A DNA stretch of 34,426 bases from Eubacteriales bacterium. GTDB taxonomy: Bacteria > Bacillota > Clostridia > Oscillospirales > UMGS1783. The notes beneath the pieces are model-generated. The model ran no database searches. It was not told the origin of the DNA and saw only the letters and a program-made list of their open reading frames with translations. Of this stretch, positions 1 through 34,426 are shown piece after piece. The first letter of the stretch is position 1. Each line of letters begins with the position of its first letter. The position numbers were made by a program, and so were the translations under genes. The DNA lies in NCBI GenBank assembly GCA_045591385.1, contig JAZNSU010000075.1:1-34426 (forward strand), written 5' to 3'.

Positions 1-25
1 GCTTTTTTTGTCTTCCTAAGACCCC

Positions 26-622
26 TTGGCCCCCGATTTCGATGAGGCCGGCAACTGCCTGCCTGTCACCCTGATCGAAGCAGGCCCCTGTGTTGTCATC
101 CAGAAGAAGACGGTTGAAGTCGACGGTTACGAAGCAGTTAAGCTTGGTTACGACGACGTTACCGCCAAGAAGCTCAACAAGCCTGAGCAGGGCCAGTTCG
201 ACAAGGTCGGCGCTCCCTACAAGCGTGTACTTAAGGAGTTTGATCTTGACGATGCGGCCACCCTCAACGTCGGCGATGTTCTCACCGTCGAGCGTTTCGC
301 TGAGGGCGAGGCTGTCGATATCACCGGCACCTCGAAAGGTAAAGGCTATGCCGGCGCCATCAAGCGCTGGGGTCAGCACACCGGTCCTATGACCCACGGT
401 TCTAAGTATCATCGTGGTCAGGGTTCCATGGGTGCGGCCAGCGATCCGTCCAAGACCCTCAAGGGCAAGCACATGGCAGGTCAGCTGGGTAACGAGCAGG
501 TTACTGTTCAGAACTTGGCTGTTGTCAAGGTAGAGGCTGAAGATAACATCATCGCCGTCAAGGGCGCCGTTCCCGGTCCCAAGGGTGGCTTTGTGTTCAT
601 CAAGTCCTCCAAGAAAGCGTAA
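26..622 (+). CDS. rplC: 50S ribosomal protein uL3, with anomalous 5' end (canonical N-terminus absent)
   Basis: 198 aa from TTG 26. uL3-like stretches VTLIEAGPCVV and KGKGYAGAIKRWG, and it precedes rplD. An in-frame TAA at 17-19 prevents upstream extension, and the usual MKxILGxKxGMTQIF start is not encoded. Confidence 0.9.
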   Translation: MAPDFDEAGNCLPVTLIEAGPCVVIQKKTVEVDGYEAVKLGYDDVTAKKLNKPEQGQFDKVGAPYKRVLKEFDLDDAATLNVGDVLTVERFAEGEAVDITGTSKGKGYAGAIKRWGQHTGPMTHGSKYHRGQGSMGAASDPSKTLKGKHMAGQLGNEQVTVQNLAVVKVEAEDNIIAVKGAVPGPKGGFVFIKSSKKA

Positions 623-637
623 GGAGGATAGAAAACA

Positions 638-1261
638 ATGGCTAACATTAATGTTGTTAACATGAAAGGCGAAGTGGTCAATCAGATCGAACTGAATGAC
701 ACCGTATTCGCCGCTGAGGTAAACGGCTCGGTTCTGCACGCTGTCGTTGTCAACTACCTCGCCAATCAGCGTCAGGGCACGCAATCTGCGCTCACCCGTG
801 CCGAAGTGGCCGGCGGAGGTCGCAAGCCTTGGCGTCAGAAGGGTACCGGCCGTGCCCGTCAGGGTTCCACTCGCGCTCCGCAGTGGACTCATGGCGGTAT
901 CGTGTTCGCTCCCAAGCCGAGAGAGTACCGTTACTCCCTCAATAAGAAGACCAAGCTGGTCGCTATGCGTTCGGCCCTGTCTTCCAAGATGGCCGATAAC
1001 GATCTGATCGTTGTCAGCGCTATCGAACTTGAGGAAATCAAGACCAAGGCTGTGGCTGAAATGCTCACCGCTCTGGGTGTTGAGAAGAAGTCCCTGATCG
1101 TTACCGGCGATGTGGATAAGAACGTAGTTCTGGCCTCCCGTAACATCGAGGGCAACAAGACCACCTTCGTTGGTCAGCTCAACGTGTATGACATCCTCAA
1201 CTCCGGCAAACTCATCCTTACCGAGGATGCCGTTAAGAAGATCACGGAGGTGTATGCATAA
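638..1261 (+). CDS. rplD: 50S ribosomal protein uL4
   Basis: 207 aa. Contains [27 protein letters not shown] upstream. Position in S10 operon order. Confidence 0.97.
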
Positions 1262-1554
1262 TGAAGTCCATGTATGATGTGATCATCAAGCCGATCATTT
1301 CCGAAAAGAGCATGAGCGGTCTTGAAAATAAGAAGTACACCTTTGAAGTGGCTACCGATGCCAACAAGATCGAGATTGCTAAGGCGGTTGAAGAGATCTT
1401 CAAGGTAAAGGTGGCTAAGGTGAGCACTGTCACCGTCAAGGGTAAGCCCAAGAGAGTCGGCATGCATATGGGAACCACTGCCAAGCGCAAAAAGGCTACC
1501 GTCACGCTGACTAAGGATTCGAAGACCATCGGCTTCTTCGACAGCCTGCAGTAA
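1261..1554 (+). CDS. rplW: 50S ribosomal protein uL23
   Basis: 97 aa. TAATG overlap with the rplD stop. Sits between L4 and L2. Confidence 0.95.
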
Positions 1555-1575
1555 TAAGAGAAGGAGAATACAGAC

Positions 1576-2409
1576 ATGGGTATTAAAAAGTATAAACCTA
1601 CTTCTCCCGGCCGCCGTGGCATGTCGGTGCTCAGCTTTGATGAGATCACCAAGTCCACTCCGGAAAAGTCCCTGCTGACTTCTCTGAAGAAGCATTCGGG
1701 CAGAAATAACAACGGCCGCATCACCGTTCGCCATCAGGGCGGCGGCAACAGACGCAAGTACAGAATCATCGATTTCAAGAGAAACAAGATGGACGTTCCT
1801 GCTACTGTTCTGGCCATCGAGTACGATCCCAACCGTAGCGCCAACATCGCTCTGATCCAGTATGAGGACGGCGAGAAGGCCTACATCGTGGCTCCCCTTG
1901 ACCTCAAGGTCGGAACCACCATCATCAGCAGCGCTTCTGCCGACATCAAGCCCGGCAACTGCCTGCCGATCGAAAACATCCCTGTCGGTACTATCATCCA
2001 CAACGTAGAGATGTATCCCGGCAAGGGCGCCCAGCTGGTCAGAACCGCCGGTGCTTTTGCACAGCTGATGGCCAAGGAGAACGGCATGGCTCAGATCCGT
2101 ATGCCGTCGGGCGAAGTCCGTTTGATCCGTCTTAACTGCAAGGCTACCATTGGTCAGATCGGTAACCTGGATCATGAGAACGTAGTCATCGGTAAAGCCG
2201 GCCGTAAGCGTCACATGGGCATCCGTGCTACCGTCCGCGGCTCGGTCATGAACCCGAACGACCACCCGCATGGCGGTGGTGAGGGTAAATCCCCCATCGG
2301 TCGTCCCGGTCCTGTGTCCCCTTGGGGCAAACCGACTCTGGGCTACAAGACCAGATCCAAAAAGGCTCAGTCCGACAAATTTATCGTCAAGAGACGCAAT
2401 GCCAAGTAA
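1576..2409 (+). CDS. rplB: 50S ribosomal protein uL2
   Basis: 277 aa. Motifs [12 protein letters not shown] and [14 protein letters not shown]. Confidence 0.98.
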
Positions 2410-2434
2410 TTTGGTTGCGGAAGGAGGTAATTCA

Positions 2435-2710
2435 ATGGGTAGAAGTGTTAAGAAGGGCCCGTTCGTACAGCCCGTACTTCTGAAGAGAGTTCAGGAAATG
2501 AATGCCGCAGGCGAGAAGCGTGTGCTCAAGACCTGGTCCCGTGCATCCGTCATTTTCCCGGATTTCGTCGGACACACCTTTGCCGTTCATGACGGCAGAA
2601 AGCATGTTCCCGTTTATGTGACCGAAGATATGGTTGGCCACAGACTCGGCGAATTTGCTCCGACCAGAACCTTCAGAGGCCATGCCGGCGCCAAGAAGAC
2701 CGGTGCTTAA
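2435..2710 (+). CDS. rpsS: 30S ribosomal protein uS19
   Basis: 91 aa from ATG 2435 ([11 protein letters not shown]...). AGGAGG lies 7 nt upstream. The longer track ORF from 2270 overlaps rplB and is rejected. Confidence 0.96.
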
Positions 2711-2724
2711 GGAGGAATATGACA

Positions 2725-3060
2725 ATGGAAGCAAAAGCTACTGTGACTTTCGTTCGTCTTTCCCCTCAGAAAGTGACTATTGTGCAGGATCTCATCCGCA
2801 ACAAACCGGTCGTTGAGGCGAGAGCGATACTGAAAAACACCCCGAAGGCTGCCAGCGCTTATCTGCTCAAATTGCTCGATAGCGCCGTAGCCAATGCAGA
2901 GAACAATCTGCATCTGAATAAGGACAATCTCATCGTTTCCGAGACCTTCGTCGGCCCCGGCCCCATTCTCAAGAGAATGCAGCCCCGCAGCCGCGGTTCG
3001 GCCTACCGGATCCTGAAGAGAACGTCCCACATCACCTTGGTTGTCAAGGAAAAAGAATAA
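2725..3060 (+). CDS. rplV: 50S ribosomal protein uL22
   Basis: 111 aa from ATG 2725, 9 nt after GGAGG. The alternative ATG 2719 is only 3 nt from the RBS. Confidence 0.94.
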   Translation: MEAKATVTFVRLSPQKVTIVQDLIRNKPVVEARAILKNTPKAASAYLLKLLDSAVANAENNLHLNKDNLIVSETFVGPGPILKRMQPRSRGSAYRILKRTSHITLVVKEKE

Positions 3061-3078
3061 GGAACAGGAGGTTTTAGC

Positions 3079-3804
3079 ATGGGCCAGAAAGTTAATCCCC
3101 ACGGTTTACGTGTGGGCATCATTAAAGACTGGGATTCTAAATGGTATGCGCCCGATCATCAGTTTGGCGACCTGCTCGTCGAAGATAAGAAGATCCGTGA
3201 CTACCTGAAGAAGACTCTCTATGCTGCCGGTGTTCCTGCCGTCAAGATCGAGAGAGATCCCAACAAGATTCGTATTACCATCCAGTGCGCCAAGCCCGGC
3301 GTCGTAATCGGCAAGGGCGGCACTGAGATCGAGAAGTACCGTGCCGCCATCGAAAAGATGATCGGCAAGCCGGTTGCTCCCCTCAACATCGTTGAAGTTA
3401 AGCAGCCGGATCTCAACGCTCAGCTGGTTGCCGAGAACATCGCTTCCCAGCTCGAGAAACGTACTTCCTTCCGCCGTGCCATGAAGATGGCCATCCAGCG
3501 CACCATGCGTCTGGGCGCTAAGGGTATCAAGACCTGCGTGTCCGGCCGTTTGGGCGGTGCGGAAATCGCTCGCAGCGAGCATTATCATGAGGGTACCATT
3601 CCCCTGCAGACCCTGCGTGCTGACATCGACTACGGTTTTGCTGAGGCAAACACCACCTACGGTCGTATCGGCGTAAAGGTCTGGATCTACAGAGGCGAAG
3701 TTCTTCAGGCTCGTACCAACGTGACCGAGGAGCGTCGTGAGCGTCGTGAGAACCGCGACAGAAGACCTCGCAGAGAAGGAGGACGCCGCAATGTTAATGC
3801 CTAA
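3079..3804 (+). CDS. rpsC: 30S ribosomal protein uS3 with Arg-rich C-terminal tail
   Basis: 241 aa. [13 protein letters not shown] start and [11 protein letters not shown]-like motif. Tail is [25 protein letters not shown]. Confidence 0.97.
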
Positions 3805-4216
3805 GAGAGTTAAGTACAGAAGAGTACACCGTGGCAGAATGACCGGCCGCGCCCTCGTCGGCAACACCGTGTCTAACGGCGAATTCGGTCTGGCTACCGA
3901 AGAGCCCGCATGGATCACTGCCAATCAGATCGAAGCCGCTCGTATCGCCATGACCCGTTTTACCAAACGTGGCGGTAAGGTGTGGATCAAGATCTTCCCC
4001 CACAAGCCCATCACCCGTAAGCCCCTGGAAACCCGTATGGGTAAAGGTAAGGGCGCTCCCGAGTATTGGGTAGCCGTAGTAAAACCCGGCAAGGTTATGT
4101 TTGAGATCGCCGGCGTCTCGGAAGAGGTCGCCCGTGAGGCATTCCGCCTGGCTTCTCACAAACTGCCGGTCAAGTGCAAGTTCGTCGCCAGAGAAGACCT
4201 CGGAGGTGATAAGTGA
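3791..4216 (+). CDS. rplP: 50S ribosomal protein uL16
   Basis: 141 aa from ATG 3791 ([17 protein letters not shown]). The start lies 14 nt inside the rpsC 3' end. Confidence 0.96.
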
Positions 4217-4428
4217 TGAAGGCAAAGGATCAGAGAGATAAATTCAGAGCTATGAGCGAGCAGGAGCTGACCAAGAAGATCGCAGATCTCAAGGAAGAGC
4301 TGTTCAACCTTCGCTTTCAGCATGCTACCAACCAGCTCGAAAATCCTCTGCGCATCTCCCAGACCAAGAAGGATATCGCAATGGCAAAGACTATTCTTCG
4401 TGAAAAGGAGTTGAAGGTCGAGGCTTAA
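4216..4428 (+). CDS. rpmC: 50S ribosomal protein uL29
   Basis: 70 aa from ATG 4216 (GTG 4213 is an alternative). Overlaps the rplP stop TGA at 4214-4216. Contains [11 protein letters not shown]. Confidence 0.94.
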
Positions 4429-4460
4429 GGCCACGGCTTTCATGAAAGGAGGATTTTATC

Positions 4461-4718
4461 ATGAGTGAAAGAGGACTCAGAAAGACTCGTGTCGGTGTCG
4501 TTACCAGCGACAAAATGGATAAGACCATCGTCGTGTCCATCGCCGACCATGTAAAGCATCCGCTTTATTCCAAGGTTATCAAGCGCACCTACAAGCTGAA
4601 GGCTCACGATGAAAACAACGAGTGCCGCGTAGGCGATAAGGTTCGCGTTATGGAGACCAGACCCTTGTCCAAGGACAAGAGATGGAGACTGGTCGAAATC
4701 ATTGAGAAGGCTAAATAA
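4461..4718 (+). CDS. rpsQ: 30S ribosomal protein uS17
   Basis: 85 aa. AGGAGG RBS. Position between L29 and L14. Confidence 0.95.
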
Positions 4719-4744
4719 GAAAGCCCAGTAAGGAGGATACAACC

Positions 4745-5113
4745 GTGATTCAGCAACAGACCTATTTGAAGGCAGCTGACAACACCGGCGCGAAAGAGCT
4801 TATGTGCATCCGTGTGCTGGGCGGTACTGGCAGAAAGTATGCCAATATCGGCGATGTTGTTATTGCCTCGGTTAAAAAGGCAGCACCCGGCGGCATGGTG
4901 AAAAAGGGTGATGTCGTTAAATGCGTGATTGTCCGCTCCGCACAGGGCATTCAGCGCGCTGACGGTAGCCGTATTCGTTTCGACGAGAACGCCGCCGTCA
5001 TCATCCGTGAGGATAAGAATCCCCGCGGTACTCGTATCTTTGGGCCCATCGCTCGTGAGCTGCGTGACAAGGAATATACTAAGATCCTGTCCCTGGCTCC
5101 CGAAGTGCTGTAA
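4745..5113 (+). CDS. rplN: 50S ribosomal protein uL14
   Basis: 122 aa with GTG start ([17 protein letters not shown]). Confidence 0.97.
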
Positions 5114-5127
5114 TGGGAGGAAAAGAA

Positions 5128-5445
5128 ATGAACGATCTTCATATTAAATCCGGCGATACCGTTCAGGTAATCTCCGGCGATTCCAAGGGTAGCACCGGCA
5201 AGGTTCTTGCCGTTTCTCCCAAAGAGAAAAAGGTCATCGTTGAAGGTGTCAACATGGTGACCAAACACGTAAAGCCCAAGAACCAACAGCAGCAGGGTGA
5301 GATCGTGAAGGCCGAAGGCGCTATGTATGCCTGCAAGGTCGCTCTCTATTGCCCTAAGTGCAAGACCGGCGTTCGTACCGGTGTTAAGGTTGAAGACGGC
5401 AAAAAGGTCCGCGTCTGCAAGAAGTGCGGCGCCGTTATCGAATAA
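5128..5445 (+). CDS. rplX: 50S ribosomal protein uL24 (four-Cys form)
   Basis: 105 aa from ATG 5128, preceded by GGGAGG. KOW-like [20 protein letters not shown]...CKKC near the C-terminus. Confidence 0.94.
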
Positions 5446-5459
5446 GGAGGGTAGGAGAC

Positions 5460-5999
5460 ATGACAAGATTACAAGAACGTTATATCAACGAAGTGGCTCC
5501 CGCTCTGAACAAGAAGTATCAGTATAAGAGCTGCATGCAGATCCCGAAGTTCGATAAGATCGTCATCAACGTTGGTTGCGGCGAAGCCCGTGAAAATGCT
5601 AAGGTTATCGACGCAGTTGTCAATGACCTGACCAAGATCACCGGCCAGAAGCCCGTCGTTTGTGCCGCTCGTAAGTCGGTTGCAAACTTCAAACTGCGTG
5701 AAGGTATGCCCATTGGCGTCAAGGTTACCCTGCGCGGCGATCGGATGTATGAATTCATGGATCGTCTGTTCAGTTTGGCTCTGCCCCGTGTGCGTGACTT
5801 CCGTGGCATTTCGGCAGATTCCTTCGACGGCCGTGGCAACTATGCCCTGGGCCTGAAAGAACAGCTGATCTTCCCCGAAATTGAGTACGACAAGATCGAC
5901 AAGGTTCGTGGTATGGACATCGTGTTCGTTACCACCGCCAAGACCGATGAAGAAGCTCGTGAGCTGCTCTCTCTGATGGGCGCTCCGTTTGCCAAGTAA
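5460..5999 (+). CDS. rplE: 50S ribosomal protein uL5
   Basis: 179 aa from ATG 5460 ([12 protein letters not shown]...). GGAGG-rich RBS region upstream. Confidence 0.96.
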
Positions 6000-6012
6000 G
6001 GAGGCGATACGC

Positions 6013-6198
6013 ATGGCTAGAAAAGCACTGGTTTTACAGCAGAAAGAAGCTCCCAAGTTCTCTACGAGAGCCTACAACAGATGCAAGATATGCGGTCGTC
6101 CCCATGCTTATCTTCGTAAGTATGGCATCTGCCGTATCTGCTTTAGAGAATTGGCCTATAAGGGTCAGATTCCCGGCGTGAAGAAGTCCAGCTGGTAA
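6013..6198 (+). CDS. rpsN: 30S ribosomal protein uS14, short zinc-binding type Z
   Basis: 61 aa from ATG 6013. [20 protein letters not shown] gives CxxC-x12-CxxC. Ends KKSSW. Confidence 0.95.
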
Positions 6199-6212
6199 GA
6201 GGAGGAATAGAA

Positions 6213-6611
6213 ATGCAGATTACTGATCCGATTGCTGATATGCTCACCAGAATCCGCAATGCGAACTCTGCCAAGCATGACAGCGTAGATATTCCCGCCT
6301 CCAACATGAAGAAGGCTATTGCCCAGATTCTGCTGGATGAGGGTTACATCAAAAAGTATGATGTCGTCGAAGACGGCAAGCAGGGCATGATCCATGTCGA
6401 GCTCAAATACGGCCCCGGCAAGACCAAGATTATTCAGGGTCTGCGCCGTGTGTCCAAGCCCGGCCTGCGTATCTATGCCGGCAAGGAAGAGATGCCCCGC
6501 GTTATGCGTGGGCTGGGTATCGCCATTGTGTCCACCTCCAAGGGTGTTATGACCGATAAGGCGGCCAGAAAAGCAAACATCGGCGGCGAAGTTCTCGCCT
6601 TCGTATGGTAA
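6213..6611 (+). CDS. rpsH: 30S ribosomal protein uS8
   Basis: 132 aa. [13 protein letters not shown] motif. Confidence 0.97.
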
Positions 6612-6627
6612 GAAAGGGGTATAAGTT

Positions 6628-7176
6628 ATGTCCAGAATTGGCAGAAAAGAAATAACTGTCCCTGCCGGCGTGACCGTTACCATTTCGGATAACAATCACA
6701 TTGCCGTCAAGGGCCCCAAGGGCAATCTCGAAATGAATGCCCATCCTGATATGCTGATCAAGCAGGAAAACGGTGTTGTCACCGTTGCCCGTCCGTCCGA
6801 GTCCAGAGAGCATCGCTCCCTGCATGGCCTGACTCGTACCCTGATCGCCAATATGGTGGAAGGTGTTACCAACGAGTTCTCCAAGACCCTGATCATCAAC
6901 GGTGTCGGTTACCGTGCCGCTAAGCAGGGTAAGGATCTGGTCATGAACCTCGGCTACTCTCATCAGGTCATCGTCAGCGAAACGGCGGACATCAAGATCG
7001 ATGTTCCCAACCCGAACACCATCATTATCCACGGTGTGGATAAGCAGAAGGTCGGTCAGTTCGCTGCCGAAGTCAGAGAGAAGCGTCCGCCTGAGCCGTA
7101 TAAGGGCAAAGGAATCAAGTACGAAACCGAGCGTATTATCCGTAAAGAGGGTAAAGCCGGTAAGGGTGCGAAGTAA
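6628..7176 (+). CDS. rplF: 50S ribosomal protein uL6
   Basis: 182 aa. MSRIGRKEITVPAGV start. Confidence 0.97.
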   Translation: MSRIGRKEITVPAGVTVTISDNNHIAVKGPKGNLEMNAHPDMLIKQENGVVTVARPSESREHRSLHGLTRTLIANMVEGVTNEFSKTLIINGVGYRAAKQGKDLVMNLGYSHQVIVSETADIKIDVPNPNTIIIHGVDKQKVGQFAAEVREKRPPEPYKGKGIKYETERIIRKEGKAGKGAK

Positions 7177-7188
7177 GGAGAATAAGCA

Positions 7189-7539
7189 ATGGTTAAGAAA
7201 ATTGACAGCAATAAGGCTCGTCTTAAGAGACATAAGAGAGTCCGTGGCAAAATTTCCGGCACTCCCGCTTGCCCCCGTTTGTGCGTGTTCCGCTCTAACA
7301 CCAACATCTATGCTCAGATCATCGATGATACTGAGGGTAAGACGTTGGCAAGTGCCAGCTCGCTGGGTCTGGAAGGCGGCTCCAATAAGGAGTCTGCCAA
7401 ACAGGTTGGCCTGCTCATCGCACAAAAGGCTAAGGAAGCCGGCATCGTGGATGTCGTATTCGATCGCGGCGGTTATGTGTACCACGGCCGTGTCCAGGCA
7501 CTCGCAGAAGGCGCCCGCGAGGGCGGCCTGAACTTTTAA
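7189..7539 (+). CDS. rplR: 50S ribosomal protein uL18
   Basis: 116 aa. [18 protein letters not shown] and [17 protein letters not shown]. Confidence 0.97.
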
Positions 7540-7557
7540 CAAAGGAGGGCATAAACA

Positions 7558-8061
7558 ATGGCAGAATTGATCGATGCAAGCACCCTCGATCTTCAGGAAA
7601 GAGTAGTGTGCATTAATCGTGTATCCAAGACCGTCAAGGGCGGCCGCATCATGAAGTTTGCGGCACTCGTCGTTGTTGGTAACGGCAACGGTATTGTCGG
7701 CGTTGGCATGGGCAAGTCCTCCGAAGTTCCCGATGCAATCCGTAAGGGCATCGAAGATGCGAAGAAGAAGCTCGTCCGTATCGCTATGAAAAATACCACC
7801 ATTCCCCACGAGAACGTTGGCCGTTTCGGTGCTTCCATGGTAGTGCTGAAGCCTGCCGCTCCCGGTACCGGTGTTATCGCCGGCGGCGCTGTCCGTGCCG
7901 TCGTTGAGTTGGCCGGTATTCAGGATATCCGTACCAAGGCTCTGCGTTCCCGTAACCCCATCAACCTTGTTAACGCTACTATCAACGGCCTGTCCGAGAT
8001 CCGTGATGCTCAGACGGTTGCGGCTATGCGCGGCAAGGAAGTTAAAGAAATCTTAGGTTAA
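7558..8061 (+). CDS. rpsE: 30S ribosomal protein uS5
   Basis: 167 aa. [22 protein letters not shown]. Confidence 0.97.
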
Positions 8062-8074
8062 GGAGGTATTTATC

Positions 8075-8269
8075 ATGGCTCTCAAGATCACCTTGAAGAA
8101 ATCTCTGATCAGCTGCAAAAAGAATCAGATAGATACCGCTAATACTTTCGGTCTGAAAAGACCGGGCGACGTTACCGTTCAGCCGGAAAACGCCGCTACC
8201 CTCGGCAAGGTTCGTGTCATTTCCCACCTTGTTGAAGTAGAAAAGGTCAAGGAGGCACGCAAGAAATGA
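8075..8269 (+). CDS. rpmD: 50S ribosomal protein uL30
   Basis: 64 aa. Sits between S5 and L15. ATGA overlap with rplO. Confidence 0.92.
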
Positions 8270-8706
8270 AATTGCATGAATTAACTCCTGCTGCCGGCTC
8301 CACCTTCGAGCCCAAGAGAAAGGGCAGAGGTATCGGTTCCGGTAACGGCAAGACCGGCGGCCGCGGCCACAAAGGCCAGAAGGCCCGTTCCGGCGGCGGT
8401 GTTCGCCCCGGATTTGAAGGCGGCCAGATGCCCCTTCAGAGACGTGTTCCTAAGCGTGGTTTCAACAACATCTTCGCTAAAGAATATGTCACCATCAACG
8501 TTGAGCGCCTGAATGCTTTCGAAGCCGGCGCTGTTGTAGATGCTGCTGCTCTGCATGAGGCCGGCATCATCTCCAAGACTTTGGACGGCGTTAAATTCCT
8601 CGGCCGCGGCGAGGTCACCAAGGCTCTCACCGTGCGCGCCGCTAAGTTCACCGAGTCTGCTAAGCAGAAGATCGAAGCAGCCGGCGGCAAGGCTGAGGAG
8701 GTATAA
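8266..8706 (+). CDS. rplO: 50S ribosomal protein uL15
   Basis: 146 aa. [24 protein letters not shown]. Confidence 0.97.
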
Positions 8707-8708
8707 CG

Positions 8709-9965
8709 ATGTTCGAGGGATTGATCGCAGCATTTAAGAACTCTGACCTGAGAAAGAAGATTCTTTTCACCGTCATGATTCTGCTGCTGTACCGCGTTGG
8801 CGCGCTGATCCCCGTTCCTTTCGTTGATACTAATATGCTGGGCTCGGTGTTCCAAAACTCCGGACTGACCGATATGCTCAATATCATGTCAGGTGGTGCG
8901 TTGCAGAACGCGGCGTTGTTTGCCATGGGTATCTCGCCCTACATCAACGCTTCCATTATCGTCCAGCTGCTCACGATTGCCATTCCCGCTCTTGAGCGGT
9001 TGAAGAAGGCAGAAGACGGCCAGAAGAAGATCAACAGGATCACTCGTTACCTGACCGTGGCTCTGGGCCTTGTCATGGGTTATGGATACTACACCATCCT
9101 TGACAATGCCATGGGCGTTCTCACTGAGAAATCCTTCTTCACCGGCATGATCGTTGTCTTTGCCTTTACGGCAGGTTCGGCGATTGTTATGTGGATGGCT
9201 GAGAAGATTGATGAATATGGTATCGGAAACGGTATCTCCATGATCCTCTTTGCCGGTATCCTCTCGCAGGGTCCCGCCATCGTGAGCTGGGTCGTCACTT
9301 CCGTCAAGGAAGGCAAGTTCGTCGGTCCCATTCTGGTGCTGGTCATCGGGCTTCTGATGATTGCCGGTATCGTTTGGGTAAACGGCGCCGAAAGACGTAT
9401 TCCGGTTCAGTATGCCAAGCGTGTTGTCGGCCGTAAGATGTACGGCGGCAACCAGACTCACCTACCCATGAAGGTGCTGATGACCGGCGTTATGCCTATC
9501 ATCTTTGCCAGCTCCTTCTGCATGCTGCCCTCTACCATCGCTTCGTTTATGGCAGAGAACGGCTTTACCAAGTGGGTCAACAATTATTTCACAACAGATA
9601 AGCCGCTCTACGGCATTCTGTTCTTCATCCTGATTATTTTCTTCAACTACTTCTATGTATCGGTCTCTTACGATCCCGTGGAGATCTCCAACAATCTTCA
9701 GAAGAACGGCGGCTCCATCCCCGGTATTCGTCCCGGTGAGCCGACTGTCAATTATATCAAGAAGTCGCTCAATAAGATCACTCTGCTGGGTGCCATCTTC
9801 CTCGGCTTCATTGCTATCATTCCGATGATTGCTACCGTTGCCTTCGGTGTGAATTTCGCCCTCTCCGGCAACAGTATGCTTATCGTCGTCAGCATCATCC
9901 TCGAAACCTCGATGGTACTCGAATCTCAGATCTCGATGCGCCATTACAAAGGTTTCTTGGAATAA
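8709..9965 (+). CDS. secY: preprotein translocase subunit SecY
   Basis: 418 aa polytopic membrane protein. LRKKILFTVMILLLYRVGALIPVP start. Conserved position after rplO. Confidence 0.97.
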   Translation: MFEGLIAAFKNSDLRKKILFTVMILLLYRVGALIPVPFVDTNMLGSVFQNSGLTDMLNIMSGGALQNAALFAMGISPYINASIIVQLLTIAIPALERLKKAEDGQKKINRITRYLTVALGLVMGYGYYTILDNAMGVLTEKSFFTGMIVVFAFTAGSAIVMWMAEKIDEYGIGNGISMILFAGILSQGPAIVSWVVTSVKEGKFVGPILVLVIGLLMIAGIVWVNGAERRIPVQYAKRVVGRKMYGGNQTHLPMKVLMTGVMPIIFASSFCMLPSTIASFMAENGFTKWVNNYFTTDKPLYGILFFILIIFFNYFYVSVSYDPVEISNNLQKNGGSIPGIRPGEPTVNYIKKSLNKITLLGAIFLGFIAIIPMIATVAFGVNFALSGNSMLIVVSIILETSMVLESQISMRHYKGFLE

Positions 9966-9980
9966 TTGAGAGGTAACGTT

Positions 9981-10613
9981 TTGAAACTGATTTTACTTGG
10001 ACCTCCCGGATGCGGGAAGGGAACGCAGGCAGCATTTATTAAAGAACGCTACAACATCCCCTCGATCAGCACCGGCGACATGATCCGTGAACAGGTTCGC
10101 TCGGGCAGTGAACTGGGCAAACAGGTCAAGGCTTGCTTGGATGCCGGTACTCTGGTCAGCGACGAACTGGTCATCAAGATCGTCGAAGCCCGCTTGAAAG
10201 CTGACGACTGCAAGAACGGGTATATCCTCGACGGATTTCCCCGTACCGTCGCTCAGGCTCAGGCGCTGGCCGATATGGGCGTCGTTATTGACAAGGTTGT
10301 AGATATCACCCTGCCTGACGAAACGATTATTGACCGAATATCCGGACGGCGGGTTTGCCCTGCCTGCGGTGCATCCTATCACATCACATCCATCCCCAGC
10401 GCGGACAATGTCCATTGCGACAAGTGCGGCGCCGATCTGATCCATCGCTCCGATGATCAGCCTGAAGTTGTAGCCAAGCGTCTGGTCGAATACCGTGAGA
10501 AAACGGCTCCGTTGACCGATTTTTATAAGAAAGTCGGCAATCTGGTTACTGTTTCCAGCGTGGGTGCGATTGAAGATGTAACTGCCGCGATATTCGCAGC
10601 ATTAGAGGCATAA
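9981..10613 (+). CDS. adk: adenylate kinase (Zn-lid form)
   Basis: 210 aa from TTG 9981 (MKLILLGPPGCGKGTQ P-loop). GAGAGG lies 7 nt upstream. Lid is CPACG...CDKCG. The track ORF start at 9966 is less likely. Confidence 0.93.
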   Translation: MKLILLGPPGCGKGTQAAFIKERYNIPSISTGDMIREQVRSGSELGKQVKACLDAGTLVSDELVIKIVEARLKADDCKNGYILDGFPRTVAQAQALADMGVVIDKVVDITLPDETIIDRISGRRVCPACGASYHITSIPSADNVHCDKCGADLIHRSDDQPEVVAKRLVEYREKTAPLTDFYKKVGNLVTVSSVGAIEDVTAAIFAALEA

Positions 10614-10618
10614 CGTTT

Positions 10619-11368
10619 ATGATCATACTCAAATCGGCTCGTGAGATCGAACTGATGAAAAAAGCAGGCCGTATCGCCGCCGGAGCTCGTGCTCTGGCCG
10701 GCGAGATGGTCGCTCCCGGCATTACCCTCAAAGAGATCGACAAGGCGGTGCACTCTTATATCAAGAGTCACGGTGCCAAGGCGGCTTTTCTGGGTTACGG
10801 CGGATTTCCCGCCTGTTGTTGTATGTCGGTCAACGAGGCTGTCATTCACGGTATCCCCAATGACTATGCCCTCAAAGACGGCGATATCCTGAGCGTGGAC
10901 TTGGGCGCCATCTATCAAGGGTATTACAGTGATTGCGCCGATACCTTTCCTTGCGGAAACATCTCGGCTGAGGATGAAAACCTGATCCGTGACACACGCC
11001 AATCCTTCTGGGAAGCCTTCAAGGTTATGCGCGAGGGCTACCGCATTGGTGATGTGGGTGCGGCGGTTGAGGATTATTGCACGGCACGTGGCTATGGCGT
11101 GGTCTGGGAATATACCGGACATGGCGTGGGTCGAGCCCTGCACGAAGATCCCAGCATCCCCAACCTTGGCCCTGCGGGCCACGGAGCGCGGCTGCGCCGA
11201 GGTATGACGTTGGCTATCGAACCCATGATCAACTTGGGTACGGGCGATGTGGAAAAAATGAACGACGGCTGGACGGTGCTGACGGCGGACCGCAAGCGCA
11301 GCGCTCATTATGAGAATACTGTGCTGATCACCGACGGCGACCCTGTCATTCTAACGACCGAGGACTGA
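10619..11368 (+). CDS. map: type I methionine aminopeptidase
   Basis: 249 aa. Position adk-map-infA. Motifs VIHGIP, DLGA, TGHGVG and EPMIN. Confidence 0.95.
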   Translation: MIILKSAREIELMKKAGRIAAGARALAGEMVAPGITLKEIDKAVHSYIKSHGAKAAFLGYGGFPACCCMSVNEAVIHGIPNDYALKDGDILSVDLGAIYQGYYSDCADTFPCGNISAEDENLIRDTRQSFWEAFKVMREGYRIGDVGAAVEDYCTARGYGVVWEYTGHGVGRALHEDPSIPNLGPAGHGARLRRGMTLAIEPMINLGTGDVEKMNDGWTVLTADRKRSAHYENTVLITDGDPVILTTED

Positions 11369-11369
11369 T

Positions 11370-11639
11370 ATGAAACATAAGTTTGCCTACTCCATTGCCG
11401 GACACGATACCGGTTGGCTGTATTACGTGATCGAGGAAAGGGAAGACGCCTTGCTCTTGGTCAACGGTAAACAGCATAAACTGGCAAGTCCGAAACGCAA
11501 AAACCGCAAACATGTTTTTGTCCTTGAATATGAAAGTGAGTATTTTGCGTCACTTGTCCAAGGCCAAAAACAATTGACCGATAAGGGACTCAGGCGAGAA
11601 CTGAGTCGCCTCAATAACCTTCTTCCAATAGGAGGATAA
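11370..11639 (+). CDS. small KOW-like RNA-binding protein (YbzG-like position between map and infA)
   Basis: 89 aa. Tightly packed between map (gap 1 nt) and infA (gap 2 nt). Same position as B. subtilis ybzG. Family call is from recollection of this conserved slot, not from a search. Confidence 0.6.
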
Positions 11640-11641
11640 TC

Positions 11642-11860
11642 ATGGCAAAAGAAGATATTATCGAGTTTGAAGGTACCGTACTGGAAGCTCTGCCCAACGC
11701 AATGTTTGCGGTAGAGTTGGCCAATGGGCATAAGATATTAGCCCATATTTCCGGTAAACTGAGAATGAATTATATCAAGATACTTCCGGGCGACAAGGTT
11801 ACCGTGGAAATCTCCACCTACGACCTGTCCAAGGGCCGAATCATTTGGCGCTCGAAGTAA
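11642..11860 (+). CDS. infA: translation initiation factor IF-1
   Basis: 72 aa. [21 protein letters not shown]...[16 protein letters not shown]. Confidence 0.98.
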
Positions 11861-11868
11861 GGGTATAA

Positions 11869-11997
<129 letters not shown>

Positions 11998-12016
11998 TTA
12001 AGGAGGTGCAGATCTA

Positions 12017-12385
12017 ATGGCAAGAATTTCCGGCGTTGACATTCCCAACGAAAAACGCGTAGAGATCGGCCTGACCTACATCTATGGTGTCGGTCGCGCC
12101 AGATCCAATGAGATCCTGGCTGGTACGGGCATTGACCCGAACACCCGCGTTAAGGATCTGACCGAGGATGAAATTTCCAAGATCCGTGAGTACATGGAGC
12201 ACCACTACGAAGTAGAGGGCGACCTGCGTCGTGCTACTGCGCTGAACATCAAGCGCCTGGTCGAGATCGGCAGCTACCGTGGACTTAGACACAGAAAGAG
12301 TTTGCCGGTGCGCGGTCAGCGCAGCAAGACCAATGCGAGAACCCGCAAAGGCCCTGCCAAAACCATGGCAAACAAGAAGAAATAA
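12017..12385 (+). CDS. rpsM: 30S ribosomal protein uS13
   Basis: 122 aa. [10 protein letters not shown] start and [14 protein letters not shown]. Confidence 0.97.
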
Positions 12386-12401
12386 GAAGGAGGATTGAAT
12401 C

Positions 12402-12797
12402 ATGGCTAAAGCTACTAAGAAAGTTGTCAGAAAGCGTCGCGAGAAAAAGAATATCGAGCGTGGCGCGGCTCATATTCGCTCCTCTTTCAATAACACCATA
12501 GTCACCATCACCGACATGGACGGCAACGCTCTGTCTTGGGCCTCCGCCGGCGGACTTGGTTTCAGAGGTTCGAAGAAGTCCACTCCGTTTGCTGCCCAGA
12601 CGGCTGCCGAAACGGCTGCTAAGGCTGCTATGGAGCATGGTCTTAAGACAGTTGAAGTGTACGTCACCGGTCCGGGTTCCGGCCGTGAGGCGGCAATCAG
12701 AGCTCTTCAGGCTGCCGGTCTTGAGGTAACGATGATCAAAGACGTTACCCCCATCCCCCACAACGGATGCCGCCCGCCCAAGAGAAGAAGAGTATAA
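12402..12797 (+). CDS. rpsK: 30S ribosomal protein uS11
   Basis: 131 aa. [11 protein letters not shown] and [18 protein letters not shown]. Confidence 0.97.
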
Positions 12798-12813
12798 CGG
12801 AGGTACGTGAACA

Positions 12814-13446
12814 ATGGCAAGATATACAGGCGCCGTTTGCAAACAGTGCATGAGAGAACGTCAGAAGCTCTTTTTGAAGGGCGATCGTTGCTACAGCGAG
12901 AAGTGCGCTCTCACCAGACGTGAGAAGTTGCTGGCTCCCGGTCAGCATGGCGCTCGCCGCCGCAAACTCTCCGAGTACGGCACTCAGATGCGCGAGAAGC
13001 AGAAGGCAAGAAGATTTTACGGTGTTCTTGAAGGTCAGTTCGCTAAGTACTACGAAATGGCCATCAAGATGAAGGGTGTTGCCGGTGAGAACCTGCTCAC
13101 CATTCTGGAAAGCAGACTGGATAATGTGGTTTACCGTCTCGGTTTCGCCATGTCCCGTCCTGAGGCTCGTCAGCTCGTCGTTCACGGCCATTTCACCGTT
13201 AACGGCAAGCGTGTTGACATTCCCTCCTATCTGGTAAAAGCCGGCGATGTGATCGCGGTTAAGGAAACCAGCATGGACAGCACCAAGATCAAGGCGGTTC
13301 TGGAAGCCAACGCTTCCAAACCCGTACCCAAGTGGCTCGAATCCGATAAGGAAAAGGCCGTTGGTAAGGTTATCACCCTCGCAACCAGAGAAGACATTGA
13401 TCTTCCTGTCGAGGAGCATCTCATCATCGAGTACTACTCCAAATAA
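12814..13446 (+). CDS. rpsD: 30S ribosomal protein uS4 (N-terminal four-Cys form)
   Basis: 210 aa. [15 protein letters not shown]...CYSEKC start. S4 domain near the C-terminal half. Confidence 0.96.
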
Positions 13447-13517
13447 TCCCACATAAAGTCCGTGCTAACATTCTATTAGCATAACAAAAAGAACTATTTT
13501 GAAAGGGAGAATTTACG

Positions 13518-14471
13518 ATGATAGATATTGAAAGACCGCAAATCGGCGTTGAATTTGTATCGGAAGACGAAACCTACGGTAAATTTACCGTAGATCCGCT
13601 CGAGAGAGGCTATGGTATTACCTTAGGTAACTCCCTGCGCCGCATCATGCTCTCCTCACTGCCCGGCGTAGCCGTCCAGTCGATTAAGATCGATGGCGTG
13701 GCTCATGAGTTTTCTACTATCCCCGGCGTGAAAGAGGATGTGACCGAGCTGATCCTCAACATGAAGGGCTTGGTTGCCAAACTGTACAGCGATGGCCCCA
13801 AGGTCGTTTATATTGAAGCCGTTGGTCCTTGCGAAGTTAAGGCCGGCGACATCAAGACCGATTCCGACGTCGAGATCCTCAATCCCGATATGCACATTGC
13901 TACTCTCGGCAAAGAGGGCAAACTCTTTATGAGCGTTACCCTCGGCAAGGGCCGTGGCTATGCGCTGGCCGATAAGAACAAAGAACTTACCGGCGGCATT
14001 ATCGGTGAAATTCCCATCGACTCGATCTATACCCCTGTTTTGAAGTGCAACTACTCGGTATCGCCCATGCGTGTCGGTCAGGTTACTGACTTCGACCGCC
14101 TGACTCTGGAAGTCTGGACCAACGGTGTCATCTCGGCTAAAGCCGCCGTGGCGCTGGGTGCTAAGATTATGAGCGATCACCTGAGCTTGTTCATCAACCT
14201 GTCTGAAATGGGCAAATCCGCCGACGATGTGTGGAGAGCCGATCAGACGGCCGATAACCGCAAGATTCTGGACATGACCATTGAAGAACTCGACCTGTCG
14301 GTTCGTTCCTTCAACTGTCTCAAGCGTGCCGGCATCAACACGGTAGACGATCTGGCCAACAAGACACAGGAAGACATGATCAAGGTTCGTAACCTTGGTA
14401 AGAAGTCGCTGGAAGAGGTGATTGCAAAACTCAAGTCCCTCGGTTTAGCTTTGAGAGACGAAGAAGAATAA
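13518..14471 (+). CDS. rpoA: DNA-directed RNA polymerase alpha subunit
   Basis: 317 aa. [11 protein letters not shown] motif and C-terminal [14 protein letters not shown]. Confidence 0.97.
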
Positions 14472-14527
14472 TAAGTGTTTAGCCGACAACGGCCAAACAA
14501 GGCATTATTAGAAGGAGGTACAGGGTT

Positions 14528-15106
14528 ATGCCCGGAACCAGAAAGTTAGGCAGACCTACCGATCAGAGAATGGCTATGCTTCGCGGCATGGTGACCTATC
14601 TGCTCGAAAACGGCCGCATTGAGACTACTCTCACTCGTGCCAAAGAGGTATCTGCCCTCGCTGAAAAAATGATCACCTTAGGCAAAAAGGGTGACCTGGC
14701 TGCATACCGTCAGGCGCTCGCCTTTATTACCAAAGAGGATGTGGCTCATGATCTGTTCACCATCCTTGCTCCCAAAATGGCCAAGCGTAACGGCGGTTAC
14801 ACCCGCATCTACAAGCTCGGTCCCCGTCGTGGCGACGGTGCCGAGATGGCCATTATCGAACTGGTAACGGTTCGTGAGGAGATGGAGGCCGCTGAAAAGA
14901 AGAAGAAAGCTGCCGCCAAGCGCGCTACTGCCAAGAAGGCTCCCAAGAAGGTTGAAGAAACCGTTTCTGTGGAAGAAGCCGACAAGGCCGCTGCCGAAGA
15001 GATCAAGGCTGAGGTTGCTGAGGAAGTCAAAAAGGCTACCGCCAAGAAGACTGCCGAGAAGGCTGAAGCTGCCGAAGTAACGGAAGAAACCGCTACCGAA
15101 GAATAA
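14528..15106 (+). CDS. rplQ: 50S ribosomal protein bL17 with long K/A/E-rich C-terminal extension
   Basis: 192 aa. Core is [17 protein letters not shown]...[23 protein letters not shown]. It is followed by about 79 low-complexity residues. Confidence 0.95.
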
Positions 15107-15111
15107 GAGAA

Positions 15112-15142
15112 AAAGAGATACTCGAAAGAGTATCTCTTTTTT
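15112..15142 (+). terminator. rho-independent terminator ending the ribosomal superoperon
   Basis: 12-bp perfect stem AAAGAGATACTC / GAGTATCTCTTT with GAAA loop, then a T-run. Starts 6 nt after the rplQ stop. Confidence 0.9.
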
Positions 15143-15178
15143 GTAGCAAGAAAACCACGGGAAAATGCCGAAAAACCA

Positions 15179-15207
15179 TTGCAAAATTTGGCATTTCGTA
15201 TTATCAT
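15179..15207 (+). promoter_or_regulatory. candidate sigma-70 promoter of the carbohydrate cluster
   Basis: TTGCAA (15179-15184), 17-nt spacer, TATCAT (15202-15207). About 40 nt upstream of the first SDR gene. Confidence 0.5.
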
Positions 15208-15248
15208 AAAAATAGAATATTTTTATTACCATACAGGAGGAGCATTTC

Positions 15249-16025
15249 ATGTTACGCACAGAAATGACCGGAAAAGTTGCAGTCATTCCCGCCGGTGCCG
15301 GTGTCATCGGGGAGGCGATCTGCAAGACCTTTGCGGCATCCGGCGCCGCTGTCGCCGTCTGCGATAAGGATGTTGCCGCCGCCAAAAGAGTGGCCGCTGT
15401 GATCACCGCTGCCGGCGGTACCGCCAAGGGCTATGCCCTGGATATTCGCAAAAAAGAAACTTTCACCGATGTCGTGTCGGCCATCGCTGCCGATCTCGGC
15501 GGTATCGATATTTTGATCAACAACGAGAATGAGGAAATCGCTCCTGACGATCGGAAACCTCTGCATGAATTCGATATGGATATGTATGACGATATGGTCA
15601 ATGCCGGTATCAACGGTATCTACTATTTTTCCAAAGCCTGCACGCAGGAAATGGAAAAGCGCGGTAAGGGTGCCATTGTTAATGTCCTCTCCATTCGTGG
15701 TCTTGTGCCTGTGGCGAATCAGAGCCCCGTTGTCGCCTGTGCCGCCGCTCAGATTGGATATACCCGTATGTGGGGTGTCGAGATGAAGGACTATAACATT
15801 CGCGTTAACGCTGTCGCCGCCGGTCTTTCCCGTAATGAAAAGAACGCCGATACCTTGACCAATCCCGAGGCGAAACTCTCCCATGTCGCTGTCAAACGCC
15901 TGTGCGAGCCGGCCGACGTGGCCAATGCCGCTCTGTTCTTGGCCAGCGATGATGCCGCCTACATTACCGGCGCCGTATTGCCCGTCGATGGTGGTCTCAA
16001 TGCCGGTTACGTGAGAAGCTTCTAA
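15249..16025 (+). CDS. SDR-family protein lacking catalytic Tyr and Lys (probable non-catalytic paralog)
   Basis: 258 aa. Rossmann GAGVIG and C-terminal ITGAVLPVDGG typical of SDRs. The YxxxK position reads V161..A165, and NNAG is NNEN. Confidence 0.8.
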   Translation: MLRTEMTGKVAVIPAGAGVIGEAICKTFAASGAAVAVCDKDVAAAKRVAAVITAAGGTAKGYALDIRKKETFTDVVSAIAADLGGIDILINNENEEIAPDDRKPLHEFDMDMYDDMVNAGINGIYYFSKACTQEMEKRGKGAIVNVLSIRGLVPVANQSPVVACAAAQIGYTRMWGVEMKDYNIRVNAVAAGLSRNEKNADTLTNPEAKLSHVAVKRLCEPADVANAALFLASDDAAYITGAVLPVDGGLNAGYVRSF

Positions 16026-16038
16026 GGAGGAATGGACA

Positions 16039-16938
16039 ATGAGAATCGATTGTGATAGAGTCAATGATCCCATCGAGAAAATCTTTGATGGTGTCTATGG
16101 ATATAAAAAGCCCTATAACTGCATGAAAGCCGATTTGAAGGACCGTGTGGCCGTTATTACCGGCGCTTCGGGCATGATCGGCGGCGCTACGGCTGACTTG
16201 TTTGCCAAGTCGGGTTGCCATATTGCCATCCTCGATATTGCTGATGAAGCGGGCGAAGCCCGTGCCAAGCGCATCCGTGAAGAAGACGGTGTTAAGGCGA
16301 AGTATTATCATTGCAACCTCGGCTCCCGCGACGAGATTACCTCGATTATTAAGCAGGTCTATGCCGACTTCGGTAAGATCGATATCCTGTTCTGTAACGC
16401 CGGCGGCAACTGGGGTAACCGCGAACCCTTGCCTAAATTTGACGATCAGAAATTTGAATTGAATAATGATCTGAACCTACATAACGGCACCGTTTGGATC
16501 ATCAAGCAGGTTATCCCCCAGATGATCGAGCAGGGAAGCGGAAGCATTATGCTGACCTCCAGCGTCTGCGGTGTGACGGGTCTGCGCCGCCAGTGTGGCT
16601 TCGTTGGTTCGAAGTTTGCCATGGCTGCCCTGACTAAGTCGATGGCTCTCGAATACGCCAAGTACGGCATCCGTGTTAATTGCTTAGCTCCCGGAAGCCT
16701 GCCCCTGCCTCAGGCCAAGCTCAACTTCCTGTGGGATACCGTTTCGTTTGAAGATTATGATTCCAACTTTGAACATCCCGACAGCATGGTTTACGATATC
16801 GCCGCTCGTCGTCCCGCCTATCCTACTGATATGGCCGGTCTGATGCTCTATCTGGCTTCGGACGATGCTTCCTATACCACCGGTCAGGTTATCTGTGTCG
16901 ACGGTGGCTGGACCGCTGGTTTTTCGGGCGATTATTGA
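16039..16938 (+). CDS. SDR-family oxidoreductase with Phe at the catalytic Tyr position
   Basis: 299 aa. TGASGMIG, NAGG, SS175, F188-x3-K192 and IRVNCLAPG. About 35-aa N-terminal extension. AGGAGG 8 nt upstream. Confidence 0.8.
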   Translation: MRIDCDRVNDPIEKIFDGVYGYKKPYNCMKADLKDRVAVITGASGMIGGATADLFAKSGCHIAILDIADEAGEARAKRIREEDGVKAKYYHCNLGSRDEITSIIKQVYADFGKIDILFCNAGGNWGNREPLPKFDDQKFELNNDLNLHNGTVWIIKQVIPQMIEQGSGSIMLTSSVCGVTGLRRQCGFVGSKFAMAALTKSMALEYAKYGIRVNCLAPGSLPLPQAKLNFLWDTVSFEDYDSNFEHPDSMVYDIAARRPAYPTDMAGLMLYLASDDASYTTGQVICVDGGWTAGFSGDY

Positions 16939-16956
16939 TAAAAAGGAGAGAAAATC

Positions 16957-17730
16957 ATGGCAAGTTTTGCACAAAAAGTAGCCGCCCATCGTGTCGGCAA
17001 AGGGGAATTGGCCGTATTCTATGTCGGTCAAGCGGGTTATCTCATCAAAACACATGACGGTAAACTCATCGGTCTGGACATGTATTTGACCGACTGTGTC
17101 GAGCGCCTTTGCAATTTCCGCCGCATCAGCGCCAAGATTCTTGCGCCCGATGAACTGACCTTTGATTATGTTCTGGTTTCTCATAACCATCCCGACCATT
17201 TCGATGTGGACGCTCTGCCCATCATTATGAGTGATCCCAATACTAAAATGATCACCAGCGTTTGCGGCAAAGAGTCGGCCGATCAGGCGGGCATTAAGAA
17301 AAATGTATTCCCCCTGCGCCGCGGCGAAGATATTAAGTTTGACGATATCCGCGTCCGTGCCGTCTTCTGCGATCACGGCAAACTGGCGCCCAACGCCCTT
17401 GGCTTTATCATTGAGATCGACGGCTTTAAACTTTATTATGCCGGCGATACCTGTTATAGCCCCGACGAGGTGGAAGACCTCAAGCGTGAGAAGTTTGATC
17501 TCATGATGGCGCCCATCAATGGCGCGTTCGGCAACCTTAACGAGGAAGAGTGCGCCAAATATGCCGCTCTGCTTGAGCCGGAAATGACTCTGCCTTGCCA
17601 TTTCTGGACCTTCGTGGAGCACGGCGGCGATCCTCGCAAGTTTGTCGAGGCCATGAAAACGCAGGCGCCTGAACAGGCCTATACCTTCCTGACTCAGGGC
17701 GAATACGTGCAGCTGAGGAAAGACGTATGA
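16957..17730 (+). CDS. MBL-fold metallo-hydrolase (UlaG-like lactonase candidate)
   Basis: 257 aa. HxHxDH motif as SHNHPDHFD. The substrate call is inference only. Confidence 0.7.
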   Translation: MASFAQKVAAHRVGKGELAVFYVGQAGYLIKTHDGKLIGLDMYLTDCVERLCNFRRISAKILAPDELTFDYVLVSHNHPDHFDVDALPIIMSDPNTKMITSVCGKESADQAGIKKNVFPLRRGEDIKFDDIRVRAVFCDHGKLAPNALGFIIEIDGFKLYYAGDTCYSPDEVEDLKREKFDLMMAPINGAFGNLNEEECAKYAALLEPEMTLPCHFWTFVEHGGDPRKFVEAMKTQAPEQAYTFLTQGEYVQLRKDV

Positions 17731-18686
17731 TTGAGATAAAGAAAAGTATGTATAAGGATATCGAGTCGATTGTTGTGACCACCGATACCCTCATTGCCAC
17801 CTTCCTGCCCTCACAGGGCGGTAAACTGGTCTCCTTGATCCGTAAGGAAACGGGACGGGACTATTTGGCCCAGCGCAAAGGTGAAACCTATCGCAAACTG
17901 GGGCTCGACAACTCCTATGTGCAGGCCGAATGTTCGGCTTATGACGATATGTTCCCGACCATCGACCCGTGGGCGTACCCCGACGGACCGTTGAAAGATA
18001 AGCCCTATCTGGATCACGGCGAGGTCTCCCGTACGCCAGCCAAGGCAACGATAGGCGAAGGGTATTTGGACACCTTCATGCGCTCGCAGTTCCTGCCCTA
18101 TACCTTTGAAAAGCATATTACCGAGAACGCCCGTGGCGGCATCCGTATCGAGTTTACGGCCACCAACACGGGAGATGTGGATATGGACTTTATCTGGGCG
18201 GCTCACTTCATGGCCAACGCCGAAGATGGCGGTACGGTCATCAGCCCCTTTGTCGATGGCGATCAGGCCGAAATGGTCTTCTCTTCCGATGCCAACCGCT
18301 TTGGCAAGCGTAACGATATTGTTACTTTACCCTACGGCGTGGACGGCAAAACCCGTATCGATCGTAGCAATAAGCACGACGAGGTAAACGGCGATAGTTG
18401 GAAATTCTATTACAGCGACAGGTGCCCCGCAGGGTATCTGGGTTATCATTATCCTTCCGATAATTCTCGGTTGATGTTCACCTTCGACGAAACTTTAGTG
18501 CCCTATGCCGGAATCTGGATGAACGACGGTGACCATGGCGGTGCCCTTTCCGAGCTTCATAACTGTGCGCTCGAGATCTGCACCGGTTCCTTTGACCGTC
18601 CCGACACCGCTCGTGCTCGCAACCAGTACAGTGTTCTCCCCGCAGGGAGCCAATTTAAGTGGTTCTTAGAATTAGATATTATTTGA
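17727..18686 (+). CDS. galactose-mutarotase-fold (aldose 1-epimerase-like) protein
   Basis: 319 aa. ATGA overlap with the upstream gene. Loose resemblance to the epimerase family (GGKLVSL, DHGEV, AAHFM, LEICTG). Not confirmed by search. Confidence 0.45.
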   Translation: MIEIKKSMYKDIESIVVTTDTLIATFLPSQGGKLVSLIRKETGRDYLAQRKGETYRKLGLDNSYVQAECSAYDDMFPTIDPWAYPDGPLKDKPYLDHGEVSRTPAKATIGEGYLDTFMRSQFLPYTFEKHITENARGGIRIEFTATNTGDVDMDFIWAAHFMANAEDGGTVISPFVDGDQAEMVFSSDANRFGKRNDIVTLPYGVDGKTRIDRSNKHDEVNGDSWKFYYSDRCPAGYLGYHYPSDNSRLMFTFDETLVPYAGIWMNDGDHGGALSELHNCALEICTGSFDRPDTARARNQYSVLPAGSQFKWFLELDII

Positions 18687-18702
18687 AAGGAATATCAATA
18701 CC

Positions 18703-19632
18703 ATGGGAAAAGTAGTAGTAGCAGGATCCTTTATTTATGACATCGCGGCTTACGTGCCGCACGCCCCCGTCGCCGGTGAAACGGTCATGGGCTATGAGTG
18801 CAAGACCGGCCCCGGCGGAAAGGGCTCCAATCAGGCCGTCGCCGCCGCCAAAGCAGGCGCCGATGTGACCATGATCACTAAGGTCGGCAAGGACGATTTT
18901 GCCAAGGCCATGTTCGATTTCTACAACGCCAACGGCATGTCCACCAAGTACATCTATGAAACGACCGAAGCCGGCACCGGCGCCGCCCCCATTATCATCG
19001 ATGAAACGGGTCAGAACCGCATCGCCGTCATCTTGGGCGCCAATGCTCTGCTGACCGCCGCTGAAGTGGCCGCCGCTGAAGAAGAAATTGCCGCTTGTGA
19101 TGTAATCATCACCCAGTTCGAAACCTGTAACGAGGCGGTGACCGAGTTCATCCGTCTGGGTAAAAAACACGGCAAGATGATCATTGTCAATCCAGCCCCC
19201 ATCAATAAGACCATCTCGGAAGAGATCTATCAGGGTGTCGATTATGTTACCCCTAACGAAACCGAGGCCGCCGCTCTGGCCGATATGGATACGGTCGAAA
19301 CCATCGACGATGCCCGTGAAGCCGCCAAGCGCATTATCAAACTCGGTGCCAAGGCCGTTCTGATCACACTCGGCTCCAACGGCTCCTTCCTCTATAACGG
19401 CAAGGAAGAATTCCATGTCATGCCCATCAAGGTCAAGGCCGTCGATACCACCGGTGCCGGCGATGCCTTCAACGGCGGTTTCGCCTGCGCCAAGTCCTAT
19501 GGGCTGGGCGATCTGGAAGCCATGCAGTTTGCTACCTGCGTAGCCGGTCTCTCGGTTACCAGACAGGGCACCTCTCCCGCCATGCCGACGCGTGACGAAA
19601 TGCTGGAATGTTTGGAAAAGAACTTTAAATAA
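18703..19632 (+). CDS. PfkB/ribokinase-family sugar kinase
   Basis: 309 aa. GGKGSNQAVAAAKAG and DTTGAGDAFNGGFA signatures. Confidence 0.88.
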   Translation: MGKVVVAGSFIYDIAAYVPHAPVAGETVMGYECKTGPGGKGSNQAVAAAKAGADVTMITKVGKDDFAKAMFDFYNANGMSTKYIYETTEAGTGAAPIIIDETGQNRIAVILGANALLTAAEVAAAEEEIAACDVIITQFETCNEAVTEFIRLGKKHGKMIIVNPAPINKTISEEIYQGVDYVTPNETEAAALADMDTVETIDDAREAAKRIIKLGAKAVLITLGSNGSFLYNGKEEFHVMPIKVKAVDTTGAGDAFNGGFACAKSYGLGDLEAMQFATCVAGLSVTRQGTSPAMPTRDEMLECLEKNFK

Positions 19633-19633
19633 A

Positions 19634-19670
19634 AAGAAATCGGAACCGAAAGGTTCCGATTTCTTTATTT
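19634..19670. terminator. bidirectional rho-independent terminator
   Basis: 14-bp perfect stem AAGAAATCGGAACC / GGTTCCGATTTCTT with GAAA loop, flanked by A-run and T-run. Lies between convergent genes and overlaps the stop of the minus-strand hydrolase. Confidence 0.9.
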
Positions 19671-20780
19671 AAATGTGTACCCTAACGCCTCATAAACAAG
19701 GGTGCGAATGTTGGGATGCACGACATTGTAGGCAAACATGCAATTTCTCACTTGCTGAAGATACCCGATGGCAATCTCGCGGTCACTGTCCACAAGCGCA
19801 TAAGAACCGGCCGCACCGTCCCAGCCAAACTCACCGGCAGGCGCCGTGTTGTCTAACATCTCCGGATGCATGAGCGTACGCACGCCCAATCCGTAGCCGT
19901 GAGCCTTGAGCCAAGCCGTCTTGTGAAAATCCTGCAGACAGGTGTTATCTAACTGATTGGTCTTCATCAGATTCAGTGTTTCCTTTTTGAGCAGTTTGCC
20001 CTGCGAGAGCGCCGACAAGATCTTGGTGTAGTCCTCGGCACGTCCGATCATACCCGCCCCGCCGCTGTAATAATTTTTGCTGAAAATATAGGCACATTCC
20101 CCACCCATCGGGGTAATGGAATCACCATTGCTGTTAGCCATGTATTGAGCTACCAGTTTTCTGCGGTTGTTGTCATTGAAATTGTAGGCGATCTCGGTCA
20201 GCCCCAATGGCTGAAAGATCCACTCGTTCACGTACCTTTCAAAGGTCTTGCCCGTAATCACTTCGGCAATGGCCGCCAGAATGTCATGGCTTAAACTGTA
20301 CTGATAATGGGTACCCGGCTCAAAGGAGAGGGGTGTCTTGGCAATGGCATTCGCCAGAGTTACCGTATCGGCATGGGGATTTTGGCGGAGCGCCTCACAA
20401 ATCGAAGAACTCTTTAGGTCATAATTGAGCCCGCTTGTCATGGTAAATAAATGCCGCACCGTCATCACCGTCTGAGGACGGCTCCCATCTCGAAGCGTAA
20501 CATCGGCAAAGGCGGGCAGGTATTTCGATACCGGATCGTCCAGCCCCAACTTGCCTTCCTCAACCAAGTGCAATACCGCCGAGCAGGTGACCACCTTGGA
20601 GCAGGAATACAGAATGTAATGCTCCTCAGGATCCACTGATTGCTGTTTGAAATAATCGCTGTACCCGAATTGCTCTCGATAAACCAATTCTCCCTTATGA
20701 AACACCAAAACGTCGCATCCGGGAATCACGTTGCAGGGAATGGTCTTTTCTAAATACTCATGCAACTTTTCAAAACTCAT
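19665..20780 (-). CDS. beta-lactamase-fold serine hydrolase (class C / esterase family VIII-like)
   Basis: 371 aa. SxxK as SCSK near residue 60. Confidence 0.75.
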   Translation of the reverse strand: MSFEKLHEYLEKTIPCNVIPGCDVLVFHKGELVYREQFGYSDYFKQQSVDPEEHYILYSCSKVVTCSAVLHLVEEGKLGLDDPVSKYLPAFADVTLRDGSRPQTVMTVRHLFTMTSGLNYDLKSSSICEALRQNPHADTVTLANAIAKTPLSFEPGTHYQYSLSHDILAAIAEVITGKTFERYVNEWIFQPLGLTEIAYNFNDNNRRKLVAQYMANSNGDSITPMGGECAYIFSKNYYSGGAGMIGRAEDYTKILSALSQGKLLKKETLNLMKTNQLDNTCLQDFHKTAWLKAHGYGLGVRTLMHPEMLDNTAPAGEFGWDGAAGSYALVDSDREIAIGYLQQVRNCMFAYNVVHPNIRTLVYEALGYTFK

Positions 20781-20791
20781 GTCCGTTTTCC

Positions 20792-21394
20792 TTATAGTCC
20801 TAATGGCAATGTATAGCCGACCGCAATGCCGAGTACGGCCGAAATTCCAATGATGAGGATGGGATGCACCTTCTTAAAGGCCAGCACCGCCATGCCCGCA
20901 AAGATAACCAGCGACACGTAAAAGGGAATCCCCGAGAAAACGCTAAAATTCAGCCCATTCGGGAAGAACACCGTCTGTCCGATCGACAATACTGCCGCCG
21001 CAATCAAGCCGATTACGGCCGGTTTTAGCCCCGACATGGCGCCCTTGACGATGCGGTTGGATTTGAACTTTTCGTAGCACTTGGCCACAATCAGAATGAT
21101 GATAAAAGAGGGAAGCCCCACACCAAGGGTGGCACAACAGCCCCCAAGTAAACCGCCCCACATCCCAAGGCCGCCCGCCGTCTGCCCCATCTCGGTGCCC
21201 ACGTAGGTGGCAATATTCACGGCAAACGGGCCGGGGGTACTCTCGGCAATGGCGATAAAATTGACCAGCGCCTCACCGGTCAGCCAACCGTGGGAGATCA
21301 CCGCATCCTGAATCAGCGGGATCATGGCATAACCGCCGCCAAAGGTGAATAACCCAATCTGGAAAAAGGCCCAGAACAATTCTAAGAAAATCAT
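20792..21394 (-). CDS. chrA: chromate transporter family protein (short CHR, second half of pair)
   Basis: 200 aa. FTFGGGYAMIPL motif. 4-nt overlap with the upstream paralog. Confidence 0.8.
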   Translation of the reverse strand: MIFLELFWAFFQIGLFTFGGGYAMIPLIQDAVISHGWLTGEALVNFIAIAESTPGPFAVNIATYVGTEMGQTAGGLGMWGGLLGGCCATLGVGLPSFIIILIVAKCYEKFKSNRIVKGAMSGLKPAVIGLIAAAVLSIGQTVFFPNGLNFSVFSGIPFYVSLVIFAGMAVLAFKKVHPILIIGISAVLGIAVGYTLPLGL

Positions 21395-21945
21395 TTTCTC
21401 GTCCTCCTCTCCAACAGGAGTGAGGACACAATGCCGACGACAGCCGCCCCAATGATGATAAACAGCACATTGAGATCAAACAACGCCGAAATGAGGAAGG
21501 CGGCCGCCGCAATGGCGTAGGCTAATACCTGTTTGGGGCACTTCTTGGCCATTGTCCACAGCGACTTGAGAATCAGCGCCAGCACCCCCGCACGGATGCC
21601 GAAAAAGGCGTACCGCACCGCATCCACTTCTAAGAAGTTGCGTAGTACAAAGGCGATCAGGGTAATGATGAGGTAAGAGGGAAGCACAACGCCCAGCGTG
21701 GCACAGGCCGACCCCCAGAATCCCGCCACCCGACTGCCGATAAAGGTGGCTGAGTTAATCGCAATCGGACCGGGCGTGCTTTCGGCAATCGCCAATATTT
21801 CTAGGATATCATCCTCGGTCGCCCAACCGTGCTTCTCCACCACCTCACGCTGAATGAGCGGGATCATGGCATAGCCGCCCCCAAAGGTAAACAAGCCAAT
21901 CTTAAAAAAGGTGGAAAATAACGCCCACAATTTTTTCGCTTTCAT
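21391..21945 (-). CDS. chrA: chromate transporter family protein (short CHR, first half of pair)
   Basis: 184 aa. FTFGGGYAMIPLIQ motif. Paralog of the downstream gene. Confidence 0.8.
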   Translation of the reverse strand: MKAKKLWALFSTFFKIGLFTFGGGYAMIPLIQREVVEKHGWATEDDILEILAIAESTPGPIAINSATFIGSRVAGFWGSACATLGVVLPSYLIITLIAFVLRNFLEVDAVRYAFFGIRAGVLALILKSLWTMAKKCPKQVLAYAIAAAAFLISALFDLNVLFIIIGAAVVGIVSSLLLERRTRK

Positions 21946-21954
21946 AGATTCTCC

Positions 21955-21985
21955 TAAACAAAAAGTGCCGAGAACGGCACTTTTT
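21955..21985 (-). terminator. rho-independent terminator after the Rrf2 gene
   Basis: 10-bp stem AAAAGTGCCG / CGGCACTTTT with 4-nt loop. The minus strand reads a stem followed by TTTTTGTTT. Sits only about 10 nt upstream of the chrA RBS. Confidence 0.75.
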
Positions 21986-21989
21986 ATCT

Positions 21990-22412
21990 TTAATATTTTG
22001 CCTTTCCGTCCACAACCTGTTGAAAATCAATAGCCCCCAATCGTTTTCGCAGATCCTCGGCCATATCAATAAAGACATGACGCACGGGGCAGGGAAGCCC
22101 TTGCTTGACATCAGGATGTCCGCATTCATAATCCTCGCAGGTACAGCGATTGACGGGAATCTCCCCCTCAATGGCGGTAATGACATCGTACATCGAGATG
22201 TCTTTCGGGGCTTTTGCCAGCATGTAACCGCCCGACTTGCCCTTATAGGAGCGGACAATGCCTGCCAGCAGCAGTTTGCGAAGAATTTTAAGGGTGAACC
22301 GCAACGACACGCCAATGCGCTCAGAAAGGGTGGGCGCGTCGGTTTTTACGTTGTTGCAGGAAAAGACATAGACGATACGCAAGGCGTAATCGGCTTCGAG
22401 CGTAATGTTCAT
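21990..22412 (-). CDS. Rrf2-family transcriptional regulator (Cys-rich, possible Fe-S)
   Basis: 140 aa. N-terminal wHTH-like ADYALRIVYVF... and a Cys cluster CTCEDYEC...C. Confidence 0.8.
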   Translation of the reverse strand: MNITLEADYALRIVYVFSCNNVKTDAPTLSERIGVSLRFTLKILRKLLLAGIVRSYKGKSGGYMLAKAPKDISMYDVITAIEGEIPVNRCTCEDYECGHPDVKQGLPCPVRHVFIDMAEDLRKRLGAIDFQQVVDGKAKY

Positions 22413-22415
22413 GAA

Positions 22416-23285
22416 TTACTCAGCCTTAAAACCCGCAGCCTTACCCGACGAGCCGAACAGGCGCATCTTCTTCTTGACTACCTCTACGATAGCGGCACGA
22501 GCCGGACCGCAATAGTTACGGGGATCGAACTGCTCCGGATCCTCGCGGAAGACTTTCTTGATCCCCTCGGTGTTGGCCACGCGCAGATCGGTATCAATGT
22601 TGATCTTGCAGATACCCAGAGAAATGGCTTTCTTGATCTGCTCCTCGGAAATACCCGAAGCCCCGTGCAGTACCAGAGGTACCGAAACGGCCTTGCGGAT
22701 CTCAGCCAGACGGTCAAAGTCAAGTTTGGGTTCGCCCTTGTACTTGCCGTGTGCGGTACCGATGGCCACAGCCAAAGAGTCAACGCCGCTCTGCTCTACC
22801 AGGTAGGCGGCCTCTTCGGGATTGGTGTAAACGGCATCCTTCTCGTCAACCTGAACGTCATCCTCGATGCCGACCAGTTTGCCAAGTTCAGCTTCAACCG
22901 AAACGCCGACCGCATGAGCCGGAGCGCAAACGCTCTTGATCAGGGCAATGTTTTCCTCGATGGGCTTGGAAGAGCCGTCGATCATAACATTGGTCCAGCC
23001 ATGACGCAGGCAGTTTACGGTAGTTTCATATTTGAGACCGTGATCCAGATTCAGCACAACAGGAACGCTGGCCTTGGAAGCGGCGACCTTAAACATGGCA
23101 GACAGGTAATCGATACCCGCATAGCGGATCGCGCCCTCCGAGGTCTGCACAATAACCGGGGACTGTTCCTCTTCTGCCGCCTGAATAATGGCTTGCAGAA
23201 ATTCCATGTTGTTGAAGTTGAAGGCACCGCAGGCATAACCACGGCGCTGAGCGTCCAGCAGGACAGACTTACCAGATACGATCAT
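22416..23285 (-). CDS. fba: class II fructose-1,6-bisphosphate (ketose-bisphosphate) aldolase
   Basis: 289 aa. GAFNFNN, LNLDHG, GTAHG and LVLHGASG motifs. Confidence 0.88.
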   Translation of the reverse strand: MIVSGKSVLLDAQRRGYACGAFNFNNMEFLQAIIQAAEEEQSPVIVQTSEGAIRYAGIDYLSAMFKVAASKASVPVVLNLDHGLKYETTVNCLRHGWTNVMIDGSSKPIEENIALIKSVCAPAHAVGVSVEAELGKLVGIEDDVQVDEKDAVYTNPEEAAYLVEQSGVDSLAVAIGTAHGKYKGEPKLDFDRLAEIRKAVSVPLVLHGASGISEEQIKKAISLGICKINIDTDLRVANTEGIKKVFREDPEQFDPRNYCGPARAAIVEVVKKKMRLFGSSGKAAGFKAE

Positions 23286-23326
23286 TATAAATTCCTCCGT
23301 GAAAATATGTTTAGTTCCAAGTAGAT

Positions 23327-23355
23327 ATTATACCTTATCAGGAGAGTTTAATCAA
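23327..23355 (-). promoter_or_regulatory. candidate sigma-70 promoter for fba
   Basis: On the minus strand: TTGATT (23355-23350), 17-nt spacer, TATAAT (23332-23327). The -35 overlaps the yfhO stop codon. Confidence 0.6.
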
Positions 23356-25723
23356 GAGTTTTTTCGGCAATTGCGGCCATTCGCCGCAGGTTTTCCGCAT
23401 TTTTGCGTTTCTGTAGGTAGAAATGGTCATACCCAAGATAGAAAAGTATCGCTACCATCGCCAATCCCGCTATGCCAAACCCCATCGATAGTCCCGGTGT
23501 GCGGAAGGTAAAGGCAATCTCATTAGCACCGTCTTCGCATACAACCGCCATAAATCCGAGATTGACCCGTATAATTTCCGCATTCTTTCCGTTGACCGTG
23601 GCTGTCCATCCTTCTTCATAAGGTACGGAGAAGAAGACCGCCTGCTTTCCCTGCGCTTTAAAGGTACAGGTAAAGCCGGTTTTCGTGTAGGTGAAATTCT
23701 CGGCTGTCGCCTGTCGCCGTGCCGCCGCCACCGCGGGCAGATCCATCATCTCCATCGTTAGCATCGGATCGTCCACCGACTCCATAAAGGAGAGGAAATC
23801 CGCCTGTTCATCCTCTACCACAAGGGTGTTGAGCATCAGATAGGCGCGGGAAGTTTTAGCAAAATTCTCTTCCAACTGACTGCGGGTAATGAAATTGTCG
23901 TAGGTAAAGCCCATCGGGATATAGTAATCAAAGGTATAGACGCGGTTACCGTTATCCTCATGGGAATAGGTGTAGTTTGGGTACTCGTTCGCTACCGTCG
24001 AGTCCCCGTCAATCAGATACCGCACACTCAGCAGAGCGTGTAAGGGATCGTTATTGAGTTGCGGCTCGGTGTTCACGTCCCGCTTCTGCCCGATGTTGTG
24101 ATAGAAGTCAAAAATTGAACCGGGCACGACCGAGTGGAAAGCACGAATGGTGGGCATATTCCAATACATCCCCGCATTGGTCTCGGTGTTCACCGTGTCG
24201 ATCCGCTCGCCGTCCTGTAAGACCGTGGTCATATTCTCCCGCCCCTTAATGTTGCGCTGTACGTATTGGGCATGGTTGGTAATGGAGGAAGACCCCTTGG
24301 ATACTCCCACATAAAATACACCAAATAACAAGGTAAAACAGACCAAAACAACACCCAGTATAGGAGTCACATTTTCTTTGTGTTTGTGCGCGTATCGCAA
24401 AAGGAAAAAGACAAGGATCAGCCCCGTCACCGTGATAGCAATATGGGCATAGAGCAAGGGCAGATTGGGTGCCAGCCCTAAACTTTCGGTTTCCTTGTTG
24501 TAGATCAGCGCTTGCGGCACACATAATCCAAGCGAGATCAGCGCCGTAATACCAATGCCCCATTTCCATTCTTTCCAACTACATTCTTCTGCGGCTTTCA
24601 TGGTGATCAGCGCCAGCATCAGCACAAAGGCAAAAAACCAACGGGTGTAATAGTTATTGGAAAAAAGTTGGAACATCGAGTTGAGGATGGGCACAAAGGC
24701 CATCACAAACAAAACCACGCACAGATGGGAGAAGAAGTCCCGCGGCCGTCGCCGCAGCCAGGTCATCGCCCCCGTAAAGCCAAACAGGGGCAGCCATGCC
24801 GTCACCGAACTCCATTTAGCCCCCGCATCGGGGAAAATGTTGGGGGCGGAGCAGATCTCTGGCGGCAGGAAAAAGGCCTGCAAAATCTGATAGGGGCGCT
24901 GTACTTCATAGTAGGTGATCCACGCCCAGCCCTCTAAATGGGTAGCGGCGCGGTCGATCTGCAAGGTGGTCAGCACGGCGGGCAATACGATAAAGGCAGC
25001 CAAGGCAAACCCCGCCACACATTCAAAGGCTAAGGAGCACAGCCGTTTGAAGTTGAGATCAGGCCAGCCCTTGGTGAGCACCCGCACAAAAAAGTAAATA
25101 ATGACGAAAATTACTTCGGCAACGAAGAAATAATAGTTGGTTAAAGCGTTCAAAAAGACCGAAAAACAGAGAAAACCCTTCTTATTTTCACTCAAAAGCT
25201 TCTCCAAACCGATCAAAATCAGCGGAAAAAAGGCAATAATATCGTGAAAATGATTAAAAAAGATGTTATAAAAACAGAATCCCGAGAAGGCATAAAGCAG
25301 GGATCCGAGAAAAGCATTGTTCTTTTTCTTTAAAAATCGTTTCAAAAATCCGTACGCTGTCGTAGCCGCCACCGCCGTTTTGAGCACAATCAAAAAGGGG
25401 ATCGACCCTGCCACCCAGTCCATGGGCAGCAGAAGGGTCAGCCAGAAAAAGGGCGACCCGATCAGATAAAAGGCATAAGACCCGATAAAGTTAGACCCTA
25501 AATCGGTGTTCCAGTTCCACATCAGTTCGCCGTTTCGGATTGACTCGTTGGCCTCGATATAAAAGGGGATCTGCTGGCAGTTGTAGTCCCCGATATAGAT
25601 AAAGTAGCCTCCGTCCATCAACACAAAGGGGAGCATGACCGCCAGCATCAGCAGAAAGGCGCAGACAAAGACAATCAAATACTGTTGCCATGGCTTTTTG
25701 TGAGTTAAGGACAGTCGTTTCAT
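23348..25723 (-). CDS. YfhO-family polytopic membrane protein
   Basis: 791 aa from ATG 25723, with GGAGG 7 nt upstream. The track start at 25789 overlaps the NUDIX gene. Many TM helices plus a C-terminal extracytoplasmic domain. Confidence 0.7.
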   Translation of the reverse strand: MKRLSLTHKKPWQQYLIVFVCAFLLMLAVMLPFVLMDGGYFIYIGDYNCQQIPFYIEANESIRNGELMWNWNTDLGSNFIGSYAFYLIGSPFFWLTLLLPMDWVAGSIPFLIVLKTAVAATTAYGFLKRFLKKKNNAFLGSLLYAFSGFCFYNIFFNHFHDIIAFFPLILIGLEKLLSENKKGFLCFSVFLNALTNYYFFVAEVIFVIIYFFVRVLTKGWPDLNFKRLCSLAFECVAGFALAAFIVLPAVLTTLQIDRAATHLEGWAWITYYEVQRPYQILQAFFLPPEICSAPNIFPDAGAKWSSVTAWLPLFGFTGAMTWLRRRPRDFFSHLCVVLFVMAFVPILNSMFQLFSNNYYTRWFFAFVLMLALITMKAAEECSWKEWKWGIGITALISLGLCVPQALIYNKETESLGLAPNLPLLYAHIAITVTGLILVFFLLRYAHKHKENVTPILGVVLVCFTLLFGVFYVGVSKGSSSITNHAQYVQRNIKGRENMTTVLQDGERIDTVNTETNAGMYWNMPTIRAFHSVVPGSIFDFYHNIGQKRDVNTEPQLNNDPLHALLSVRYLIDGDSTVANEYPNYTYSHEDNGNRVYTFDYYIPMGFTYDNFITRSQLEENFAKTSRAYLMLNTLVVEDEQADFLSFMESVDDPMLTMEMMDLPAVAAARRQATAENFTYTKTGFTCTFKAQGKQAVFFSVPYEEGWTATVNGKNAEIIRVNLGFMAVVCEDGANEIAFTFRTPGLSMGFGIAGLAMVAILFYLGYDHFYLQKRKNAENLRRMAAIAEKTLD

Positions 25724-26250
25724 AGCCACGCCTCCGCCCGAGAAAGCGCACAAATCGTTTTGGCATCGTTTATTTCGCCGTTTTTGCACATGGTCAGCAC
25801 TTGAGTAAGGGGAAGTTTGATAATGTCTAAAAACTCATCCTCGTCGGGATGGGTGTGGGTATAGGTCAGATCCTTGGCTAAATACAAATGGATTTTCTCC
25901 GAGCAATAGCCGCAGGTAGGAATGATATGGCCCAGGTCACGCCAAGTGGCGGCGACGGCGCCGACTTCTTCTTCCAATTCCCGACGGATAGCCGACGACG
26001 GCTCTTCGCCTTCCTCCAGCTTGCCTGCGGGGATCTCTAACATCTCGCAGCCTAAGGCATAACGATATTGCCTGACTAAGAAGATCTCGCCCTGCTCGGT
26101 TACGGCAAGTACCGCCACGCCGCCCCGATGCTCGACGATCTCCCGCATCGATTCCTGTCCGTTGGGGCAGAGAACGCGGTCGTGTTTGACGTGAATGACC
26201 CGCCCGTCAAATACCGTTTGGGTTGTCAAGGTTTTTTCGGTTTTATCCAT
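25720..26250 (-). CDS. NUDIX hydrolase (ADP-ribose pyrophosphatase-like)
   Basis: 176 aa. Nudix box GKLEEGEEPSSAIRRELEEEVGA. Confidence 0.88.
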   Translation of the reverse strand: MDKTEKTLTTQTVFDGRVIHVKHDRVLCPNGQESMREIVEHRGGVAVLAVTEQGEIFLVRQYRYALGCEMLEIPAGKLEEGEEPSSAIRRELEEEVGAVAATWRDLGHIIPTCGYCSEKIHLYLAKDLTYTHTHPDEDEFLDIIKLPLTQVLTMCKNGEINDAKTICALSRAEAWL

Positions 26251-26290
26251 AATTTACGCCATCCCTTCATACTGTTTATGGGGTGATCTG

Positions 26291-27160
26291 ATGAATTCAT
26301 TATATAAGCAATCCTTAGATGCGGAGTATACCAAAGAACTGTGCGCACAACTTGTCAAAATCGGGGCTCGCTCTCAAAGTATTGGGCAGAGCGTGATGGG
26401 GCGGGACATTCCCGTTCTTACCTTGGGAGAAGGCAAGCGCCGACTGCTGTATCTGTGCGGTACCCATGCTGCCGAAACGGTGGCGGGTCTTGTCCTGCTT
26501 GGCTTTGCCTATGACCTGCTGACCCTGCGGGAGATTTGTGCCATTCCCTGTCGGCAGGCGCTTTCCAAGTGCACCTTGCATATTCTTCCTTTACTCAATC
26601 CCGACGGGGCTGAGATCGCACAGGGGCGCATCGCCCAAGATGATCGACCGCGGCTGCTCTTTTTTAATGAGGGTCATGAGGACTTTTCTCGCTGGCAGGC
26701 CAATGCAAGGGGGGTCGATCTCAACCACAATTTTGATGCCGACTTCGCCCGCGGCAAGATGCTGGAGCGTGAGCATGGCATCTTCGGTCCGTCACCCACC
26801 CGGTACGGCGGGAAAGAACCCTTTTCCGAGCCTGAAACGACCGCCGTGCGGGAGTTTATCGAGAAGGAGGGTATTCATGCTCTCTTTGCCTTTCATACCC
26901 AAGGCGAGGAGATTTACCACGCAGGGGCGGGGTCGGAGGCTATGGCTCGCATTTTTGCCAAGGCATGCGGGTATACGGTGAGCGCCCCTGAGGGGATCGC
27001 CGCCTGCCGCGGAGCTAAGGACTGGTTTTGTAAGACCTACAACCGCCCCGGTTTCACGGTAGAGATGGGGCGGGGGCAAAACCCGTTGCCGGTGCAGGAT
27101 GGCTGTGCCATCTACCGCAAATGTCAGGAAATGCTCATGCTAACTACCATTATATCCTAA
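26291..27160 (+). CDS. M14-family zinc carboxypeptidase (gamma-D-glutamyl-diamino-acid peptidase-like)
   Basis: 289 aa from ATG 26291. HxxE zinc motif as GTHAAE. The longer track ORF from 26195 overlaps the NUDIX gene. Confidence 0.65.
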   Translation: MNSLYKQSLDAEYTKELCAQLVKIGARSQSIGQSVMGRDIPVLTLGEGKRRLLYLCGTHAAETVAGLVLLGFAYDLLTLREICAIPCRQALSKCTLHILPLLNPDGAEIAQGRIAQDDRPRLLFFNEGHEDFSRWQANARGVDLNHNFDADFARGKMLEREHGIFGPSPTRYGGKEPFSEPETTAVREFIEKEGIHALFAFHTQGEEIYHAGAGSEAMARIFAKACGYTVSAPEGIAACRGAKDWFCKTYNRPGFTVEMGRGQNPLPVQDGCAIYRKCQEMLMLTTIIS

Positions 27161-27169
27161 TTGTGATAG

Positions 27170-27205
27170 AAAAACAAGAACCCCGCACGGGGTTCTTGCT
27201 TTTTT
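27170..27205. terminator. bidirectional rho-independent terminator
   Basis: 10-bp stem CAAGAACCCC / GGGGTTCTTG with GCAC loop. A-run on the left and T-run on the right. Lies between convergent genes. Confidence 0.9.
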
Positions 27206-27214
27206 GAGAGGAGT

Positions 27215-27370
27215 TTACTTTTTATTATGACAGTGCTCGCTCATGGCGCAGCCTTGACAGCCGCAAGAGCAGGAGCCCTTGCCTTTTTTCTTATTGTGAA
27301 TATGCAGGAGGATCACGGCGACTACCGCCGCTACAATTCCGCCTAAGATTACATAGTCAATCGGTTTCAT
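27215..27370 (-). CDS. FeoB-associated Cys-rich small membrane protein
   Basis: Hand-translated 51 aa: MKPIDYVILGGIVAAVVAVILLHIHNKKKGKGSCSCGCQGCAMSEHCHNKK. One TM helix plus a Cys/His tail. Starts 3 nt after the feoB stop. Not in the ORF track. Confidence 0.7.
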   Translation of the reverse strand: MKPIDYVILGGIVAAVVAVILLHIHNKKKGKGSCSCGCQGCAMSEHCHNKK

Positions 27371-27373
27371 ATT

Positions 27374-29449
27374 TTATACTTTCTTGATGTATTTATTTTT
27401 GCGGAAGAGGAAGTATCCCATCACGATAGCCGTCGCACAAGCAAAACCGGTGCCGAGAATGTCTCCCGTGCCGGTAAACCATGAGCCGAATTGATAGATC
27501 ATGAGCGATACGGCATAGGCAAACACGCACATATAGGTGATGGCAAAGGCCGTCCATTTCCCATTATTCATTTCCCGCTTAATAGCGCCCATCGCCGCAA
27601 AACAAGGAGCGCACAGCAGGTTAAAGGTGAGGAAAGAGAAGCCGGCGATCTGATTGCCGCCGAAGATGGCAGTCATAGCCTGCTCCGCCGTTCCCATACC
27701 CAGCGCGCCGAACAGTCCGACAACCTCCTCTTTGGCGACTAATCCCAAAATAGTGGCTACGGCCGCCTGCCAGTATCCGAAACCGAGAGGCTTGAAGATC
27801 CAAGCTAAGAACGAACCGATGTGGTTGAGTACCGAAACATCGCCGACGGTAAGGTTATTGAGAAGCCAGATGATGACGCTGGCGGCAAAAATCACAGTGC
27901 CTGCTCGCTTAATAAAGTCCCAACCACGCTCACCCGTAGCCCGCAATACATTCTTGGGTTGGGGGGCATGATAGGCGGGTAATTCCATAACAAAGGGGGC
28001 GGGATGTCCCGCAAAAGGCTTGGTTTTTTTAAGGATAATGCCCGAAACCACAACGGCACCGATGCCCAGCAAATAGGCAGAGGTAGCAATCCATGCGCTT
28101 CCACCGAACAAGGCGCCCGCCAGCAAGCCTACGATCGGCATTTTGGCGCCGCAGGGGATAAAACCGGTGGTCATGATGGTGATCTTGCGGTCACGGTCTT
28201 GCTCAATGGTGCGGGAAGCCAGAATCCCCGGCACGCCGCAACCGGTAGCAATCAGCATTGGGATAAAGGATTTGCCCGAAAGCCCGAACTTGCGGAACAG
28301 ACGGTCCATAATAAAGGCGACACGAGCCATATACCCACAGTCTTCCAGCATCGAAAGAAGCAGGAAGAGGATCAGCATCTGCGGTACGAAACCAAGTACC
28401 GCTCCGATACCGCCAAGGGCGCCCTCAGTGATCAGACTGACCAGCCACGGGGTTACCCCCCAACTGCTTAGCAGATTTTCAGCGCCCGGAATGATCCATT
28501 CGCCAAAGAGGGTGTCATTCATAAACCCGACCGTCCAATCGCCCACCGTGCCGATGGAAATGGCGTATACCACAAACATAATGATAGCAAAAATGGGAAG
28601 TGCTAACCAGCGATTGGTGACGATGCGGTCAATCTTATCGGATACGGTAATGCGGGTCAGGCTCTTCTTTTTATAGCACCCGTGCAGAATGGAATCAATA
28701 TACAGATAACGCTCATTGGTGATGATGCTCTCGGCATCGTCATCAAAACGTTGCTCCATTTTGACGATATCCTGCTCGATATGGGATAAAATTTCGGGAG
28801 AGAGACCCAGTTTTTCAACCGCCTTTTGATCGCGCTCGAACAATTTGATAGCATACCAGCGCTGTTCTTCATCGGGCAGGTTGTGAATAGCCGCTTCCTC
28901 AATGTGTGCCAGCACGTGCTCTACTGAACCTGAGAAGATGTGCCGAGGCTCAATTTTCCCATGTTTGGCGGCAATCACGGCCGTATCGGCCGCATCGGAA
29001 ATGCCGGTATTTTTGAGAGCGGAGATCTCCACGATCGGGCAGCCCAGCCGCTGGGAAAGCAGATCAATGTCGATCTTATCGCCGTTGCGCCGCACCACGT
29101 CCATCATATTGATGGCGATAACGACGGGAATCCCCACCTCGATCAACTGAGTAGTCAGATACAAATTACGCTCCAGATTGGTTCCGTCAACGATATTCAG
29201 AATGGCATCAGGGCGCTCTTCAATGAGCACATTGCGCGACACCACCTCTTCCAAGGTATAGGGGGAGAGTGAATAGATGCCGGGCAGATCGATCAACGTT
29301 ACCTGCTCATGCCCTTTAATCTTGCCTTCTTTTTTCTCTACCGTAACACCCGGCCAGTTGCCCACATATTAATTCATGCCGGTAAGGGCATTAAACAGGG
29401 TAGTCTTTCCGCTGTTGGGGTTGCCCGCAAGGGCAATCTTAATGTCCAT
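27374..29449 (-). pseudogene. feoB: ferrous iron transporter FeoB interrupted by an in-frame TAA at codon 27
   Basis: Minus-strand ATG at 29449 gives [39 protein letters not shown]. The stop is at 29369-29371. The same frame continues for 664 more codons to 27374. Confidence 0.85.
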
Positions 29450-29464
29450 AATAACCTCTTCCTT

Positions 29465-29480
29465 GTTAGCCTATGCTAAC
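29465..29480. promoter_or_regulatory. palindrome GTTAGCCTATGCTAAC (candidate metalloregulator operator) between feoA and feoB
   Basis: GTTAGC-N4-GCTAAC. Differs at one central base from the perfect copy at 29736-29751. Confidence 0.5.
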
Positions 29481-29496
29481 TCATAGTGAAAATAAA

Positions 29497-29718
29497 TTAT
29501 TCGATCTCGATCATCTGGGCATCTTCCTTGCGAATGGACAGTTCATAGCCACGCACCGTCAGTTCCATCGGGTCGCCTAAGGGAGCTACCTTGCGAAGAT
29601 AGATCTCAATGCCTTTGGTGATGCCCATGTCCATGATCCGCCGCCGTACGGCGCCTTCCCCATGAACCTTGACCACCTTGGCCGTCTTGCCGATCTTTAG
29701 GTCTTTTAATGTATTCAT
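29497..29718 (-). CDS. feoA: FeoA-family protein
   Basis: 73 aa. SH3-like FeoA pattern RRRIMDMGITKG...V. Confidence 0.88.
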   Translation of the reverse strand: MNTLKDLKIGKTAKVVKVHGEGAVRRRIMDMGITKGIEIYLRKVAPLGDPMELTVRGYELSIRKEDAQMIEIE

Positions 29719-29735
29719 ACTGTACCTCTCCTTTA

Positions 29736-29751
29736 GTTAGCATATGCTAAC
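29736..29751. promoter_or_regulatory. perfect 16-bp palindrome GTTAGCATATGCTAAC (candidate operator) just downstream of the feoA -10
   Basis: Perfect dyad. Lies 10 nt downstream of the TATAAT box and 4 nt upstream of the feoA RBS. Confidence 0.6.
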
Positions 29752-29761
29752 CACAACCCAT

Positions 29762-29790
29762 ATTATAATCATACAGGGAAAGTTTGTCAA
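29762..29790 (-). promoter_or_regulatory. consensus sigma-70 promoter of feoAB
   Basis: On the minus strand: TTGACA (29790-29785), 17-nt spacer, TATAAT (29767-29762). Confidence 0.75.
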
Positions 29791-29826
29791 TACTTTTTTT
29801 GTCGATTTTTGAAAAAAGTTTGACCC

Positions 29827-29855
29827 TTGCCAAAAGAGGGAATTCGTGGTATGCT
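29827..29855 (+). promoter_or_regulatory. candidate promoter of the DtxR-family regulator gene
   Basis: TTGCCA, 17-nt spacer, TATGCT, with a TG at the extended -10 position. Confidence 0.45.
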
Positions 29856-29877
29856 ATAGGAAAAGGAGGCGATACCG

Positions 29878-30240
29878 GTGAAAATTCAAGAGTCGGGCGA
29901 GATGTATCTGGAAACGATCTTACGCCTGTCCCAACAAGGGAAAAAGGTACGATCCATTGATATCGCCGAGGATATGGGCTATTCCAAGCCGAGCGTGAGC
30001 CGTGCGGTCGGGTTGCTCAAAGCGGGGCAGTTTATCGAGGTGAATAAGGACGGCTTTATTGCCTTGACCGAAAGCGGTCGCGAACGGGCGCAAAAGATTT
30101 TTGAGCGACATCAACTGCTTACCGCCTGCCTAATGAAATTGGGCGTGAGTGAAAGGGTGGCCGCCGAGGATGCCTGCAAGATCGAGCATGATATCTCGGA
30201 TGAATCCTTTGAGGCCATCAAAAAATTTATGGAACCCTAA
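29878..30240 (+). CDS. DtxR/MntR-family metal-dependent transcriptional regulator (two-domain, no SH3)
   Basis: 120 aa with GTG start, AGGAGG upstream. HTH is SIDIAEDMGYSKPSVSRAV. Metal-ligand motif is CKIEH. The last 18 codons are part of a duplication. Confidence 0.85.
   Translation: MKIQESGEMYLETILRLSQQGKKVRSIDIAEDMGYSKPSVSRAVGLLKAGQFIEVNKDGFIALTESGRERAQKIFERHQLLTACLMKLGVSERVAAEDACKIEHDISDESFEAIKKFMEP
30185..30233 (+). repeat. 49-bp direct repeat, left copy (inside regulator ORF)
   Basis: AGCATGATATCTCGGATGAATCCTTTGAGGCCATCAAAAAATTTATGGA is identical to 30702-30750. Confidence 0.97.
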
Positions 30241-30245
30241 AAATG

Positions 30246-30266
30246 CCTCCCTTGTGTAAAGGGAGG
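30246..30266. repeat. left hairpin / terminal inverted repeat of the cassette
   Basis: CCTCCCTT-GTGTA-AAGGGAGG. The core 30247-30265 matches the reverse complement of 30668-30686 at 18 of 19 positions. Confidence 0.8.
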
Positions 30267-30295
30267 GGGACCGCGAAAGCGGTGGAGGGATTGTG

Positions 30296-30664
30296 ATGCA
30301 ATCCAAGCACAACAAAAATCTTGTGCCGTTTGCAAAAGAATTGCGGAAAAATATGACCAAGGAAGAACGGTACTTATGGTACGATTTTCTGAGGGATTAT
30401 CCCATTCGCTTTTCGCGACAAAAGGTATTAGGAAAATATATTGTAGATTTCTATAGCGCTCAGGCAAAAATCGTTGTTGAGTTAGATGGTTCGCAACATT
30501 ATACGAGCGCAGGGGAAATGCGGGATTTTCACCGCAGCGAATTTTTATATGGCTATGGATTGCGTGTTTTGCATTTTTCCAACAAGGAAGTAAATGAGAA
30601 CTTTGCAGGGGTGTGTCATTGCATTGATGCTGAGGTGCGGCAATCCCTCAGTCAGCTGCGCTGA
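30296..30664 (+). CDS. DUF559 / Vsr-like endonuclease-domain protein
   Basis: 122 aa from ATG 30296, with GGAGG 7 nt upstream. LRKNMTKEERYLWYDFLR...FSRQKVLGKYIVDFY...VVELDGSQH is typical of the DUF559 family as I recall it. Confidence 0.8.
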   Translation: MQSKHNKNLVPFAKELRKNMTKEERYLWYDFLRDYPIRFSRQKVLGKYIVDFYSAQAKIVVELDGSQHYTSAGEMRDFHRSEFLYGYGLRVLHFSNKEVNENFAGVCHCIDAEVRQSLSQLR

Positions 30665-30666
30665 CA

Positions 30667-30687
30667 GCTCCCTTTGCACAAGGGAGC
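30667..30687. repeat. right hairpin / terminal inverted repeat of the cassette
   Basis: GCTCCCTT-TGCAC-AAGGGAGC. Starts 3 nt after the DUF559 stop. Confidence 0.8.
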
Positions 30688-30701
30688 CGGTATGGATGGT
30701 A

Positions 30702-30757
30702 AGCATGATATCTCGGATGAATCCTTTGAGGCCATCAAAAAATTTATGGAGCAATAA
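30702..30757 (+). pseudogene. orphaned ancestral 3' end of the regulator gene (49-bp right repeat copy plus its own stop)
   Basis: Reads ..KHDISDESFEAIKKFMEQ*. It is directly followed by the terminator at 30761-30786. Confidence 0.7.
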
Positions 30758-30760
30758 GAA

Positions 30761-30786
30761 AAGCACCCATCTGGGTGCTTTTTCTT
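30761..30786. terminator. bidirectional rho-independent terminator (regulator / argF)
   Basis: AAGCACCC-ATCT-GGGTGCTT then TTTCTT, with an A-run on the left. Overlaps the argF stop. Confidence 0.85.
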
Positions 30787-31765
30787 ATAGGGTTGCCGCC
30801 ATGACGGCTTTAATGGTATGCATACGGTTTTCGGCCTCGTCAAAAACGATCGACTGCGGGCCTTCGAATACCTCATCGGTGACTTCCATGCAATCCAGCC
30901 CAAAACGGCCGCAGATCTCGGCACCCAGACCCGTTTTCAAATCATGGAAAGCGGGCAGGCAATGCATAAAGCGGCATTGGGGACCGGCGATATCCATCAG
31001 TTCCTGTGTCACGCGGTAGGGGGAGAGAGCGCGGATGCGGTCTTCCCACACCTCGACCGGCTCACCCATCGACACCCACACGTCGGTATAGATAATATCG
31101 GCGCCGACCACAGCGGTGGCAGGGTCTTCACTCAGTTCAATGGTCGCTCCCGTTTCGGCGGCAATGGCACGGGCTGTTTCGACCAGCGCATCGTCGGGGA
31201 AATAGCGGCGAGGGGCGCACGCTACGAAGTGCATCCCCATTTTGGCGCAGCCAATCATGAGGGAGTTGCCCATATTGTAGTGGGCTTCGCCGGTGTATAC
31301 CAGCTTTCTGCCCTTGAGAGAACCGAAATGTTCTTTAATGGTGAGGAAATCGGCCAAGATCTGGGTGGGATGAAATTCATTAGTCAGCCCGTTCCATACG
31401 GGAACGCCGGCATATTTGGCCAGTTCTTCCACCAAGTTCTGACCGTAGCCGCGGTACTCGATGCCGTTAAACATCCGTCCCAGTACCCGTGCGGTATCGG
31501 GGATGCTTTCCTTTTTACCCATCTGAGAACCCGACGGGTCGAGATAGACGGGGTGCATACCCAAATCGGCCGCCGCCACCTCAAAGGCGCAACGGGTGCG
31601 GGTACTCGTCTTTTCGAAAAGCAGGGCAATGCTCTTACCTTCGTGATCCCGATGGGGGATCCCTGCCTTCTTTTTGGCTTTATAGTCAGCGGCTAGGTCG
31701 AGTAAATATTCAATTTCTTCGGGAGTAAAATCCAGCAATTTGAGAAAATGTCTGCCTTTTAACAT
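30785..31765 (-). CDS. argF: ornithine carbamoyltransferase
   Basis: 326 aa. STRTR, HPTQ and HCLP motifs. Confidence 0.95.
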
Positions 31766-32913
31766 ACAACGCTCCTAATGATTTCGATGGCTTTTTGTAG
31801 AGTTTCCATAGGGATATTGAGGGCGGGCAACAGCCGCACCTTGTCTTTGGCGGTTAAGCACAAAACGCCCTGCGCCATGCAGGCGGCAACCACTTCAGAG
31901 GCGGGTTTGACCGTCTTAATACCGATCATTAGCCCCATACCCGTGACGGCCTCAACGCCGTCAGCATTGGAGAGGGTATCGAAAATGTATTGGCTTTTTT
32001 GACGGACATCGGCCAGCATCGCATCATCGATGCGGGAGAGGACATATTCGGCCGCCGCACAGGCGATGGGGTTGCCGCCGAAGGTCGAACCGTGGTCGCC
32101 AAAACCCAATACCGATTCCATTTTCTTGCTCATCAGCGTAGCGCCCAAGGGCAGGCCGCCCGCCAAACCTTTAGCGGTGGATACCACATCGGGGGTGATG
32201 CCGTAGTTCATATAGGAATACAGAGCGCCCGAACGGCCGTTGCCGCTCTGTACCTCGTCGATCATCAGTACAATATCATTCTCTTGGCATAACTGTGCCA
32301 CGCCTTTGACGTACTCCTTGTCCAGTGCGCGCACACCGCCCTCGCCCTGCACACATTCCATCAGAATGCCGGCCACCTTATGGCTGTGGATAGCGACCTT
32401 GAGGGTATATAGGTCATTGGCGGGAACATGAATAAAGCCCTCGGTCAGCGGTTGGAACAGTTGATGGAAATGATCCTGACCGGTGGCCGCGAGTGTGGTC
32501 AGGGTACGACCGTGGAAACTCTGCTCCAAGGTAATAATGTTGTAATATTCGTTGCCCTTGTGCTCGGCGGCGTATTTGCGGGCGAGTTTGATGGCACATT
32601 CGTTGGCCTCAGCGCCCGAATTGCTGAAAAAGACCTTGCTCATGCCGGTGCGTTTGCACATAGTTTGGGCAAGCCGTGCGCAAGGATGGGTATAGTAGAG
32701 GTTGGAGGTATGGGATACTTGATTCAGCTGAGCGGTTACCGCCGCTTTCCAGCCCTCGTCACCATGACCCAATGCCGTGACACCGATGCCGGAACCCAGG
32801 TCAATATATTCTTTTCCTGTTTCATCGTATACCAACGAGCCCTTGCCCGACACGATCTCCAGATCGAAGCGCTTATAGGTGTTGGCTACGTATTGTTTAT
32901 CAATCTGTTTCAT
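31759..32913 (-). CDS. argD: acetylornithine aminotransferase
   Basis: 384 aa class-III PLP aminotransferase (DEVQSG, TFGGNP) within the arg operon. 7-nt overlap with argF. Confidence 0.9.
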
Positions 32914-33767
32914 TTTGTCACCATGGTACCGGCGCCTTCGTCGGTCAGCAATTCCATCAAAATCGAATGGGGGACACGGCCGTCCATAATAATGACCGAG
33001 TGCACGCCCTTATGTACCGCTTCAATACAGCAATCCACTTTGGGGATCATACCGCCCGAAATGATGCCCTGTTCCTGCAGGTGTTCAGCCTCATCCAGCG
33101 TGATCTTGGGAATGAGGGTAGAGGGATCGTCCTTATCTTTGAGGATGCCCGCAATATCGGTCATCATGATCAGGCGCTCGGCGCCCAACGCACCGGCGAT
33201 AAAGGCGGCGGCGGTGTCGCCGTTGATGTTGTAGGCGTTGCCCTGCTCGTCACAACCGATGGTGGAAATGACGGGAATGTAGCCCTTTTCCAGCAGGTCA
33301 AAGACGGGCTGGATGTTGACATTGGTGATCTGACCAACATAGCCCAGCTTCTCATTTTTGACCTTGGCTTCGATGAGGCGACCGTCCATGCCCGAAATGC
33401 CCATGGCGCGCCCGCCTTTCATTTCTAAAAGGTTCACCAGCGTTTTGTTGACCTTGCCGGCCAACACCATCTGGACGATATCGACCGTTTCCTTATCGGT
33501 CACGCGCAGGCCGTCGACAAATTCGGGTTTCTTGCCCAGTCGGTCCATCAGGTCATTGATCTCAGGACCGCCACCGTGCACCAGCACGATCTTGACCCCG
33601 ATCAGCCACAGCAGGACAATGTCTTCCATTACCTGTTGTTTGAGGTGTTCATTGATCATGGCATTACCGCCGTATTTAACAACAACGATCTGCCCCGTAT
33701 AGCGTTTGATGTGCGGCAGGGCTTGGGTGAGCACTTCCGCCCGCTCGGCATTGGAAAATTCGTTCAT
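32910..33767 (-). CDS. argB: acetylglutamate kinase
   Basis: 285 aa from ATG 33767 (TTG 33770 is an alternative). VVKYGGNAM and LVHGGGP motifs. TGATG overlap with the argJ stop. Confidence 0.94.
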   Translation of the reverse strand: MNEFSNAERAEVLTQALPHIKRYTGQIVVVKYGGNAMINEHLKQQVMEDIVLLWLIGVKIVLVHGGGPEINDLMDRLGKKPEFVDGLRVTDKETVDIVQMVLAGKVNKTLVNLLEMKGGRAMGISGMDGRLIEAKVKNEKLGYVGQITNVNIQPVFDLLEKGYIPVISTIGCDEQGNAYNINGDTAAAFIAGALGAERLIMMTDIAGILKDKDDPSTLIPKITLDEAEHLQEQGIISGGMIPKVDCCIEAVHKGVHSVIIMDGRVPHSILMELLTDEGAGTMVTK

Positions 33768-34426
33768 CAAGTTCTGTAATCTCCGTTTATTTTTACATAG
33801 TCATAGGTCAGGTCACAACCCCAGGCGGTGGCGCTGTGCTCGCCGCTGTCCAGCGTGACCAGAATCTCGATCTCTTTCTCCAGCAGGATCTCTTTGGCTT
33901 TTTCTTCCGAGAATTCGACTCCGGCACCGTTTCGGCAAACTTCAATCGTGCCTTTGTTGCTGCGGAAGCAAACACCAACCTTGTTGACATCCACATCGGC
34001 ACCCGAATAGCCAATGGCGCACAGCACGCGACCCCAGTTGGCATCGGCGCCGAACATGGCGGCTTTGAGCAGGGAAGAGCAGATAACCGATTTGGCCACC
34101 GTCTTGGCCGTGGCTTGATCGGCCGCGCCCATTACCTTGCATTCGAGCAGTTTGGTCGCACCCTCGCCGTCGCCCGCAATGGTGCGGCACAGATAGACCG
34201 TCACCGAATTGAGCGCTTGGCAGAAGGCGGCAAAATCGTCGCCCTCACTATCAATGATGGGGTTTTCGGCTAAGCCGTTGGCTAAAACCGTGACCATATC
34301 ATTGGTCGAGGTGTCGCCATCGACCGAGAGCATATTAAAAGTATTGGTAATATCATGCGAAAGTGCTTGTTGGAGCATGGCGGGGGTGATGGCAACGTCG
34401 CTGGTGATAAAGACCAGCATGGTGGC
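33767..34426 (-). CDS. argJ: ornithine acetyltransferase / N-acetylglutamate synthase ArgJ, partial (beta chain; continues beyond window)
   Basis: The reading frame is open to the window edge. The edge codons read A-T-M-L-V-F, matching the ArgJ autoprocessing site A|TML. The C-terminus is YVKINGDYRT. Confidence 0.9.
   Translation of the reverse strand, partial: ATMLVFITSDVAITPAMLQQALSHDITNTFNMLSVDGDTSTNDMVTVLANGLAENPIIDSEGDDFAAFCQALNSVTVYLCRTIAGDGEGATKLLECKVMGAADQATAKTVAKSVICSSLLKAAMFGADANWGRVLCAIGYSGADVDVNKVGVCFRSNKGTIEVCRNGAGVEFSEEKAKEILLEKEIEILVTLDSGEHSATAWGCDLTYDYVKINGDYRT

Follow-up and report, generated by a model that had tools for sequence, protein, structure and literature searches.

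The window analysed here, a stretch of 34,426 nucleotides from a Eubacteriales bacterium, carries a gene for a DtxR/MntR-family metal-dependent regulator, with FeoA/FeoB genes lying divergently upstream of it and argF converging on it from the other side. A cassette of ~445 bp (30245-30688) with a single DUF559 gene is lodged between the stop codon of the regulator gene and the terminator of that gene, and a copy of the regulator 3' end stands on either side of it (Table 1). The synteny with argF was identical across all related loci. The strong hairpin and T-run that adjoin argF follow only the distal copy, and the sequence from 30751 to 30782 matches empty-site alleles at loci L002 and L004. 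The preliminary description had taken the distal copy to be the original gene end, and the terminator, which that copy alone retains, bears this out. No promoter-like site was found in the window between the regulator promoter and the DUF559 ORF, which suggests that the cassette is probably transcribed here by read-through from the regulator gene. No adjacent tRNA or ncRNA was found as an insertion target.

Table 1. Features of the regulator-argF region (positions in the window)
Feature	Position	Strand	Remarks
DtxR/MntR-family metal-dependent regulator gene	29878-30240	+	120 aa, end ..FMEP*; Pfam Fe_dep_repress and Fe_dep_repr_C, NCBIfam MntR-like
49-bp direct repeat, proximal copy	30185-30233	+	forms the functional 3' end of the regulator gene
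Left junction ACCCTAAAAAT	30234-30244	+	last codon (Pro), stop, then A-run into the cassette
Cassette 5' conserved inverted end	30245-30293	+	outer hairpin 30246-30266, second hairpin 30270-30283
Shine-Dalgarno GGAGGG	30284-30289	+	within the GAGGGATTG box of the 5' end
DUF559 (PD-(D/E)xK, Vsr-related) nuclease gene	30296-30664	+	122 aa; alternative GTG start at 30293
Cassette 3' conserved inverted end	30641-30688	+	CAATCCCTC box 30641-30649, hairpin 30651-30665, outer hairpin 30667-30687
Right junction GGTATGGATGGTA	30689-30701	+	possibly the degenerate beginning of the distal regulator copy
49-bp direct repeat, distal copy	30702-30750	+	original gene end, now orphaned
Original last codon and stop (GCAATAA), bidirectional intrinsic terminator common with argF (30759-30782)	30751-30782	+	
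argF (ornithine carbamoyltransferase), convergent neighbour	30785-31765	-	Pfam OTCace_N and OTCace

The two repeats around the single gene are identical at 49/49 bp, as had been described. The 7 nt that follow them, ACCCTAA after the proximal and GCAATAA after the distal copy, likewise contain the reported 3 mismatches and lead to in-frame stops, giving ..FMEP* and ..FMEQ*, respectively. When upstream and downstream flanks of unrelated loci were compared by local alignment, the scores had a 99th percentile of 13.5 and a maximum of 24.5, compared with 49 for the flanks in the window; the repeat is far above chance expectation. The left junction aligns with the natural gene end GCAATAAGAAAAGC of the empty alleles and contains the microhomology AAAAGC, a shared A-run plus GC with the extended cassette end AAAGCCTCCC. 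Microhomology at the right junction amounts to 7/10 positions between the regulator (CGAGGATGCC) and the cassette end (CAAGGGAGCC). The right junction is common to the window and locus L089, and a variant of it, GGTATAGATGGCG, occurs in L092, in which homology to the regulator visibly continues further left, AGAT(GG)CGAGCATGAT. When the leftward extension of the distal copy was examined by alignment the signal was weak (p 0.26, 0.79 and 0.03), so that a distal copy beginning right at the cassette end is suggestive only. The duplication is probably ~65-75 bp long in reality and degenerate beyond the 49 bp on both sides, with the 49 bp representing a homogenised core.

The gene between the repeats encodes the 122-aa DUF559 protein that the sequence had been thought to hold. 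A search with PF04480 (Pfam DUF559) matched with an E value of 1.2e-28 and 99.5 bits, against a gathering score of 20.6, over 104/109 profile positions. A profile match to PDB 3HRL was also obtained (E 2.8e-14), and 3HRL was the sole meaningful Foldseek match (probability 0.98, TM 0.58) for a query that was a low-confidence AlphaFold model (pLDDT 68); the structure comparison does not go further than the sequence matches. Residues E62, D64 and H68 of the ExDG..H core were invariant in 22/22 sequences. The GC content of the ORF is 38-40%, compared with 50-58% in the flanks, and dN/dS values of 0.04-0.13 indicate that the gene is under purifying selection. The protein is not a YcjD orthologue, because it scored 60 bits against the YcjD equivalog (PRK09767), for which the cut-off is 218. 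Other similarities were faint: a weak MTES_1575 REase match in Pfam beyond DUF559, a marginal match to the Vsr-like EDxHD protein 3R3P (E 0.084), weak HNH/homing-endonuclease matches in PHROGs (homing endonuclease E 0.0017), and weak partial matches to DpdF and mREase in PADLOC. An exact-protein look-up returned 0 identical proteins for the window regulator and for three start variants of the DUF559 protein. DUF559 is, to our knowledge, among the commonest bacterial 'endonuclease domain-containing protein' annotations, and we know of no biology assigned to it. When ORFs of at least 40 aa between the repeats were considered, DUF559 alone matched a protein family; it is the sole ORF of the cassette, and Pfam revealed no known transposase or integrase domain there, in agreement with what had been noted before. 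A phage origin was rejected, as there were only 3 weak INPHARED matches and 1 distant IMG/VR match.

The preliminary description had also pointed to inverted hairpins bracketing the gene. We found that these outer arms (30247-30265 and 30668-30686) are 19 nt long and 95% complementary, that the window contains only these two copies with 0 expected by chance, and that they are the outer parts of larger conserved inverted ends of ~48 nt. Each end consists of two hairpins and a GAGGGATTG/CAATCCCTC box, and the two ends are reverse complements of each other. The ribosome-binding site lies in the 5' end, which hardly varies among 50 family loci. The last 8 codons of the ORF (QSLSQLR*) fall within the 3' end, whose inner hairpin includes the TGA stop. 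Conservation of the ends over 51 loci is 97-100%, and 99-100% for the 3' box and outer hairpin, compared with 71% identity for the ORF nucleotides and 51% at third codon positions.

The inner hairpins covary, and the second 5' hairpin has 5 pairs with compensatory changes. The RNA fold z-score of the 5' end was -4.0. The two window ends gave -67.9 kcal/mol when folded together and a total of -44.5 when folded apart, and they are predicted to be able to form a four-way junction with each other. The 5' and 3' boxes varied too little for covariation to test an RNA panhandle, and in L021 the pairing is broken; counts of G·U versus C·A for the strand that folds (about 7 versus 5) were uninformative. 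Rfam 15 gave no relevant match at E values up to 5 in 29700-30900 and none at gathering score in the window and in 17 loci.

Homologues of ~122 aa at 65-75% identity number in the thousands. We fetched 80 genomic loci, nearly all of which have the same 5' and 3' ends; 81 loci represent 78 distinct neighbour-gene contexts, in gut Clostridia and also in Chloroflexota (Anaerolineaceae) MAGs. The cassettes often lie right at the end of a gene that reads in their own direction, and some even within its extreme 3' part: in 40/51 loci the upstream gene is co-oriented, and 11 cassettes begin within 20 nt of the upstream stop codon. Some subfamilies have their own promoter and terminator. One clade occupies two unrelated sites, the window and L216, in which a DUF559 gene with 84% protein identity to that of the window follows the stop codon of an ABC ATPase gene and precedes the terminator of that gene; no long flanking repeat was found at L216. 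Among 59 loci tested, the flanking repeat was significant only in the window, at L046, L080 and L011, and weakly at L060, and the repeats of host sequence at L046, L080 and L011 measured 60, 30 and 17 nt. The view that a 49-56-bp duplication is the signature of insertion found no support in this comparison, since about 55 of the 59 loci, and L216, have no significant repeat. A AAATTCCAATTTGTCGA motif was considered as a target-site duplication and rejected; it was seen exclusively upstream, at a distance of 90-140 nt to the ATG, in about 18 loci, and is partly palindromic. In some subfamilies it more likely serves as a promoter or operator.

Pairs of the ends also occur without any ORF. Such doublets were found in at least 120 stretches of gut metagenomes, and 70 of the 80 that we retrieved were complete, measuring 115-135 nt in about 22 contexts. 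No DUF559 ORF was detected in 483 kb of doublet loci. A doublet folded as single-stranded DNA gave z = -10, and tandem arrays of doublets occur. Their copy number appears low, with one per retrieved locus and 0 in the 34-kb window. The 70 complete doublets showed no target duplication, and no regular target-site duplication was present in the 59 cassettes or these doublets. A metagenome scan for a clade-specific ORF pattern gave 0 matches; L092 and L094 have the pattern, and the collection evidently lacks those short contigs. The idea of a compact mobile one-gene cassette was thus strengthened, as hundreds of homologous cassettes have the same ends in other contexts and relatives have empty sites. 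Together, these findings describe a large family of one-gene mobile cassettes in gut Clostridia that is apparently undescribed.

To the question of how old the arrangement is, related loci at the same site provided an answer. The same arrangement is shared by three species-level lineages: L092/L093 (DUF559 93% identical in amino acids) and L094 (82%) have the cassette at this site too, and in each of them a distal regulator copy follows it. L089, L092, L093 and L094 are independent assemblies from other samples, and all show a regulator end, cassette sequence and a second regulator end. Between the window and L092, nucleotide identity is 91.8% for DUF559 and 92.0% for argF, with dS of 0.315 versus 0.42 and a dN/dS of 0.13, consistent with DUF559 having diverged roughly in step with argF. 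The 'fresh insertion' proposed earlier does not accord with an arrangement shared by three lineages and a gene that is as diverged as argF and shows dN/dS of 0.04-0.13. In L094 nucleotide identity is 76% for DUF559 and 87% for argF, with dS saturated; its cassette might have been acquired independently at this site, and that would favour a site-specific mechanism.

A search for empty-site alleles, as had been suggested, found them in the close relatives L002-4, L085-88 and L091, and argF of the empty allele L085 is 98.2% identical to that of the occupied L092. In L089, L001 and L090 the cassette is reduced to a remnant of its 3' end. These three loci also have ..FMEP* as a regulator allele with no adjoining DUF559 gene, and the cassette proper contributes at most the last codon and stop; the suggestion that the cassette supplies a replacement gene end is accordingly not supported.

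The repeat copies themselves have a mixed history. Both copies in L094 have the FAAIKKF allele of that lineage, and the distal copy in L092 is an L001-type allele. The distal copy of L089 has window-type alleles at its start and native alleles at its end, and the lineage's own gene has other alleles than the window type; the distal copy therefore travels with the cassette. At the dS of ~0.3-0.4 that separates the lineages, a neutral and a coding copy would be expected to show at least about 8 differences per 49 nt, compared with 0 in the window. We infer that gene conversion, or else recurrent exchange with empty alleles, has prevented the two copies from diverging. A perfect flanking repeat, in short, is no proof of recent insertion.

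On balance, we think it rather more probable than not that the cassette belongs to a mobile family and that the duplication is an old, one-off local by-product which has since been inherited, exchanged and precisely lost. Most likely, the duplication of the regulator 3' end arose once at this site, by microhomology-mediated illegitimate recombination or by template switching at hairpin ends, and would not be the normal insertion signature of the cassette. The block of proximal end, cassette and distal copy would then have been inherited vertically in several species-level lineages and exchanged among them by ordinary homologous recombination. Recombination between the repeats would remove the block precisely and regenerate an intact ..FMEQ* gene with its terminator. 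As a speculative best guess, by analogy with RAYT transposases and their REP/REPIN hairpins, the DUF559 nuclease may recognise and cut the four-way junction of its own ends, in single-stranded or extruded DNA, and the ORF-less doublets may, equally speculatively, be its non-autonomous partners. Given the long repeats at L046, L080 and L011, the insertion mechanism might itself produce a long, variable duplication from time to time, in which case the one seen here need not be a one-off accident. Purifying selection with co-divergence would likewise be compatible with a domesticated host gene.

Several other explanations were weighed. If the cassette had inserted recently through a mechanism dedicated to gene 3' ends, for example as a Campbell-type circle that carries a copy of the gene end, the 49-56-bp repeat would be an att-like signature, and much of the locus looks the part. 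The repeats are perfect, the L089 proximal copy is native on the left and its distal copy foreign on the left and native on the right, as a crossover predicts, the junction pieces ACCCTAAAAAT and GGTATGGATGGTA always accompany the cassette, lineage-specific alleles occupy both copies in the window and in L094, host-derived long repeats recur at three other loci, and recombination of repeat with repeat would yield a circle and a clean empty site. We nevertheless consider such an insertion unlikely, given a cassette with no integrase or other recombinase, the many family loci and the close relative L216 that have no long repeat, an arrangement that is old (dS 0.32 for DUF559 versus 0.42 for argF between two carrier lineages), ORF-less doublets with no flanking duplication, and a ..FMEP* end that is also a free-standing regulator allele. 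We assign a distinctly low probability to the idea of a free-standing homing endonuclease that cuts the empty regulator-terminator site, with repair of the double-strand break copying in the cassette, co-conversion of its flanks and the duplication as passenger. The 78 contexts misfit a single cognate target site, and the distal copy and terminator of the occupied allele preserve the empty-site sequence in full, so that this allele would not be immune. Neither the ultra-conserved inverted ends nor the ORF-less doublets are explained, phage collections contain almost no members of the family, and there is no intron or intein context. What speaks for homing is the Vsr relationship of DUF559, as the Vsr-like EDxHD family includes I-Bth0305I (though the match to 3R3P is weak, E 0.08), the weak PHROGs matches, the occurrence of functional, decayed and empty alleles all within about one species, chimeric flanks that resemble co-conversion tracts, and an ORF under purifying selection.

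A non-mobile origin was judged just as improbable or slightly more so. Here the gene would encode a nuclease for repair or defence that belongs to the host or was domesticated long ago, its flanks would act as cis-regulatory RNA, for instance as terminators, insulators or a 5'/3' panhandle that masks the Shine-Dalgarno sequence, and the variation would come from ordinary deletion and recombination. Such a gene would show the strong purifying selection and the divergence in step with the host that we found, and the Shine-Dalgarno sequence inside the 5' end can indeed pair with the 3' box, the outer hairpins resemble terminators, some subfamilies have their own promoter and terminator, and the copy number per genome is apparently low. 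It would not be expected at 78 contexts in 81 loci of two phyla, or to be polymorphic for presence and absence at 98% argF identity; the GC content 10-15 points below the flanks, the structure-conserving ORF-less doublets far from any DUF559 gene and the tandem doublet arrays also count against it. Finally, related contigs often break exactly in the 3' end (L001 and L090) and most homologues are on short contigs, as would be seen if an assembler had mis-joined repeat and cassette; an artefact is scarcely credible, as L089, L092, L093 and L094 are continuous from the regulator gene to argF in different samples and pipelines, and the window contig reads through the block into unique sequence on either side.

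Going further than the favoured explanation, DUF559 proteins of this type might be dedicated nucleases of a previously unrecognised class of mobile element and a functional analogue of REPIN-RAYT, a tentative proposal that we regard as possible but somewhat doubtful. The PD-(D/E)xK enzyme would cut the Holliday-junction-like pair of ends to excise or copy the element, the system would occur widely among gut Clostridia and could pass between phyla, a position after the stop codon and ahead of the terminator would allow the element to ride on host transcripts, and the occasional long host duplications would be by-products of insertion based on nicks or template switching. The subfamily has the hallmarks of a mobile unit: ends more conserved than the gene, dozens of contexts, miniature copies, and gain, loss and decay. 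If the proposal is true, many assembly breaks in gut Firmicutes would be explained, and the cassette ends would presumably also account for odd peptide tails of the 'PLSQLRCQLPL...' type that are annotated in gut Firmicutes. The ends are in addition a compact, testable substrate.

The cassette can be set beside several known systems. With orphan DUF559 proteins of the E. coli YcjD type (PRK09767) and N. gonorrhoeae NGO0050 (PDB 3HRL) it shares the Pfam family and core motif; we know of no described function or mobile context for those proteins. Integrative elements, through tRNA/tmRNA-type att sites and Campbell integration, rebuild the 3' end of their target gene. Like them, the cassette at this locus, in three lineages, has direct repeats that correspond to the 3' end of the target gene, with a functional proximal copy and a displaced original as the distal one, and recombination between the repeats would restore the empty site; unlike them, it has no integrase, its repeat is not family-wide, and the block is old and measures about 0.5 kb. 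IS1634 of Mycoplasma mycoides is an insertion sequence that makes long, variable direct repeats, and the cassette family occasionally has long and variable flanking repeats as well (17-60+ nt at four loci). It also resembles MITEs and small insertion sequences in its imperfect terminal inverted repeats of ~48 nt and its autonomous and miniature forms, but it has neither a DDE nor another known transposase nor a regular target duplication, and its ends are structured two-hairpin modules.

The Vsr-like (EDxHD) homing endonucleases (PMC3239194, PMC2677866), of which I-Bth0305I is a proven homing enzyme (PMC3239194), share with the cassette a Vsr-related nuclease fold, a selfish-gene-like succession in which functional, decayed and empty alleles occur at a single site, and chimeric flanks of the co-conversion kind. 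The cassette differs in having many insertion contexts with no intron or intein, in its conserved inverted ends and non-autonomous doublets, and in an occupied allele that retains the empty-site sequence, and the similarity is marginal (E 0.08).

Genomes with a REPIN-RAYT system carry the gene together with tens to hundreds of copies of the repeat. RAYT transposases, which are HUH Y1 enzymes of the IS200/IS605 kind, act on REP/REPIN hairpins in Proteobacteria (PMC3116915, PMC3337134, PMC5581495). The cassette likewise has a single nuclease-type gene between inverted hairpin repeats, ORF-less inverted doublets that fold into a long structured hairpin and are extragenic and near gene ends, no target-site duplication, and a gene under purifying selection with partly vertical inheritance. 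It departs from REPIN-RAYT in that its enzyme is a DUF559 PD-(D/E)xK protein (Vsr-related) rather than an HUH Y1 transposase, its ends are two-hairpin modules with a 9-nt box that as a pair are predicted to form a four-way junction, its cassette and doublet copy number seems low, with only two gene-linked ends in the window, and its gene occurs in many contexts and two phyla, with hosts in Clostridia and not Proteobacteria. If the nuclease acts on its own ends, DUF559 would gain a function and the cassette would be a PD-(D/E)xK counterpart to the HUH-based REP/RAYT system.

The cassette in the window is real, and its anatomy is as the preliminary description gave it. The two 49-bp copies are identical, and each runs on in frame to a stop codon (ACCCTAA after the proximal copy, yielding ..FMEP*, and GCAATAA after the distal one, yielding ..FMEQ*). 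A strong terminator abutting the convergent argF follows the distal copy only, the single gene between the copies encodes a clear DUF559 protein, and the two 19-nt hairpin arms are 95% complementary. No further copies of the arms were found within the window, for which the chance expectation is zero. The GC content of the DUF559 gene is 38-40%, against 50-58% in its flanks. The flank alignment scored 49, compared with a 99th percentile of 13.5 in a null of 400 mismatched flank pairs from unrelated loci.

Features of the cassette and its surroundings in the window
Feature	Positions	Remarks
DtxR/MntR-family regulator gene	29878-30240	3' end is the proximal copy
Proximal repeat copy	30185-30233	49 bp
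Cassette 5' end	30245-30293	
DUF559 gene	30296-30664	PF04480, E 1.2e-28; PDB 3HRL, E 2.8e-14
Cassette 3' end	30641-30688	
Distal repeat copy	30702-30750	49 bp
Terminator	30759-30782	

In the window (30662-30757) and at two related loci (L092:594-688 and L094:732-818), the DUF559 TGA stop shares its reading frame with the distal regulator fragment despite differing junction indels; this may be coincidence (odds of about 1 in 9) or a hint of read-through. Elsewhere in the window (20792-21945, minus strand), two adjacent ORFs of 200 and 184 aa have a 71-nt segment in common, 85% identical between 21299-21369 and 21841-21911; they look like tandem paralogues with no relation to the cassette.

A protein search returned thousands of homologues of about 122 aa at 65-75% identity, chiefly from Clostridia/Oscillospiraceae metagenome bins. 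We fetched 80 genomic loci and found both flank types in nearly all of them (L-numbers denote these and the other loci compared). The 5' flank, within which the Shine-Dalgarno sequence sits, is laid out as AAAGCCTCCCTTGTGTAAAGGGAGG-(second hairpin)-GGAGGGATTGTnATG, and the 3' flank, which overlaps the invariant DUF559 C-terminus QSLSQLR*, as CAATCCCTCA-(stop-codon-bearing hairpin)-AGCTCCCTTTACACAAGGGAGCC; the two are imperfect reverse complements of one another. In a comparison of 51 loci, identity is 97-100% for the outer hairpins and the 3' box, 71% for ORF nucleotides and 51% at third codon positions. Compensatory changes occur at five pairs of the inner 5' hairpin (in 8-26 of 50 sequences) and at two pairs of the inner 3' hairpin. 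Folded jointly, the window's ends form a four-way junction of -67.9 kcal/mol, compared with -44.5 for separate hairpins. An Rfam search with the conserved ends matched no family. Comparison of the window with L092, L094 and L216 placed the cassette borders at ~30245 and ~30688.

Among 81 cassette loci there were 78 distinct neighbour-gene pairs, and the unit is mobile on an evolutionary time scale. The upstream gene is co-oriented with the cassette in 40 of 51 cases, and in 11 cases the cassette starts no more than 20 nt from its stop codon. At L077 and L079 an upstream reading frame of at least 100 aa stops 14 nt into the 5' end, at a TAA in the outer-hairpin loop, and the cassette may therefore provide a host gene's stop codon. 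Anaerolineaceae-labelled (Chloroflexota) bins supply five loci (L021, L031, L033, L038, L045) that share these ends and are ~68% identical in protein, four of them with the same upstream gene, reflecting either cross-phylum transfer or mis-binning. Some subfamilies have further conserved flanking sequence that provides a promoter-like element and a terminator of their own. At ~18 loci (L005, L007, L013, L014, L019, L025, L039, L053, L055, L072 and others) a motif with partial palindromic symmetry, AAATTCCAATTTGTCGA, lies 90-140 nt before the ATG and bounds the extended flank on the left; it may be an operator or promoter of one subfamily. The L015 contig carries two DUF559 genes 2 kb apart (2-352 and 2501-2872; 52% and 70% identity to the window protein), and L023 and L032 come from one MAG; more than one copy per genome is therefore possible. 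The family is almost missing from phage collections. In the accessible literature we found DUF559 nowhere treated as a mobile unit; in one survey (PMC9881135), the gene families for which predicted invertible loci are enriched include DUF559 proteins, which fits the cassette's flanking inverted repeats.

The cassette also has ORF-less versions, in which the 5' end, about 25 nt and the 3' end form a doublet, beside some genes and as tandem arrays. A metagenome scan gave at least 120 doublet-bearing stretches; of the 80 retrieved, 70 contain a complete doublet of 115-135 nt, and these represent about 22 contexts. Across the retrieved stretches (483 kb) no DUF559 ORF was found, and the retrieved doublets showed no flanking duplication; the border AAAG/CTTT belongs to the inverted repeat. 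The ssDNA fold of one doublet is the same four-way junction as that of the cassette ends (z = -10). At L048 (2180-2450 and 2900-3010) and L042 (2870-3240), two or three tandem doublets, or repeated 5' ends, adjoin the DUF559 gene, which suggests local amplification.

The 49-bp repeat had been taken as a mark of insertion. When the 300 nt upstream and the 300 nt downstream of each cassette were compared at 59 loci, only the window (49 nt), L046 (60 nt, one mismatch), L080 (30 nt) and L011 (17 nt) were clearly above the null, with L060 (15 nt) borderline. The L216 cassette, at another site, has a DUF559 with 84% aa identity to the window's and shares the window's inner-hairpin type; its insertion is clean, with an ABC-ATPase stop codon on one side and that gene's terminator on the other, and no long repeat flanks it. 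Such a duplication is thus not the family rule. The L046, L080 and L011 cassettes are unrelated and their repeats host-derived: the last ~11 codons and stop of the upstream ORF at L046 (2362-2421, 2916-2975), the leader of the downstream gene at L080 (~694-723, ~1208-1237), and ~2406-2422 and ~2925-2941 at L011. Insertion may repeatedly give rise to such long duplications as a by-product.

Empty sites, which the preliminary description had proposed looking for, were found in close relatives of the regulator (L002/L003, L004, L085-88, L091), where gene, terminator and argF follow uninterrupted. The same site is occupied by a DUF559 cassette and a second regulator end in L092/L093 (93% aa identity) and L094 (82% aa). 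Between the window and L092, identity is 91.8% for DUF559 and 92.0% for argF, with dS of 0.315 and 0.42, respectively (dN/dS 0.13); dN/dS against L094 is 0.04. It follows that the arrangement is old and that the protein is under selection; with two further lineages occupied, a fresh insertion is not supported. The argF of the empty L085 is 98.2% identical to that of the occupied L092, and thus presence and absence segregate within about one species.

In the decayed copies (L089, L001, L090) what survives is the 3' end and the distal copy; the 5' end is gone, as is most of the ORF. The gene's own end in L089 is of the native allelic type, gaacacgacatttcag, and the distal copy begins window-type, agcatgatatctcgg, and finishes native; the L092 distal copy is an L001-type allele including its 215-nt downstream segment. 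These mosaic alleles show exchange by homologous recombination. The ~215-nt segment is rich in hairpins, includes a terminator of its own and represents an alternative allelic form of the regulator-argF intergenic region (L089:499-715, L001:3364-3585, L090:768-985, L092:689-905). It follows the distal ..FMEP* copy in L092, in place of the usual terminator; in the decayed copies it lies directly after the regulator, fused to DUF559's last ~30 nt. Regulator C-termini (P0241-P0265) diverge sharply just past ..FME (FME*, FMEQ*, FMEP*, FMES/T/N/A*, FMESKKR*, FMENHSK*), which fits repeated recombination or insertion-loss at the stop-codon/terminator junction.

Had the repeat copies been independent since before the lineage split, roughly at least 8 of 49 positions should differ at the divergence observed. 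The window has 0 differences, and L094 carries FAAIKKF, that lineage's own allele, in both copies; we infer from this that the copies must have been homogenised, by gene conversion or by recurrent exchange through the repeats. The proximal copy runs on, with changes, past its stop codon to an A-run and GC, meeting the cassette's extended end AAAGCCTCCC; this AAAAGC is also what the terminator stem begins with in empty alleles. On the right side, the cassette end CAAGGGAGCC shares 7 of 10 positions with CGAGGATGCC of the regulator. Regulator homology visibly extends as AGAT(GG)CGAGCATGAT in L092 and as ATATTGAGCA, with an 11-nt deletion, in L094. These short junction-extension alignments are statistically weak (p 0.26, 0.79, 0.03). 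We read the duplication as probably ~65-75 bp, both of its junctions showing microhomology, and as possibly the product of a single event of template switching or illegitimate recombination where the sequence forms hairpins. We keep as a rival a Campbell-type cycle through the repeats, which accounts for the mosaic alleles equally well.

The DUF559 ORF is under purifying selection. No promoter-like site was found upstream of it, and the 5' hairpin has no T-run after it on the coding-direction strand, from which we infer that DUF559 would be expressed by read-through from the regulator promoter. The cassette could be lost precisely through the repeats, and more speculatively the nuclease might act on the junction made by its own ends. 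A homing-endonuclease role fits the cycle of gain, loss and decay at the locus and the distant relation to I-Bth0305I, a Vsr-like homing endonuclease (PMC3239194), but the many target contexts, the conserved cassette ends and the empty-site sequence intact within the occupied allele argue against it. Collectively, a fresh insertion whose 49-bp target duplication supplies a new gene end is not supported; what underlies the structure is an apparently undescribed DUF559 cassette family with structured inverted ends and miniature derivatives. We judge this family, the mechanism of which we offer as a proposal, to be REPIN/RAYT-like or MITE-like and to differ from those systems in its type of nuclease.
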